Below, in pieces: positions 1-64,000 of a DNA stretch of 64,000 nucleotides; within the stretch, counting starts at the first letter, position 1; every line of letters starts with the position of its first letter. Made by a program: the position numbers and the translations under genes. The notes beneath the pieces are model-generated. The model saw only the letters and a list, made by a program, of their open reading frames with translations. It ran no database searches and was not told where the DNA came from. The stretch is from Candidatus Bathyarchaeia archaeon. GTDB taxonomy: Archaea; Thermoproteota; Bathyarchaeia; Bathyarchaeales; Bathycorpusculaceae. The stretch spans positions 24,184 to 88,183 of the forward strand of contig JBEKGO010000006.1 of NCBI GenBank assembly GCA_050012755.1, written 5' to 3'.

Positions 1-567
1 TTCCACTTTGGAATAAATACTCTCGGAGGAGGTAACGATGCTCTATACGATGATTATGTTGTCACAAGCATGAGCGGTAATGCAGGCGCAGTCTCCTTCT
101 GGAGTTGTGGCGGAAACAACGTTTCTTATTGCAGTATCATCGGTGAATCTGCGATTGACATGCAGTTTGGTTCAAGCCGCAACACCATAACTGATAACAA
201 CTTTGTTGGTAGCGTTTGGGTCGAGATAGGTGGAGATGAGACAGTTGATAGAAACTACTGGAGTGACTACTTTACAAGATATCCTAATGCAACCGAAATA
301 GATTCAACTGGAATAGGCAATACACCGTATGTATTTTATTCATACGTAAACAATGCATCCGGTCTGACTAGCAGTCCACTCTATGATTACCACCCTCAAA
401 TTAAACCGCTTAGCCTTTCGTTCTTTCCAAGTGGCGCATCATTTGCTTCAACAAATCAACAAGCGTCAATTGCCGAATTCCCGTTAGCGATAATTGCTCT
501 TGCCGTTGTACTTATAACAAGCACATTGGTGGCCTTTGTGTACAAAATAGGACGCCCAAAATCTTGA
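1..567 (+). CDS. C-terminal part of a secreted NosD/parallel beta-helix repeat protein with PEF-CTERM-like anchor (5' end outside window)
   Basis: Frame is open from base 1. Contains NTITDNNF and RNYWSDYFTRYPNATEIDSTGIGNTPY motifs typical of archaeal NosD-like proteins, then IAEFP, a TM helix and a basic tail. Confidence 0.75.
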   Translation, partial: FHFGINTLGGGNDALYDDYVVTSMSGNAGAVSFWSCGGNNVSYCSIIGESAIDMQFGSSRNTITDNNFVGSVWVEIGGDETVDRNYWSDYFTRYPNATEIDSTGIGNTPYVFYSYVNNASGLTSSPLYDYHPQIKPLSLSFFPSGASFASTNQQASIAEFPLAIIALAVVLITSTLVAFVYKIGRPKS

Positions 568-616
568 CACACTCATTTTTCAAGATTGGATATGGACTGT
601 TTTTCAGATTCAAGTT

Positions 617-1504
617 CTATGTTGCTAGTGCATCCACTAAGGCTTTGACGTCTTTAATCCACGTGGTTATCGTTTCGATGTTCTCTGTCTGTTTATGTGA
701 AATTTTGTGCAATCCTTTTAACTCGTCAAGTTGGTGCTGATAATATCTAGCCAATTGGTTTAGTGACTTTGTGAACTGTGTTGCCGATTCACCATGTTCC
801 AGTTTGTCCCCTAAGCTACTAAGCATGCTCTGCACCTCGTCCACTGACATACTACTGTTTTTCTCAAAGTCTTGAAGCACCCATTGTTTGACGAGCATGT
901 TGCGGTTCCTCCAACCAGCGGATTGCTCAGTGAATGTTTTGAGTACGGCTTGGTAAAGTTGGGTGACACGATTTGTGTGAAGTTCCTGTGTTTGAGGCGT
1001 TTCTTCGGTTGTCATCTGAGTCTGGGAATTACGTAGCGGCTCAGCAGAGGAGACGGTTAAGCTCACAGAAAGCCTAAGTGGGGCATCCAACGCCATCCAC
1101 AGCCTGCTTAGCTCTTTCAGAGAAAGCGAATCTATCTTCACCGCTAGCTCGCTCTTGTTCTCCGCATCTGCAACTTCAAGAAATGGCTTGTCTAAAAACA
1201 TCTGAATTATTTTTGCAAGCAGTGCATGGTCGTCTTTGTCGTTTTCGGTAAATGGAGTAATGAGATAATGAAGGGCAAAAGAGGCATTGGTGTTTCCTGC
1301 CACTGTTTCTTCAGTTATGTTGTATAGAAAAATCGTCAGCTTTTTGTTTCCTCGACTGATTGCGGTTTTTGGAGAAGAAAATGAAATCTGCTCTCGGGTT
1401 GAGACTGTCGCTGTTGTGGCGGAATCATTTTCTATGCATTCCCAAATTAGATTTGCAAGCGCCGTGTCGACATGCGATATGAGGTCTTTTTGATCCATAG
1501 ACAT
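617..1504 (-). CDS. DUF4255/Pvc16-like N-terminal domain fused to a helical C-terminal domain
   Basis: ISHVDTALANLI...ISFSSP...LTIFLYNITEE...LHYLITP...DHALLAKIIQ...LSLKELSRLWMAL..PLRLSVSLTV follows the DUF4255 pattern. Confidence 0.7.
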   Translation of the reverse strand: MSMDQKDLISHVDTALANLIWECIENDSATTATVSTREQISFSSPKTAISRGNKKLTIFLYNITEETVAGNTNASFALHYLITPFTENDKDDHALLAKIIQMFLDKPFLEVADAENKSELAVKIDSLSLKELSRLWMALDAPLRLSVSLTVSSAEPLRNSQTQMTTEETPQTQELHTNRVTQLYQAVLKTFTEQSAGWRNRNMLVKQWVLQDFEKNSSMSVDEVQSMLSSLGDKLEHGESATQFTKSLNQLARYYQHQLDELKGLHKISHKQTENIETITTWIKDVKALVDALAT

Positions 1505-1570
1505 CGTTTAACTAACGTGGTCAAGTTCCTAAAAAGAGTTAGCCAAATTTCCAGCTGCGTTTTTACATAA

Positions 1571-1597
1571 TAGCCCGGGATAGGTTCAAACTCTCGT
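1571..1597 (-). repeat. Degenerate direct repeat of the tRNA-Gln 3' end (att-like site)
   Basis: tagcccgggataggttcaaactctcgt versus tagcccgggagagattcgaactctcgt at 5559-5585: 24/27 identical, same orientation. Confidence 0.8.
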
Positions 1598-2007
1598 TCA
1601 AACATTTTTCAATTACTATCAATTTGAGAGCAAAAAGTAGCTGGATTGCTATTAAAACGGCTACATTTCTATCGCTTTTTGATAGTATACCCGAGAGTTC
1701 GACCATTTTCAGCAGTCATGTTGTGTATATGTTATGACGCACCAGAAAACAAGAATTAAAGTGGCGCTTGTTTCAGAAATACTGCTTAATACAAGGCGTA
1801 CTTTAGAAATGGGCTCTTAATAATACCACTTATAACCCACGTTTGCACTTACGTTTTAATTATTAGATTTGTTTTGATACGATGATTTTTGAGAGTATGT
1901 CTGTGTATTTAGGTCAACTTTAAGCGCCTTATTATCGGTAAACTGAAGGTAACAGATCCCATTTTCACTTTTTCTCAATTTGGGCTAATTACTGAACCAC
2001 TTTTTCT

Positions 2008-2319
2008 TTACGTACGACGTTTTCGTCGCCGAATTAAAATCATCACTCCGTAGAGCACTCCTCCAGTGAATAGCGACATAAAGACTCCTTGAAACAGATT
2101 ATACGCCAGACCATAACCATCATAAAAATTAGAGATTAAACCAAACGATAAGAAGATACTTACCATAATTATAATAATTGCCTCGTTTGGAAGCTCTCTA
2201 ATCTTGAAATGTTGCTTTAACCTGTTTTCAAATGAGGACAAAGTGGTTTTTTGGGGGTTTGGCAAAGAGGGCTCTTTTGGAAGCCAACCTCGAAAAAGAT
2301 TCTCTATGCGCTTTTTCAT
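2008..2319 (-). CDS. Small 2-TM membrane protein with N-terminal RGWLPKEPSLP motif
   Basis: Two hydrophobic helices, poly-Arg tail, ATGA overlap with the upstream gene. Confidence 0.75.
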   Translation of the reverse strand: MKKRIENLFRGWLPKEPSLPNPQKTTLSSFENRLKQHFKIRELPNEAIIIIMVSIFLSFGLISNFYDGYGLAYNLFQGVFMSLFTGGVLYGVMILIRRRKRRT

Positions 2320-3365
2320 ATTTCCAATACTCCAAAATTCGTTTTGTCAGCCCAGAGGTTCCCAAAAACCTTATCGTTAAATCCTACTTTTGCATTGACA
2401 GCCACTGAAAAGTGCGTTCCTTGAGGAACCCACAAGTCTGTTGAAAATGTTTCGCTTTGTTTGGGGTGGAGTGTTGATTCTGTCCAGCTTATTTTCGTTT
2501 TATAGTCAGAATTAACCAGAACGGTTTCAGGGTTTCCAATGTACAATGTTGCGATGCCTAGTCCGATGCCTATCGGAGTCCCGGGACTTGCTTGTGGCTC
2601 CCAATCAGTTGTGGCAGTTTCGTTTTGGGTGTCTATAGAGGCATTTACGATGGCAGAGTTAAAATTTCTTTGTGGACACTGCAAATCTATCTCTAAATAG
2701 TAGTAGTCTTTCTTGCTGTCAAGGTCCGCGTATTGGTATACGTTGACGCCGACGTTAAAACTGCCGTTATTACTTGTTTGGCTCAGGCTTTTTATCATTG
2801 TTTTTGAAGGATTAATTATTTGTGGGTCCGCGGCGTAAACAGGCGCAAACGATGCGACGCATAACAACACCAACAATGCCACGGGCGCCACCTGAATCAA
2901 CTTTGAGGACGCGATACCTTTGCCCATGCGTAGCGCTACCAGATAAACTAAGACAACAGCTTCCAAAGGCAATGCGAACCTTAGCGGAACAACGTAAAAT
3001 GCAACAAGCGATATTGCCAAAAATATAATGGCTATGTCTACCCAACCTTTTTTCAATGTGAGCAAGCCTGCGCCAACAACAAACAAGGCAACGCTGTCTG
3101 TTGCTGTTACTGTAGCCATAAGGAACTGCACGTTAAAAGAGAGGTAGCCAAGTTGTGTTACCTGCTGTATAAGTGCCATTATTGCGCCAAAACCGAATAT
3201 CCAAAGCAAAGCGGTAACGAGCTTCAAGCCTAGTGGCGCTCGGCTTAAGAAAATTCTTGGGGCTTTTTTATTCTGTGAATTTGACGCATTTAAGGTTCTG
3301 GGAAGGCTTGGTTCTTTAGGTAACCAACCGCGAATGCGGCCTTGAAGGTACTTTAGTGGTTTCAT
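2316..3365 (-). CDS. Multi-TM membrane protein with N-terminal RGWLPKEPSLP motif and C-terminal beta-rich extracellular domain
   Basis: About 5 hydrophobic segments followed by a Ser/Thr/Asn-rich soluble domain; ATGA overlaps at both ends. Confidence 0.8.
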   Translation of the reverse strand: MKPLKYLQGRIRGWLPKEPSLPRTLNASNSQNKKAPRIFLSRAPLGLKLVTALLWIFGFGAIMALIQQVTQLGYLSFNVQFLMATVTATDSVALFVVGAGLLTLKKGWVDIAIIFLAISLVAFYVVPLRFALPLEAVVLVYLVALRMGKGIASSKLIQVAPVALLVLLCVASFAPVYAADPQIINPSKTMIKSLSQTSNNGSFNVGVNVYQYADLDSKKDYYYLEIDLQCPQRNFNSAIVNASIDTQNETATTDWEPQASPGTPIGIGLGIATLYIGNPETVLVNSDYKTKISWTESTLHPKQSETFSTDLWVPQGTHFSVAVNAKVGFNDKVFGNLWADKTNFGVLEI

Positions 3366-3841
3366 GTACTCAACTCCGGAATAAGTTTACTGAAAATTAC
3401 GCGAGCTAATTTGGCTGGGTGAATACTTTGGGCATCTTCCACTGTTATGCCTCTTTCTTTGGCTATGTCAATTAGATACTGCCGGGTTTGGTTTAGGAAG
3501 GCTGTGTCGGTGACTTCTTCAGGGTTGTCGTGCCAGTACCAAACTTTTATTCCGTAATTTGTGCTGTAGGTGAGGATGGCTTTGCGTTTTAAGGCGGGGT
3601 GATAAGCTAAAAGTATGCCTTCTTTGGGGTACAGTTTTGTGATTTGGAGGTCGTTTGCTTGGGCTACATCCAAAAGCGTGATTGATAACTTGGCTTCAGT
3701 TGCTAACTTTGTTTGGTTAATGAACTGCCTAGTAGTGTTAAGTTTGTCGGCAATTGTGGCGGCGGATAAACCTCTGCTTATCAAGGACCAAACGAGTTTT
3801 TGTTTCTGAGTTAATGGTGATGCTAAGGTGGAAGATACCAA
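3362..3841 (-). CDS. Tfx/LuxR/sigma70-region4-like HTH DNA-binding protein (probable start TTG 3841; ORF track extends to 3898)
   Basis: LTQKQKLVWSLISRGLSAATIADKLNTTRQFINQ is an HTH pattern; a TATA-like box lies just upstream of the TTG. Confidence 0.75.
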   Translation of the reverse strand: MVSSTLASPLTQKQKLVWSLISRGLSAATIADKLNTTRQFINQTKLATEAKLSITLLDVAQANDLQITKLYPKEGILLAYHPALKRKAILTYSTNYGIKVWYWHDNPEEVTDTAFLNQTRQYLIDIAKERGITVEDAQSIHPAKLARVIFSKLIPELST

Positions 3842-3863
3842 CGTACACACGACGTAAATAATA

Positions 3864-3884
3864 AATTGTTTACAATTATTTAAG
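3864..3884 (-). promoter_or_regulatory. TATA box with abutting palindromic operator
   Basis: Minus-strand CTTAAATA (3884-3877) runs directly into AATTGT-N2-ACAATT (3864-3877). Confidence 0.5.
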
Positions 3885-3973
3885 GTTTCAGTCGGCAAAG
3901 ATTAAAGGTCATTCTAATGGCGACGTATATAGTCAGCCATCGCCGCGTCAACCAAAGGTCGTGTTCAATTTGG

Positions 3974-3990
3974 TTTGAACAGTGTTCAAA
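3974..3990. promoter_or_regulatory. Palindromic operator candidate
   Basis: Perfect TTTGAAC-AGT-GTTCAAA just upstream of the TATA-like CTTATA of the 4041 gene, with an extra half-site GTGTTCAA at 3961. Confidence 0.5.
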
Positions 3991-4040
3991 AGTGTAGGCT
4001 TATACATCGCATCGCTGATTAAAATTGCAGGTGCCCAATC

Positions 4041-4862
4041 TTGAGTTTACCTAAGAGAAGTTTGATTAAGCCAATTGTTGCAGCGGTAATACTTGTGCTT
4101 CTAATAAGTGGAATAGCCATCTTTGTTCTTCCAAAGTACATTTACATTAGCCCTTTTTCCTCGTTCTACGGTTCAGGCGTTGTTTACTACAAGACTGTAG
4201 GATATAGCACTGAAATTAATGGCAGTCAATTACCAACATACTTGGTTTCAGTTACATTGTTAAACGATGACCCAGTGAATCATTTCTCGGGTGGAAATAC
4301 TAACACATACACTGTTTCCAAGGCAGATTGGGATGTGATTGCCCCCGGAGATGGCGTGAATATTAAGCTTTTACCTAACGCACATGCACAGTTGGTTGAT
4401 CAATTTCCAAACCCCGGTGGTACTCCTGCATGGCAATCGGTACCTGCAGACTTGCCGCTTACCCTTAATGTAACTTCCAACAAACCTCAATATACTATTG
4501 GAGAAACCGCCAACTTTACCGTTCGCTTAATCAACGACCCTGCGTTGTCAAGCGGCATACCTTCCAATGTTTCACTTTCCCTTTTCAAAGATTGCATATT
4601 TTATACCTTCTTAAACGCAAAAATAATTACTTCAAATGACAATCTGCTCCAATATGACAATCCGCTTGAAATCAAAACTGTAAGTCTTCAGCCAAACCAA
4701 GAGATTGACTATTCATTCAATTGGAATCTCACAAATATTCAGCCAGGCACTTGTTTTGTGCGAGCATATATCGGATACTATCCTCCATTACAGGGTCAGT
4801 CGACAACGCTGTTTAGGTCGATAACGCTTACGGCAACAACGACGATCGATGTGACTAAATAA
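4041..4862 (+). CDS. Membrane-anchored extracellular protein with Ig-like C-terminal domain
   Basis: N-terminal TM anchor; TSNKPQYTIGETANFTVRLIN...FNWN...PGT pattern of Ig/BsuPI-like folds. Confidence 0.7.
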   Translation: MSLPKRSLIKPIVAAVILVLLISGIAIFVLPKYIYISPFSSFYGSGVVYYKTVGYSTEINGSQLPTYLVSVTLLNDDPVNHFSGGNTNTYTVSKADWDVIAPGDGVNIKLLPNAHAQLVDQFPNPGGTPAWQSVPADLPLTLNVTSNKPQYTIGETANFTVRLINDPALSSGIPSNVSLSLFKDCIFYTFLNAKIITSNDNLLQYDNPLEIKTVSLQPNQEIDYSFNWNLTNIQPGTCFVRAYIGYYPPLQGQSTTLFRSITLTATTTIDVTK

Positions 4863-5291
4863 ATGACAGATCGAAACGCTGACAGAAAGAACGAAGAGGT
4901 TTTGCATGGTAAAACCCTGCTCGTCTACCGATTCATTATAACCAAAAACGAGCCTGTCGGCGTAAGAGAAATCCAGCGGAAACTAAAGTTTAGTAGCCCC
5001 TCTCTTGCTCAATACCACATAGACAAACTGAAGAATGAAGGCTTAATAAAAGAAGAAACAGGCGGATACATAGCGGATAAAGTCATTTTAAAGAATCTTG
5101 TACGATTTAGAAATATGCTGATTCCCCGTTTTTTCTTCTATTTCTTGGTCTTCACCCTCGGCTTCATCGTGGAGCTTACTTTGCTACTTCCACCAATTGT
5201 CACCAGAGAATATGCGGTCGCTGTCGGGTTCACGTTGGCTGGTGCCGTAGCCTTTGGTGTTGAGACCTACAGAAACTGGAGAAGACTGTAA
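4863..5291 (+). CDS. Membrane-tethered winged-helix transcription regulator
   Basis: GVREIQRKLKFSSPSLAQYHIDKLKNEGLI wHTH followed by two C-terminal TM helices. Confidence 0.8.
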   Translation: MTDRNADRKNEEVLHGKTLLVYRFIITKNEPVGVREIQRKLKFSSPSLAQYHIDKLKNEGLIKEETGGYIADKVILKNLVRFRNMLIPRFFFYFLVFTLGFIVELTLLLPPIVTREYAVAVGFTLAGAVAFGVETYRNWRRL

Positions 5292-5558
5292 CTACTTCTG
5301 TCTAGGGCAAATTCAGCTCGGACCCAAGATTGCATGTAGCCCAAGAAGGTTATCATGCTTCTGTGTGAGCCCTTTATTCTTTTAAGGTGAGCCTAATTGC
5401 GGGGCCTAGATTATCGTATGGGTCTCTATGGTTCCAGACTCAGTTAAAGGTGAGGCCGTCCAGTTCCCCCATAGAATTTGCCAAACGTTCTCCGCTTCCA
5501 AACTTGTTCGCTCTTTTTGATTCGAGAGTTTGAAAGTCGACCTAACTAGTGTTTGATG

Positions 5559-5631
5559 TAGCCCGGGAGAGATTCGAACTCTCGTCAAGGGCTCCAGAGG
5601 CCCCTATGCTTGACCACTACACCACCGGGCT
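5559..5631 (-). tRNA. tRNA-Gln(CTG), intronless, CCA not encoded
   Basis: Cloverleaf AGCCCGG...GGGGC-CT-CTG-GA-GCCCT...GAGAG-TTCGAAT-CTCTC-CCGGGCT-A. Confidence 0.96.
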
Positions 5632-5682
5632 GCAGGTTTCAAATAAAACATCGTTCCAATTATTAACTTTAACTTGACCTGA

Positions 5683-5889
5683 TTAGCCGCCGTTTTTCTT
5701 CTTTAACGCTTCTCGTGCACAGTAGCATTCTTGGCTAACTTTATTCCAGTCCTCGCAGTGCCAAAGTGTGTCAACTATTGGGTTCTTGTTTTGTGCGTGT
5801 CGGGTTGAGCAAAAAACTTTTGTTGGGTAATCGTATGAGTTGTGGCTGTCACAGTTACCGCAGTACTTTTCCACATCGTCGCCTGTCAT
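5683..5889 (-). CDS. Small Cys-rich (probable metal-binding) protein
   Basis: CGNC...C...C...CYC; ATGA overlap with the deoxyhypusine synthase gene. Confidence 0.7.
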   Translation of the reverse strand: MTGDDVEKYCGNCDSHNSYDYPTKVFCSTRHAQNKNPIVDTLWHCEDWNKVSQECYCAREALKKKNGG

Positions 5890-6914
5890 GGTTTAGCTTC
5901 CTTTATTTGGTTTTCAAATTCTAGAAAAGGAGTTCGCGTGAAGCTTTGGCCTAATCTTTCCGTTACCGAGGCAACAATAAATGGGAAAACCATCAATGCC
6001 TCCCCTATAACCATTACGTGGTCAGCTTGACCCTTCATTTTTCCCCAACTTACCGTCTCCTCCAAAGTTGAGCCTGATAAACCACCCGTTTCAGGACGAT
6101 CCAGAGTGATGACTATAGCGTAATCTAGGCCTTTCTTGGAAGCCAACGCTGAAGACTGGATAGTGTTTCGCGGCACTCCTCCGCCAATTACTATCATTCC
6201 GTTCTTAGGTGACTTAGCGCAGATATTGCAAACTGTTGCCACATCTTTGAATGCGTCAAGCAAAAGCACCGGTTTGGGGTTTTGCTGTGCTGAATGAAGC
6301 CAGTGGATAAAGCCGAATTCTGAGTCTCTTACAGCTGGAAGAAAAATTGGGACGTTCTCTTCATATGCCGCTCGGAGAATAGAGTTTTTGTCTGTAAGAC
6401 GTTTGCCTATTTCCCAGCTGAACTCGTTTGAAGCTAAACTATCTCCTTTGTGCTCGGCGGCAATATCATCGTACATTTCTGAAAGCTTGAAATCTAATTT
6501 GACATAGTCTTCTTCTGGAACGAAAATGTCGTATATTCGGAAAAGATGATATTTGTAGAGTTCAGTGTCATTTACTGCCCAGCCTCCAATGTAGTGATGC
6601 CCACCCACGGCTTCGATAGCATCGTGAACCATGCATGCACCAGTGCTGACAATCACGTCGACTAGTCTTTTTCTGATCAAATCAGTGATTAACATTCGCA
6701 TGCCAGCAGGGACAACCGCGCCTGAAAGAGCTAGGAAGATTGTGCAGTCTTTGTCTTTGAGCATTTTCTCGTAAATATCACACGCTGCCGATAAGCGTCC
6801 AGCGCCAAGAGCGCCTGAACCTTTAAACTGCTGCATTAACTGGTCAACGGTTAAAGTCCCGTCGATTTTTATGTGTTTGACTGGGGTGTGGAGGTAATCT
6901 TTTCTTTCCATCAA
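5886..6914 (-). CDS. dys: Deoxyhypusine synthase family protein
   Basis: STGACMVHD, IGGGVPRN, GGLSGS and VSWGK (catalytic Lys) motifs. Confidence 0.9.
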   Translation of the reverse strand: MMERKDYLHTPVKHIKIDGTLTVDQLMQQFKGSGALGAGRLSAACDIYEKMLKDKDCTIFLALSGAVVPAGMRMLITDLIRKRLVDVIVSTGACMVHDAIEAVGGHHYIGGWAVNDTELYKYHLFRIYDIFVPEEDYVKLDFKLSEMYDDIAAEHKGDSLASNEFSWEIGKRLTDKNSILRAAYEENVPIFLPAVRDSEFGFIHWLHSAQQNPKPVLLLDAFKDVATVCNICAKSPKNGMIVIGGGVPRNTIQSSALASKKGLDYAIVITLDRPETGGLSGSTLEETVSWGKMKGQADHVMVIGEALMVFPFIVASVTERLGQSFTRTPFLEFENQIKEAKP

Positions 6915-7086
6915 AGTTGCGCCTGAATTATTAGTATTGCTGGATTATGGAAATAGGTTTCTATATTTAAGATAAACCTTTAGAAAAGTAAATATGAGTA
7001 TACAGAATTATCCTGAGGAAAATCTTCCTTGAACCTTTTTAAGACGGTCTTCCGAAAGAAAGTATTTCCCCTTTTAATTTCCGCTG

Positions 7087-7470
7087 TTATTTTTTGAGTA
7101 GACCTAGTATTCCGCCTATTAAGCCGAGGATTAAGCCTACTAGCCAGCCGCCACCTGCAATGATGCTTAAGATAGCGAATATTAGGACAATTATGCTTCC
7201 TGCCATTTGTGTTTTTGGATTATAAATCAAGATGGCTCCAACTATGATTGTGATGGCAAGAACTATGCCAATTGCTCCATCCGCTCTTATTGCTAAACCT
7301 AAGACTCTATGCCAAATCCTATCTGTCCCAAGAACCGCCAATGCTTCGCCGCGTATTATTCTTACTAAGCCTTCAAGTAAAACCAAAATTCCGCCTACCA
7401 GAGATAAGGCAAAGGCTAAAGTTGCTTTTTTAGGAACGGAAATAGGCTGCTGTGTGTTTGATTGCTGCAA
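7087..7470 (-). CDS. Small 4-TM membrane protein (DUF4064-like)
   Basis: AFALSLVGGILVL...GGGWLVGLILGLIGGILGL glycine-zipper helices. Confidence 0.7.
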   Translation of the reverse strand: MQQSNTQQPISVPKKATLAFALSLVGGILVLLEGLVRIIRGEALAVLGTDRIWHRVLGLAIRADGAIGIVLAITIIVGAILIYNPKTQMAGSIIVLIFAILSIIAGGGWLVGLILGLIGGILGLLKK

Positions 7471-7565
7471 TACAATATCCTCTTAAAATTTTATTGAAGC
7501 AAGCGATAATTTAAGGCTTATTCACCAAACATTAAGTTGATAAACCAGCAGAATAAGAAAACATA

Positions 7566-8663
7566 ATGAAGGTCAAGTTTATGAATCGTTTTGAGGCACG
7601 TCGAGAGAGAGCTCAAGAGCTCATGCTTGAGCAGAATGTTGCTGCTTTACAAGTTACAAGCAGAGAAAACTATTATTATTTAACTGGTGACATGCGAAGT
7701 GTTGCCAGGCTGTTTCTTCCGCAAGAAGGAGAGCCAGCAATTATTGTTTTTGATGAGGAAGTTGAGGCTGCAGCTGAAGCTTCAGGAATCAAAGACGTTC
7801 GAGGCTGGCGTACACCTGCTCAGCTCATGCAAAACTTCTTTCAATTGGTCAAACAATACAACGTTTCAGAAAAGAAAGTCGGCTTTTGCGTTCACTCGAA
7901 CCCAGGTTTTTTAGTTTACAAGTTTCTCAGAGCAAATCCTAAGATGAAAGTGATTGAAAACGAAGAAATCTTGATGCCTCTGCGGTATGCTAAAGATTCG
8001 GAAGAAATCGAAGCAATGAAAAAAGCAGCTGAAGTAGCAAGCAAAGGTGTCGCCACAGCCATTGCTGCTGTTAAGCCAGGCATGACTGAGATTGAGGTTG
8101 CTGCAGAAGCCGAATATGTGATGAGGCGTGCTGGTGCGATGCGTTATGGATCAAGCACTTTTGTCGACAGTGGACCGCATTCCATTTGGTTGCATGGTGG
8201 AACTTCAAAGCGCAAAATTGAGAACGGCGACCTCGTCGTAATTGATGTCCACCCAGTAGTAGATATGTATTCTTCAGACTGCGCGAGAACCATAGTCTGT
8301 GGAGAAGCCACACAAAAGCAAAGCGAGCTTATTCAAACGTATAAAGATACTCAGCAAAACGTCATTGCCAACATAAAGCCAGGCTGGATGGTCGGCGATG
8401 TCACTAAAGCGTTCACGGCGGCCTTCGCTGCTAAGGGTTACGGCGAAGTTTGGATTCCAGGGCCAGTGCATGGAGTCGGTTTGGAGTTTGAAGAGTGGCC
8501 TCATCCAAGTCATTATTTTAACCATCTACAATTGAGAATAGGTGAGAATTGGACTTTGGCTGTGGGACACTCAATTTTGCCTGTCAAAGGTGTCGGAGGC
8601 GTGAAAATAGAGGACACCATTCAAATTACCTCTGAGGGCACCAAAAGTTTAACGAATGTTTAG
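7566..8663 (+). CDS. M24 family (Xaa-Pro peptidase/creatinase-like) hydrolase
   Basis: N-terminal creatinase domain (NYYYLTG); YSSDCART, HGVGL and GVKIED motifs. Confidence 0.85.
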   Translation: MKVKFMNRFEARRERAQELMLEQNVAALQVTSRENYYYLTGDMRSVARLFLPQEGEPAIIVFDEEVEAAAEASGIKDVRGWRTPAQLMQNFFQLVKQYNVSEKKVGFCVHSNPGFLVYKFLRANPKMKVIENEEILMPLRYAKDSEEIEAMKKAAEVASKGVATAIAAVKPGMTEIEVAAEAEYVMRRAGAMRYGSSTFVDSGPHSIWLHGGTSKRKIENGDLVVIDVHPVVDMYSSDCARTIVCGEATQKQSELIQTYKDTQQNVIANIKPGWMVGDVTKAFTAAFAAKGYGEVWIPGPVHGVGLEFEEWPHPSHYFNHLQLRIGENWTLAVGHSILPVKGVGGVKIEDTIQITSEGTKSLTNV

Positions 8664-8758
8664 GGCACTAAAACCGCTCCGGCTGCAACAAATCTATAAA
8701 AAAGTCCGTCAAAAAAGATTTAATAAAAAGAATAGGAAAGATTCATTGAGGAAAAAAT

Positions 8759-8953
8759 ATGCCAGTAGTTCAGGTTTCCGTTTGGGAAGGCATGAGCCCC
8801 GAGAACAAGAAGAAAATAGCTGAAGGAATAACAAGTGTTTTTGAAAAGATAGGAATCCCAAAAGACGCAGTAACAGTAGTCATTTATGAAACGCCAAAAA
8901 GCAATTGGGCAACAGGTGGACAACTGCACTCAGAAAAACACCTTAGCCGCTAA
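8759..8953 (+). CDS. 4-oxalocrotonate tautomerase family protein
   Basis: Catalytic Pro after Met, 64 aa, V.IYE...NWATGG motif. Confidence 0.9.
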   Translation: MPVVQVSVWEGMSPENKKKIAEGITSVFEKIGIPKDAVTVVIYETPKSNWATGGQLHSEKHLSR

Positions 8954-8970
8954 CCAGGATTTGACCCGCC

Positions 8971-9270
8971 GTGGATGAGAAAAACTTTAAGCTATCAGCA
9001 ACAATAAGCAGCGACAATCCAGCAGCTGTAAAACCAGTATTAGAAAGAATAGTTGGCAATGCTGCATCCATAAAAGCGACCACTGACGGATTTGAAGTTA
9101 CCGCTGAATTCAAAGGTCTCAGTGCAAGAGAATTAAATCGCATTTTTCTTTCTGAGTTACGCAGGGCTGAAAAGAAAACTAGAATTCGATCAGAATGGAC
9201 TTGTGAAGGTACGACTGAAAAGTTTTTTGATTATGCGCTAAAACAAACCAAAAGGCCAAGCGCAAAATGA
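8971..9270 (+). CDS. Hypothetical protein
   Basis: 99-aa ORF co-oriented 17 bp after the tautomerase gene, with normal composition. Confidence 0.65.
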   Translation: MDEKNFKLSATISSDNPAAVKPVLERIVGNAASIKATTDGFEVTAEFKGLSARELNRIFLSELRRAEKKTRIRSEWTCEGTTEKFFDYALKQTKRPSAK

Positions 9271-9457
9271 ATTTGTGATATTTCAATTATTTGCGAGTGC
9301 TTCATTAAAGACCAAACTTTGAACCGTCAAGCATATTTACTTGTTTTCTAACCCTGTATTTTCAATCTTACGCACAGATGATACATTGGAGAAATAAAAC
9401 AAAGAATTTCAATGTTTTATTTGATGCTGAAAGCTGTTCAGGTTGAAATGAAAACGC

Positions 9458-10132
9458 ATGAATAAGAAAATATTGGCAATTGGAGCAATAATGATGATTA
9501 TGGCATCATACATGGCCACTTTTCAAATATTGAATATAAGACCGATGACGCCCCTAAATGTGCCAATTCGCGTGGCTTGCGTAGGCGACAGCATCACCCA
9601 GGGAAGCGGGTACCCTGCTAAGCTACAAATGCTCCTTGGAACAAACTATTTGGTGGGCAACTTTGGAGTAGCTGGAACCACAGTCTCACTTAATTCTACA
9701 AGTCCATATATGAATCAGACTGCATTCCAGAAAGCCGAGGAATTCAACCCAAACTATGTCGTCATTATGCTGGGTACCAACGATGCGCGCACAGACGAAA
9801 ATGAATCTAGTGAAACTTTTGAGGCAGATTATAGCGAGCTTGTTTCATCTTTCCAAAATCTTACAAGCAATCCACAAATCTTTGTGGTGGATTCACCGCC
9901 AATTTTCACTGACAACCCAAACTACAACGGCACATATCTTGCCGACAATGTAATTCCCCAGATTGATAGTGTAGCAAGTAATCTTAATTTGCCAACGGTT
10001 AATGTCTATGGTGCTTTTGGTAATCAAAGTAACTATTTCATGGATGGCGTCCATCCTGATCCCGACGGTGCAACTCTGATCGCTTCCGAAGTAGACAACG
10101 CAATAATTGGGCAAGAAAATCCCAACCCGTGA
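9458..10132 (+). CDS. Secreted SGNH/GDSL esterase
   Basis: Signal/anchor helix; GDSIT, NFGVAG, GTND and DGVHP blocks. Confidence 0.9.
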   Translation: MNKKILAIGAIMMIMASYMATFQILNIRPMTPLNVPIRVACVGDSITQGSGYPAKLQMLLGTNYLVGNFGVAGTTVSLNSTSPYMNQTAFQKAEEFNPNYVVIMLGTNDARTDENESSETFEADYSELVSSFQNLTSNPQIFVVDSPPIFTDNPNYNGTYLADNVIPQIDSVASNLNLPTVNVYGAFGNQSNYFMDGVHPDPDGATLIASEVDNAIIGQENPNP

Positions 10133-10267
10133 TTAAAGGATTCAATATTTGGCACCAGGCCAAGCAGTTGAATGCACTTCTGGCAGTGAATTTGAAAGCT
10201 TTCTTCATGCGTCTTTTAGAAAAGTTCTTACGACTAGATCTTACATAATTCCGTTTAAGGAAAGATA

Positions 10268-11161
10268 ATGGTGTCAAGCGACAGCAATTCAAGCCATTCG
10301 GAAAGAAAAATCGTCAGCATAGGACTTATCCAAACGAAAGTTTCAGACAACATAGCCGACAACATGAAAAAAACATTAGAAAAAATCAAAGAAGCCGCGA
10401 CAAAAGGTGCTCAAATTGTTTGTCTTCAAGAACTGTACAGAACCAAGTATTTCCCCCAAGAAGAAAAACAGGATGTAAGGAAGTTAGCTGAGACAATTCC
10501 GGGAGAATCCACAAAAGCTTTCGCGGAACTGGCAAAAGAGGAAAAAATAGTAATAATTGCACCATTATTTGAGAAAACTTCAAACGGAAAATTCTACAAC
10601 ACAGCCGTCGTAATTGATGCAAACGGAAAAATCTCGGGCAGCTACCGCAAGATGCATATTCCGCAAGACCCGTTTTTTTACGAAAAAAATTATTTCGAAG
10701 AAGGCAACCAAGGCTACCTAGTCCACAAAACCAAATACGCTAACATAGGAGTGCTAATCTGTTATGACCAATGGTTTCCTGAAGCCGCAAGAATCAACGC
10801 ACTTAAATGTGCAGAAATTATTTTTTACCCAACTGCTATAGGCTACATCAAAGGTCAAAATTCATCTGACGGCGACTGGCATGATGCTTGGAAAACGGTG
10901 CAGCGTGCCCACGCCATAGCAAACGGAGTACATGTAGCTGCTGTGAACCGAGTGGGTGAAGAGGAGCAACTGCAGTTTTGGGGCGGCTCATTTGTTTGTG
11001 ACTCATTTGGAAAAGTGCTCGGAGAGGCAAGCTACACAAAAGAAGAATCATTGGTTGTTAAGGTAGATCTTAGCAAAAACAAGCAAATTCAAGAAGGATG
11101 GGGTTTTCTAAAAAATCGGCGACCAGACACCTACAAGTCGTTATTTGAAGGTTGTACCTGA
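10268..11161 (+). CDS. aguB: Carbon-nitrogen hydrolase, probable N-carbamoylputrescine amidase
   Basis: QEL (Glu), YRKMHIP (Lys), ICYDQWFPE (Cys); adjacent to agmatine deiminase. Confidence 0.85.
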   Translation: MVSSDSNSSHSERKIVSIGLIQTKVSDNIADNMKKTLEKIKEAATKGAQIVCLQELYRTKYFPQEEKQDVRKLAETIPGESTKAFAELAKEEKIVIIAPLFEKTSNGKFYNTAVVIDANGKISGSYRKMHIPQDPFFYEKNYFEEGNQGYLVHKTKYANIGVLICYDQWFPEAARINALKCAEIIFYPTAIGYIKGQNSSDGDWHDAWKTVQRAHAIANGVHVAAVNRVGEEEQLQFWGGSFVCDSFGKVLGEASYTKEESLVVKVDLSKNKQIQEGWGFLKNRRPDTYKSLFEGCT

Positions 11162-12240
11162 GGCATCCTATGACGAATGTTAATTGCTTTTCAGGTAAAA
11201 CTCCCCGCGAACTAGGATACTGCATGCCCCCTGAATGGAGTAAACATGAAGCCATCTGGTTAGCGTGGCCACATGACCCAACAACCTTCATAACGGGTGT
11301 CGAAAAAGTGGAAGAAACTTTTCTTAAAATTATAGAATTAATCCACAAAGATGAATGCGTTAATCTTTTCGTTAAGGATGCAGACATGAAACGAAGAATA
11401 ACTGGTTTGTTTGAGAAAAGAAACATTGATTTAAAGAAAATACGTTTTTTCGAATTTGATTATGCTGATGTTTGGTTTCGAGATTATGGTCCTATATTTG
11501 TTATGAACAGAGAGCAAAAATTGGCGATGGTACGCTGGATTTTTAATTCTTGGGGAGAAAAGTATGAGAATCTGCTAAAAGATGCACAGATTCCTCAGGT
11601 AATAAACAAAGCAATGCATTTGGATTGTTTTGAACCGGGAATAGTTTTGGAAGGCGGCTCGATAGATGTTAACGGAAAAGGAACCTTACTTACAACCGAG
11701 CAGTGCTTACTTAACAAAAACAGGAACTCTCTGCTTGGAAAAGAAAAAATCGAGAAATACTTACAAGATTATTTGGGTGCAAATCACATTATTTGGTTAG
11801 GGTGTGGTATTGTAGGTGATGATACAGACGGTCATGTTGATGATCTTGCACGATTCGTTAATCCAACGACCGTTGTCTGCGCTTATGATGAAGGCGACGA
11901 CCAAAATGCAGAAGCACTGAGAAAAAATTATGAAATATTATGCCAATCCACGGACCAAGACGGTAAAAAATTAAAAATTGTTAAGTTGCCGATGCCAGGA
12001 AATGTTGAATGCGACAATAAGCGGCTTCCAGCGAGCTATACAAATTTTTATATAGGAAACAAAACAGTTCTGGTTCCTACATTTGAATCTAAAAATGATG
12101 ATGTCGCGTTGTCTATTTTAAAGAAACTGTTTCCCAAAAGAAAGGTGGTAGGCGTGGATTGCGTTGACTTAATTTGCGGGTTTGGTGCAATTCATTGTAT
12201 TTCGCAACAACAACCCACTAGCAAATCACTTACTCGCTGA
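11152..12240 (+). CDS. aguA: Agmatine deiminase
   Basis: MPPEW, WFRDYGP, LEGGS, DTDGHVD, SYTNF and GAIHCISQQQP motifs. Confidence 0.92.
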   Translation: MYLRHPMTNVNCFSGKTPRELGYCMPPEWSKHEAIWLAWPHDPTTFITGVEKVEETFLKIIELIHKDECVNLFVKDADMKRRITGLFEKRNIDLKKIRFFEFDYADVWFRDYGPIFVMNREQKLAMVRWIFNSWGEKYENLLKDAQIPQVINKAMHLDCFEPGIVLEGGSIDVNGKGTLLTTEQCLLNKNRNSLLGKEKIEKYLQDYLGANHIIWLGCGIVGDDTDGHVDDLARFVNPTTVVCAYDEGDDQNAEALRKNYEILCQSTDQDGKKLKIVKLPMPGNVECDNKRLPASYTNFYIGNKTVLVPTFESKNDDVALSILKKLFPKRKVVGVDCVDLICGFGAIHCISQQQPTSKSLTR

Positions 12241-12597
12241 GTTTTCCTTGGCTCTAAACTTCACAATTTCCTTTACCAATTCAAGTGGAATTGGTTCATC
12301 AATTGGAAACTGGATTGTACCCTTACTTGTTTGATAAGAAGACAATTTTTCTTTGAAGGCTTTAATAGCTGAGATTTTAGGAAAAAAACCGATATGATTC
12401 TTGAATGCTGCAAACCACACCAAAACACCATTTTGTTTGAATGCAGGCATTTGATAGCTAATTGTCTCCTCCGCCTCAGGTGCAGCCTCCTTGATTGCTT
12501 GTCTTAATTCTTCTAAAATAATTTGAACATTTTTAGGATAAGTGGCGATGTATTCATCTATGGTTCTGAATTTTTTCTTAGACGCCATAGGGCTCAC
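12226..12597 (-). CDS. DUF1801 (YdhG-like) protein
   Basis: TIDEYI...E.ISYQMP...AAFKNHIGFFP...KGTIQFP. Confidence 0.88.
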   Translation of the reverse strand: MSPMASKKKFRTIDEYIATYPKNVQIILEELRQAIKEAAPEAEETISYQMPAFKQNGVLVWFAAFKNHIGFFPKISAIKAFKEKLSSYQTSKGTIQFPIDEPIPLELVKEIVKFRAKENSASK

Positions 12598-12678
12598 TAT
12601 ATAACAAGTTGGTTGATAAGTTATCTAAGTCTATTTCTATTCTTGAAGTGCATCGAAAAAAATTGAATCCCGCAATTT

Positions 12679-12820
12679 TCATAAATAAATCAAACGCGTT
12701 CGTTTCATGAATTCTAGAACTTCCTCATTGTCCATTAAGTATTGTCTCCCTTTTTCCGTCAGGCGTAACATGGGCTCTTGCTGAATCAAAACCCCAAGCT
12801 CATGCAATAACTTCCACAAA
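12679..12820 (-). pseudogene. Possible C-terminal remnant of a winged-helix protein
   Basis: LHELGVLIQQEPMLRLTEKGRQYL resembles the wing plus LTxKG motif; no credible N-terminus. Confidence 0.35.
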
Positions 12821-12849
12821 TTATAAACCAGAATAAGACAATAATAGAA

Positions 12850-13893
12850 TTGTTGAATTCTATGGGAAAAACTCTGTTGAATGCATTCTTGATTACCCTC
12901 ATGGTTATCGGATTGGCTTTTGTTGGCAATGCGCATTATTGTACGGCTGAAAGCGACGTTTCTGCCTCAATTCCCTCCGCAAATATGGCATCCGGAGGAA
13001 ACGGCAATCTCGAACTCACGATGACCATAGACAAAGAATCTTACAGTTTAGGCGAACCTGTTAACCTAACTCTGACCATCACCAACATTAGCAATCAGAC
13101 AATAAGCTTTGAGCACACAGGATTGGATTTTGATTTTCAAGTTTTCAACGACACAAACAACTTAGTGTACCAATGGTCAAATTTCAAAGCCATAGCTCAA
13201 TTCATAGCCATCGTGCCGCTTCCAGTTGGAGAGAACATGTCAACCAACTTCACTTGGCTGCAAACATGCAATTTCAACGCCTCAGTTCAAGGGGACCCAG
13301 TCTCGCCTGGAATCTACAACATTATTGGCAAAACTGGCCCAACCTACGGAATACAAACTACACCAATACAACTCACAATCGGGGTTACACCAACGACTGC
13401 TCCAACGCCATTACCTACAACGACGCCCACACAAACTCCGCAGGCAACAACATTGCCCGCGACAACAAACAATGGCTCAACAGTTGACCTCGCAATTACC
13501 GGAAACATAACCAGTGCACAGATTTCCAACGTTACAATCGCAACACTCCAGTCTACTTCTTCAAGTATCGTGTCTTTCACTGTGACGGGAGAAAACGGCA
13601 CTACAGGTTTTGGCAACATAACCATCCCAATAAGTGCAGTGCTCTATGGAACCACGCCAACAATTTATATTGACGGCCAACCTGCTCAAGACCAAGGTTA
13701 CGCGCAAGACAGCAACAACTACTACGTATGGTATGCCACACACTTTAGCACACACGAAGTATCAATCGTGTTCACCGCAAAGTCTTTAATTCCAGAGTTT
13801 CCGTTATCAGCAATCTTGTCTTTGTTCATAATACTGGCAGTCTCAGTTTCAGTGATGCTTATACCTAAGAATCGAAAGATATACAAAAACTGA
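12850..13893 (+). CDS. Secreted surface protein: BsuPI/Ig-like domain, Thr/Pro linker, PEF-CTERM-like anchor
   Basis: Signal peptide; TIDKESYSLGEPVNLTL...VYQWS; TPT-rich linker; HFSTH; IPEFP followed by TM and basic tail. Confidence 0.8.
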   Translation: MLNSMGKTLLNAFLITLMVIGLAFVGNAHYCTAESDVSASIPSANMASGGNGNLELTMTIDKESYSLGEPVNLTLTITNISNQTISFEHTGLDFDFQVFNDTNNLVYQWSNFKAIAQFIAIVPLPVGENMSTNFTWLQTCNFNASVQGDPVSPGIYNIIGKTGPTYGIQTTPIQLTIGVTPTTAPTPLPTTTPTQTPQATTLPATTNNGSTVDLAITGNITSAQISNVTIATLQSTSSSIVSFTVTGENGTTGFGNITIPISAVLYGTTPTIYIDGQPAQDQGYAQDSNNYYVWYATHFSTHEVSIVFTAKSLIPEFPLSAILSLFIILAVSVSVMLIPKNRKIYKN

Positions 13894-14022
13894 AATGTGA
13901 AAACAGAAGAAGGTTTTATTAGCTATGAAGTTCTAAACGGGCTGAAATTCTAAGTCTTATTGAAATCACTGATTGACTAAAACCAGAATAAGCTAAAATC
14001 GAGCTTTGGAGAGAAATCGAAG

Positions 14023-14097
14023 CGGGCCCGATGGGATTTGAACCCATGACTTTCAGCTTAGAAGGCTGACGCGCTATCCGTACTGCGCCACGGGCCC
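14023..14097 (-). tRNA. tRNA-Arg(TCT), intronless, CCA not encoded
   Basis: GGGCCCG...TCAGC-CT-TCT-AA-GCTGA...ATGGG-TTCAAAT-CCCAT-CGGGCCC-G. Confidence 0.96.
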
Positions 14098-14180
14098 TCA
14101 TGGGGCACTTTAATGAAACACTAACAAATATAATTTTACCTATCGCGCTGGCCTAAAAAAATTAAGAAACAATCTTTTGG

Positions 14181-14990
14181 TCATATTTTTTGTCCGCAAT
14201 GAGAGCAATATAATGCATTCAGCTGGTTTGGGGCTCCGCAGTAGGTGCAGTATTTTACTTGCCCAGAAACGGGTGGAATATTAATTGCCGCTTGCACTGG
14301 AACGGTCGGCACTTGTATTCTAAAATACGCCATTGCCAAGAGCACCCAGGCAACGTCCTGCACTAAACCTCCAATTGTCAGAAGTGCCAGCAGAGTGTTA
14401 AGCGGAACTGTAACAAAAGAGACAACAACGGCAAATATTATTGCAATTACGATGTTTACTAGTGCGCCGGCTATGAGCACTTTAGCGCCAGTTCTAAACA
14501 GGGGAACATTGGACTTATCTGATAGCAAATTGAAAGCCTTCACGTTAAATGCTATCCAAATTATTCCAACAAGGCTAAACAAAGGAAAAACGAAGCCGAA
14601 GATCCTTGACATTTCGGAAGATATTTGACTTGACGGTGGAGCTGAGGAGCTCAAGTTTGGAAATAGGGTAGTCAGATTAAACAAAATAACTATAACTAGA
14701 ATAACCAAGACAACTACAGCTGCCACAATCGTAATTATTATGCCGTATAGCAAATAACTGAAAATTCTGTGATCTTGGTAATCTTTGGAGAAGCCATACA
14801 TCGCTACCAGGAATAGTAGAAAACCAACAAAAGATAAAACACCAAATAAACCGCCTATGCCGGCAAATATCAAGGCTCCAACTGATTGGGGAAAAACGTA
14901 CCTAAAAATGGTTGATGCTTGGCTGATAACTCCAATTAGCATTAGAATAGCAGCTACTCCGCCCAAAGTTCTGTTAGATTCAATTGTCAA
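14181..14990 (-). CDS. DUF996-like membrane protein with C-terminal zinc ribbon
   Basis: LGGVAAIL start, several TM helices, LFRTG, CTYCG...YCSHCG. Confidence 0.8.
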   Translation of the reverse strand: MTIESNRTLGGVAAILMLIGVISQASTIFRYVFPQSVGALIFAGIGGLFGVLSFVGFLLFLVAMYGFSKDYQDHRIFSYLLYGIIITIVAAVVVLVILVIVILFNLTTLFPNLSSSAPPSSQISSEMSRIFGFVFPLFSLVGIIWIAFNVKAFNLLSDKSNVPLFRTGAKVLIAGALVNIVIAIIFAVVVSFVTVPLNTLLALLTIGGLVQDVAWVLLAMAYFRIQVPTVPVQAAINIPPVSGQVKYCTYCGAPNQLNALYCSHCGQKI

Positions 14991-15185
14991 CTTGCTGCAC
15001 CTCGGGTAAGCTAATTGTAGTGGTTAAGGGATAAGTTTTTTGCTTCAAGCAGCATCCTCTGATTAACACCTTTCTAAATGCAAAGCACTGTTTAACGCTG
15101 AAATCGTAGAAGAGCAATTCTATTCGGGCGCCAAATTGTTTCATTTTTGTATTAGAAGTACAATATCAACATCTGAACAGGTCGC

Positions 15186-16187
15186 CTACTTCACGTTTCC
15201 AACCCTAAGTTTGTCCACTTCAGCCTTTTCAGGGACCACGACCAGTACAGATTTGTCGAGGGTTTCTCTTCCAAAATTAACCTTAACTTCATTACCCTTC
15301 GCATCGGAATAAAATGCAGTTATCTTAGCCGCTGTCTCAATTGACTTTTTTGTTTTGGGTCCCTGCAAAATCGTAGTTGGACCCACAGTGTCAGGCAACT
15401 CGAAAAAGAAGTCGCCTCGCAGTTTTTCAGCAGCCAACAGCTTATTCTCGGCTTCATTTCGTCCCACGATTATTTTGTTATTGCTTAATCTAAAGTGCCT
15501 GCCAACTTTAAGCAAAGCAACATCAGCGATTGAAATCCGCTTCTTGTTGACGAATAGGTCTCTTAGCTTCTTTGAGTATTCCTCGCATGTCAGCAAGCAT
15601 CCGCCAGCAGGAGCGGGAAAACTTGTAATTCCAAATTCCGCCGCAAGTTGGAACTGGGGCTTTCTTGATCGCCCTTGAATGTTGTATAGTTTGGTTCTGT
15701 CAACTAAGCCTTTCTTCTCCGCTTCGGTTTCACGAAGTAGCTTTGCTGAAAGAGGTCTTAAGAGTTTGCCTTTCAATCCAGCCTCTTCTTCAATAATCTT
15801 CAAGGCGGGACCGTGCTGGGATTTGGGTCTTTCGCCAAGCACTTCACCTGTGAAAAGGAAATCAGCACCAATCTCTTTGGCGTATTTTTTGGCTTTTTTT
15901 ATCATAAAGATTTTGCAGTCGATACAGGGATTCATGTTTTTGCCATAACCATACTTTGGGTTGCGGAGCATTTGCAAATAATCTTTTCCTACACAGACGA
16001 TTTTTAGGGGAACTTTAAGTTGGTTTGCGGCTTCGGTTGCTTCGCTGGTTCCGTCTTTTTTGGGTATGCAAAAGGGAGTTCTAACGTTAAAGGCTACTAC
16101 TTCGATGCCTTGTTTACGAATAAGTTCCGTAGCAAGTATGCTGTCTAAGCCGCCAGAAAGCAAACTTATAGCCTTAACACGAGTCAT
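15186..16187 (-). CDS. THUMP-less ThiI/MnmA-like PP-loop tRNA thiolation enzyme with DUF814-like C-terminus
   Basis: SGGLDS, NPCIDC, TGEVLGERP, GRSRK, PAGGCLLT, GRHFR and IVGRN motifs. Confidence 0.8.
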   Translation of the reverse strand: MTRVKAISLLSGGLDSILATELIRKQGIEVVAFNVRTPFCIPKKDGTSEATEAANQLKVPLKIVCVGKDYLQMLRNPKYGYGKNMNPCIDCKIFMIKKAKKYAKEIGADFLFTGEVLGERPKSQHGPALKIIEEEAGLKGKLLRPLSAKLLRETEAEKKGLVDRTKLYNIQGRSRKPQFQLAAEFGITSFPAPAGGCLLTCEEYSKKLRDLFVNKKRISIADVALLKVGRHFRLSNNKIIVGRNEAENKLLAAEKLRGDFFFELPDTVGPTTILQGPKTKKSIETAAKITAFYSDAKGNEVKVNFGRETLDKSVLVVVPEKAEVDKLRVGNVK

Positions 16188-16359
16188 ATCGCCAATAGGA
16201 TTCTTTTGCGATAAATAATAATTTACCTATGAAACATAGAGGAAAAAACTGATTTCTTGAGTTTTCCAACATTCGGCTGACTTGCTTGCTCCCTTTTCTC
16301 TAGAATGATTTAAAAACCCATGTGAAAATAAAACATGTGATTATACTTACTAACGAGGA

Positions 16360-17496
16360 TTGCGTTTGACAGTAGATGTCAGCATCTTTATCCCAGTCTA
16401 CAGGGAATCAAATCAACTAGCAAGCATGCTTAATGAGCTAAATTCCCAAAATGTTGCAAAAGAAATCTTTGTAACTGTTGACGCACCTACAGATGAATTT
16501 TCGCAAAAAATCAAAAACCTTGGGAATGAGAACGTTAAATTTATTGTTAACAAAGAACGCATAGGCAAAGCAAACGCAGTAAACAGCACAGTAAAATTGT
16601 CTTCAGGTCAAGTGCTGCTTTTCCTCGATTCCGATGTTCAAATAAGCGGCGACCCAGATTTTCTAAGAAAAATCATTATGGAAACACACGTCGCAGACAT
16701 TGTCGACATAAAAAAGAGAGTAATAAAAGGAAAATCACTCCTATCTAAAATGGCTTATTATGAATATTTCACGTACAACGTCAGCGCCTGGTTATCATCA
16801 AAGTACCTACATAAATGTCCTGCAGTGAACGGCGCAGCATTTGCGATTAAGCGAGAAACATTTGAGAAAGTCGGAGGCTTCCACAGAGTTATTGCCGAAG
16901 ACATTGATCTGGCAACAAGAGCTTTCTTGGAGGATAGTAGTTTCGCTTACTCAACTGACGTCGAAGTGAAAAACGTTGTTTATTCTGACTGGGGAAGATG
17001 GTTTACTCAGCGTAGAAGATGGGCAATAGGTCAAGCCTCATGGTTTGTTTGTTGGTATCGGACTTTAGCAAAAAAATTCTTAAAAAAACCCCAAGTTTTT
17101 CTGCCAGGCTTGTTTTTCCTTTACCCTTCTGTCGCAATTTTCTTCATAAGCGCTTTAGTGCCAAGCCTTTGGATGTATAATTCACTGCTTGTTTTTTCAC
17201 TGTTTCTATCTGTCAAATTCAACATCATGTTACCTATTTTTCTTGTTTCACTAGGAACCGCGGACTTGCTAAAGATCTTAATTATCTCCTTGTCAGGTTT
17301 TGCCATAACTGCAGGCGTTTTTTACATTTTCTCGCGAAAATTGGGATTCCGAGAAATGAAACTTCATGAATTTTTCGTCTATTACTTTTTCTATTCAACA
17401 ATTTGGATGGCAATAATAATTATTGGGGTCATTCAAGTGATTGCTTTACGCAAAAAGGTTGCCCTAGGCTGGACAACTGGATCAGCAAAAATATAA
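16360..17496 (+). CDS. GT2 family glycosyltransferase with C-terminal TM helices
   Basis: IPVYRE, GKANA, FLDSD, AED and QRRRW motifs. Confidence 0.9.
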   Translation: MRLTVDVSIFIPVYRESNQLASMLNELNSQNVAKEIFVTVDAPTDEFSQKIKNLGNENVKFIVNKERIGKANAVNSTVKLSSGQVLLFLDSDVQISGDPDFLRKIIMETHVADIVDIKKRVIKGKSLLSKMAYYEYFTYNVSAWLSSKYLHKCPAVNGAAFAIKRETFEKVGGFHRVIAEDIDLATRAFLEDSSFAYSTDVEVKNVVYSDWGRWFTQRRRWAIGQASWFVCWYRTLAKKFLKKPQVFLPGLFFLYPSVAIFFISALVPSLWMYNSLLVFSLFLSVKFNIMLPIFLVSLGTADLLKILIISLSGFAITAGVFYIFSRKLGFREMKLHEFFVYYFFYSTIWMAIIIIGVIQVIALRKKVALGWTTGSAKI

Positions 17497-17508
17497 AACC
17501 AAAAAAAA

Positions 17509-18219
17509 TCACTCTTTTTTCATCGCTTCTATTTTCAGTTCCTTAGGCATTAACTCAATAGCGTATCTCAATGCGGTTCGAGGCATTACCCTTCTATTTT
17601 TTATGATATAGTCATAAACTTCTTTTTGATGAATTCGGCTTTCCTCTTTGAGTAACCACCCATAACCTTTCTGTACCATATCATCGCCATCATTTAACAG
17701 TTGATCGCATATTTCGAGGGCGTCTTGCAGGAAACAGCCCTTTTTTGCAGGAACAATAAGTGAAACAGCCGCAGCCCGTCTAAGCCAACGATTCCCAGAT
17801 TTCGCCCATTCTCTAATTTCGTTTAAGGTTTCTGGATATTTCTGGACTAGGTCGCCGATAGTGTGGTTACAGAATCCATCGCATTTTGCCCAGTTGTTTA
17901 TGTATCGCTCAATCCATCCTTTGAAAAACGGCAAGTCGCTTGGCTCAAGATGGTCAATGTAGTTCGGCAACCAAAAAGCAACTACAAAAGCCTCCTCAGT
18001 GTAGTCTGAACGATAAAGTTCTTTGCAAAGACCAAAAATTTCTTGTTTGTCAAGTGTCTGTACTTGTTTCCAGTATTTCTTGGCGATTTTACCTACTGTT
18101 TCGGTTTTAACGCCATAATATTTTACTTGTTCTTTAAAGAAACGTTGAAAACTTTTTTGTGTTTGCGTGTCGGTGTTGACTTTTAGTTCTTTTCTTATTT
18201 GGGCAAGGATGCTGTTCAT
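17509..18219 (-). CDS. AlkD-like DNA alkylation repair (HEAT-repeat) protein
   Basis: NWAKCD, WLRRAA, MVQKGYGWLLKE and RTALRYAIE motifs. Confidence 0.88.
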   Translation of the reverse strand: MNSILAQIRKELKVNTDTQTQKSFQRFFKEQVKYYGVKTETVGKIAKKYWKQVQTLDKQEIFGLCKELYRSDYTEEAFVVAFWLPNYIDHLEPSDLPFFKGWIERYINNWAKCDGFCNHTIGDLVQKYPETLNEIREWAKSGNRWLRRAAAVSLIVPAKKGCFLQDALEICDQLLNDGDDMVQKGYGWLLKEESRIHQKEVYDYIIKNRRVMPRTALRYAIELMPKELKIEAMKKE

Positions 18220-18294
18220 GTAGGTAAAAACAGTCTTTTGAGATTAATAGCTTTACTTAAAACTAAAGGTACAAAAAAATAGGAAGGTTGTGGG

Positions 18295-18582
18295 TTAGTA
18301 GTCTTCCATTTGGTAGAGGCCTAAGTCGATGTTTAATGATTTTTCAGGTCCATGTGCATCTTCAAGGTCGTAGAGGTGATTTGTGGCTTTGTCTAATCGG
18401 CTAGTTTTATTAACGGGCATTTTGGACTTTACCATCCTTACTTTCATTTTATTTTTGGGTTTGCGGACAATTTCCCCGCCGCCTATAACAAGTGAGTGGT
18501 CGATGGCTTTTGGAATAATCTCGACCTTCACATCTTCAAGTCCTATCGGTTTTAGTATGTCTTCATGTAAATGTTTAGTCAA
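18295..18582 (-). CDS. Hypothetical protein coupled to the RHH gene (probable start TTG 18582)
   Basis: In-frame TTG overlaps the end of the upstream RHH ORF by 8 nt. Confidence 0.55.
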   Translation of the reverse strand: MTKHLHEDILKPIGLEDVKVEIIPKAIDHSLVIGGGEIVRKPKNKMKVRMVKSKMPVNKTSRLDKATNHLYDLEDAHGPEKSLNIDLGLYQMEDY

Positions 18583-18730
18583 CGCCTTTGCGCCTCCAGA
18601 CTTCTGCACTGATCAAGTCTCGAACAGCCACTCGGATCGCTTCGGCGCGGTTCGGATAGAACCTTTCGTCGACAAGCTGGTCCAAAGCTTTTATATATGT
18701 TTCAGGCAAATACAGAGTAATCATCTTCAA
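18575..18730 (-). CDS. Ribbon-helix-helix regulator, CdrS/CopG-like (51 aa, absent from ORF track)
   Basis: Hand translation MKMITLYLPETYIKALDQLVDERFYPNRAEAIRVAVRDLISAEVWRRKGVD; GGGAG RBS upstream. Confidence 0.85.
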   Translation of the reverse strand: MKMITLYLPETYIKALDQLVDERFYPNRAEAIRVAVRDLISAEVWRRKGVD

Positions 18731-18944
18731 TAGTTATCGCTCCCTATTAGTGATTGAATAATCAAACGAGTCCTTGTTGGATATACATCTATATAATATG
18801 CTACAAATATGCTTATAACATGTTCATGCCTTAGCATATAAGCCTTTAATGGGTAACATTGCAGGTTTTTGTCAATTTCCGCTAAGCAACCTTTAAGTTT
18901 TTATCTCTTGTTGAAGCTTCTTACGAGCCGGTGATACATGGCCT

Positions 18945-20267
18945 TTGCAGGTTTTCGTTAGAAACTTTGGATGCTCAGCGAACATAGCAGATGGCGAAGT
19001 CTTAGCAGGATGCCTAGTACACGCAGGCTTCCAACTCGCAACTTCAGAGTCAAACGCTGACGTGTTAATCTACAATACATGTGCAGTTAAAGGTCCAACT
19101 GAAAACCGCATCATCAACGTTATGAAGCATGCACCAAAAAGCAAGAAACTTATCGTAGCAGGTTGTTTGCCAATAATTAGTTTTGAACGGCTTTTTCGCG
19201 AAGTGTGTTTTGACGGCGCAATCGGTCCGTCAATTGGCAGCGGAATTGTTGATGTTGTTTCCCGTGTTTTTGCTGGCGAGAAAGTTGTGGAATTATCAAA
19301 CCTGAATTGCAAACCACAGCTGGATCTTCCAAGAGCAAAGACTAACCCTGTCATCAGCATTGTCCCTGTGAATTATGGATGTCTAGGTTCTTGCGCATAC
19401 TGTTGTGTTGTTTTTGCCCGTGGACATCTGCGAAGCTATGGCATAAAGGAGGTTGTCAAACGAGTGCAATGCGATGTTGCCTCAGGCACCAAAGAGTTTT
19501 GGATCACATCTCAAGACACAGCCTGTTACGGAAGAGAAATTGGATCGAGTCTTGCAGAGTTGCTGGCAGCGCTGGGTGATTTACCTGGAGATTTTAAAGT
19601 CCGGGTTGGCATGATGACTCCAAACATGGTTACTGATATGCAGAATAATCTGATTAATGCCTTTAGGAACCATAGAATTTTCAAATTTCTGCATTTACCG
19701 GTGCAAAGTGGCGATAACGAGACATTGAAGCTGATGCGCAGGTTTTACACTGCTGAGCAATTCAAATATATTGTGGATGCGTTTAGGTCAGAGTTTCCTG
19801 ACTTGACGCTTGCTACCGATGTCATTGTAGGGTTTCCAGGCGAAACAAAAGAAGCGTTTGAAAACACCCTAAAACTCTTAGAAGAAGTAAAGCCTGATGT
19901 GACTAATGTTTCAAAGTTTTTTGCAAGACCCAAAACAGCGGCGGCTCAGATGCAAGATGGCTTGGTTGACCGCGAGGAAATCAAACGAAGAAGTGCTGTT
20001 TCCGCGGCGTTAGTTAAGCGGATTTCTTTGGAGCGGAATCAGCGTTGGGTCGGCTGGGTTGGTGAAATACTGGTTGATGAGAAGGGCAAAGTGGATGGTT
20101 CATGGGTTGGACGCAACTTTGCTTACAAGCCAGTTGCGGTAAAAAGCTCTAATAACCTACTGGGTAAAATTCTGGGAGTTAAAGTTGTGGATGCTTATTC
20201 AACTTATCTTAAAGGCACTGTAATCAAAAAAATGGAACATAAGAAAGCCAATGAAACATACTTCTGA
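18945..20267 (+). CDS. mtaB: tRNA methylthiotransferase (archaeal MtaB/CDKAL1-type)
   Basis: UPF0004 domain (FGCSAN, NTCAV, AGC), radical-SAM CLGSCAYC motif, TRAM domain. Confidence 0.88.
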   Translation: MQVFVRNFGCSANIADGEVLAGCLVHAGFQLATSESNADVLIYNTCAVKGPTENRIINVMKHAPKSKKLIVAGCLPIISFERLFREVCFDGAIGPSIGSGIVDVVSRVFAGEKVVELSNLNCKPQLDLPRAKTNPVISIVPVNYGCLGSCAYCCVVFARGHLRSYGIKEVVKRVQCDVASGTKEFWITSQDTACYGREIGSSLAELLAALGDLPGDFKVRVGMMTPNMVTDMQNNLINAFRNHRIFKFLHLPVQSGDNETLKLMRRFYTAEQFKYIVDAFRSEFPDLTLATDVIVGFPGETKEAFENTLKLLEEVKPDVTNVSKFFARPKTAAAQMQDGLVDREEIKRRSAVSAALVKRISLERNQRWVGWVGEILVDEKGKVDGSWVGRNFAYKPVAVKSSNNLLGKILGVKVVDAYSTYLKGTVIKKMEHKKANETYF

Positions 20268-20337
20268 AATTAACACCGAATAGGCACAGTAGAATGCTTA
20301 AATAATTTCGGCTCTTGTATTTTCTTCAGGCTAAGTA

Positions 20338-21765
20338 ATGACTAACACGAAATCAAATATTAAATTCTTTAATACGTTAACGCGTAAGAAAGAAGTTTTC
20401 AAGCCATTGGAAGACGGAAAAGTGAAAATATATACGTGTGGCCCAACAGTTTATGATTATGCTCATATCGGCAATTTTAGGGCTTTTTTGTTTGAGGATT
20501 TGCTTAAGCGTTGGCTTGTGAACAGAGGTTTTAAGGTCACCCACGTCATGAACCTAACTGACGTTGACGATAGAACTATTAAGGGCAGCCAGAAACAGCA
20601 GGTACCGCTTAGACAGCTCACCGATTTCTACGTGAAAGCGTTCTTTGAAGATATTAAAGCGTTAAACATAGAGCCAGCGGATGCTTATCCCCGAGCTACC
20701 GAGTTTATTCCTGAAATGGTTACTTTGATTAAGACCTTGATGGATAAGGGCTTCGCTTACAGAAGTGAAGACAGCTCAATTTATTACGCCATAAGCAAGT
20801 TCCCAGATTATGGTAAACTTTCAAAAATAAAAACTAATGAACTCAAGGCAGGGGCAAGAGTCAGCCAGGACGAATACGCTAAAGAGGAAGCTCAGGACTT
20901 CGCATTGTGGAAAGCCTGGACGCTTGAAGATGGCGACGTATTTTGGGAAACAGAGCTTGGCAAGGGTAGACCTGGCTGGCACATTGAATGCAGCGCTATG
21001 AGCATGAAGTATCTGGGCGAAACCTTTGACATTCACTGCGGCGGAGTAGACAACATTTTTCCCCATCATGAGAACGAGATTGCGCAAAGCGAGGCAGCAA
21101 CGGGTAAGAAGTTTGTTTATTATTGGTTGCATAATGAGCATTTGCTTGTTGAAGGCAAAAAAATGGCTAAGCGCCTCGGCAACTTCTACGCGCTCCGAGA
21201 CCTTTTAGCTAAAGGCTACGATCCGATTGCCATCAGGTACCTACTTATGTCAACGCATTATCGGCAGCAGTTCAACTTCACTTTCGAGGGCCTGGAATCT
21301 GCCAAGGGTGCGGTTGATAGGCTACGGAATTTTGTTCGTCGGTTGCATGAGGTCGATGGAGGTAAGGACAGTAAGGGAAGAGTTGCGGTTTTAACCGAGA
21401 ATCTTGAAGCTTGTTTTGGCGGTTCGATGGATGATGATTTGGACATCGGGATCGCGTTGGCGTCGCTATTTGATTTTGTAAGGGAAATAAACAACCTGCT
21501 TGATTCTAACATGATAAGCAAGGCGGAGTCGGCGCATGTGGGCGGTTTAATGACGATGATCGACGAAGTTTTAGGTGTTATCGGGAAAGTAGAAGTTGAA
21601 GAAGCCTTGTCAGACGACATTGATGCTTTAGTGCAGAAACGTGAGAGCGCCAGAAAAGCCAAGAAGTGGAAAGAAGCCGATGAGATAAGAACACAGCTTA
21701 AGGCAATGGGCATTGTACTTGAGGATACAGCGCAAGGCGTTCGGTGGCATAAAGAAAAGACTTAG
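20338..21765 (+). CDS. cysS: Cysteine--tRNA ligase
   Basis: [26 protein letters not shown] and KMAKR (KMSKS variant). Confidence 0.97.
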
Positions 21766-22550
21766 TTGCCTGTTTTGCCCTCAAAATTCCATTCCTTCTT
21801 AGAATATTTTTCTTTATAGAGTTTATTTGCAAGCTCCAATTCGTAAGTTGTTAGCTCACCGAGTTCAAGCTGTATTTTAAGCGTTGCCTTAAAGCCCTGT
21901 GTCAATGCGTTAGCGATTGTACTGGGCGAAACAGCATGGCCCAGTTCATTTTGGATGCTGGTGATTTTCCGTTTGGCGATGTCTGCTGCTTGACTGCAAG
22001 TTGCATTTTTTAATTTCAGAAGCTGAAACATTTTTGTCAAATCGACATTTCGCAAAAGTGTGCCATGTTGAAGTGCGACTCCTCGGCTGTTGGTTTGGCT
22101 GCTGCCAGAGATTTTCTTGCCTCCAACTGTCATGTTGGGACAGTTTTTAGCGTTGCCAGTGCTGAAATCAGCTGTTATCCCCAAAAGCCTAAGTGCATCC
22201 TTTATCGCCTCGTAAATCTTGGCGTAAACAATAGTGATATCTTTCGTTCCTAAAGTTTCTGTTTTGGCAGTTATGCTGTAGGTCACTTCGCCCTCGTAGT
22301 CATGATAAACTGTGCCACCGCCGCTACTACGCCTAACCAAATCGACGCCAAATTGTCTGCAGGCATCAAGGTACACTTCGGCTTCAGGGTTCTGGTTTTT
22401 GCCGATGCTTACGGCAGAGGGTTGCCACCGGTAGAAACGCAACGTATTAGGAACTTGTCCAGTGATTCGCGCATTTAAGATTGCCTCGTCAACTGCCATA
22501 TTCATAAACGCATTGTTTGTTTCAAGCGATAATAGGCGCCAAGTATCCAT
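21762..22550 (-). CDS. lplA: Lipoate-protein ligase catalytic domain (LplA-N/LipM-like)
   Basis: NMAVDEA, RRSSGGGTVYHD, KKISGSSQ and QHGTL motifs. Confidence 0.88.
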   Translation of the reverse strand: MDTWRLLSLETNNAFMNMAVDEAILNARITGQVPNTLRFYRWQPSAVSIGKNQNPEAEVYLDACRQFGVDLVRRSSGGGTVYHDYEGEVTYSITAKTETLGTKDITIVYAKIYEAIKDALRLLGITADFSTGNAKNCPNMTVGGKKISGSSQTNSRGVALQHGTLLRNVDLTKMFQLLKLKNATCSQAADIAKRKITSIQNELGHAVSPSTIANALTQGFKATLKIQLELGELTTYELELANKLYKEKYSKKEWNFEGKTGN

Positions 22551-22682
22551 AAGTCTTCAACCTTTTCAATGAAAAACTGAATATCGCTTAAAACTCTTAT
22601 GGGCAATAAAAAAGCTGCTCTCAGTGGAGAGATAAAGCCTTAAAACCTGAACTTGCATTCTTAACCAAAAGAGGGCAAAATA

Positions 22683-23564
22683 ATGAAGGTTATCTCAGGT
22701 CCAGCTTCGAAAGAGCTTGCTGAACGGATTTCAGCGTTATCTGGCTTTGGCAACATTAGTGTTGCTTCCAAAGTTTTTCCTGATGGAGAATCATACGTTC
22801 GCTTGGAAGGCGAAATGAAAGGCGAAAATGTAGCGATTGTACAGACGACGTGCCCCCCGATGCAAGATGGGAGACTTTTCCAGCTAGCCTTCATGGCTGA
22901 CGCGGCAAAGCGAAGTGGCGCCGTCAAAGTCACCGCTGTTGTGCCTTATTTGGCTTACGCGCGGCAGGACAAGATGTTTCTATCGGGTGAAGGCATAAGC
23001 ATTGAAACCATCGCACGAATGCTCAAAGCAGCAGGAATCGACGAATTAATCACCGTTAACATCCACTCAGAATCAACACTCAATCAGTTTCCGTTTCCAG
23101 CAAAAACCTTGAGCGCTATCCCGCTCTTGGCACAGTATTTCGTGGATAAAGGCTTCGAAGGCGCATTTGCTCTATCTCCCGACAAAGGAGCGATGTACAT
23201 AGCAAAGCAAGCACAGAAAGTCCTGGGGGGCGACTCTGGACACCTAAGCAAACAGCGCGACCGTTACACTGGGCAAACCGTACAGACTGCAGAGGGCTTA
23301 AACGTTAAAGACCAAACCGTAATCATCCTTGACGACATAATTAGCACAGGCGGCACCATTGTTGGCGCAGCAAAAATTCTCCGCGAACAAGGCGCCAAAC
23401 ATGTTTTCTGCGCGTGTGTGCACGGTTTACTGATCGACGACGCACAAAAACGCATCTTAGACGCTGGCGTGGAGGAAATCGTGGGAACCGACAGCGTACC
23501 AAGTATTATAAGCAAAGTTTCGTTAGCGCCGCTATTAAGCCAAGAACTTAGGGCGCAGAAATAG
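22683..23564 (+). CDS. prs: Ribose-phosphate pyrophosphokinase
   Basis: FPDGE, PYLAYARQD, SPDKG and DDIISTGGT motifs. Confidence 0.96.
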   Translation: MKVISGPASKELAERISALSGFGNISVASKVFPDGESYVRLEGEMKGENVAIVQTTCPPMQDGRLFQLAFMADAAKRSGAVKVTAVVPYLAYARQDKMFLSGEGISIETIARMLKAAGIDELITVNIHSESTLNQFPFPAKTLSAIPLLAQYFVDKGFEGAFALSPDKGAMYIAKQAQKVLGGDSGHLSKQRDRYTGQTVQTAEGLNVKDQTVIILDDIISTGGTIVGAAKILREQGAKHVFCACVHGLLIDDAQKRILDAGVEEIVGTDSVPSIISKVSLAPLLSQELRAQK

Positions 23565-24664
23565 TGGCAAAACTTTTTTTTCTGCTGTCAGGCGAGAATG
23601 AATCGCTGCCTGTTGCCGAAGTCAAAGCGATCCTTGAAGCTGAAGGATACCAATATGCCAATGCAGAGGAATTTGACCAAGTTTTAAGGTTGGAGGCAGA
23701 CGTGAACAGTGTGAAGTTGATTCAAGTCCGGTCGGCTTACACGCGAGTTTGTGCATTGGAACTTTTTGTATCAAATGCAGACTTATCGGACATAGCTGAT
23801 GCAGCTTCTAAAACAGACTTCAAAGCCGTCCTACGGCCGGGCGAAAGTTTCGTCGTTAGAATAAACCGTATAAAAAACTATGCTGACGAGGCTTTGAACA
23901 CTATGGTTCTTGAAGGCAAACTGGGTAAGCAAATCTTAAACGCAACGATAGGTACAAAAGTAAACCTCAAAAACCCCGACAAAATTTTCCTCGGGATAAT
24001 CACAGGCGACAAACTTGTCTTAGGCTTAAAACTCACGGATATAACCTCCAAAACCTTTTCAGAGCGAAGACCACGCAAAAAACCATTCTTTCATCCGTCC
24101 GCTATGCCTTCGAAGATGGCACGTTGCATGGTGAATTTAGCACATGGCAAAGTGGAAAGCTTGGTTTTAGACCCTTTTTGTGGAACAGGCACATCACTTA
24201 TTGAGGCCACTTATATCGGCTGCAGAGCGGTGGGTGTGGATGCTCAGAAACGGATGGTTTTGGGTTGCAGAAAAAACCTTCGACACTTCAACATCTCTCC
24301 TGAAGGTCTAATCTGGGGTGACGCTCGAATGCTGCCTTTCCTTAAGGTTGATTGCGTCGTAACTGACCCTCCATATGGCCGTTCATCAAGCACTTTGAAA
24401 TCAACGACTAAGCAGTTGGTGCAAGACGTTTTGGCTTCAACATATGACTTGTTGAGGGTGGGACAACGAATTTGTATCGCACTCCCGATTACACGTAACA
24501 AATCTGGATCAATTAAGCATATGTCAAATGAAATATCTACATTTATTGAAGATCTAGGTTTCAAACGTTTGCAAAGTCATGCAGTCTATGTGCATAGGAC
24601 GTTAACGAGGGAGATAATGGTCTATGAAAAAGCTGAAACAAGCCGTTTGTCTATCCGCCTTTAA
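23564..24664 (+). CDS. trm11: THUMP-domain tRNA (guanine-N2) methyltransferase, Trm11-like
   Basis: THUMP region; PFFHP..M..KMARCMVNL, DPFCGTG and DPPYG motifs. Confidence 0.88.
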   Translation: MAKLFFLLSGENESLPVAEVKAILEAEGYQYANAEEFDQVLRLEADVNSVKLIQVRSAYTRVCALELFVSNADLSDIADAASKTDFKAVLRPGESFVVRINRIKNYADEALNTMVLEGKLGKQILNATIGTKVNLKNPDKIFLGIITGDKLVLGLKLTDITSKTFSERRPRKKPFFHPSAMPSKMARCMVNLAHGKVESLVLDPFCGTGTSLIEATYIGCRAVGVDAQKRMVLGCRKNLRHFNISPEGLIWGDARMLPFLKVDCVVTDPPYGRSSSTLKSTTKQLVQDVLASTYDLLRVGQRICIALPITRNKSGSIKHMSNEISTFIEDLGFKRLQSHAVYVHRTLTREIMVYEKAETSRLSIRL

Positions 24665-24751
24665 GGAGTAAAGTAGAGGCATTCTGATGCCCGTCTAGGT
24701 ATTAAATTAAGATTTGAATTAAAAAAAAGAAAAAGGAAAATTGTTTTGAAT

Positions 24752-27421
24752 TTATCGCTTTCTCAGTACAAGCGCAAAGCCTATGGCGATCACGATGATT
24801 ATGGCAACTGCGGCACCGACTACGTATAGCATAAGATCAGATGTTGTTGCAACATTTACTTGAGCCGTAACGGTTGGTGTTGGTGTTGCTGCTGGACCGC
24901 TAGCATAGAAGTACGTTGTAGAAGTCGACGGATAGTAGCTGTTCGAACCTAGGAAGCTAGCAATAACTTCGAAGTTGCCAGGAATGTCCGGTGTCCAAGT
25001 TAAACCATAGTGGCCCGTGCCATCACTCGTAGTAGTGCCAATCGTTCTAAAGTTGTTGTTTGCGTCAAGAACACTAATTGTTATTGGCACACCAGTTATG
25101 TTGTTCGGCATTACCTGTTGCTGATAAACTGCTTCCATGAATGCACTTTCGCTTGCATCAGAGACGCATGGCAGACCATTGGGGAAGTTAGATTTAACCA
25201 ACTGTTGGTTTGTGCCCGCTGAGACATCTGTTATAGTGCCTGTGATGGTTATCGGGGTAGCGGTTGAAACTCCAACGCTAGGTGCTGAAACGGTAATATC
25301 GCTCGGTCCCTTGGCAAAAGCGTATAACTGGTTGTCATAAGCATTTAGCGACACAACGACTCCATATGATATTTCAGTGGAAGTAACACTTGTATCCAGT
25401 TCTTTCCACACAAGCGAACCATCAGTCATGTTTACTGCATATAGTTGAGCCCCGTGAAATAGCGGCGGGTTGTATTCATGTCCTCCAGCAAAGTATCCAA
25501 CGTCGTTGGATATACAGCTGCTACCGAAGACCCAAAGTGGCCAGATGTTGTATGGTGTCTCAATTCCTGATGGACCGCTCCATTGCGTTGTGTTGGCGTA
25601 CCATGCCAGTTTTCCGGTTGTTTCATTTATGGCCCAGACATCGCCTCCGAGAGCTTCCCAGATGCTAAGACCCTTTCCATTATAGGGTTTTATCTGGAAT
25701 AGGTCGTAGATGTTTGGGCTAGCGCCGTTTGTTCCAGTCAATTGGATGTCCCATGCTTTGGTGGCAGTGCGTACATTGTATGCGACTACGTCCATGTTGA
25801 CGTCGTTGCCCCATTCCATCAGTCCGTCACCGAAATTTGACATGTCCCTAGTGTATGGTAGAAGCGCCTTTGTATCAGCATAAGTTATGTTTACAGCGCC
25901 TAAGAATTGGCCAGTCATAGCATCCAAGCTTGCCATACTAACGAAGCCCTGTGTTCCATACATGTAAGATCCTGAAGTGAATACTATAGCACCGCCAGTT
26001 ATCGACGATAAGCCTAGAGCGGGGTCAAATTTTACACCGCTGATGTTGGTTGGCACATTTACGTCAAACATGTATCCTGTCTGCATAGCTCGTACTGAGT
26101 TTACGTTAAGGTTGGTAGGACTCATAGCGGAAGTTACGCCCATGCATGTCGTCATGTTGACAGCGGTCACGTGAGTTCCAGTGGTTGTTGCTAACGCGGT
26201 TGTTCCAGCGGTCGGATGAATGACTTGTGTGCCAGCGGTAGAGTTCGTGAAGTAGCCTATCATGTTTCCATTGCTATCTTGTCCGATTGTCAGAGAGGAG
26301 CCGTTGACAACGCTCTCAACGTATTTCCCAGTTACACCATCATAGAGGTTCCATTGTGTTCCCCTATTGGCGGGTACTGTTCCACCAGTGTCTGATGCTG
26401 GAAGAGTGCCTGTAGTCCAAAGCCAAGGTCCACGAACACCATAGTCGTTAATTGTGTACATATTGAAAAGGACGCCGCCTATCAAGGGGTTGGTGGTGTT
26501 TATCGTCCATAGAGTTTCTCCAGTGTATAGGTTCAATGCAACGATGCCCTGATTAGCGCCAGAGGCCATGCCGAAAGTATATTGCGTAGAGTATAGTATG
26601 CCGTTCATGACGACTGGGGCATACCTAGGTGTGTACTGGAATGTTGACCAAAAGTGACTTGTGACTTCTCCTCCACCGAATATTCCTCCGGCTACACCGC
26701 CCGCTAGCCAAGGCTTCGTCCATATGACATGCCCAGCATTCACCGATTCGGTATAGGGGTTATAGTTACTAGTGCAGTTGTATCCTCCACATGACGCAAA
26801 AGCTTCGTAACCGGTTCCAATCCATGCTCCTGTGAGAGTGTACCAATTCTGAGAATTCTCAGCTGATACTGGTGTCTGCCACCACTGTGTTGGAAGCGGA
26901 GTAAACGGAAACACGCGCTGTACTGCTGGTTCTTGTTGCACCACAAGTGTAGATGGTAAGCTTTGGCTAGGATCAGCCCAGACGCCCTTTGTTCCTGGAC
27001 CAAAAATACTACCAGATTGGTTCGTAAGCTCTTGTCCACCGTATCTGAATATAATTGTATAGTTGCCAAGTACGGTAGGCGTAAAGTAAGCAACTGTACC
27101 GTCAGTGAGGTCGGAAGTATACGGTCCTAACGTGGTTTTAACTCCATTGGGATCCGTTATGTCAACATAGAAATTTATCGCTACTTCATTGCTTGGAAAG
27201 ACAGTCGAAAGGAATATGCCAAGAGTTACTTGCTGGCCGATGCCGGCGGGATTAGGGAACACGTTGAGATATGAATAAGTGGGCATGTGCGTACCTGGTG
27301 CAATCGCCGCATCTCCATGTGTTAATGGAATTGTAACTACGGTCATTGAGAGCATTAGTAACATTGCAATCAAGGTAATTACGGTTTTACTTTTTGGGAT
27401 TTTTATGTTTAATGTTTTCAT
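24752..27421 (-). CDS. Large secreted PQQ-binding-like beta-propeller surface protein with C-terminal TM anchor
   Basis: Signal peptide, PNPAGIGQ Ig-like start, repeated xxTGxxxW blades, NAYDNQLYAFAKGPS, C-terminal TM plus RKR. Confidence 0.85.
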   Translation of the reverse strand: MKTLNIKIPKSKTVITLIAMLLMLSMTVVTIPLTHGDAAIAPGTHMPTYSYLNVFPNPAGIGQQVTLGIFLSTVFPSNEVAINFYVDITDPNGVKTTLGPYTSDLTDGTVAYFTPTVLGNYTIIFRYGGQELTNQSGSIFGPGTKGVWADPSQSLPSTLVVQQEPAVQRVFPFTPLPTQWWQTPVSAENSQNWYTLTGAWIGTGYEAFASCGGYNCTSNYNPYTESVNAGHVIWTKPWLAGGVAGGIFGGGEVTSHFWSTFQYTPRYAPVVMNGILYSTQYTFGMASGANQGIVALNLYTGETLWTINTTNPLIGGVLFNMYTINDYGVRGPWLWTTGTLPASDTGGTVPANRGTQWNLYDGVTGKYVESVVNGSSLTIGQDSNGNMIGYFTNSTAGTQVIHPTAGTTALATTTGTHVTAVNMTTCMGVTSAMSPTNLNVNSVRAMQTGYMFDVNVPTNISGVKFDPALGLSSITGGAIVFTSGSYMYGTQGFVSMASLDAMTGQFLGAVNITYADTKALLPYTRDMSNFGDGLMEWGNDVNMDVVAYNVRTATKAWDIQLTGTNGASPNIYDLFQIKPYNGKGLSIWEALGGDVWAINETTGKLAWYANTTQWSGPSGIETPYNIWPLWVFGSSCISNDVGYFAGGHEYNPPLFHGAQLYAVNMTDGSLVWKELDTSVTSTEISYGVVVSLNAYDNQLYAFAKGPSDITVSAPSVGVSTATPITITGTITDVSAGTNQQLVKSNFPNGLPCVSDASESAFMEAVYQQQVMPNNITGVPITISVLDANNNFRTIGTTTSDGTGHYGLTWTPDIPGNFEVIASFLGSNSYYPSTSTTYFYASGPAATPTPTVTAQVNVATTSDLMLYVVGAAVAIIIVIAIGFALVLRKR

Positions 27422-27768
27422 TTTTGTTTTTCTTCCTTCAATTTTGTTAAACGGAAAGTAAGCTTTCTAAGCAAGCTCTCTCTCTCTTCCGTTCAGGTTG
27501 GTTATATCAAAGCTAACGTATTTATAATTTTGGATAAATATTGGAAAACGTTTATAAGTCATAAAATCCATTAAGAAAGTTTCTTTTCCTTCGAAAAAAT
27601 ATTCCTATTAGAATGCCCAAAACGGTTTCATCAGATTTTGCACATGGGTCCCGTGCTTGCTGAAACTGTTAGATGAGGGTTGAAAGTAGAAGTGCGAGAA
27701 CTATTAAGAAAAACGGAAAAAGGCCAAATTTGTTTTTCATTTAATACCTTCGTCATTATATAAATAAT

Positions 27769-27782
27769 ATGACACGTGTCAT
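27769..27782. promoter_or_regulatory. Perfect 14-bp palindrome, operator candidate
   Basis: ATGACACGTGTCAT lies between TTATATAAATA (27756-27766) and TTCTTAAG (27784-27791). Confidence 0.5.
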
Positions 27783-27813
27783 GTTCTTAAGCTTTACCCG
27801 CCAAACAATTATC

Positions 27814-28056
27814 GCTGAAGGGGTTGCAGGTCGTTGAACAGACGCTATCGAAAGCAGGAATACTGCTAAGCCAGCACCTCAAACACTTTTTAGGGGCTGA
27901 AACACTCTCACAGGTTGAAGGAAAATGACTCAATTCAGTCATTCGTTACCCCACAAGGAGCAAGCGGTTTGTATTGCTTCGCCTAAAACATTACAGATTT
28001 AAGCGTTAGCTGAGGCTTTAGGTTATAGGCAAGTGGAATCCCATTCTGCCTTCAAA
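27814..28056 (+). ncRNA. Putative structured non-coding RNA or long structured leader of unknown family
   Basis: Starts about 23 nt after a TATA-like box, has at least six local hairpins plus end-to-end pairing, and contains no ORF of 60 aa or more. Confidence 0.45.
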
Positions 28057-28106
28057 CATAGAAGTCTAACAAGGGAAATTGCAGGTTTCGAAAAGGTGCA
28101 AAGACA

Positions 28107-29030
28107 ATGAGTATTCGAGTGGTCTTTTTGGGTACAAGCGGCAGTGTTCCAACCCTAAAACGCAGCTTGCCCTCTGTCGTTGTCCAATGCCCAAAGGAGC
28201 TGTGGATGTTTGACTGTGGCGAAAACACTCAGCGGCAGATGATGCAGGGAAAAGTCGGCTTCCACAAAAAACTAACAGTCTTCCTCACTCATCTGCACGG
28301 CGACCACGTTTTGGGTTTACCGGGGGTTTTGCAAACGATGGCTTTGATGGACCGAAAAGAACCGGTCGCCGTTTATGGTCCGTCGGGGATTAAGGATTTT
28401 CTTGTCTGTACAAAAGAAACATTGAATTTTGGTTTAACGTTTCCAGTTGAAATTAACGAGATTTTGAGTGAAGGTACAGTACTCAATGAAGAGGAGTACA
28501 TGGTAACAGCCATTAGGTCCAATCACGCGGTCAACAGTTATGCTTACTCGTTAGTAGAGAAGCCGCGCCCCGGAAGGTTCTTCCCCGAAAAAGCCCAAGC
28601 ACTTGGAGTTCCCAGAGGTGAATTGTGGTCGCAGCTGCAGATGGGAAAAGAGGTTGAACTTGGCGGCGGCAAGGTGGTTAAACCAAGCGACGTCATGGGA
28701 CCGCTTAGGGCTGGAAGAAAAATCGTTTACACAGGAGACACTCGACCATTCAAGGAGTTTGCAAAGTTTGCTGCTGACGCAGATTTGGTTATTCATGAAA
28801 GCACATTTGACGATTCGCTTGCAGAGAAAGCAGAGTCGGATGGGCATTCAACGCCTAGCCAAGCAGCAGAAGAAGCTAAGGCAGCAGGGGCGAAACTATT
28901 GGTCTTGACTCATATTAGCGCAAGATACTCTGATGCCACTTTGCTTTTGGAACAAGCAAAAAAAGTCTTTGCGAACACATTGGCCGCTGAGGATTTTATG
29001 GAAGTCGAGTTGCCACTTAAAGAAAATTAG
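28107..29030 (+). CDS. rnz: Ribonuclease Z
   Basis: FLGTSG..P, DCGE, THLHGDH, flexible arm, GDT, HEST, HST and HISARY motifs. Confidence 0.96.
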   Translation: MSIRVVFLGTSGSVPTLKRSLPSVVVQCPKELWMFDCGENTQRQMMQGKVGFHKKLTVFLTHLHGDHVLGLPGVLQTMALMDRKEPVAVYGPSGIKDFLVCTKETLNFGLTFPVEINEILSEGTVLNEEEYMVTAIRSNHAVNSYAYSLVEKPRPGRFFPEKAQALGVPRGELWSQLQMGKEVELGGGKVVKPSDVMGPLRAGRKIVYTGDTRPFKEFAKFAADADLVIHESTFDDSLAEKAESDGHSTPSQAAEEAKAAGAKLLVLTHISARYSDATLLLEQAKKVFANTLAAEDFMEVELPLKEN

Positions 29031-29812
29031 GCGAGAAGCTGTTTTAGTTTTGTGATAGTTTGGGGCACGTTGGTTATTGATTCTATAATTACTGATTTGT
29101 CATAGCTTGTTTCGTTGAGCTTTTCTGCTACCCAGGTATAATCAATTTTCCCGTCGCCTATGCCGAAATGCTGATCATCTGAGCCGTCATTGTCACTTGC
29201 ATGAATGTGAATAATTTTGTCAGCTAGCAGGTTGAAAAACCCTTCAATATGACCTTCCAAATTGGCATGACCAAGATCCATTGCAATGCCTACAGGCAAA
29301 TTTGCTTCGCGGTAAAAACGAGCGAATTCCTCAGGTTTACTCATAAAAAAATAATATTTCGCTGGCAAATTCTCAAGCGCAATATTTACCCCATATTCTT
29401 CCGCTGACTTGTACAGCTCTTTGATGCTTTCGATGTTTTGTTTCCAGTCAGCACCAGGATAGAATTGGCTGATGCCAGTTTTTGCGCCAGGATGAAAAAC
29501 CCACACCTTCGCATCCAACTGATTTGCATAAGCCATGGATTGCTTAAGCCGTTTCATCGAAGCGTCAAGCATAATTTTTGATGGCGAAGCAATGTTGATG
29601 TCTGCGAAAGGTGCGTGCAACGAATATTGTATGCTAAAGGATTTGGCGGTTTCCGTTAGAACGGTAACTCGGTTTTTGTTGAGCTCATGAATACCATCAT
29701 CCAGAACTTCTATATAGCGAGTATTCATCGTGCCCAAACGTTTAACCATGCAGTTGAATGGTTCGCCCAGGCAATAGAGCATTGAAACACCGACTTTGGC
29801 TTTGGACATCAA
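29027..29812 (-). CDS. Sugar phosphate isomerase/epimerase (AP endonuclease 2/TIM-barrel) family protein
   Basis: HAPF.DINIAS, FHPG, LEN, DLGHA and HASDNDG..DQH motifs. Confidence 0.85.
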   Translation of the reverse strand: MMSKAKVGVSMLYCLGEPFNCMVKRLGTMNTRYIEVLDDGIHELNKNRVTVLTETAKSFSIQYSLHAPFADINIASPSKIMLDASMKRLKQSMAYANQLDAKVWVFHPGAKTGISQFYPGADWKQNIESIKELYKSAEEYGVNIALENLPAKYYFFMSKPEEFARFYREANLPVGIAMDLGHANLEGHIEGFFNLLADKIIHIHASDNDGSDDQHFGIGDGKIDYTWVAEKLNETSYDKSVIIESITNVPQTITKLKQLLA

Positions 29813-29931
29813 CAGTACCTCTCTTGTAACTTGATGTTTTGATGGTTATGAGCTTAGAACTCACTTAATAATCTAATTGGCAAATTTGCAAAATTCAAGT
29901 TTTAAAATCTTAGCTAAGATTTTCAGTTTCT

Positions 29932-30453
29932 TTATTTGGGAAATAGCTGTCTGCCCCATTGCTGCTGAGGTCTAAATGTCTCTGGTCTAGTTGTTTTGTA
30001 TTGTACCTGCCTGAGTCCAAGTGATAGTTCAGCGAATTCTTTTACGGTTTTGTATTGGAAATCCCATGTTGGGGTACCAATTCGCAAGCCACTACACATA
30101 GTATCACCATAAACGAACAGTCGCACGTTGCCATAATCGTAGGCTGCCTGATTTGCGTCTCCATATTTAGGTTCTGAAAGCACTTTAAAGGGCCAGATTT
30201 TGCATGCTTCAGGCTTTGCGTTTTGCAGTGCACAATGATAGTTGTTTGTATCGTTCCACAAGAAAGCGCAGGAGCCGTCGTTAGTGCGTTTAATGTAGAA
30301 ACGGTCTAAGCCTGCTACAGTCGTTTCCACGCCAAAAGCTTTGGCGATTCTTAACCATTCTGGGAAGCCTAAGACTACGCTGTAGAGTTTGCAGCAGTAT
30401 CCGCATGCTTTGCAATGCCAATCCGCTATGTTTTGCCATGGAACAAACTGCAT
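29932..30453 (-). CDS. YkgJ family CxxCxxCC cysteine-cluster protein
   Basis: CKACGYCC, CAFL, C, KPEACKIWPF and CSG. Confidence 0.9.
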   Translation of the reverse strand: MQFVPWQNIADWHCKACGYCCKLYSVVLGFPEWLRIAKAFGVETTVAGLDRFYIKRTNDGSCAFLWNDTNNYHCALQNAKPEACKIWPFKVLSEPKYGDANQAAYDYGNVRLFVYGDTMCSGLRIGTPTWDFQYKTVKEFAELSLGLRQVQYKTTRPETFRPQQQWGRQLFPK

Positions 30454-30492
30454 GTTTGCTTAACACTCATGCCTTGTCAAGAATAGAAGGGA

Positions 30493-30645
30493 CTAAAAAA
30501 TTTTTTCTAAGAAATTCTCATAAGCCACTGTAGAAGAAGTAGGACGCGGTGCTGCCGCGAGTTGTCCTTCTTCTTCCAGAGAAGAACAACAACCCGGTGC
30601 TAACAGCGACTGTTGCTGTTCTTCTACCACAAATTGACTCGACAC
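30493..30645 (-). CDS. Putative ~50-aa acidic peptide
   Basis: GTG-start ORF filling the gap between the methyltransferase and YkgJ genes: MSSQFVVEEQQQSLLAPGCCSSLEEEGQLAAAPRPTSSTVAYENFLEKIF. Confidence 0.45.
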   Translation of the reverse strand: MSSQFVVEEQQQSLLAPGCCSSLEEEGQLAAAPRPTSSTVAYENFLEKIF

Positions 30646-30661
30646 AAAGCGATTCAAAAAA

Positions 30662-31138
30662 CTATGGTTTTCGATAGAGGTAGATTGTGTGGGAAGGATA
30701 ACCGAGCTGTGGGTTTTCACAAAAATTCTCAACTTTCTCGGGGCGCCAACCGATAATTTCATAGTCATGGGAGACGACGCGTGCGCCTCTTTTTAGGTCG
30801 CTGTCAAGTTTTGGCCTGATTTTTTCGTTTGCACTGGTTGTCAAGTAGAGGTAGACTACATCTGCTGAAGTTAAATTCACGTTAAACATGTCACCATTCA
30901 CGATGGTCACTCTATCTTCCAGATTGTTCTCGTGAATGTTAGCCAACGCTTTTTTCGCTAAATCTTCACGCAACTCGATGCCCACGCCTCTTGCGCCAAA
31001 GGTCTTTGCAGCCATAATTACCGTTCTGCCATCTCCAGAACCCATGTCGAACAGGACTTCTCCAGCTTTCAACCCACTAAGTTTTAACATGTACTCTACA
31101 ACTGTGTTTGGACTTGGAACGAAAGGAGCAATAAACAT
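30662..31138 (-). CDS. Class I SAM-dependent protein-lysine methyltransferase, aKMT/FAM173-like
   Basis: PFVPSP..VV..ML, DMGSGDGR, ADVVYLYL...NEKIRPKL...L..GARVVSH and HTIYLY match the Sulfolobus aKMT layout. Confidence 0.85.
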   Translation of the reverse strand: MFIAPFVPSPNTVVEYMLKLSGLKAGEVLFDMGSGDGRTVIMAAKTFGARGVGIELREDLAKKALANIHENNLEDRVTIVNGDMFNVNLTSADVVYLYLTTSANEKIRPKLDSDLKRGARVVSHDYEIIGWRPEKVENFCENPQLGYPSHTIYLYRKP

Positions 31139-31171
31139 CTAATAATTTACCTCATCATTGATAATCATGCT

Positions 31172-31498
31172 TTATGCCACGTAAGCGTCTTTTTTCGGAA
31201 TCGGTCTTCTTGCTTCGCCGCATTTTACGCAGCTTTGAGCGCATAATTCAAGGTATTTTTCTTCGTTTGCGGAGCTAACTGCTTTGGCTGCTTTGGTGCA
31301 TATTTCGCTGGGTTCGGTGCATCCTTCATCTTTGCATAGATTCGAGATGTATTGGCAGATTTCTTGAACGTCTTTAGGTTCCAAAACGGCTCTGTTGGTG
31401 CGTACAATCAGGCAGAGTTCCCGCGCCATAACGCATGTTTTGACGTATTTCACTCGTTCAAGGACTTCGTCGCGTAGATTTTTTCGGCTTATTTCCAC
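31172..31498 (-). CDS. Cys-rich helical hypothetical protein
   Basis: 108 aa with nine Cys, including C-x3-C-x2-C; GGAG RBS. Confidence 0.75.
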   Translation of the reverse strand: MEISRKNLRDEVLERVKYVKTCVMARELCLIVRTNRAVLEPKDVQEICQYISNLCKDEGCTEPSEICTKAAKAVSSANEEKYLELCAQSCVKCGEARRPIPKKDAYVA

Positions 31499-31621
31499 TT
31501 CTTTTTAAGTCTCCTACGGGCATCCATAAGCGGATAAGCAAAGTAAGAGGTTCTAGGTTTAAAAAGTTGCTGTTACCATTACAAAATAACCATTTTTTAA
31601 AAGAGAGCTACAGACTCATCC

Positions 31622-34495
31622 TCAGAAACGTCTGTTTAAAGACTTACGTTCAGCTTCCATAACTAATTCGTAAAATCGGTCTGAAAGTTTGGGCTCCTTC
31701 TCCAGAACACCAGCAATATCTGCAGTTTGGACTCTGCGAGCGCTCAAAGCCATTGCAGCTGCTTTCCCATACTTTTCAATTAACTCAGCAGTACGTTTAG
31801 CCTGCAACTGCATCTTTTCTTCATCCTTAGCCAAATGCTCTCCCTTCTTCTCAATCAACGGCATAGTCTTCTCCTCATCTACCTTCAACAAGCCAATTGC
31901 AAAAGACCCGCATCTGGGACATTTTGGTCTATCGGGCAAATCTTTTATGCGGATTATTTCCATGTAATCCCAACAGTTTGTGCAAACAAAATTGTCTGAT
32001 TCATTTAGCAATCGTGCTTTAGCTGCTGCAACAAGTACAGCGCGCATTTTCTCAGGAGGAATCAGGTCGGTTTTCATGCTGACTCGCTCAATTCCCACTC
32101 GAGCAATAGGAGTCGCGTCTCCGCCAGTTTCAACCACTTGGAAACCTATGTCGCCGTTACGAATCCGTTTGAGCACCATGATTAACCCGTCTGCATCAAG
32201 GTCTCTGGTGAAAACCTCTTTCAAGCCCTCCTCATAAATGGGGGTACCTTCAAAACTTGAAATAAGCTTCTGTATGCTTACATTGCTGAAGTCAGCCCAC
32301 TTCTTTAATGCACCAAAACGTCTCGCTACCTGTATTACGCGGCGTTTGAATAATCCAGTCTTCACAGTTGACCTAGTCAACGTGCCCCTAGCTGTTTCTG
32401 TGCTAATGTCTTTTAATTCGTTAAGAACTTCAACTACGCGTTCAGCGTTCATGCTGCCCATCGTCTGCAAGAAGATGCGGTAAGGATCATGTTGAACCAC
32501 CATACCATGCCCAAGCTTGTCAGACAAAACTTCTCCGAGAAACTGAGCTAGAGCACGGTTGATTAGTGAACCAAAATTAGAGTGAATAATAACGAATTCG
32601 CCCCAATCCTCAACGATGATGCGTTTAGGTGTGGGAACTGCATAGCCTGCGTTTACTTGCTCAACTGTTTCGGCTATTGCATGTAGAATTGTTTTGGCGT
32701 CGGCGGAATAGCGATGAGAAAGCAGAGCACTAACTTCTTCCGGCGATATGCCGCTACGCATTTTTTCTTCAACAAATCCGCGTATCTCCGCCAATTCCTG
32801 CGCTATGTCGTATGGTACTGGAATTTCCTCTCCTATCCAACTGGGAATTGAACCTGTTGGGTCGTCAACTGGGCGCACGTACACTTTGTCTTCGGTGGCA
32901 TGGATTATTTGCCATGGGCTGCCTCGTATGATGAATTTTGTTCCCGGTTTGCCGTACTCTGCCATAAATGCTTCATCTAAGACGCCGATTGAAGTGTCAG
33001 TTGACTCGTCTATGACTAGGAACTGTTTTTCCACAGGAATCATTGATAAATTATCGAAATAATATTCAAAAAGGGCTTTTGATCGCTGAGGCTTCAGAGC
33101 TACTTGGTCTTCAAAAGAAACCCATGCTAAGCGTGGAAAACGTTCATGCATATATTTGAAAGCTTTTTCAATGTCGTCTATTGTCAAGTTTTCGTATGGC
33201 GCGGCTTTTCGGGCTATCTCTAAAACATCAGTAAATTCAAGCCGTCTGTTCTTCAGCATTAACCCAGCGATTTGATGGACTAAGACATCGTATGGTTTGT
33301 CTGGAATTCTAAGGGGTTCCAACTCTTCATTGAGGGCTCTGCGGGCGATAACCAAGGCTTCAAGCGTATCATCAGAATCCATCCCGATTATTACTCCTTC
33401 AGCAACGTCGCCGTAGGTGTGACCCGCCCGCCCCACGCGTTGAATCAACCTAGTTACCTGCCTTGGACTCATATATTGAATAACAAGATCTATTCTTCCA
33501 ACATCTATTCCCAATTCAAGGCTGCTGGTAGCGATTAAACCCTTCAGGTCTCCACGTTTTAATCCTGTTTCCGCAGCTATCCTTGAAACCTTAGCCAGCG
33601 AACCATGATGAATCGAAATTGGAAAATCAATATCCCACACCTTAAACCTGGAAGTTAGAACTTCCGAGATGGAACGAGTGTTTGTAAAAAGCAGAACGGA
33701 TTTTCGCTTATCCATATAATCGCGAATAATACGTAGTCTAGCCGCAACTTCTGGATGCGTGTAAATTTTCGCCGCAAACCTAACATCATCATCAGTCGGC
33801 TTAGGATAAATTACTTGAAGCTTCACCATTTTAGCAACTGGAACACGGATAATTTCGACTGGACGGTTGTTGCCGACTAGGAACTGGGCAACTTTTTCCG
33901 GGCTGCCAATTGTGGCTGATAGACCGATCATTTGGAAATCTTTGCCGCTTAAGCTTCTGATACGCTCCAACGCCAAAGAAAGCTGGCTTCCGCGTTTGCT
34001 ATCAGCCAACTCGTGGACTTCATCAATAACTATCCAACGCAAACTTTGCAGATGCTGACGCAAAACCCAGCCCGAAAGTATGGCTTGCAGGGTTTCTGGC
34101 GTAGTTATCAAAATATCAGGCGGGCTGCGTGATTGACGTGTTCTTTCTTTGGTTTCAGTATCACCATGCCTTACAGCAAGTTTTATGTCTAAGCTGTTGC
34201 ACCACCATTGAAGCCGATCTAGCAAATCCCTATTCAAAGCTCGTAACGGTGTAATGTAGAGGACTTTGATGCCCGGCGTTTTTGGTTCTTTAAGAAGCAT
34301 GCTCAATACTGGTAGGAATGCAGCTTCTGTTTTGCCCGTTGCGGTTGGTGAAATTAAGAGGACGTTTTTGCCGTCGAGGATTTTTGGGATTGTCTTTTCT
34401 TGAGGCTCGGTTGGTTTGGAAAATCCTTTCTGCTCAACGAGCCGTCTAACCGGTTTGACAAGCATGTCAAAAGCGTTTTCAGAAGTTGCTTGCAC
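31622..34495 (-). CDS. lhr: Lhr-family SF2 helicase with C-terminal Zn finger
   Basis: TGKT, PLRALNRD, TTPE, DEVH, SAT, HHGSL, SLELGID and QRVGRAGH motifs; CTNC...CPRC. Confidence 0.92.
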   Translation of the reverse strand: MQATSENAFDMLVKPVRRLVEQKGFSKPTEPQEKTIPKILDGKNVLLISPTATGKTEAAFLPVLSMLLKEPKTPGIKVLYITPLRALNRDLLDRLQWWCNSLDIKLAVRHGDTETKERTRQSRSPPDILITTPETLQAILSGWVLRQHLQSLRWIVIDEVHELADSKRGSQLSLALERIRSLSGKDFQMIGLSATIGSPEKVAQFLVGNNRPVEIIRVPVAKMVKLQVIYPKPTDDDVRFAAKIYTHPEVAARLRIIRDYMDKRKSVLLFTNTRSISEVLTSRFKVWDIDFPISIHHGSLAKVSRIAAETGLKRGDLKGLIATSSLELGIDVGRIDLVIQYMSPRQVTRLIQRVGRAGHTYGDVAEGVIIGMDSDDTLEALVIARRALNEELEPLRIPDKPYDVLVHQIAGLMLKNRRLEFTDVLEIARKAAPYENLTIDDIEKAFKYMHERFPRLAWVSFEDQVALKPQRSKALFEYYFDNLSMIPVEKQFLVIDESTDTSIGVLDEAFMAEYGKPGTKFIIRGSPWQIIHATEDKVYVRPVDDPTGSIPSWIGEEIPVPYDIAQELAEIRGFVEEKMRSGISPEEVSALLSHRYSADAKTILHAIAETVEQVNAGYAVPTPKRIIVEDWGEFVIIHSNFGSLINRALAQFLGEVLSDKLGHGMVVQHDPYRIFLQTMGSMNAERVVEVLNELKDISTETARGTLTRSTVKTGLFKRRVIQVARRFGALKKWADFSNVSIQKLISSFEGTPIYEEGLKEVFTRDLDADGLIMVLKRIRNGDIGFQVVETGGDATPIARVGIERVSMKTDLIPPEKMRAVLVAAAKARLLNESDNFVCTNCWDYMEIIRIKDLPDRPKCPRCGSFAIGLLKVDEEKTMPLIEKKGEHLAKDEEKMQLQAKRTAELIEKYGKAAAMALSARRVQTADIAGVLEKEPKLSDRFYELVMEAERKSLNRRF

Positions 34496-34809
34496 TATAA
34501 GGTAAACCCTCGAATAGGTTAAGCAGAGGTTCTGATATAAAAAATGTTATGGGAGATTTAATAGAAATTCAGGGTTCTTTATCGTGTCTCAATTTCATGA
34601 TCAACGGCTTGCTTAATTGTTGCTGTTTTGGCTAATATTCAAGCGCTAGCTTCAACGCTTTCAACCATTTCGTTTAAATGCTTACAACTACTTTGACAAA
34701 AATTTGTATAAATATGATGTTGAAACAAAAAATATCGATTTGAAAGCTATGGAAAGTTTTTTATTCTATAATGATAAAGCATGGAATTAGCAATACGGAG
34801 GAAATTTGA

Positions 34810-34980
34810 ATGGCTAAATGTCCAAAATGCGGAACTGAAGTTGCAAAAACAAAAAAGACGTGGAAAATGGCCGGTCGTCCAGATAAAGCTGGAAAACGTA
34901 TGCAGCTAGAAATCGGATTGTACGAATGCCCAAAATGCGGTCATGTATTCCGCGAAGTACTAAGTAAAAAGAAAATTTAA
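34810..34980 (+). CDS. Cren7-like chromatin protein with two CxxC motifs (56 aa, absent from ORF track)
   Basis: Hand translation MAKCPKCGTEVAKTKKTWKMAGRPDKAGKRMQLEIGLYECPKCGHVFREVLSKKKI; GGAGG RBS at 34797; the KxW..A, IGLY and FR pattern of Cren7; T-rich terminator downstream. Confidence 0.85.
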   Translation: MAKCPKCGTEVAKTKKTWKMAGRPDKAGKRMQLEIGLYECPKCGHVFREVLSKKKI

Positions 34981-35107
34981 TTAGTTGCAACCAGAAATTA
35001 ACTGATTGCAGCATCGTCCCTCTTTTATTTTTTCTTTATTTCTTAAGCAAGTTTTAAAACATAGTAAGCCTTTATGAAGTGGAATACTTCGTTGCAGAGG
35101 CAAAAGC

Positions 35108-35821
35108 TTGATAGCTATAAGAAAGTTGTGGAAGAACGATTATTTCAAAACCATAGTCGCAATTGTTTTGATTATCGGGATAGTTCTCGTCTTTTTCTTT
35201 GGCTTGCAACTAGGGCTTAAGACGTCTTTTCCATTGTTGACAGTGGAAAGCGGCAGCATGAGTATTCCTTATGATTCTATGGAAATGCCTAATTGGCAGG
35301 GCTTCTTGTTAAGCATAAATCACCCGTTTGATCGAACCCTAAGTGTAGGCGATATCATAATTATCCAAGGCGTAAACACGAAAGACCTAAACACCAACTA
35401 CCCAAACAGCGACATAATCGTATTCCACAGTCCAATAACTGGCGAATTAATCGTTCACCGCATAATTTCCTCAGAAACGGTCAACGGTACAACATATTAC
35501 CAGACCAAGGGTGACGGAAACGGAAACCCGTGGCCTCAACCTCCAGTGATAGGTCAGGGAACTGACCCGTGGGACTACAACAACCCACCTGGAGTCCCGC
35601 AAAACCTAGTGATCGGCAAAGTGATTATGCGAATTCCATGGTTCGGATGGATAACACTTTTCATGAGAAGTAATTCTTTGGGTTTACCAATAATAATTGG
35701 CATCATACTGTTGCTTGTGATTCTTGAATTTGTGATTCCTATGATAAGAGGCAACAACAAAAAAAGTAAAGAACAGAACAACATGCAGCCGCCGCCACCC
35801 ATGGTACAGATGTCTTTATAA
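35108..35821 (+). CDS. Signal peptidase I (archaeal Sec11-type)
   Basis: VESGSM (Ser), GD, IVHR (His) and TKGD motifs with flanking TM helices. Confidence 0.9.
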   Translation: MIAIRKLWKNDYFKTIVAIVLIIGIVLVFFFGLQLGLKTSFPLLTVESGSMSIPYDSMEMPNWQGFLLSINHPFDRTLSVGDIIIIQGVNTKDLNTNYPNSDIIVFHSPITGELIVHRIISSETVNGTTYYQTKGDGNGNPWPQPPVIGQGTDPWDYNNPPGVPQNLVIGKVIMRIPWFGWITLFMRSNSLGLPIIIGIILLLVILEFVIPMIRGNNKKSKEQNNMQPPPPMVQMSL

Positions 35822-35876
35822 AGAAAGCCTTTGATAAATTGATATTTAAGGGCCGGTTTAAGAAGGGGAAAATTGA

Positions 35877-36437
35877 TTGCCAAAAGTTAAAGCGATAATA
35901 AGCATCGAGAATGTGGTCGCTTCCGCCACACTCAACCAGAAAGTTGACTTAAACGCTGTGGTTAAAGGGTACCCAGCTGTAGAATATCGCCCTGAGCAAT
36001 TTCCCGGCTTGGTTTTCAGGTTAAAACGCCCCAAAACAGCAACTTTGATTTTTAATTCAGGAAAAATGGTTTGCACCGGCGCTAAATCAGAAAAGGAAGC
36101 TCGCCGAGCAGTCATGAAGGTTGTAAAGGAACTTAAAAAAGGCGGAATAATAATCATCAGCAAACCCGAACTTAAAATTCAAAATATTGTTGCTTCAGGC
36201 GGGCTTGGAGGCATGATTGATTTGGAAAAAGCCGCTTACACGCTTGAACATGCCATGTATGAGCCTGAACAGTTCCCGGGCTTGATTTACAGAATGGCGG
36301 AGCCAAAAGTTGTGGTTTTGCTTTTTGCGAGCGGAAAACTTGTTTGTACTGGAGCCAAACAAGAACAAGATGTTTACGTCGCTGTTGAAAAATTGCATAC
36401 GCTCCTAGAAGAGACCAGCCTAATATTTTACGAATAA
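35877..36437 (+). CDS. tbp: TATA-box-binding protein
   Basis: Two repeats of NVVAS/NIVAS...Y.PEQFPGL..R...LIF.SGK.VCTGAK. Confidence 0.98.
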   Translation: MPKVKAIISIENVVASATLNQKVDLNAVVKGYPAVEYRPEQFPGLVFRLKRPKTATLIFNSGKMVCTGAKSEKEARRAVMKVVKELKKGGIIIISKPELKIQNIVASGGLGGMIDLEKAAYTLEHAMYEPEQFPGLIYRMAEPKVVVLLFASGKLVCTGAKQEQDVYVAVEKLHTLLEETSLIFYE

Positions 36438-36445
36438 ATTTTGTT

Positions 36446-37132
36446 TTAGTTCTTTTTTATTTGTTTCAAGATTGTTTTAAGGCTTTCTTTATCTATGGAG
36501 CCAATTTCGTAAAGTGCGTTAGCTATTTCGCTTATTTTTAGGAGTGAATGAAGTGTTACTCCGCTTTTTTCAAGTCGTTGTTTTCCTCTTTCTTCACGGT
36601 CAAGAAAAACAATTGCGTCTGTTATTACCCCGCCTTCGGCTCTCACGGCTTCCACAGTTTTTTTAAGGGAAAGCCCAGTGGTAATTAGATCATCAATTAA
36701 GAGGACTCTATCGCCCGATGCTAAAACTCCTTCCACCCTTCTTTCTCTTCCATGCAGGCGAACACCTTTCCGCACGAAAAGGAACGGTTTTCTAAGGTTA
36801 TATGCAGTTTGGGATGCAAAAATGATTCCTGTCACGGGTACTCCGGCTATCCTATCGAAATTTTTTAGTCCAACTGACTTGGTTATATATTCTGCGTAGA
36901 AATCGCAGATTTCTCTGAAAGCATCTGGAAAACTCGGTATCACTCTTAGGTCAATATAATAGGGGCTGGCTTTTCCGCTTGATAGTTTGAAAACACCAAA
37001 TTTTATTGCGTCAAGTTTGAGAAGTATGTTTGCCATTTGATCCTTTTTTTCTTGGCTCGCTGTTCCTTTTTTCACTTTTTTCACTTCCTTTTTGATAATT
37101 GATAAATCTTGTTGTGCTGTGGAATCAAGCAT
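36446..37132 (-). CDS. pyrE: Orotate phosphoribosyltransferase (true start probably somewhat downstream of 37132)
   Basis: FKLSSGKASPYYIDLR, RK and IDDLITTG motifs. Confidence 0.92.
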   Translation of the reverse strand: MLDSTAQQDLSIIKKEVKKVKKGTASQEKKDQMANILLKLDAIKFGVFKLSSGKASPYYIDLRVIPSFPDAFREICDFYAEYITKSVGLKNFDRIAGVPVTGIIFASQTAYNLRKPFLFVRKGVRLHGRERRVEGVLASGDRVLLIDDLITTGLSLKKTVEAVRAEGGVITDAIVFLDREERGKQRLEKSGVTLHSLLKISEIANALYEIGSIDKESLKTILKQIKKN

Positions 37133-37770
37133 GCGGTTCTAGGCAATTCCTTCTTCAATATTTCAGCAAACTCTGTTTGGCTTGCCGTTGATGCTGTATG
37201 GTATGGAACAGCGACTTGAGGTTTAGTTAATCGTGCTATTTCATAGCCTGTTTGAGGTGTTAACCCTGAAGCTATTCCAACTCCGCAGAAAACCACGTCA
37301 AATTTTTCTTTTTGTCCCATAGCTGCAAGCTCTGGAAAAGGCAAACTGTCTGCGGTGTGGTAAACTTTGAGTTCGTCCTCGCTGGTTATAATGTATGTTA
37401 CTGGCGCCTGTGCAGAATGGTTGCATTTCTCTGCTTTTACGGAGACCTCGCCAATTTTTACTTCAGCACCCGGTTTGACTTCCTTAAGCTTCTCGGGTGT
37501 TATAGCATGCTGCAATTTTCTGGTTGAAGCTGCATCAGCAATAATCAAACAGTTTGTTGCTTTTTGAACCTCAATAATTAATCTTGGATCTAAATGGTCG
37601 TAGTGTTCATGGGTTATTAAAATTGCATCAATGTCTTGGAGGCTTTTAGGTTTGACGTCAACTGGATCTATGACAAGGGTTTTAGTAGGGGTTTTCAGCA
37701 ATATTCCAGCGTATTGGTTTAACCAAACAAAGAAGACAGTGTTTTTTTCGGGGATTTTCTGGATCGACAT
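37081..37770 (-). CDS. Metallo-beta-lactamase fold hydrolase
   Basis: IDP, THEHYDH, H, YHTADS and PYH motifs. Confidence 0.88.
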   Translation of the reverse strand: MSIQKIPEKNTVFFVWLNQYAGILLKTPTKTLVIDPVDVKPKSLQDIDAILITHEHYDHLDPRLIIEVQKATNCLIIADAASTRKLQHAITPEKLKEVKPGAEVKIGEVSVKAEKCNHSAQAPVTYIITSEDELKVYHTADSLPFPELAAMGQKEKFDVVFCGVGIASGLTPQTGYEIARLTKPQVAVPYHTASTASQTEFAEILKKELPRTACLIPQHNKIYQLSKRK

Positions 37771-37888
37771 AAACTTGATTCCTCAGACTAATTATGCATT
37801 CAGCGTTTTAAAGAAGTTGTGTTATTCTGTTTGCGATAGAGGCTGTTGCTCAGAAAAAACTTTCCAAACTATGGATTTCCAACGATGC

Positions 37889-38026
37889 TTAAAGTGGGAA
37901 AGCAAACAGGAAACCTGTAACAACAATTATTATTAGACCGATTATGAGTAAAACTGCAATCAAAATTAAAAGTTGGGTTGGGCCGCGGGGATGACGATTT
38001 GCAAAGCTGTCAATAATGCCGACCAT
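37889..38026 (-). CDS. Putative 45-aa single-TM microprotein (absent from ORF track)
   Basis: Hand translation MVGIIDSFANRHPRGPTQLLILIAVLLIIGLIIIVVTGFLFAFPL; co-oriented with neighbours. Confidence 0.4.
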   Translation of the reverse strand: MVGIIDSFANRHPRGPTQLLILIAVLLIIGLIIIVVTGFLFAFPL

Positions 38027-38126
38027 AAAAAAATAAGTTTTCAGCCATATTCAACAATTTCGAGGCAGCCAAAGTCTAGAAAAACTTAGTTAAAGGTCAT
38101 GTTGGTTTGACTAATACTGATTATTC

Positions 38127-38624
38127 TCAAAGCCGTTTTGTCATGACGTATGCGTCTTCGCCGTCAGAGTAATATCCGTTTATTGTTCTTGTAATTTCAA
38201 AACCCAATTTCTTGTAAAGCGAAATTCCTGCATCGTTCGTCACCCTAACCTCTAAGAAGCATTGTTTCGCTTTGTAATATTGCATGCCTTCCAAAGCCTT
38301 GTTGATCACAGCTGTAGCAATGCCTTTACGCCTATATTGTGGCATAACAGCTATGGATACCACATGTCCCTTTCTTACCAAGCCACCGAAGCCATAATTC
38401 GATAAGCCAACTTCAATTCGGCACATTATGTAGCCTGCGATTTCCCCATTTTCTTCTGCTATAACAAAGGTTTCTGGAAAACGTTGGTGCAGGTCCATGA
38501 AGAAAAAGTCAGTGTAGTTTTCCGGTAAGCAAACACGGTTGATTTGCATTACTTTTTGTAAGTCATTTGGGACGAATTTGCGTAGCTTAAAGGTTTGTTG
38601 CATTCTGTTGCCTTCTTTATCCAC
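38127..38624 (-). CDS. ard1: N-terminal acetyltransferase Ard1/RimI-like (probable start MQQTF at 38603)
   Basis: LPENY, GHVVSIAV...RRKGIA, LEVRVTN and YYSDGEDAY motifs. Confidence 0.9.
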   Translation of the reverse strand: MDKEGNRMQQTFKLRKFVPNDLQKVMQINRVCLPENYTDFFFMDLHQRFPETFVIAEENGEIAGYIMCRIEVGLSNYGFGGLVRKGHVVSIAVMPQYRRKGIATAVINKALEGMQYYKAKQCFLEVRVTNDAGISLYKKLGFEITRTINGYYSDGEDAYVMTKRL

Positions 38625-38702
38625 ATTTCACTGTTCTAACTTAAAGTTTACGCTTTGAGCTTCAATTAGTTGCTTTACTGTCTTTACCGTGGTGCAGGTT
38701 GT

Positions 38703-39992
38703 TTAAGTATCGGCTTCTTCTGGCGCCTTGAACACTGGTAACGTGTAGCTACCATGCGGCATCGCCCACACTCTTGAAGCTGAACCAGCAATTCTTAATG
38801 CTTCAGTTAAAGCATCGTTTACTGCCCGAGCTGTTTTCAGTTTGAATATGCTTGTGGCATAGTAATCTGGCAGGGATGAGACAAGGATGATTTGGTGGTT
38901 TTGTAGAGCTTTTAGGAGATAATAGGCTTTGTGTCCACCCATTACAAAGTTGCGTTTTATTTCATGCTCAACATTCTTCAAATCGCCCAAACGCATCATC
39001 CAATCATAAAACACTTGATTCCCATGGCCCTCAGGGCATTCAGCAACAAGAATTATGACTCCTCCACGTTTAACCGCGTCTAAGGAGTTGTCTAGGGCTT
39101 TATAGGCTTGATAGAGATTTATGTCAGCTGGATAACCGCCTGCACTTACAACTAGGATGTCGGCTCGACGCTCCACTGTCACACGGAACATTTCGTCAAC
39201 AAGTCTTACGGCTTCAACAAAAGCCTGCTCTAAGTCCCCAGCGAAGGCTTTCACAATTTCACCCTTCTTGTTTTCTACAACGTTAACTATGAAGTCAACT
39301 CTGGCCAATCTTGCTGCTTCCATCATATCCTGATGCACAGGGTTATCAACCAAGTTGCCAGTGCGGGCGCTAGGATGTAGAAGCATTGAATGGTTATGCT
39401 TGATTGTTTCTTCGCCACTGACCGCAGGCAAAACGCTTTTTCGCCCACCGCCGTAACCAGCATAATAATGAAAGCCAACATCCCCCAAAAGCACCCTAAC
39501 ATCTGCCTCAGCAAACACAGGGTTAACAAACACTTTGTTGCCATACGTTTTGGTCGTACCGATGTTCACCAAATCTTGAGCTTTGCTCTGATGGCTAATA
39601 GCTTTTATCCGTTTAGCTACTTCTGCACCAAGAATTGCCATGGCTTCTTCAGGTTTGACTGACCGATGTGTTCCGCAGCCAAAAATAATTGTGATATTCT
39701 CATCTTTTACGCCTGCCAGATTTAACTCGGCGAGCACAGGCAAAAGCATCACTTCACTTGGCGCTTTGCGTGTGGCATCGTCAACGACTATGGCGATTTT
39801 GCTCTCGGCTTTGGCAATTTCGCTTAATCGCTTGGATCCGACTGGGATGGGGTTTTTTAGGGCTCTTTCAATTTCAGCTTTGCAGTCTGCAGCGCCTTGG
39901 TGGTCGGCGGGTTCTATTGTTCCAAGAAGGTTTCTGGCTGGAACTCGTACACATACGTCGGTTTTTCCATAGGGAAGCCAAACATCAACCAT
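38703..39992 (-). CDS. larA: LarA-superfamily nickel-pincer racemase/epimerase
   Basis: DDATR, GTHR, HYYAGYGGGRKS..P, NH, NP and NLYQAYK motifs. Confidence 0.88.
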   Translation of the reverse strand: MVDVWLPYGKTDVCVRVPARNLLGTIEPADHQGAADCKAEIERALKNPIPVGSKRLSEIAKAESKIAIVVDDATRKAPSEVMLLPVLAELNLAGVKDENITIIFGCGTHRSVKPEEAMAILGAEVAKRIKAISHQSKAQDLVNIGTTKTYGNKVFVNPVFAEADVRVLLGDVGFHYYAGYGGGRKSVLPAVSGEETIKHNHSMLLHPSARTGNLVDNPVHQDMMEAARLARVDFIVNVVENKKGEIVKAFAGDLEQAFVEAVRLVDEMFRVTVERRADILVVSAGGYPADINLYQAYKALDNSLDAVKRGGVIILVAECPEGHGNQVFYDWMMRLGDLKNVEHEIKRNFVMGGHKAYYLLKALQNHQIILVSSLPDYYATSIFKLKTARAVNDALTEALRIAGSASRVWAMPHGSYTLPVFKAPEEADT

Positions 39993-40127
39993 GACCGGTC
40001 ACATTATAATTTAAATGTACACGACGTAAGAAACTATTAAGCCTTATCAAAAATAAAGCATGAAATTGAAGCCGTAGGGAAGAGAGTCTACTACTTAAGA
40101 CATAACAGATCAAAAAGAGAGATAAGA

Positions 40128-40994
40128 TTAAGCTACTTTTGGCTTAGCCTTGTCGACTGCACCGCTTAGGGTTGTCATTTGCATGTTTGCCTTGCGGATT
40201 AGGTCACCAATTGTTTCTTTGGTGGGTATTGCAGCGCCGACAGCTAATGCAAGAGCTTTTTGATGTGCATTCTGCAATAGTGGTTTGATTGTTTCTTTGG
40301 TTGTGTAAGAGATTCCCATTGCCAAAGCAAAAGCTTCTTGGTTGCTTTGTTCAACACTTTTTCTTGTTGCGTCAACGTCAACTTTGAGTTGATCACCGGT
40401 AATCATTAAGCCATTATCAAAAACCGCCCGCATCGAAATGCCGAGTTCCACCGCTTTAATGCCTAGCTTTGAGAGGACACCTGCAAGTTGCTCGCTAATT
40501 ACGTCTCCTCTGCGAGCGACAAGAGTATCTTTGCTGACCCAAACGCTGCCTGATTCGATTCTTGTTGGCAAGCCGACGCCGTTTAGTTGGCTGATAATTG
40601 GGCCTGGAGGTTGGCCTGTGTTGCCTGCTGGAACAATTACATCCATGGCTGCAACGTCGCCTGACTTGGCGGTTGTCTTCACTTTGCCTCTTTCTAGCAA
40701 TAATGCTAGTTTGAAGGGGTTTAAGTCTGTGAACAAGTAAACGTTTGAGCCATCCAAGTATACTTCAAGTTTCTTTAAGTCTGCTTGATTCATTTCTTCA
40801 ATAGCTATTCGCATCAAAGTGTTCTTTAGAACGCGGAGGTAAACTTTTCCAGCCATGCTTTTCTTTAGTTCTTGAAGTTGGGAAGCACGTACCTTCTTTA
40901 AGCTTGCGATTCCTATCGATTTATGTTCTTTCAGTATGTCCTTTATTGCTTCTACTTGGGTTGATTTTTCCTCTAATACCTGTTGGGACGGCAT
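40128..40994 (-). CDS. rpl10: 50S ribosomal protein uL10 (P0), without acidic C-terminal tail
   Basis: KNTL, NPFKL and PAGNTG.PPGP motifs; position in the r-protein operon. Confidence 0.95.
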   Translation of the reverse strand: MPSQQVLEEKSTQVEAIKDILKEHKSIGIASLKKVRASQLQELKKSMAGKVYLRVLKNTLMRIAIEEMNQADLKKLEVYLDGSNVYLFTDLNPFKLALLLERGKVKTTAKSGDVAAMDVIVPAGNTGQPPGPIISQLNGVGLPTRIESGSVWVSKDTLVARRGDVISEQLAGVLSKLGIKAVELGISMRAVFDNGLMITGDQLKVDVDATRKSVEQSNQEAFALAMGISYTTKETIKPLLQNAHQKALALAVGAAIPTKETIGDLIRKANMQMTTLSGAVDKAKPKVA

Positions 40995-41010
40995 AATTTT
41001 TCTTCTCTTA

Positions 41011-41679
41011 TTAAGGTTTAATTTTTACTGGCTCACCCATAGCTGTCTTGAAGAAAGCGTACTTTACGTTTTTCAGGCCACGTTTGAGTTTTCCATCTAA
41101 AACACGAAGAACAGCCATTGTGTTATCGACAAGCTCTTCATCCTTCATCTGCTGCGTGCCAACGGAAACCTGAATAATCGGTTGATTACGCATTCTCACA
41201 ACCACCGTTTTACGGTACTTTTTAATGAGGGCAGCGATATCCGCGTTAGGTGCGACAGGAATAGGCATTTTTCCTCTTGGACCCAAAACTGGACCAAGAA
41301 TCCTACCGACAAGCGGCATTAACGGAGCTTCAGAAATAAAAACATCATACTGAGTGGCAAGCTTACGCAATTCTTTCTTTTTGCCATTTAATGCGTCTAA
41401 ATCAGCACGTTCAATAACATATTCAGCCTGCGCGTTTTTTGCCTTCATAGCAAATTCTCCAGAGGCAATAACACAAACCTTGTTTGGCTTTCCAGTGTCA
41501 TGAGGAAGCTCAACAACCTCTTGGATTTTACCTTCTGGCGACTTCATATCGATCTCCATGATATCTAAGATCATATCTATTGTCTGGTTGAATTTCTTGT
41601 CGCCAGACTTCGCCTTTGCCTGTTTGATTGCTTCTAATACTGTCTTGTTGTCTAGGGGCATTTTTAAGCCTCGTGCCAA
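41011..41679 (-). CDS. rpl1: 50S ribosomal protein uL1
   Basis: KFNQTID, LPH, LGPVLGPRGKMP and KTAMG motifs. Confidence 0.96.
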   Translation of the reverse strand: MARGLKMPLDNKTVLEAIKQAKAKSGDKKFNQTIDMILDIMEIDMKSPEGKIQEVVELPHDTGKPNKVCVIASGEFAMKAKNAQAEYVIERADLDALNGKKKELRKLATQYDVFISEAPLMPLVGRILGPVLGPRGKMPIPVAPNADIAALIKKYRKTVVVRMRNQPIIQVSVGTQQMKDEELVDNTMAVLRVLDGKLKRGLKNVKYAFFKTAMGEPVKIKP

Positions 41680-41719
41680 TGAGGGATTGGAAATCGATTA
41701 TAAAAATATTCGCTTATCA

Positions 41720-42208
41720 TTATTCAGTACCAAATAGCGACTCGTAGGTGCCAGCATCAATTTCTTTTTGGACTTCACGGGGGTCTTTTCCTTCAACGGT
41801 GACGCCTAAGCTAACACAGGTTCCAAGCATTTCTTTTGTTGCTTTCTTAAGGGTTGGCGATAAAAGCTGAGGACCCTTAATTTTGGCTATTCTCACCATC
41901 TGTTCCATGGATAAATTGCCTACTTTAACAGTGTTAGGTGTTCCCGAGCCCTTCTCAATCTTCAATTCAGCAACAATTAAAGCTGAAGCTGTTGGAGTCC
42001 CTACGGTAACTTCGAAGCTTTTATCCTCTGTATCGGCGGTGATTTTCACTGGAACTTTCATCCCGGCGTAGTCTTTGGTAAGCTCGTTAATTTTGGTGAC
42101 GACAGCCATAACGTTTAGACCTAATGGACCTAAAGCGGGACCTAATGGTGGACCTGCATTGGCTTGTCCTCCATTTACGAGCAATTCTACAACTTTTTTC
42201 TCTCCCAT
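41720..42208 (-). CDS. rpl11: 50S ribosomal protein uL11
   Basis: [16 protein letters not shown] and GTCVSLG motifs. Confidence 0.97.
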
Positions 42209-42221
42209 ATCATTTCACCAA

Positions 42222-42692
42222 TTATTTTGCTTTCTCTACTAGTTTTACGTAATCTGAATGTACTGTGATTGGCAAAGTGAATGTTGCCTCAAGTAGTTCG
42301 AGGGTAACTTCGCCTTTTGATTTGTCAAGTCTTGTGATTTTTGCACGCATACCTTTGAATGGCCCACCAGTAATTTCGACTACGTCATCTTCGTTGAGGT
42401 CTTCCATGACGGGTTTTCGGACAATGTACCGTTCTATTTCGGCAAAGCTTACGAGCCCAGGTATTCTGGATCGCACATGCCTTAAGCCCGTTATTGCTTC
42501 TTCCACAAGATGTGGTCCATCAGCTTCAACAAACACATAGCCTTTCAATGTGTCGGGTACAAGAAGAGCTTTTAGTGGAATTTGGTTCATTTCAACTTTT
42601 GAGGCAATCAATCTTGCAACGTTGCGTTCTTGCCCAGTTGTGGTTTTGACAACGAAAATCTTTACTTGTCTTTGCTCTTCTTTCTTGTCCAT
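42222..42692 (-). CDS. spt5: Transcription elongation factor Spt5
   Basis: TTTGQE, KGYVFVE and the KOW motif VEITGGPFKG. Confidence 0.97.
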   Translation of the reverse strand: MDKKEEQRQVKIFVVKTTTGQERNVARLIASKVEMNQIPLKALLVPDTLKGYVFVEADGPHLVEEAITGLRHVRSRIPGLVSFAEIERYIVRKPVMEDLNEDDVVEITGGPFKGMRAKITRLDKSKGEVTLELLEATFTLPITVHSDYVKLVEKAK

Positions 42693-42706
42693 AAATAATT
42701 TTCCTT

Positions 42707-42907
42707 CTAAGGTGTTGGTGTTGGTGTTGCCGTTGATGCCGCGCCGCCTACAGCATAGGATAAAAGTTTAATAACGAAACCAATTAAACCAACTGCGCCT
42801 ATGCCTAAAAGGCTAATTTTTATTGATAGCCACAGCTCCTCTCTTCCAGGTTTAACAGCTAACTTCAAAGTTCTTGCTGCTTGTTGTAACCAAGATTTTA
42901 TTCCCAT
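42707..42907 (-). CDS. secE: Protein translocase SecE/Sec61-gamma
   Basis: RTLKLAVKP.REE followed by a TM helix; conserved position upstream of spt5. Confidence 0.93.
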   Translation of the reverse strand: MGIKSWLQQAARTLKLAVKPGREELWLSIKISLLGIGAVGLIGFVIKLLSYAVGGAASTATPTPTP

Positions 42908-43008
42908 ACTTATCGCACACTCAAGATTTCATTTATGAATAATAAACATTACTGTAACTTAGGGTTTAAAAGCAACCATAATTAACCTTTTGAAGCTTGT
43001 TTAACCCA

Positions 43009-43854
43009 TTAAACTTTTTTGAACGGCAACCCTATATCCTGCAGAGCAGACAAAAGTTTTGGTTTGTCTTCGCTTCTGATTCCTTTCCAATCAAGAATGG
43101 CCAGCGAAACCTTCTCAAGAGTCATCGTTCTGCATTGCAATAACATTTCTGAATCAATCTTGCAAACGGCGTATTTGGGTATCATGTGACCGAAAAGAGC
43201 TTCTCCGACTAAAGCCATGCACGTAAATTTCTGATTATAATGCGTTCCACCGATGCCTAGGACCGCCGAGCAAGAGTTGGAAGGCTTTGAAAAACTAGTT
43301 ATTGCCTGCATCGTCGAGTGGGCAACAACTTCTGCAGCCTTAGAATCTCTCCACTGCTTCTCTGAGCTGCCTAACTCAACAAACATCGCGGGCACATTTA
43401 AGCTTGGACCATGATGAGTGACCTCATATGATACCTCATAATCAAGGCTCAACTCCTCTTTGTAGTGTAGAAGCGCTTTTAGGGCGTCGCTCATTGCTTT
43501 TGCAGGAGAAATTGAGAGAGTTTTTGGCAAGCCTCCCAGCCCAGCTTCCTCAAAGTTTCCAGGTGTGTGAACAGACAATGTTGGTTTGCCACTTGCACTG
43601 CTATGCCTTGAGACAAAGACAACTATTTCTGAATCGGGAAAACATTCAGGCAGATTTTGTGCATTAACAGACTCCTGGTTTAAAGTTACAAACATGATGA
43701 CTTTGCCGTTTAAATTCGCATCGTAGATGGAGTTTTTTTGGAAGGTTTTAGAAGTCTTCTTAAAGGGATATTGTTTCAGGATTTGCTTTTTGATGTTTAG
43801 GCTTGCAATGTCTTTTTTTGAGGCTACTAGGAGAATCATGCTGGTCATTCTCAT
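43009..43854 (-). CDS. dtdA: D-aminoacyl-tRNA deacylase (archaeal DTD2)
   Basis: SRHSS, LSVHTPGN, EVTHHGP, FVELGS, GGTHY and GHMIPKY motifs. Confidence 0.93.
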   Translation of the reverse strand: MRMTSMILLVASKKDIASLNIKKQILKQYPFKKTSKTFQKNSIYDANLNGKVIMFVTLNQESVNAQNLPECFPDSEIVVFVSRHSSASGKPTLSVHTPGNFEEAGLGGLPKTLSISPAKAMSDALKALLHYKEELSLDYEVSYEVTHHGPSLNVPAMFVELGSSEKQWRDSKAAEVVAHSTMQAITSFSKPSNSCSAVLGIGGTHYNQKFTCMALVGEALFGHMIPKYAVCKIDSEMLLQCRTMTLEKVSLAILDWKGIRSEDKPKLLSALQDIGLPFKKV

Positions 43855-43933
43855 TATGTATGATTTGAGTGAAAAGGGTTTCCATAAAGCTTATAATTGC
43901 TGGCTCGTCAGCGTATCTGGAAGGAAAAGATAA

Positions 43934-44842
43934 ATGCATCTGATTAATTTCAAAGGACTATCCAGCCAAGAGCTTAATAAAATGGTTGATTTAGGCGTCG
44001 AAGTCAAGCACGACCCTAAAAAATATAGTAAAGCGTTTGAGGGCAAATCATCTGCTTTGATTTTCCAGAAAACTTCTACTCGGACAAGGGTCGCTTTTGA
44101 AGTTGCAGCTACCCAGCTTGGGGGTCACGCCTTATTTATTGATTGGAGAACAACTAATTTCACATTAGCAGATATCTCGGATGAGATTCGTTATTTATCC
44201 CGTAATGTTGACTGCATTATGGCTCGGCTGCTATGTGACACGGACCTTTTGAAGATGGCTAATGCGTCCCGCATTCCAGTAATTAACGGTTGTGATGAGA
44301 AGTATCACCCAAGCCAAGCATTAGCCGACTTAATTACAATAAAAGAGAAAAAGGGCGCGCTTAAAGGCGCCAAATTGGTTTACATTGGCGTTCATAACAA
44401 TGTTTGTAATTCACTGATTGAGGGCTGCACCAAAACTGGAGTCAAATTAACAACCGTTGCCCCGATTTTCAATGAAGCAGCACGTGATGACGAGCTGTTG
44501 GCTGAAGCAAAAAAAAGTGGGCTTTGGCAGTCAACCCTAGATGCAAAGAGTGCCGTGAAAGATGCCGATTTTGTTTACACGGACACATGGATTGACATGG
44601 AATCCTTCACTGACTCTAAATTTGCAGCGGAGAAGGAGAAGCGGATTAAACTTATGATGCCCTACCAAATCAACGCTGAATTGCTCAGGGGAAGTGGCGC
44701 CTACATTATGCACGATATGCCGATTCATCGCGGATACGAAATAAGCGCAGAAGCCATCGAAAGCCCGAAATCTGTGATTTATGAACAGGCGGAAAACAGG
44801 CTTTACGCAGCTAAATCAATAATGCTAAAACTGTTGAAATAA
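43934..44842 (+). CDS. argF: Ornithine carbamoyltransferase-like enzyme with variant motifs
   Basis: STRTR, HPSQ, NNV and QAENR motifs; HDMP in place of HCLP. Confidence 0.8.
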   Translation: MHLINFKGLSSQELNKMVDLGVEVKHDPKKYSKAFEGKSSALIFQKTSTRTRVAFEVAATQLGGHALFIDWRTTNFTLADISDEIRYLSRNVDCIMARLLCDTDLLKMANASRIPVINGCDEKYHPSQALADLITIKEKKGALKGAKLVYIGVHNNVCNSLIEGCTKTGVKLTTVAPIFNEAARDDELLAEAKKSGLWQSTLDAKSAVKDADFVYTDTWIDMESFTDSKFAAEKEKRIKLMMPYQINAELLRGSGAYIMHDMPIHRGYEISAEAIESPKSVIYEQAENRLYAAKSIMLKLLK

Positions 44843-45378
44843 TGCCTCGCTATGTAGCTTTCCTTAGGGGAATCAACGTCGGCGGGCATGTTGTTAAGAA
44901 AGGGAAGTTGCAAGAAACATTCCATTCTCAGGGCTTCCGAAACGTCTTAACTTACAAACAGAGTGGCAATGTAATTTTTGAAGCATGTTCTGGAAGTGCT
45001 GAAGAAATTAAGAAGAAAATAGAGATTAAACTTTCACACACCCTTGGCTACAATGTGGCCATTTTTATCCGTACAATCGCTCAGCTCAAGGACATAGTAG
45101 CCAGCGAACCCTTCAAAAAACAAAACAAAGAAGGCACAAGCTTTCTAGTCACCTTTCTTGCAGATGCTCCAGCAAAATTCACAATTGAACTGCCTACAAC
45201 GATTCCAAAATCAACGGCTCAGATAATCTCTGAGAAAGGCACGGAAGTTTTCAGTGTAACTCATGGCGGCGGCGAAGGCGCTTTGCCTAACCCGTTTATA
45301 GAGTCAAAGCTGAAGGCAAAAGCAACTACTCGAAACTTGAATGTAATTCGAGAAATCGTTGAAAAATATGGCAGTTAG
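44842..45378 (+). CDS. DUF1697 protein
   Basis: YVAFLRGINVGG, TYKQSGNVIF and TTRN motifs. Confidence 0.92.
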   Translation: MPRYVAFLRGINVGGHVVKKGKLQETFHSQGFRNVLTYKQSGNVIFEACSGSAEEIKKKIEIKLSHTLGYNVAIFIRTIAQLKDIVASEPFKKQNKEGTSFLVTFLADAPAKFTIELPTTIPKSTAQIISEKGTEVFSVTHGGGEGALPNPFIESKLKAKATTRNLNVIREIVEKYGS

Positions 45379-45803
45379 ACTTTTCTTTGGTAGCCGCAGG
45401 CTAAACATTTTGAATCATGCACACAAACTACGTCTCCACAGTCTGGGCAAGTGTATTTTTCCGCTTGGCTCTTGAGGAATTCAGCCATACCCTTGGCTTT
45501 TATTAGTTTCAGGTTTTCTATCATGCTCATGCCATAGCGTTCCCGATAGCGTTTGTCAAGATGAGCAAGTTTTTCACAGGGCATAGTATCGCATCCGCTA
45601 CAGGATTGGAGTTGATGTTTCGAGAGTTTTTTGCAGCCTCGTTTAATATAACAGTTTTTTGCTCTAGGGAGACAGCCTGCACAGTAATTTACTTTACCTC
45701 TTACTCGCGGTATCCCACGCGTATAAGCGATGTAGGCTCTGCAGAGTGCACAGTTCATCCCACAAGGTGAAACAAGCTCAGAAGTAAATTTGCCGTTTGT
45801 CAT
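45375..45803 (-). CDS. DUF3795 Cys-rich protein
   Basis: PCGMNCALC, CAGC, CSGC...PC and CPDCG motifs. Confidence 0.88.
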   Translation of the reverse strand: MTNGKFTSELVSPCGMNCALCRAYIAYTRGIPRVRGKVNYCAGCLPRAKNCYIKRGCKKLSKHQLQSCSGCDTMPCEKLAHLDKRYRERYGMSMIENLKLIKAKGMAEFLKSQAEKYTCPDCGDVVCVHDSKCLACGYQRKV

Positions 45804-46435
45804 TAAATTCTTGTTGTGGGTAACCGCTTAATTATTTTGCGCCTTTGAAAAAATCGCGAAAGCCACCTCGATTTTAAACATGCCAAATTCCCTTTTTGTT
45901 CCTTTCGTTCTGCATAGGTTACTTTGAAGAACAAAAAATCATGTCAACGCATATTTCCTATTGAAAGAGAATTTATAGCAAAATAGAAAGGTGATGGCAC
46001 TTCTGCTTGGAAGCGCCATGATTGAGGGTTAAACGCTTGTTTTTCGAGAGGTTATAAAGCGTATTTGCAAACCCTCAACCGTTTGATTGTTAACATAGAC
46101 AGCATAAAAGATTTTTCCCAAATTCAAACCCACTACTAATTTGCTACTCCCGTACACAACGATGTTACTAAGGTGATTTCGTGTCTAAAAAAACAAGTTC
46201 GAAATCCTAGTAAAGCCGGGGATAGAAAATATCAATTATCTTCTATATACAAAGTAATCAATGGACCTTTTTTATACAATGCTCGCCCATTCATGTTGAA
46301 TGTTTACATTTAAGTGTCTAAATTTGGAGGAAAGGAGTTTATAGTTGCTACATCATCCTCACACAGCCTTTTATTCTTTTTTAACGTCAAAAATATTGTT
46401 CAACATTATAGGTGATTAAATTTCAGAAATGCACT

Positions 46436-46562
46436 TTGATTGCTGACTGCCCAAACTGTGGAAAGAAAAATGACAAGCCAGATAAGATAATAGAAAACTC
46501 TCTTCTGCATTGTTGTTTACACATGCAGTGGATGCGGCAACAATTTTAAAGTGTGCAGCTAA
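46436..46562 (+). pseudogene. Frameshifted small zinc-ribbon gene
   Basis: MIADCPNCGKKNDKPDKIIENS continues after a frame change in a TC run (~46500) as FCIVVYTCSGCGNNFKVCS-stop. Confidence 0.6.
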
Positions 46563-47239
46563 GCTTTTACGCGTTAACCATTATGCACTCACCAATCAGG
46601 GATGCAGTTTTGGTCTCGATTCTATCTCGCGATTATAGTTTTTGTATTCGGTTTGTTGTAGATATTTTGTTCATTTTTTTGATTTTCCTTTTTTTAGTTT
46701 AAGACGACCAAGTGTTAAATTGGTAGTCTTAGCCAAATTTTCTAATTCAGTCACGTTACAAGCCTTCGATTGCAACTGCTTTTGAAAAAAATTATTAGCT
46801 TGTAGAGGCTTATCGCTTAATTAAAATGCGATATTTTAGATAATTTGCAGAGTCGTGGACCAATCTAAACTTCTAGCTAACATGAATGGTCAAATTACCT
46901 TATCAACAAAAATTTTTTTATTCGTAGAAATTAGTTTTTAGAAAGTTTGCTGAGGCTCTGGACAAACTTAAGGAAGAAAAGAAAAATGCAATTCTCACGA
47001 CCTACACGAAATTTGATCATGATTCAACCAGAGCCTTCTCAGCCTTTCCTATCTTCCTTTTTTCTACACTCATTCGCCATCCAGACTTGATATAAATCTT
47101 TAGTAAATTGTCGATTTTTGTCAATTAAAATTAATTATGAAAATTCTTTTAGCTAATATAATTGCATTTTTGCAGAATTTTTGCTATTAAGTTTTTTTGT
47201 TCAGGAGCCTTTATTTTACTGGACAACACAGTATCCTAA

Positions 47240-47725
47240 TTGGGGCAAATGGAAACGGCTGTCGAAATCGATGAAATAGACAGAAAAATTCTATTCGCAC
47301 TTATCCAAGATGCTCGCAGTAGTTTAAAAAATATCGCTGAAAAGTGTGATATATCTTCAGTCTCTGTGCTAAAACGAATTAAACACTTGAAAGACCTTGG
47401 TGTTATTACAGGAGCAACACTTTTTACTTCACTAGATAAAATTGGATTTCACGCAGTTGCAACTATTGGAATGGAAACAGACTCAAATCCAGAAGAGATT
47501 ACTGAATTCCTTGAAGAACACACGCACTTGATTGAACCTTCAACAATGATTGGCGAATACGATTTTTGTGCTCTCGTGTATGCAGAAGATATTACTAGTT
47601 TGAATCTAAAAATAAATGCTATTAGAAAAAAGTTTGGAATAGAAAAGATAGCCGTCAACATATGGTCTGGTATACCACAAATGAATTTTGAAAATATTGA
47701 TTTGAATCCAATTAAAAAGCGATGA
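47240..47725 (+). CDS. Lrp/AsnC family regulator
   Basis: IDEIDRKIL..L..DAR HTH and GEYD in the RAM domain. Confidence 0.9.
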   Translation: MGQMETAVEIDEIDRKILFALIQDARSSLKNIAEKCDISSVSVLKRIKHLKDLGVITGATLFTSLDKIGFHAVATIGMETDSNPEEITEFLEEHTHLIEPSTMIGEYDFCALVYAEDITSLNLKINAIRKKFGIEKIAVNIWSGIPQMNFENIDLNPIKKR

Positions 47726-47728
47726 ATT

Positions 47729-48211
47729 ATGGATAAAACAGATTATCGAATATTAAGCGAATTGTTGCTGGATTGTACACACTCATTTGTGAAAATTGCA
47801 AAAAAAATTGGGGTCTCACCGTATACGGTCAGAAGACGCTATGAAAAAATGAAAAAAGAAGGAACAATCTTCAGCCATATTGTGACAATCGACCTTTCCA
47901 AAATAGGATACCAGGGTAAAGCATTTCTATTGATAACCACTTCACCAAATGGCAACAAATCAGACATAATTTCACTCCTTAAGAAAATAAGGAATGTCAT
48001 TGTAGTAACAGAAACTATTGGACCTTATGATATCCTCGCAATTGCGCCCATTATAGATTTAGAAAGCATCCAAATGTTACTTAGGGACGCAAGAAAAATC
48101 CCGGATGTACAAAATATACAAATCGCTTGCAGCACTGATGTCAGTTTTCCGATTGGACAGAATTTTAGAAAAATACTTAGTGAGAAAGCGGCGAAACTGG
48201 CAACCACCTAA
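47729..48211 (+). CDS. Lrp/AsnC family regulator
   Basis: MDKTDYRIL, IAKKIGVS..TV.RR and GPYD motifs. Confidence 0.9.
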   Translation: MDKTDYRILSELLLDCTHSFVKIAKKIGVSPYTVRRRYEKMKKEGTIFSHIVTIDLSKIGYQGKAFLLITTSPNGNKSDIISLLKKIRNVIVVTETIGPYDILAIAPIIDLESIQMLLRDARKIPDVQNIQIACSTDVSFPIGQNFRKILSEKAAKLATT

Positions 48212-48283
48212 ATAATTAGATAAAGTCAATTTCCGGATTATTTCTGCATCGTTTTAAATAGTCACTTTGAAATTTATGTTTCA

Positions 48284-48897
48284 ATGAACACTAAAACAAT
48301 AGCAATAATAATCGCTTTTGCAGCCCTGACAACCGTTTTAAACCTAATTCGAATCCCAGTGCCTTTCCTACCTATTACAGCTATCAATTAGGTGATATTG
48401 CAATAGTTGTAGCATTCCTGCTTTTCGGTCCAAAATATGGAGTATCAGTCGCGTTCTTGAACATGTTTGTGTCAATGACCATTCTATTCGGGCCGGGAAG
48501 TTTTGTTGGTCCACCATACTACTTCATCTCTGTTCTCGCAATGTTGATGGGGATCTACGCTTATGAAAAACTGATTGCTAGCCGAAGGTTCCCACCCAAG
48601 ACTTATTCAACTGCCAAACCTGCACTACTCGCCACAGTTTTTGCAGTTTTGAGTCGAACACTTATCATGCTACCCCCAGATTACAGTGTATACGGCTTCT
48701 TGGTGTCGATTGTATCAAGTTTGAGCGTTTCTGCCTCGTACGCAATTGTTTTGGCAAACATGCCCTTGATAATTTTGTTCAATATTACAGTACCTCTCTA
48801 TGTCATCCCAACAAGTTACTTTATATCCACAAAGATTGCCAAAGGCTTGAAAATCGAACCAAATAATATGTTTACAAGTAAGCTAGAATCGATATAA
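48284..48897 (+). pseudogene. ECF transporter S-component with 1-nt frameshift
   Basis: ATG 48284 MNTKTIAIIIAFAALTTVLNLIRIPVPFLP continues in the -1 frame (48373) as YYSYQLGDIAIVVAFLLFGPKYG and joins ORF 48457-48897. Confidence 0.75.
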
Positions 48898-49020
48898 AGT
48901 AAGCTGTACTGTCTGTTCAAAAAATAAGTTGGCTAAAGTAAATATCTTGGCGTCCCAACTGCGTAATTCTTAATAAGTTATGTAAAATGCCTGATAATTA
49001 GACTTTGTTCCGAGACTATG

Positions 49021-49482
49021 TCACAGTTGCAGTCGCATGCCGTATCCGGGTTTGAAACCAAAGGTTTCATACAGCGATTTTCCTGCCTCTGAAGCGTCAA
49101 GATTTACTCTATCGTAGCCATGTGCCCTACACCAAGCTATAGCGGTTTCGACAATCAATCTCGCTACACCTCTTCTTCTAAATTCCCTCTCCGTATACAA
49201 GGACATCAAGTAAGGCACTTCCAAGAATTGGCTCATTGGTAAAGGTGGCTGTTCTCTAATCCAAATGCAACCGCTGCCTGCAACTTGTCTTTCCTCCGTT
49301 TTTGTGATGAACCCGATAAGTCTGCCCGAAGACAACTTTTCCCTAATCCACTCCAGCGTACGCTCTTCTGTTCCGGTCACGGGCAGTACTGGTTCCGGGA
49401 GAATATCGCACCACATATTCAATCTGTGCTTAGCTAAAAGCTCAGTATCCTTCAGGGTAGCGTATTGAATGTTAAATTTCAT
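49021..49482 (-). CDS. GNAT acetyltransferase
   Basis: YT..EFRRRGVA, LDAS..G and LYE.FGF motifs. Confidence 0.9.
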   Translation of the reverse strand: MKFNIQYATLKDTELLAKHRLNMWCDILPEPVLPVTGTEERTLEWIREKLSSGRLIGFITKTEERQVAGSGCIWIREQPPLPMSQFLEVPYLMSLYTEREFRRRGVARLIVETAIAWCRAHGYDRVNLDASEAGKSLYETFGFKPGYGMRLQL

Positions 49483-49619
49483 AGCTAAACTTTTCCCAAA
49501 TTATTCTTGATGATGAAATGGATAAGTTAAGTTTAAATCTTGTTGAGGACGGAACTGATGATAGCAGAGAGTTCGAATTAACTATAGGCAAACTTGGTAT
49601 TAGCTGGAGTTATAAATAA

Positions 49620-49787
49620 TTGAAGAAAAAACACAGCGTTGAAGTAAGTGAATCAGAAACTTTTGAGTCCTACAATGAGAAGCTGAGAAAGAAGTATGGC
49701 GAAAACTGTTTAGGGAAAGGCAAGTGCACCGGACTAGAATTTAAACGATGGTTAGCGTTGCGTGACAACAAAACGGAAATTCCATGA
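49620..49787 (+). CDS. Putative 55-aa protein (absent from ORF track)
   Basis: TTG start with GGAG upstream; MKKKHSVEVSESETFESYNEKLRKKYGENCLGKGKCTGLEFKRWLALRDNKTEIP. Confidence 0.35.
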   Translation: MKKKHSVEVSESETFESYNEKLRKKYGENCLGKGKCTGLEFKRWLALRDNKTEIP

Positions 49788-49821
49788 AAGGGATTAAAAA
49801 TTGTGGCAAGCGCACATCTTA

Positions 49822-49863
49822 GAGCATAATTATCAGGGCAATTCCTAACATAATTCTTAATTA
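49822..49863 (+). repeat. Copy 1 of a 42-bp promoter/operator-like direct repeat
   Basis: GAGCATAATTATC-N8-TCCTAACATAATTCTTAATTA, with arms identical to 51768-51809. Confidence 0.85.
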
Positions 49864-50008
49864 TTTTTACAATCATCGTGATTCTTTATCTTCACTTCCA
49901 AGTGTTGCGTGTCTTTTCACTAATGGTGCGTTGTTCAAACAGTGGACAGTTTCATGCTAAAGATCAGAAAAGTCAATATGCTAAAAAGCGGTTTCTCTGC
50001 ATTATTGA

Positions 50009-50065
50009 CCTAACGCTGAAGACATTAAACATGCAGAAGAGTTCGCTTCAAAATTGAAGGGGTAA
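50009..50065 (+). pseudogene. C-terminal remnant resembling a flavodoxin-family protein
   Basis: PNAEDIKHAEEFASKLKG-stop, preceded directly by an in-frame TGA. Confidence 0.4.
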
Positions 50066-50195
50066 ACTGCAAATCAGCATATACTCAGAACTTATTGTTC
50101 CTATATCGCGAGCTTAAGACACAGTAGTAACAAAAAAAGAACTCATCTCTGAACCTTCCGTAAAGTCTAAGAGCTAACCCAACAATACTGATTAA

Positions 50196-51407
50196 GTGAC
50201 TAAAATGGCTCCAGTATTCTCGAAAAGAGTCTTTTTGATAGGGCTTGTTATCGCCATTCTGGCTTCAAGTGGTGTTACGCCTACGGGTGCAACAGGAACC
50301 GCCTACACAGAAATGAACTGGAGCATTGTCACCGTGGATTCAACAGGAAACGTTGGCGCCTACCCTTCTCTTGCTTTGGACCCAAGCGGAAACCCCTGCA
50401 TAAGCTACTACGACCAAACGAATGGCGACTTGAAGTATGCTAAATCGCTTAACGGTTCCACATGGGCTATAGAAACGCTGGATTCAGCAGGAAACGTTGG
50501 TTTGGATAGTTCTCTTGCTTTGGATTCGGGCGCAATGCCACAGGTAAGTTACTTCGATGAGACAAACTCTGTTTTGAAGTTCTATGGGGGTCCTAATAAA
50601 ATTCAGACTGTTGACTCAACAGGAAACAATGGCGGCGGCTCTTCTCTTGCTTTGGATTCAGCGGGACGCCCATGCATAAGCTACACCACCTGGACGACTT
50701 TTGATTTGAAGTATGCAAAATGGACTGGTTCAGCCTGGAGCATACAAACTGTGGACTCCACAGGAGACGTTGGTAGTCCCTCTTCCCTTGTTTTGGATTC
50801 AGCTGGAAACCCATGCATAAGCTACTACAATGGCAACTTGAAGTATGCAAAATGGACCGGAACAGCCTGGAGCATACAAACTGTGGACTCCACAGGAGAC
50901 GTTGGCGCCTCCAATTCTCTTGCTTTAGACTCAAGCGGAAACCCATGCATAAGCTACTACGACCGATCGAATTGGGATTTAAAGTATGCAAAATGGACCG
51001 GAACAGCCTGGAGCATACAAACTGTGGACTCCACAGGAGACGTTGGCTGGTACACTTCTCTTGCCTTGGATTCAAGCGGAAACCCGTGCACAAGTTACTT
51101 CGACATGACGAATCATGATTTGAAGTATGCAAAATGGACGGGTTCAGCATGGAGCATACAAACTGTGGACTCCACAGGAGACGTTGGCTGGTGGACTTCT
51201 CTTGCCTTGGATTCAAGCGGAAACCCGTGCATAAGCTACTACGACATGACTAATGGTGACTTGAAGTATGCACATGGTACGCCTGTGGCCATTCCTGAGT
51301 CTCTATCAATTGTTGCTCTGATGCTGTTTATTGTGCCTGCTTCAGCTTTGGCCTTAGGGCTTGGAGGACCGCGTGCAAAGGTTCCTGCGAAGGCAACTAA
51401 AAAGTAG
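50196..51407 (+). CDS. Secreted 7-repeat beta-propeller surface protein with IPESL+TM anchor
   Basis: Seven ~47-aa repeats [12 protein letters not shown]...[16 protein letters not shown]...DLKYA; signal peptide. Confidence 0.88.
50706..51272 (+). repeat. Near-identical intragenic tandem repeats (period 141 bp, one unit 132 bp)
   Basis: LKYA-coding anchors at 50706, 50838, 50979, 51120 and 51261. Confidence 0.92.
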
Positions 51408-51443
51408 ATGCCAAGTCCTAGAAAAATAATGCCGCACGGATAG

Positions 51444-51470
51444 ACCGAGAATGTTCATTTTGTTCTCGGT
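51444..51470 (+). terminator. Hairpin downstream of the propeller gene
   Basis: ACCGAGAA...TTCTCGGT 8-bp stem followed by TT. Confidence 0.4.
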
Positions 51471-51767
51471 TTCACCTCTGTCCCTCAGTTTAACCTTAGA
51501 GGGGCTATGCTTTAATAATTGAATGTGTTTCGCGCGCTCTCCTTAAAGAAGTTCAACTTGCGAATTATAGTTGTTTCTCTATTCTCTTTCTTCTGCAAAA
51601 GCCAGATGTCGAATTCTCTCAACACGGTAGGTTCTGAAATGGCGCGGGATGTTAGATTTACACCCACGTTTAAATTTCACACGAAAAATGTGAGAAACAT
51701 GAGTAAATCGATGCTTTTCGCATACTTACTTACGTTGAGAAAAGGTTCGCCCACGGATGGGCATTTT

Positions 51768-51809
51768 GAGCATAATTATCGCAGGGAATCCTAACATAAT
51801 TCTTAATTA
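51768..51809 (+). promoter_or_regulatory. ilvC promoter/operator region (copy 2 of the 42-bp repeat)
   Basis: Contains TATA-like TTCTTAA about 45 bp before the ilvC ATG and two CATAATT boxes. Confidence 0.6.
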
Positions 51810-51848
51810 CCTCATTGTTCAAAGTCTCTGGCTTGAAGGTAAAATAAA

Positions 51849-52916
51849 ATGGTAAAGATGGATTTCGGTGGCGTAAAAGAAGACGTTATCACAAGAAAAG
51901 AATTCACAGTAGAACAAGCACAAAAAATCCTCAAAAACGAAGTTGTTGTCTCACTTGGCTACGGTATCCAGGGTCAAGCGCAATCGCTTAACATGAGAGA
52001 CAATGGTGTAAAAGTAATAATTGGACAAGAAAAAGAAGGCGTGTTCAAAAGAGAATGGGACAAAGCAATCGCAGACGGCTGGAAACCAGGCGAAAACCTC
52101 TTCCCCATGGAAGAAGCAGCGAAAAAAGGAACCATCAAAATGTTTCTCCTGACCGACGCAGGACAAAAAATGGTTTGGCCAAAAATCAAAGCAACCCTCA
52201 AGGCAGGCGACGCACTCTACTTCAGCCACGGTTTTAGCATCGTTTACAAAGAACAAACAGACGTGATCCCACCAAAAGATGTAGACGTAATTCTTGTCGC
52301 ACCCAAAGGTTCAGGCACCTCTGTTCGCAGAAACTTTGTTGACGGAACTGGCATAAACTGCAGCTTCGCAGTTGGCCAAGATGCGACAGGCAAAGCAATG
52401 GACCGTGCTAAGGCCATGGGAATAGCCATCGGCGCAGGCTACCTGTTCCCAACAACCTTTGAAAAAGAGGTTTACAGTGACCTAACAGGCGAACGAGGCG
52501 TCTTAATGGGCGCACTTGCAGGCATAATGGAAGCGCAATACAATACTCTACGTGAACACGGACACAGTCCAAGCGAAGCCTTCAACGAAACAGTCGAAGA
52601 ACTAACCCAGAGTCTAATTCGCCTAGTCGATGAGAACGGCATGGACTGGATGTACTGCAACTGCAGCGAAACCGCACGCATTGGCGCGCTACGCTGGAGA
52701 CCCCGTTTCCGTGAAGCCACTCAACCAGTGTTTGATTCGCTCTACGAGCTCGTCGCTGCAGGAGAGGAAACACGCATCGTACTAGAAAAGAGCAAAGCAC
52801 CAGACTACCGCCAAAAACTCGCTGACGAACTAAAAGAAATGGGTGACAGTGAAATGTGGCGTGCAGGCCAAACCGTACGCTCATTACGCCCTGGAAAAGC
52901 TAAGAAACAAGAGTAA
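51849..52916 (+). CDS. ilvC: Ketol-acid reductoisomerase
   Basis: GYGIQGQAQSLNMRDNG, FSHGF, APKGSG, SDLTGERGVLMG and EAFNETVEE motifs. Confidence 0.96.
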   Translation: MVKMDFGGVKEDVITRKEFTVEQAQKILKNEVVVSLGYGIQGQAQSLNMRDNGVKVIIGQEKEGVFKREWDKAIADGWKPGENLFPMEEAAKKGTIKMFLLTDAGQKMVWPKIKATLKAGDALYFSHGFSIVYKEQTDVIPPKDVDVILVAPKGSGTSVRRNFVDGTGINCSFAVGQDATGKAMDRAKAMGIAIGAGYLFPTTFEKEVYSDLTGERGVLMGALAGIMEAQYNTLREHGHSPSEAFNETVEELTQSLIRLVDENGMDWMYCNCSETARIGALRWRPRFREATQPVFDSLYELVAAGEETRIVLEKSKAPDYRQKLADELKEMGDSEMWRAGQTVRSLRPGKAKKQE

Positions 52917-53008
52917 TTTTTACTCTTTTCTCTAATTTTTTTGAAAAGAAAATAGCTATTTTTCTACATAAGGCTTAAATTTGTATTACATGTATTTCTG
53001 GTATAAGG

Positions 53009-53353
53009 TTGGTTGATGTGCAGAAAACCTTAGAAAAAGAAACGATAGTTCCCGTTCGCTTTCCCAAACAGGAACTGCAAAAAATTGACGAAGCGGCGAA
53101 ACGAGCAGGAGCAAAGTCGAGAAGCGCTTTCATTAGAGAAGCAACTGAAAAGTACATCCAAGAAGTTGGAGGCTTGAAAGTCATTGAGATAAGAGAAAAC
53201 GTTAGTATAAAGGAAGCTAGAAATGACGTCCTTGCTTACATAAAAGAACATAAAGAAGCGGAAACCTTTGACATTGCCAATGATCTGAGGCTTGACTTAG
53301 ACATCACGGTTAAAGTCTTAAAGCAACTATGGGAAGAGGGGAAAGTAAGTTGA
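53009..53353 (+). CDS. RHH (CopG) domain plus C-terminal winged-helix protein
   Basis: VPVRFP...KIDEAA...SRSAFIREA; IANDLRLD...L.QLWEEG. Confidence 0.8.
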   Translation: MVDVQKTLEKETIVPVRFPKQELQKIDEAAKRAGAKSRSAFIREATEKYIQEVGGLKVIEIRENVSIKEARNDVLAYIKEHKEAETFDIANDLRLDLDITVKVLKQLWEEGKVS

Positions 53354-53674
53354 TAGGCGCAGAAGTTGGAGATCAACTTAAAGCTGAGCAAATCATCTGC
53401 GAATGCCGCAGAATGAAAGGCCCAGTCCTTATTCACAAGGGTTCACATAGAGCGCAAAGATACGTTTCGGAAGGTCTTCCTGCACTGGCAATAGTTTCAA
53501 AAAAGTGGCGTCTCAACCAATAATTAGCTAAAGTTCTTAATACCTACTTTCAGGATCAGACCTTCGTGGGTCCAAGCCTTTTTTTAGCTCAAGTAAAATG
53601 GCCATGAGGTTAGCATTTCTTTTTTTAGGAAAATCAATTGCCAGCTGTTTGTTCCAAAAGCGCTTTTAGGATCG

Positions 53675-54307
53675 ATGATAGACACTGATGGAGAGGACAT
53701 AAGATTGATTTCAGAACTCAAATTTGAAGTACCATCATGGAATCAGATATATGATATGCTGGTTGAATTATCTCAAAAGATACGCGGCTGCGGTTTTAAC
53801 CCAGAAGTTATTGTTGGCATTTCCAGAGGAGGATGGCTCCCCTCACGTGTTTTGTCGGATTTGCTTGAAAACCCATATATTACTAGTGTGACAGCCGAGT
53901 TTTACGTTGGTGTCTATGAAACAAATTGCGAACCTAGATTGACACAGCCAATTCCAATTAGTGTTTTTGATAAGAAAATCTTGCTCGTGGATGACGTTGC
54001 AGACTCTGGTAGAAGTGCGATGTTGATAAGGGATTATCTTTGCCGAGAGGGAGTGAAGGAACTAAAGATTTTGACACTCTATTATAAGCCATGGAGCAAA
54101 CTTGTACCTGACTTCTACAGCAAGGAAACAAGCGACTGGATAGTCTTCCCATGGGAAATTAAGGAAACCCTCAGAAAACTTCTGAAAAAATGCACCGAAA
54201 CCAAGGAACCATTCAAAAACGCGGTCTCAAAACTCATTGAAGCTGGCGTTAACAAGGAACTCATAGAACATTTCTTAAGCGAGTTATCTCAGCACAAAAA
54301 TCCCTAA
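53675..54307 (+). CDS. Purine phosphoribosyltransferase (Gpt/HGPRT-like)
   Basis: SW, GISRGG, LVDDVADSG, PDFY and WIVFPWE motifs. Confidence 0.9.
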   Translation: MIDTDGEDIRLISELKFEVPSWNQIYDMLVELSQKIRGCGFNPEVIVGISRGGWLPSRVLSDLLENPYITSVTAEFYVGVYETNCEPRLTQPIPISVFDKKILLVDDVADSGRSAMLIRDYLCREGVKELKILTLYYKPWSKLVPDFYSKETSDWIVFPWEIKETLRKLLKKCTETKEPFKNAVSKLIEAGVNKELIEHFLSELSQHKNP

Positions 54308-54390
54308 GAAAAAGCGTTACACTTAGAAAAGGCGGAAGGAGATTCGGGCAGTCCGCAGGCAAGTTTTTTTTCGTGCCATTCAAAGTGAGT

Positions 54391-56181
54391 TTACTTTAAT
54401 GCCTTAACCCATTCATTTGCGTTCATAAAGCATGGGGACGACGGATTCTTTTTCCTGTAGGCGTGGCTAAGCCTTACCGCCATCGGCGGTATTATGCCGG
54501 CTTTATCTAATAATCCCTCGTCTGAAAAAAATCCTCTTGTAGACCCATCGTAAAGCACTGTTCCGCTGTGCATTACTATTACTCTTTTAGTGTGTTCGGA
54601 AACCAAAGTCATATCATGCGTTATGGAAAGGATTGTTGTGCCAGCCTTGTTAAGTTCCTCCAGCAGGTTCATTATGTCCTCAGACATCCTGAAATCTTGA
54701 CCAGTGGTCGGTTCGTCCACAATCATGATTTTCGGATTCATCGCGAGGATAGAAGCAACCGTCAACCGCCTCTTTTCGCCAGTTCCCAAAAACATTGGGT
54801 CTTCATCGATCTTCGCCAGCAAACCCACGCTTCGCAGGGCTTCGTTGACTCTCTTTTCAATTTCCTGCGGAGGGATTTTCAGGTTCTTCAACCCGTATGA
54901 GACTTCATCACGCACTTTACGCATGAAGATCTGGTTATCAGGATTCTGGAAAACATAGCCAACATAGCAGGGAATTCTCTCAACGACTTTGCGATCCCTC
55001 AGATCCAAACCCATTATTCTCACGTCGCCGCGGAACTTGCGGTATAATCCGCTGATGACTTTAGATATGGTTGATTTTCCCGCGCCGTTCTGGCCGATGA
55101 GCCCCACGTACTCGCCTTGTCTTATCATGAAGTTTACTCCTCTGAGCGCTTGGGTTCCATCTTCATACCAGAAGTTGAGGTCTTTGACGTTGATTATTTC
55201 CTTCGCGTTGCTGTCAAGAGGGTCATCTTCAAGGTTTTCCAAGCCTGGGCTCTTGTTTTGGCCACTTATCGACTGCACCATTTCGTCAACTGTAAAGGGA
55301 ACTCTTTCATTGAACAGTAAACCTGAGTTCCACCCTATCCTCGCAATGTCTGAAGAGTAGAGCCCGTTTTCTTCGAACAGTTTCCTCTGCGAATAAACCT
55401 GTCTGGTGATTCCGTAAGCTATCGTTTCACCGTTATTCAGGGCAAGTACCCTGTCAGCGTATTTCTGCATGACTTCCGGGTTATGCTCAACAATCACTAT
55501 CGTGATGTCATACTGATTCCGTATGTTGTCAATCGCCTTGATTATGCTAAGTTTTCCTTCGGGATCAAGGTTAGACATGGGTTCATCCAATACCAGCAGC
55601 TCGGGTCTAAGAGCGATGAAAGAAGCAATTGCAGCCCTCTGCTTCTGACCGCCAGACAACTCGCTTGGGTGAACGAGGTCAGCGATTTCCCAGAGGGAAC
55701 CTAAGCCGACGATTTCGAGCGCCTCCTTCGCTCTGCTTTCAATTTCACTAACTGGGAGACCAAGCATCTCCATTCCAAAGCTGATCTCATGCAGAAGATC
55801 CATTCTAAGAAACTGGTTTTCAGGATCCTGAAGCAGCAACCCAACTCGGGGCGCGGTCTGCTTCATCCCGACAATTCTGTCGGTGGTTTTACGAGTTTCT
55901 TCGTCAAATACCGTCTCAACCCTGGTCAATGTTTGCCCGAAAAGTTTTATCTCCCCCTTGATGTGCTCTCTCTCTTTCCCCTTGGGAACACTGAAGACAT
56001 TCGGTATGACTCCCGTCAAGGCGTAGCAAAGAGTGGTTTTTCCAGCTCCGCTTGGACCGATTATTCCGAAGAACTCACCTTTGTCCACTTTGAAGGATAA
56101 CCCTTTAAGCGTGAACGGGTTTTCGACGCCTACGTAGGATCGGTATTTCCACCAGAAATCGTTGACTTCCAACACCGACAT
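54391..56181 (-). CDS. ECF transporter fused double ATPase (EcfA-A')
   Basis: Two Walker A motifs (GPSGAGKT, GQNGAGKS), QDP/QNP Q-loops, LSGGQ and DEP motifs. Confidence 0.93.
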   Translation of the reverse strand: MSVLEVNDFWWKYRSYVGVENPFTLKGLSFKVDKGEFFGIIGPSGAGKTTLCYALTGVIPNVFSVPKGKEREHIKGEIKLFGQTLTRVETVFDEETRKTTDRIVGMKQTAPRVGLLLQDPENQFLRMDLLHEISFGMEMLGLPVSEIESRAKEALEIVGLGSLWEIADLVHPSELSGGQKQRAAIASFIALRPELLVLDEPMSNLDPEGKLSIIKAIDNIRNQYDITIVIVEHNPEVMQKYADRVLALNNGETIAYGITRQVYSQRKLFEENGLYSSDIARIGWNSGLLFNERVPFTVDEMVQSISGQNKSPGLENLEDDPLDSNAKEIINVKDLNFWYEDGTQALRGVNFMIRQGEYVGLIGQNGAGKSTISKVISGLYRKFRGDVRIMGLDLRDRKVVERIPCYVGYVFQNPDNQIFMRKVRDEVSYGLKNLKIPPQEIEKRVNEALRSVGLLAKIDEDPMFLGTGEKRRLTVASILAMNPKIMIVDEPTTGQDFRMSEDIMNLLEELNKAGTTILSITHDMTLVSEHTKRVIVMHSGTVLYDGSTRGFFSDEGLLDKAGIIPPMAVRLSHAYRKKNPSSPCFMNANEWVKALK

Positions 56182-56186
56182 ATCTT

Positions 56187-57254
56187 TTACCTCATGAACA
56201 AGGCGGTGATGCTGTGTCCAAGAATGACCTCGTATATTAAGAATCCGACGAGAATCGTGACAATCGTGAAATCAACGTAAGTGAATCGCTTCGTCTCCTT
56301 GTAATCCGTCATGTCATGTGACGCTTCGAAGCCTCTGGCGTACAATGCGACGCCCATCTCCGTAGATCGCCTAATCATGGTTGCAACAAGCGGCACCGAA
56401 ACGTAGGCGAGGTCGATGAGTCTTGAGAAAACACTTTTCCGCAGTACGTTGGCTGCGCGGGCGACCTGCGCGATTCTGATATTCTGGTAGTCAATCAGAA
56501 TCGTGTTCAAATTCCTGAACATGAGCGTTACAAAGAAGGCTTTTCGAAATGAAAGTTTCAGCTGTTTGAGTGCTCCACCGATCTCGGTATCCCTCGTAGT
56601 AAGAAGGAACAGGAAAGACGAGTAAATCATCACTCCGAACCCTAACGCCTTCGCAAACGCAACCGTCGCCGCCCACTGAGGCAACAAAAATGAATAGACC
56701 GGCCCAATAGAAATCTTGCCCCACGTGAACAGCGATGAATAACTAATCGCGCCAGGCATGACAGCGAACCACCAAAGCAGAACTGCCGGAATCAGCGACA
56801 GAAAGACGCTTCTTGACTTGTAGTAGACCAGCGCGAAGACGCCGACGAAAACCACCGTTGAAAAGCCAAGCGGCAGGAATCCTGGCCAAAAGTAAAATGT
56901 CGCTCTTGCCCCAGTCAGGTCCCAGTTGAAGAAGAGCCACCAGAAGAACTGCCCGAGGAGAACTGGCAGAGCTAGCACGAGGTAAGAGTTCGTCAAGTAC
57001 TTTGCCGTCCTCGAAATTATCAAAAGTACAAATACAAGAAGCAGCAGCAAGGCTAAGCCTATGAAGTCTGGGCCGCCGCTTTTAACTGGGATGTCAAACA
57101 TGTACAAGGCTAAGACCGACATAGCCACAATCATGAAGAATTTTGTTATGACATGTAACTTCTCTATGGGTGTTCCCGTTCTCATAGAAAAAATAAAGGT
57201 GCACACGTACTTCTTGGAAGTACGACGTGCCTCCACGTCTGACCTTGCCAACAA
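56187..57254 (-). CDS. ECF transporter transmembrane component T
   Basis: Multiple TM helices plus AQVARA and ALYARGF coupling motifs. Confidence 0.9.
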   Translation of the reverse strand: MLARSDVEARRTSKKYVCTFIFSMRTGTPIEKLHVITKFFMIVAMSVLALYMFDIPVKSGGPDFIGLALLLLLVFVLLIISRTAKYLTNSYLVLALPVLLGQFFWWLFFNWDLTGARATFYFWPGFLPLGFSTVVFVGVFALVYYKSRSVFLSLIPAVLLWWFAVMPGAISYSSLFTWGKISIGPVYSFLLPQWAATVAFAKALGFGVMIYSSFLFLLTTRDTEIGGALKQLKLSFRKAFFVTLMFRNLNTILIDYQNIRIAQVARAANVLRKSVFSRLIDLAYVSVPLVATMIRRSTEMGVALYARGFEASHDMTDYKETKRFTYVDFTIVTILVGFLIYEVILGHSITALFMR

Positions 57255-57293
57255 CTTTCCCCTTTAAACTTTTTTCTTCAAGGATAGTCGTTC

Positions 57294-57992
57294 TCAAGTA
57301 ACCCAGCCGTGATTGACGAGACCTTGTCTCTCTACCAAACTCGTGAGTCCTTTGACCAGCACTGGAGTAATGATTATCATTGCAATAGCGTCGCCAGCAA
57401 TCCATCCTATGAACCATGGCCAGAAGGCATTATGCGCGATGGCACCCAGCTCCCACAGAATTCCAACACCGACTACTCCGCTGATCAGGTTCAAAACGAC
57501 TCCATTGATCATAATAAACCAGAACCACGCACTCGCTCTCTTGGTTTTGACTCCTGCGATTTCTTTCTCAGTTAAGTCTCTCCACAAGGGATCATAGCCT
57601 CTGTTTGCCAGAACCCCGCGGTAGATAACGAATGCGAAGAACGGCGGAATGAAGTCGCTTATCGAGTAAGCCAGCGAGGGAACTATTCCGGTGCCGACTA
57701 GAAGTCCTGCTCCGATTACGCAGCCGATGTATGCACCTATTGGTCCCCAGATTCCCCACCACATCGTGAAGACGAGGAAGAAGGGGTACACGAAGTAGAA
57801 CAGCGAGATGCCTGCGTAGCTCAGCGGACCGAAAACGGTGACGCTTAGGTATGACAAAGCGATGACAGCCGCGATTTGCGCCGCGTAGAGCACATATTGT
57901 GTTGTTGAAACGGGTTCTCCTCTGCCCATTTTCAGTGTGTAGTTGCTCCAAGGATATTTAGTTTCAAGTGGTTTACTATTTGTTTCTCCCAT
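57294..57992 (-). CDS. Probable ECF S-component (start ATG 57992)
   Basis: About 6 TM helices, WWGIWG..GAYIG, GGTGAGG RBS; first gene of the S-T-AA operon. Confidence 0.75.
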   Translation of the reverse strand: MGETNSKPLETKYPWSNYTLKMGRGEPVSTTQYVLYAAQIAAVIALSYLSVTVFGPLSYAGISLFYFVYPFFLVFTMWWGIWGPIGAYIGCVIGAGLLVGTGIVPSLAYSISDFIPPFFAFVIYRGVLANRGYDPLWRDLTEKEIAGVKTKRASAWFWFIMINGVVLNLISGVVGVGILWELGAIAHNAFWPWFIGWIAGDAIAMIIITPVLVKGLTSLVERQGLVNHGWVT

Positions 57993-58211
57993 TATCCTCA
58001 CCGAACCGTTATCTCTGAACCCAATTAGTATATAATATTTATCTTTTCGGCTGGGTAACACTTCGCTCAAAGCGGTGCTTGTCCATCAGTTTCAAATGCT
58101 TTGACCCCCTGCACTTGATTTTGGCAAAAATTAAAATTGGTTGGTTGTTCATTTGGTAAAAGTGAATGTTCTTGGTTTGTGGTCGTGTTTGAGTGAAGGA
58201 TGTGACCTATC

Positions 58212-59390
58212 TTGAAAGTGTTGGTTAATGATGGTTTGTTTAACGAAGGCATAAAGTTGTTTGAGGCTGCTGGAATCCAGACGGACTGTAATAAAAGAGA
58301 TGCAAATGCTCTGATTAACCAAATGGGGGATTTTGATGCTTTGGTTGTGCGGAGTGCAACCGTCGTCACGCGGGAGGTTATTGAGTCAGGCGTTCGGGGT
58401 AAGTTGAAGATTATTGGTAGGGCTGGTGTAGGTACTGACAATATCGATGTGACTGCTGCGACTGAGAACGGTGTTGTGGTTAAGTCTGCGCCCTACGGCA
58501 ATACTAATGCCGCGGCAGAGTTGGCTTTGACTCTAATGCTGGCTGTTTCTAGGAATGTGGTGTCTGGACATAATTCTCTGAAACATGGCGTGTGGCAAAA
58601 GAAAGGATTCGAGGGAGTTGAGCTTTCCGGGAAGACCTTAGGAATTTTGGGTTGTGGAAGAATCGGGCAGAGACTTAGCGAACTTGTGGCAGGGTTTAAC
58701 ATGAATGTGATAGGTTACGACCCAATTGTGGTTTCGGGTTCCAAGATACGGTATGTGTCAAAAGAGGAAGTTCTTTCCAATGCTGATTATGTAAGCGTGA
58801 ATTCAAGTGGAAAAGGAATCGTGATTGGACGAAAAGAGTTGTTCTTGATGAAACCTACCGCTCACTTGATTAATACAGCTCGTGGGCATAACGTAGATGA
58901 AAAGGCATTGTATGAAGCATTAGAAGCTGGAAGTTTAGCGGGCGCTGGCATTGACGTTTATGAGGATGAACCCACAGAAGAAGGAGCTGAGTTCAAAAGC
59001 AAGCTAAGGGAACTGGATAATGTGGTTATGACTCCACACTTGGGGGCTTCAACCGTGGAGGCGCAACAAAAAACCTCAATAGAGATAGCCCGAGCAGTCA
59101 TTGATTTTCTATTGTATGGGAATTTCTCTAATGCTGTTAACGTAGGGGAAAACATCGAGTTAGAAGAGAGACTCTTTTACCCTCTGTTTATTTATCACAT
59201 GGACAAGCCTGGAATGTTTGCAAAAATCGACGAGGTACTTGCAGATAATGGCGTTAACATAAGGGAGAATCCGTCAAGACAAATCGGAGACGGTTATGCC
59301 ATCGCTGTTTATCTAGTGCATCAAAAGATTGAGCAAAAGGTGCTAGACGAATTAAACAAGATTGCTGGCGTCATTAGAGCCAAAACATGA
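58212..59390 (+). CDS. serA: D-3-phosphoglycerate dehydrogenase-like enzyme with ACT domain
   Basis: GRAGVGTDNID, GCGRIG, NTARG, EP, TPHLGAST.EAQ and DKPG (ACT). Confidence 0.88.
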   Translation: MKVLVNDGLFNEGIKLFEAAGIQTDCNKRDANALINQMGDFDALVVRSATVVTREVIESGVRGKLKIIGRAGVGTDNIDVTAATENGVVVKSAPYGNTNAAAELALTLMLAVSRNVVSGHNSLKHGVWQKKGFEGVELSGKTLGILGCGRIGQRLSELVAGFNMNVIGYDPIVVSGSKIRYVSKEEVLSNADYVSVNSSGKGIVIGRKELFLMKPTAHLINTARGHNVDEKALYEALEAGSLAGAGIDVYEDEPTEEGAEFKSKLRELDNVVMTPHLGASTVEAQQKTSIEIARAVIDFLLYGNFSNAVNVGENIELEERLFYPLFIYHMDKPGMFAKIDEVLADNGVNIRENPSRQIGDGYAIAVYLVHQKIEQKVLDELNKIAGVIRAKT

Positions 59391-60049
59391 GAAACGAAAG
59401 ACAGAAGAAGCATAGCATCACTTCTCTGTTTCAAAATATTTCTAATTTTTTTTGGAATATCCTTGGAATCTACGTTAGTCGTTCATTTTTTCATCAAATG
59501 TGAGATGCTATCTCTAACTTAGGAATCTCAGTAGGATATTTAACGCGTGCCACTTTGAAAACATGTTTGCAGTTATCGCAGCTGAAGTATGCCAATGAGA
59601 AATACGGATTTTCTATTCTTTTTTGAAGTCTAGTAAACTCGGCTCGACATCTAGGGCATTTTACCATACGGATGCACTTTCAAACCGAGTTTGCATTGCA
59701 TGAGATAAAAGGATTATGGGCGACTATTTGACAATTTATTGCTGAATTTCTTTAAAAAACACTCTGCCTCCTCATGCGACCACAAATTAATTTTGGTCTC
59801 ACCAATTTCATCATTTAGAGCTTTACGTCAAATGTTTTGCGGAAGTGGGTTTAACCAATAACAGACCTAAATTCTTACCAATAGCTTTAGAAAAATGAGG
59901 TGATACTGGTGACATCTCCACTCTGAATTAAGTGAGGCTCAGTTAATTCAGGTTTCTTGACTAAACTGCGTTGAGCAGTCTGCAGAACTATTGCGACAGT
60001 CACATGTTTATTAGTGCTAAATGTCTCATGAAATGGTGAGGTTAATGAT

Positions 60050-60493
60050 ATGGGAGTTAAGGAAAACCTTGAGTTAATGAAGACGCTTGATGATGCTTGG
60101 AATGCGGGACCCGGAAGCCCCCTTTGGGAGACGTTCAAGAAACGTCACCGAGAAGACGTTAAAGTGTATTGGCCAGCGCAACCCTTGCCAACAGTAGGAC
60201 GACATAACCATGATGCCGAAGCTACGGAGTTCTTCAAAACCTTTGACAACCGATTAGTCAACAATCCCTATAAAATAGCGTTTGGAGATGGAGGCCACAC
60301 ATGTACTGTTGCCGATTGGACTGTAACCATGAAAGGATCAATGAAAGGCGCAGATGGAAAGATTATTCCGCCAACTGGAAAAACGGCAAAGCTTGAATTC
60401 TGCACAGTTGCCACTTGGAAGAACGGTAAAATCGCCGAAGAAAGATTGTTCTACGATGTTGTCGGATTTATGAAACAGCTGGGGCTATCTTAA
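60050..60493 (+). CDS. SnoaL-like (NTF2-fold) ester cyclase family protein
   Basis: IPPTGK...F.TV..W.NGKI.EE...YD...QLGL. Confidence 0.88.
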   Translation: MGVKENLELMKTLDDAWNAGPGSPLWETFKKRHREDVKVYWPAQPLPTVGRHNHDAEATEFFKTFDNRLVNNPYKIAFGDGGHTCTVADWTVTMKGSMKGADGKIIPPTGKTAKLEFCTVATWKNGKIAEERLFYDVVGFMKQLGLS

Positions 60494-60522
60494 TCAAGAG
60501 TTAGTGATAGTTAAATGAGGAA

Positions 60523-60562
60523 GGGAATGAACGGTAAAATTACCGAAATTTCCCGGTTTTTT
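60523..60562 (+). terminator. Hairpin plus T-tract between the snoaL-like and pirin genes
   Basis: GGGAA...CGGTAA-AA-TTACCG...TTCCC followed by a T run. Confidence 0.45.
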
Positions 60563-60619
60563 CCTGGCTTCAAATAACAAATATAGGTATCATTCAATTA
60601 ATATCATTAGGCGAGTTTT

Positions 60620-61489
60620 TTGGAGAGACAAATTCGAAGAATTTTGAGACGCCACCAAACTCTTGAAGGTGCAGGAGTTAAGTTGAAAAGAGTTTTGGGA
60701 AACGATGAAGACTCTACACTTGACCCTTTCTTGCTTTTAGACCATTTTGGATCGGATAATCCTGAAGATTATATCAAAGGTTTTCCATGGCATCCTCACA
60801 GAGGAATGGAAACGGTCACTTACATGTGGGCAGGCGAGGTTGAACACGGCGACAGCATGGGCAATAAGGGCATGATCAAATCTGGAGACATACAGTGGAT
60901 GACTGCGGGATCAGGCATAATTCATCAGGAAATGCCACAAAAATATGACGGCTTAATGCAGGGTTTCCAACTGTGGGTAAACTTGCCCGCAAAGAAAAAG
61001 ATGGTTGATCCCAAATACCGAGGAATACTAAAAGAACAGATTCCAATGGTCCATAAAGACGATATAAAGATCAAAGTTATAGCAGGAAAGGCAAATGGAA
61101 TTCAAGGGCCTGTTCGTGATTTAGCAATTGACATAGAGTATTTTGATGTGGAGTTAGCCTCTGGAAAAACATTTGAACATGCCACAGCGAAAAATGATAC
61201 AGTGTTTGCTTATATTGTTGAGGGTTCCGTTGAGGTTCAAGGCAAAGCAATAGGGCAGGGGCAGTGCGTAGTCTTTGGCGAAGGCAATTTTGTCAAAATA
61301 AGCTCAAAATACGGCAGTCGCTTTCTTTATGTGTCAGGTGAACCGTTGAATGAGCCTGTGGCTTGGAGAGGACCCATCGTAATGAATACTCAAGAAGAAT
61401 TAGACAAGGCTTTCGAAGAGCTGGAAGATGGTACTTTCATAAAAACAAAAAATTCACTAGATCTCAAACAGGAAATTGAGGTGATATAA
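60620..61489 (+). CDS. Pirin family protein
   Basis: DPFLLLD, HPHRGMET, WMTAGSGIIHQE, QLWVNLP and GPIVMN motifs. Confidence 0.95.
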   Translation: MERQIRRILRRHQTLEGAGVKLKRVLGNDEDSTLDPFLLLDHFGSDNPEDYIKGFPWHPHRGMETVTYMWAGEVEHGDSMGNKGMIKSGDIQWMTAGSGIIHQEMPQKYDGLMQGFQLWVNLPAKKKMVDPKYRGILKEQIPMVHKDDIKIKVIAGKANGIQGPVRDLAIDIEYFDVELASGKTFEHATAKNDTVFAYIVEGSVEVQGKAIGQGQCVVFGEGNFVKISSKYGSRFLYVSGEPLNEPVAWRGPIVMNTQEELDKAFEELEDGTFIKTKNSLDLKQEIEVI

Positions 61490-61492
61490 CTC

Positions 61493-61831
61493 ATGAGCGT
61501 AGCAAAAAAACAAAAAATTAAAAACCTAAAGAAAAGCACTTTCCACGAAAAAATAGTAGAAAAAGACAAAGCATTCGTTCTCTTCTACGCAACTTGGTGC
61601 CCGTTTTCACAGCGGTTCCTGCCAATTTTTGAAGACTATTCTAAGAGCAATCCGAAAGAGCGCCTAAGCGTTATTGTCGATGAGGAACCCGATGTCTGCG
61701 GAGAATACGCCATAGAATACTATCCGACCGTGATAATGTTCAAAAAAGGAAAAGTGCACAAACGCTTGGACACAGAACTAGGAGTTGGATTAAGCAAAAA
61801 ACAGCTTAAGGACCTTACTGAAGAACAGTAA
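61493..61831 (+). CDS. Thioredoxin-fold protein with monothiol WCPFS site
   Basis: FYATWCPFS and the YPT cis-Pro motif. Confidence 0.85.
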   Translation: MSVAKKQKIKNLKKSTFHEKIVEKDKAFVLFYATWCPFSQRFLPIFEDYSKSNPKERLSVIVDEEPDVCGEYAIEYYPTVIMFKKGKVHKRLDTELGVGLSKKQLKDLTEEQ

Positions 61832-61994
61832 GAAACCTAAATCCTCCTCATTTTTTTGGACGAACACTCATGCTTTTGAGATTCTCAACACTTGCGGTCT
61901 ACAGTTTGATTATACGTTGAACTCCTGTTTGTTTGGTAAGCTAATTTTTTATATCTGAGAGCCACGCTTTGCTAAAACAACGCGAGGCTAAGTC

Positions 61995-63338
61995 TTGGAT
62001 TACGTTACAGTCGCTGCAGTTGCTATCTTCATAGTGACGCTTTTCTTGATGATTAAGCGCCCGTTCGGCTTGCGGCTTGGGTACGCAGCTGGAATCGGGG
62101 CGACTGCTTCACTTTTGCTTGGCACAGTTAGTTTGGGGCAGGCTGCGCAGTCCTTCCTAAATATTTGGGATGCAGCGTTGGCGTTTCTTGGTATCATAGC
62201 ATTGTCCGTGACGTTGGATGCTATGGGCTTCTTTAAGTGGGCTGCCTTGCGGGTTGTGAAGTTGGCTGGCGGCAGCGGCTTGCGCCTTTACTTCTATATT
62301 GCTTTGCTAACTGCGGCGGTTAGTATTCTTTTTGCAAATGATAGCGCTGTTTTAATTCTAACCCCGATTGTATTGGAAGTTGTCACCTGCCTTGGCATTG
62401 GTGGAAAAAGCAGGCTGGCATACCTTTTTACTGCAGGCTTAATCGCTGATACAGCAGCAATGCCGTTGATTACAAGCAACCCAATCAACATCTTAAGCGC
62501 CGACTTCTTCAAGTACAGCTTCATTGACCACTTGATCTTCATGGGCCCCGTCACCGTAGTAGTTCTCCTAAGCAGCTTGCTGTTGATTTATCTCTTTTTC
62601 CGAAAACAAATACCCAAAACCTACGACATCGCAGCCGCCGAGGCTTTAACCAAAGGCAAACCAGCAATCTCTTCCAATTTATTGAAAATAAGTGTAGCTA
62701 CGCTAATTGCAATTGATGTTGGCTATATTTTGACTTCTTTGAATAGGTTTCCTGTTTCGCTTGTGATTTGTAGCGGTGAAGTGTTTCTCGTTACGGTTTA
62801 CTGGTTTACGTTGAAGCATAATGGCTCGGTAAACGGTGAGAAGAAAGGGCTCGTGGGTTTAGCGAGAGAAATCAATTGGGATATAGTGTTGTTCATGCTT
62901 AGCATCTTTTTGGTGGTTCAGGGATTAGAAACAGCTGGTGTCACAAACCTGTTAGCTTCTGCGCTGGTAGCCACAAGCAAGCTTCCGTCCTTTCTTAGCG
63001 TTTTTGGTCCAAGCATGGTTGTCACAGTCGGTGCAAGCTTCATGAATAATTGGCCAATGACAATTCTAGGTTTGCTCAGCATCCAACATGCAGCTGTAAC
63101 TGGGTCCACCTTAACAAACTTGATTTTCAGCAATGTCATTGGCAACAACTTGGGACCGCACTTCTTCCCGCTTGGATCGCTGGCTATTTTGATGTGGATG
63201 GAAATGATGCGTCGTAGAGGTGTTAATCTTAGCCTGAAAGAATATCTCAAAGTTGGAGCCATACTTTCAATCGCACAAGTTGCCATAGCTTCTGCAGTCT
63301 TGTGGGCGGAGTTAGTTATGGGATTCAAGCTTTTTTAG
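61995..63338 (+). CDS. arsB: ArsB/NhaD family transporter
   Basis: ANDSAVLILTPIV, IADT, SNPIN, MNNWP and NLGP...PLGSLA motifs. Confidence 0.85.
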   Translation: MDYVTVAAVAIFIVTLFLMIKRPFGLRLGYAAGIGATASLLLGTVSLGQAAQSFLNIWDAALAFLGIIALSVTLDAMGFFKWAALRVVKLAGGSGLRLYFYIALLTAAVSILFANDSAVLILTPIVLEVVTCLGIGGKSRLAYLFTAGLIADTAAMPLITSNPINILSADFFKYSFIDHLIFMGPVTVVVLLSSLLLIYLFFRKQIPKTYDIAAAEALTKGKPAISSNLLKISVATLIAIDVGYILTSLNRFPVSLVICSGEVFLVTVYWFTLKHNGSVNGEKKGLVGLAREINWDIVLFMLSIFLVVQGLETAGVTNLLASALVATSKLPSFLSVFGPSMVVTVGASFMNNWPMTILGLLSIQHAAVTGSTLTNLIFSNVIGNNLGPHFFPLGSLAILMWMEMMRRRGVNLSLKEYLKVGAILSIAQVAIASAVLWAELVMGFKLF

Positions 63339-64000
63339 TATCTCTCGATAAACTGCCAAAGCCTTTTTTTCATCCGTTACGCCTTTTATGAGCATGCGTC
63401 CCCCGTTGAAGAGGCTAACTTCGTATTCTTTATAGTTGAACATAAGCGCCAAACGCGATTTCAAACGAACGGTAAATTGCTTGTTTATGACTGGGTAGGC
63501 TTCTTCAAGGTTCAGCTGCATTAGTTTTTCAGGGTTGATATTCGCTGTGTCTCTTCCGCAAAGCCAAACCAGCCGTTCACCGCCAGCAACCCCAGACAAA
63601 TCGCCGTGGCAAACAGGACAACGAATGCTCTTTGAAATGTCTATGGTTGTGAAGTCCATGTCGCTGAAGTCGCAGACCAACAGTTTGCCCTTCAAAGTCT
63701 GCCCTACACCAGCCAACAGCTTTATGGTTTCCATAGCTTGCAAGGCGCCAATCACTCCAGGCGTCGCTCCGATCACTCCTCGGGTGCTGCATGTTAGCAA
63801 GTCGTTGTCGGAGAGGTTAGGCATCAAACATTCCAAGCAACCCGTTTCAGGCGGAGCAAAAACCGAAATGTTGCCTTCTATGCCGATGGCGGCGCCAAAA
63901 ACATAGGGAGTTTTTAGTTTTACGCAGGCACGGTTGACGAGGTAACGAGTCACCATATTATCTAAACCATCAACAACGCAGTCGACTCCTTTCAAAAGCC
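63312..64000 (-). CDS. MoeB/ThiF-family E1-like adenylyltransferase (5' end outside window)
   Basis: DGLDN...R, CLEC, TC...GV and CPVC motifs plus the C-terminal LF..GR..I.G domain; frame is open to the window edge. Confidence 0.88.
   Translation of the reverse strand, partial: LLKGVDCVVDGLDNMVTRYLVNRACVKLKTPYVFGAAIGIEGNISVFAPPETGCLECLMPNLSDNDLLTCSTRGVIGATPGVIGALQAMETIKLLAGVGQTLKGKLLVCDFSDMDFTTIDISKSIRCPVCHGDLSGVAGGERLVWLCGRDTANINPEKLMQLNLEEAYPVINKQFTVRLKSRLALMFNYKEYEVSLFNGGRMLIKGVTDEKKALAVYREILKKLESHN

Follow-up and report, generated by a model that had tools for sequence, protein, structure and literature searches.

A small helix-turn-helix (HTH) regulator and membrane proteins that begin with one and the same short peptide make up a conserved gene module that is almost confined to Bathyarchaeia. 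One copy of this module lies in the window, i.e., the 64,000-nucleotide stretch of contig JBEKGO010000006.1 analyzed here. Selection acts at the level of the protein on the shared peptide, which we call the tag; the pairing of this tag with the regulator is undescribed. Judging from conservation patterns, the pairing probably lets the membrane proteins hold or release the regulator.

Transmembrane signaling to transcription is poorly understood in archaea, and many archaeal lineages have few two-component systems. Bathyarchaeia, which are uncultured, are an abundant group in peat, soil, and sediment; the host of the window is an uncultured peat archaeon. With a conserved regulator, a defined candidate operator, and a 20-residue peptide, the module is a conserved candidate for archaeal membrane-to-transcription signaling.

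Genes of the locus

The locus consists of three minus-strand open reading frames (ORFs). The regulator gene occupies positions 3362..3850, with a likely GTG start at 3850 that gives 162 aa; its homologs in the database are 159-162 aa long. The longest possible ORF (3362..3898, minus strand, TTG at 3898) is regarded as an upper bound. It is followed by the genes of a 349-aa membrane protein (2316..3365) and a 103-aa membrane protein (2008..2319). The initial annotation described the three genes as chained by ATGA overlaps, and both junctions (3362..3365 and 2316..2319) indeed read ATGA on the minus strand. Thus two tagged genes, of the same strand as the HTH gene, stand directly behind it, and their tag type matches the regulator: the HTH protein is free of Cys and both tags are of the W-L-P type. 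Searches of Pfam, NCBIfam, PADLOC, and PHROGs assigned none of the three proteins to a defense or phage family.

The regulator

An AlphaFold model of the regulator (pLDDT 89.2, pTM 0.81) comprises an N-terminal HTH of the sigma-70-region-4/LuxR type, in which helices 12-22 and 27-33 precede a long helix 38-62, and an alpha+beta domain at the C-terminus with four strands at 66-102 and helices 113-129 and 142-153. The sole dip in confidence within the fold covers residues 101-110. The order of elements is Tfx-like: two helices, a long helix, and a beta-sheet with helices. There are 1356 homologs at E<=1e-3, of which the best 120 are 79-100% identical and come from Bathyarchaeia. Regulators of the window clade share conserved H81, H104, and H141.

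The HTH is similar to sigma-70 region 4 according to profile, VIA, and Foldseek comparisons alike. In particular, the NCBIfam model TIGR00721 (tfx) matches residues 28-61 only, i.e., the HTH, with E 0.0015, and GerE matches the HTH only (E 0.017). The alignment profile of the regulator matches PDB entries 8hno (E 5.5e-4) and 1nr3 (E 0.009), again in the HTH only. The VIA structural match to EnfR (8hno_A) has Z 5.8 and rmsd 0.9 A over 52 residues with 29% identity; the VIA rows span residues 1-98 of the regulator only. Foldseek gives local LuxR-type matches to the HTH with probability about 1 and no global match in the PDB at E<=1e-3.

Membership of the whole protein in the Tfx family is not supported: the TIGR00721 score is 18.4 bits against a family cut-off of 60.25. 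The homolog search gave no Pfam domain, TFX_C was not found by Pfam at E<=0.1, and the C-terminal domain has no sequence match. The Foldseek comparison with 8hnp_A gives TM 0.34/0.38 over 142 columns at an rmsd of 13.5 A. Atlas neighbors that carry TFX_C score 0.87, which we treat as a lead only.

Longer forms of the regulator were searched for fusions with partners, and none was found, which is weak evidence; the long rows P0180, P0184, P0190, P0192, and P0245 look like other fusions or frameshifts.

The membrane proteins and the tag

The 349-aa protein consists of the tag, about five transmembrane helices (45-173), and an all-beta domain (188-343) that is probably extracellular. Its AlphaFold model is of low confidence (pLDDT 62.5). 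The protein belongs to no Pfam or NCBIfam family, and a search of 5.8 billion clustered proteins gave only 14 homologs of it. Foldseek reports a resemblance to beta-sandwich pore-forming proteins, which we distrust (TM 0.23-0.30, rmsd above 10 A). In the 103-aa protein the tag at the N-terminus is accompanied by two hydrophobic segments; no family of Pfam or NCBIfam scores above its cut-off. Among 112 related partners, 108 are without any Pfam family, and NosD/beta-helix bodies occur in three.

The two proteins of the window were initially annotated as dissimilar outside a common peptide. BLASTP bears this out, since its alignment is limited to residues 5-22 of the 349-aa protein and 3-20 of the 103-aa protein, i.e., to the tag. 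The common pattern is M-x2-KK-x-L-x2-RIRGW[LF]P[KQ]EP. The tag of the 349-aa protein (residues 1-22, MKPLKYLQGRIRGWLPKEPSLP, positions 3300..3365 of the minus strand) matches the tag profile with E 2.5e-9, and that of the 103-aa protein (residues 1-20, MKKRIENLFRGWLPKEPSLP, 2260..2319, minus strand) with E 8.1e-9. Neither contains Cys or His. In the model of the 349-aa protein the tag consists of a short helix (3-12) and, after it, an extended segment rich in Pro, and the chain is disordered over residues 13-44.

The identical 11-mer RGWLPKEPSLP is encoded at 3300..3332, as residues 12-22, in the gene of the 349-aa protein and at 2260..2292, as residues 10-20, in that of the 103-aa protein. 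The two genes differ in 8 of its 11 codons and 12 of its 33 bases. An identical peptide in spite of so many differing codons means conservation at the protein level. In agreement with this, M1, G13, W14, P16, and P19 are invariant in 65 aligned tags from dissimilar proteins, Glu18 is nearly invariant, and, among the 117 tags whose start can be assigned, 93 have the GW pair at residues 13-14. The conserved part of the partners amounts to about 20 residues. The codon differences and the invariant residues uphold the initial suggestion of selection on the peptide rather than a recent DNA duplication. A literature search on the tag motif and on combinations of Tfx, Bathyarchaeota, membrane, and anti-sigma yielded neither a description of the tag nor a function for it; the initial annotation likewise knew of none.

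Linkage of the tag to the regulator

A profile of the 24 N-terminal residues was searched against 76 related Bathyarchaeia HTH loci with a threshold of i-E<1e-3. It produced 169 matches, from 0 to 8 per locus. All 169 are on the strand of the HTH gene and downstream of it; the rest of the loci is free of matches. At least one match was present in 63 of the 73 loci that have at least 300 nt of downstream sequence. The remaining 10 window-type loci include the Bathycorpusculum clade, whose HTH is still about 84% identical; thus the regulator can persist without a recognizable tag.

The same linkage holds within whole genomes. The genome that contains the window has only three significant profile matches, all directly behind two HTH paralogs. 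The pattern RGW[LFIVM]PxEP likewise occurs three times in the six-frame translation of this 2.41-Mb genome. Two occurrences are the genes of the window; the third is a 282-aa membrane protein on contig C20, joined by an ATGA overlap and directly downstream of a 68%-identical HTH paralog. We also took a census of 201 whole genomes of the class, searching them for a degenerate DNA pattern that encodes RGW-x-P-x-[DE]-P. There were 20 matches, compared with two for the reversed control. Of these, 15 share the strand of a close HTH ortholog and lie downstream of it at distances of 33 nt to 5.3 kb, one is on another contig of a fragmented genome, and four, about the chance level, are in genomes without a close HTH ortholog. 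Close orthologs without a strict pattern match were found in G169, G090, and G130. The initial annotation had proposed the co-occurrence of the motif with the HTH family as a check, and both the locus set and the census reveal it. Co-inheritance in an operon could yield much of this linkage without physical contact.

Promoter and candidate operator

The TATA box and the start codon of the regulator gene flank a candidate palindromic operator, GTAAAYA-N6-TRTTTAC (3854..3873). Of 69 loci, 58 have the strict form of this operator upstream of the HTH gene, and in 53 the palindrome is immediately preceded by a TTAAATA-like element. In the window the TATA box reads TTAAATA on the minus strand (3877..3883). 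It is located ~27-33 nt upstream of the GTG start, which implies an mRNA with little or no leader. The palindrome pointed out initially, AATTGT-N2-ACAATT (3864..3877), is present, abuts the TATA box, and overlaps the left half of the operator; however, it was not seen in the other loci compared and is specific to the window. The conserved palindrome is GTAAAYA-N6-TRTTTAC. There are three strict operator matches in the genome, two of which are the promoters of both HTH genes. The third (C18:19581) coincides with the 3' end of a MarR-like ORF and gives no clear lead to a regulon. Archaeal repressors at such a promoter position are known to block polymerase recruitment. GTAAAYA-N6-TRTTTAC probably serves in autoregulation.

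Cysteine-type relatives

Distant relatives of the HTH protein are 22-38% identical to the window-clade regulator. They have exactly three Cys/His-rich columns, each with Cys in 55 of 55 sequences (C-x2-C-x5-C). The columns fall in the C-terminal domain, at the places of V110, T113, and T119 of the window clade, and adjoin the confidence dip of the regulator model. In the window clade both the regulator and the tag are free of Cys.

The tag type follows the regulator type. With tag classes defined after inspection of the data, 44 of the 55 Cys-type HTHs are followed downstream by a partner that shows [W/A/G/F]-C-[P/R/Q/S] close to its N-terminus, and 61 of the 73 HTHs free of Cys are paired with a GW-[LFIVMY]-P partner; no cross-type pair was found among these 55 and 73 HTHs. 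The partners of six Cys-type HTHs lack the Cys motif (L079, L087, L094, L095, L124, and L135), and at locus L100 the regulator has lost one Cys while the partner is still of the W-C kind. In a quick tree, 71 of 72 rows of Cys-free HTHs fall into what is essentially a single clade (SH-aLRT 91); therefore the switch between the two states may be a single evolutionary event of small statistical weight. The supposition that a Methanosarcina DUF family has a GWCP N-terminus found no support in Pfam scans of the Cys-type partners, which revealed nothing of this kind.

Membrane bodies are interchangeable, as had been proposed initially. The Cys-tagged partner L114 and the W-L-tagged partner L043 are 46% identical over 143 residues (E 7e-43), so their bodies are homologous, but their tags do not align. 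NosD-like bodies, too, are found with both tag types. In these sequence comparisons homologous bodies carry the tag that fits the neighboring regulator, i.e., the tag follows the regulator and not the body.

Proposed mechanism and alternative explanations

We give about an even chance to the following mechanism, which is read from sequence conservation. The regulator, a Tfx/EnfR-like protein, would bind GTAAAYA-N6-TRTTTAC between the TATA box and the transcription start and repress its own operon. Its gene appears to be translationally coupled to those of one to eight membrane proteins with unrelated bodies. Each of these would expose a cytoplasmic tag of ~20 residues, a predicted basic helix followed by G-W-[L/F]-P-x-E-P, and this tag is most likely a docking peptide for the alpha+beta domain at the C-terminus of the regulator. 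Docked membrane proteins may then tether or titrate the regulator at the membrane, which would couple their state or abundance to transcription; the direction of signaling and the nature of the signal are presumed in this scheme. The tag was initially suggested to be a docking motif for the HTH regulator. The strict linkage and the agreement of tag and regulator types are consistent with docking; in addition, tag Cys occurs only where the regulator has three Cys, as docking predicts. The co-varying residues are in the C-terminal domain, which points to this domain, not the HTH, as the docking site.

The tag could instead be an N-terminal sorting, insertion, or processing signal, the HTH protein being only the transcription factor of the operon that never touches it. 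We consider this unlikely. The extreme N-terminal position at a nearly fixed distance from Met1 (93/117), the confinement to membrane proteins, the location ~20-35 residues ahead of the first hydrophobic segment, and the predicted lack of structure of the tag alone would all suit such a signal. A general targeting signal should nevertheless occur on scattered genes, while all three copies in the window's own genome stand behind HTH genes, as do 15 of the 16 pattern matches in genomes with a close HTH ortholog. Moreover, the loci examined share no conserved candidate for a peptidase or translocase, and a sorting signal does not explain why the Cys state of the tag follows that of the regulator on homologous bodies. 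A DNA-level explanation, in which the conserved 5' ends serve as recombination cassettes that shuffle variable surface-protein genes under a single promoter or are left over from recent duplication, is highly improbable. It would agree with the arrays of 2-8 diverse membrane or surface genes that have the same beginning and with the fast evolution of the bodies (the 14 homologs of the 349-aa body); however, tags that differ in most codons offer no long identical DNA to recombine.

Linkage and co-variation argue equally for docking to a tether and for a C-terminal domain that acts as a chaperone or holdase of newly made partners, so that free versus occupied regulator reports uninserted partner instead of an external signal. 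ATGA coupling would provide the fixed stoichiometry for this, and, of the nascent chain, the tag emerges first. The large extracellular domains (the NosD/beta-helix bodies and the beta domain of the 349-aa protein) rather suggest sensing or surface functions. We rate the chaperone explanation as quite unlikely, and the present data do not separate it from the tether.

If the tag does dock the regulator, a large set of "hypothetical" membrane proteins would be explained, the two would constitute a portable peptide-protein pair, and the Cys-type relatives would point to a metal-bridged membrane tether. A further and rather doubtful extension of the docking mechanism is that the ancestral contact was a metal site of three regulator Cys and one tag Cys, i.e., a 3+1 zinc-clasp or Fe-S bridge. 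The ancestral module would then have been a redox- or metal-sensitive tether of a transcription factor at the membrane. In the window clade the bridge might have been replaced by a metal-free or His/Glu-based contact (H81, H104, and H141; tag Glu18), and a universal tag would allow a single regulator to read up to eight unrelated membrane sensors. Such a system would be an archaeal counterpart of sigma/anti-sigma signaling built from different parts.

Comparison with known systems

Tfx of Methanothermobacter (1nr3) and EnfR of Thermococcus onnurineus (TON_1525; 8hno/8hnp) are, in the available accounts, archaeal proteins of ~150 aa that resemble the regulator in having a sigma-70-region-4-like HTH at the N-terminus, a third helix that is long, and an alpha+beta domain at the C-terminus. 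The available part of the EnfR report describes a dimeric Tfx-family repressor that binds a promoter pseudo-palindrome, and it describes no tagged membrane partner for Tfx or EnfR (PMC10570040), whereas the window regulator has two. The regulator also differs from the Tfx family in its sub-threshold tfx score and in the absence of TFX_C by Pfam.

The initial annotation compared the locus with pairs of ECF sigma and anti-sigma factors. The likeness consists of presumably co-transcribed genes, a partner with its N-terminus inside, a conserved cytoplasmic N-terminus on variable bodies, and a sigma-region-4-like HTH; sigma4/anti-sigma complexes are among the structural neighbors of the regulator (Z about 5). 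The identification as such a pair must nevertheless be abandoned. With a single sigma-4/LuxR-like HTH and an archaeal host, the regulator does not qualify as a sigma factor; no sigma-2 domain was detected by Pfam, NCBIfam, the AlphaFold model, or VIA, unlike in ECF sigma factors. To our knowledge, archaea have no sigma factors. Nor is the tag an anti-sigma domain. Such domains are helical and have ~80 residues (H-x3-C-x2-C in ZAS), while the tag is a linear motif of ~20 residues that in the window contains neither Cys nor His and heads proteins outside any Pfam or NCBIfam family. Unlike in ECF sigma/anti-sigma pairs, one regulator serves up to eight partners and the co-varying residues are in a C-terminal domain that is not the HTH. 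Among such pairs, RsgI/SigI sets have a single conserved N-terminal domain on variable sensor bodies, and zinc-binding ZAS domains also occur.

Intermolecular zinc clasps are known from the CD4/CD8 tails with Lck, and there are Fe-S or Zn sites that a partner protein completes. The Cys-type relatives may be comparable, as three regulator Cys and one partner-tag Cys could form a four-ligand site; this likeness comes purely from conservation patterns, and the window's own pair, unlike a zinc clasp, is without any Cys. In its logic, the proposed module would resemble membrane anti-sigma factors or the partner switching of chaperones and regulators.

Tagged gene module in the window and its genome

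As the initial annotation reported, three minus-strand genes are joined by overlaps, with ATGA read at both junctions. They encode the helix-turn-helix (HTH) regulator (ORF 3362..3898 at most; the likely GTG start is at 3850, and database homologs have 159-162 aa), a 349-aa protein (2316..3365) and a 103-aa protein (2008..2319). The peptide RGWLPKEPSLP occupies residues 12-22 of the larger membrane protein and residues 10-20 of the smaller one, and its codons, read from the sequence, differ synonymously at 8 of 11 positions (12 of 33 bases). The two proteins are otherwise dissimilar: BLASTP similarity is confined to residues 5-22 of one and 3-20 of the other. The palindrome AATTGT-N2-ACAATT lies at 3864..3877 and adjoins TTAAATA at 3877..3883. 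The initial observation is correct as written.

In the predicted structure of the 349-aa protein the tag forms a helix at residues 3-12, which is followed by disorder at 13-44. Only 14 homologs of the body of this protein were found among 5.8 billion clustered proteins. Residues 188-343 (2316..2800, minus strand) make up a C-terminal all-beta domain in the model. Foldseek likened this domain to beta-sandwich pore-forming proteins (E ~4e-6), but with TM 0.23-0.30 and rmsd >10 A; we do not trust the match, given the low confidence of the model (pLDDT 62.5).

The genome assembly comprises 2.41 Mb in 65 contigs (41.6% G+C), the window being part of contig C6. Its six-frame translation contains three matches to RGW[LFIVM]PxEP: the two window genes and a multi-pass membrane protein of 282 aa encoded on contig C20 (N-terminus MNPKKYLKQFRGWLPKEPEAP), whose gene overlaps (ATGA) the stop codon of an HTH paralog 68% identical to the window HTH. 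There are exactly two HTH paralogs in this genome, and just three significant matches to the tag profile (E 2.5e-9, 8.1e-9, and 9.9e-5, with 0.064 for the next hit).

A gene pair on the plus strand (4041..5291) is divergent from the module. It encodes a 273-aa protein with a hydrophobic segment at the N-terminus (4041..4862) and, directly after it, a 142-aa protein (4863..5291), whose winged HTH is of the LexA_DNA_bind type (E 9.8e-6) and whose C-terminal half is hydrophobic. The latter looks like a second regulator near the module and may be membrane-anchored. Other neighbours are a 295-aa protein (617..1504, minus strand) with a Pvc16_N domain (E 3.9e-23), a family known from phage-tail-like contractile injection systems, and an ORF at the window start (1..567) whose product resembles a C-terminally anchored beta-helix surface protein.

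Linkage of the tag to the regulator

Database searching gave 1356 relatives of the HTH protein at E<=1e-3, of which the best 120 are 79-100% identical to it and contain no Pfam domain. The relatives are annotated as hypothetical or “CsgD family” and placed in Bathyarchaeia. Scanning one genome per species gave 76 HTH loci (loci carry L-numbers below), nearly all labelled Bathyarchaeota/Bathyarchaeia. The motif GW[LFIVMY]Px[ED]P was found 125 times in the six frames of 58 of the 76 loci, every time downstream on the HTH strand, and in 93 of the 117 matches for which a start codon could be assigned its G is residue 13. The consensus of the tag is M-N-V-K-K-S-L-E-N-R-I-R-G-W-[L/F]-P-[K/Q]-E-P-x-L-P, with M1, G13, W14, P16, and P19 invariant across 65 aligned tags. 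A 24-residue profile HMM of the tag gave 169 matches in the 76 loci (i-E<1e-3), each of them on the strand of the HTH gene and downstream of it; 0, 1, 2, 3, 4, 5, 6, and 8 matches were found in 13, 15, 19, 13, 9, 3, 3, and 1 loci, respectively. At least one match is present in 63 of the 73 loci having at least 300 nt downstream.

Linkage was also assessed independently of the HTH, by searching 201 whole genomes of the class (G-numbers) with the DNA pattern MGNGGNTGGNTNCCNNNNGANCCN and with the reversed pattern as a control. The pattern gave 20 matches in 11 genomes vs 2 for the control. Close HTH orthologs (66-100% identity) are encoded in G000 (the genome of the window), G090, G094, G124, G130, G145, G154, G157, G169, and G199. 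Fifteen of the 20 pattern matches follow a close ortholog on the same strand at a distance of 33 nt to 5.3 kb, and G154 has an array of eight matches behind its ortholog. The match in G124, an assembly of 140 contigs, is on another contig than the ortholog. The other four belong to genomes that lack a close ortholog (G104, G125, G198, and G200; variable residue P, F, P, and L), which is about chance level. No strict match was found in G090, G130, and G169. Both the locus profile and the genome-wide pattern bear out the proposed co-occurrence of the peptide with this HTH family.

The tagged proteins are ~98 to 637 aa long and, by a crude hydropathy count, have 1 to ~10 hydrophobic segments, the first beginning near residue 30-50. 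A Pfam scan of 112 of them returned three NosD/beta-helix proteins and one sub-threshold Cation_ATPase_C match, and no family in the other 108. No tag match was found downstream of the HTH in the Bathycorpusculum-type loci L003, L007, L011, L014, and L021, whose regulators are ~77-84% identical to the window HTH. The next protein in L003 starts with MNTKKSMKDQ and diverges thereafter; this clade appears to have lost the tag. Regulator genes of L072 and L076 are disrupted by frameshifts or stops, and in L072 a tagged gene is still present downstream (MNVKRSLENRVRGWLPKEP..). These two loci look like decaying copies of the module.

Co-variation of tag and regulator

HTH homologs at 20-38% identity are encoded in 45 further genomes of the 201. 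We took 60 such regions; their HTHs align with the window HTH over the full length (alignment A1) and have C-x2-C-x5-C at the positions of V110, T113, and T119 of the window clade. Among the 55 unique Cys-type HTHs, a class defined by this motif itself, each of the three columns is Cys in 55 of 55, and no other column has at least 50% Cys or His. The downstream genes mostly overlap by ATGA and encode membrane proteins with a different, Cys-bearing tag (e.g., ..YLGWCPG.., ..WRWCPQPER.., ..DWCRQPER.., ..YWCPISP.., ..[DNY]ACPFPPG..).

We counted pairs for unique HTHs that match 110 or more profile positions, after merging identical sequences, and re-read all pairs by eye; the tag classes were set up after the data had been seen. 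Of the 55 Cys-type HTHs, 44 are followed by a partner that has [W/A/G/F]-C-[P/R/Q/S] within its first 25 residues. The other 11 include five without an ORF or at a contig end and six with other partners (L079, L087, L094, L095, L124, and L135). A GW-[LFIVMY]-P partner follows 61 of the 73 Cys-free HTHs; six of the remaining 12 have no ORF or are at a contig end, and six are explained by an artefact of ORF picking, a fragment, or loss of the tag (L003). Cross-type pairs occurred in neither direction among the 55 and 73 HTHs.

A quick maximum-likelihood tree built from 127 unique HTHs places the Cys-free proteins in one clade of 71 (SH-aLRT 91) plus L100, so the switch may have occurred only once. 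The HTH of L100 has lost one Cys, and its partner, 278 nt downstream, still has S-W-C-P-G. The HTHs of L094 (G154, contig C9) and L095 (G148, contig C17) are 22-24% identical to the window HTH and have the three Cys; the membrane protein there has a Cys-free conserved N-terminus (..EKVIRPPxQQITSGTIFKPSKAYL..) and a bPH_2 domain (E 5.6e-10). By sequence, these two loci represent a third, more distant module type.

Bodies of Cys-tagged and W-L/F-tagged partners were compared from residue 29 onward. The L114 partner (..LINWCRNPD.., behind a Cys-type HTH) and the L043 partner (..RIRGWLPKEP..) are 46% identical over 143 residues (E 7e-43), in an alignment that begins past the tags. The NosD-like Cys-tagged partner of L093 shares ~30-34% identity with the NosD-like partners that carry the W-L tag in L022, L031, and L036. 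On homologous bodies, therefore, the tag fits the neighbouring regulator. These comparisons argue that the tag follows the regulator and not the body, which would be true both if bodies had passed from one system to another and if parallel changes had occurred in several paralogs. The suggestion of interchangeable bodies behind a common peptide is supported by this homology under both tag types and by the rarity of Pfam families in tagged proteins.

Regulator and candidate operator

Pfam and NCBIfam give only weak N-terminal matches for the regulator: GerE (E 0.017) and TIGR00721 tfx (E 0.0015; 18.4 bits vs a cut-off of 60.25). The A1 profile matches the solved structures of EnfR (8hno, E 5.5e-4) and Tfx (1nr3, E 0.009), in both cases over the HTH only. 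In the AlphaFold model (pLDDT 89.2, pTM 0.81; the sole dip in confidence is at 101-110, mean 72), two helices (12-22 and 27-33) precede a long one (38-62); four strands within 66-102 and two more helices (113-129 and 142-153) follow. VIA aligns residues 7-58 with 8hno_A (Z 5.8, rmsd 0.9 A, 29% identity) and also returns many LuxR-type and sigma-region-4 domains (Z 4-6), with rows covering residues 1-98 only. Foldseek found no global match (8hnp_A ranks 32, TM 0.34/0.38). EnfR is described as a dimeric Tfx-family repressor that binds a 36-bp pseudo-palindrome; two helices at its N-terminus are followed by a long stem helix and then by an alpha+beta head (PMC10570040). The order of structural elements is alike in the two proteins, and we therefore term the regulator Tfx/EnfR-like, yet it is outside the Tfx family by curated thresholds. 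Its family includes 332 clusters at E<=1e-3 (147 at E<=1e-10) among 1.84 billion representatives. Across the phylum, a sample of 251 genomes contained ten with a match at E<=1e-8, and all but two of these ten belong to the class.

The palindrome proposed initially is present in the window, but the one conserved upstream of the HTH gene, in 58 of 69 loci, is GTAAAYA-N6-TRTTTAC. It usually lies 2-4 nt past TTAAATA and ends ~8-12 nt ahead of the start codon; the window copy, a candidate operator, is at 3854..3873. Archaeal repressors typically block polymerase recruitment at sites between the TATA box and the transcription start. Since the candidate operator sits where they act, autorepression via the palindrome is likely by analogy. 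Strict copies in the genome of the window number three: those of the two HTH promoters and one on contig C18. The C18 copy (19581-19600, GTAAATA-N6-TATTTAC), which lies at the 3' end of a MarR-like ORF of 151 aa, could be a chance occurrence or a further target.

Discussion

With the linkage, the selection on the peptide, the co-variation, and the conserved candidate operator shown, the most economical reading of these sequences is the docking suggested in the initial annotation. The tag would be a cytoplasmic linear motif that docks on the C-terminal domain of the regulator, and the membrane partners would so tether or titrate a self-regulated repressor. Rival readings take the tag for a sorting signal, invoke a chaperone logic, or regard the conserved 5' ends as recombination cassettes. 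The three-plus-one Cys pattern of the distant relatives invites the speculation that regulator and partner share a metal site. The Cys-free clade has conserved His residues that are absent from Cys-type HTHs (H81 in 71, H104 in 70, and H141 in 70 of 72), with a fourth His column in 66 of 72, where the window residue is R147; tag residue 18 is Glu in 88 and Asp in 5 of 93 tags. A His/Glu metal site (H81, H104, H141, and Glu18 of the tag) in place of Cys is conceivable.

Full-text literature searches listed nothing relevant on the tag motif or on a Tfx-type membrane or anti-sigma link in Bathyarchaeota. The analogy with sigma/anti-sigma pairs holds in part: membrane anti-sigma factors are the closest known systems in logic, but the parts and their arrangement differ, the module having a Tfx-like regulator, a 20-residue tag, and many bodies served by one regulator.
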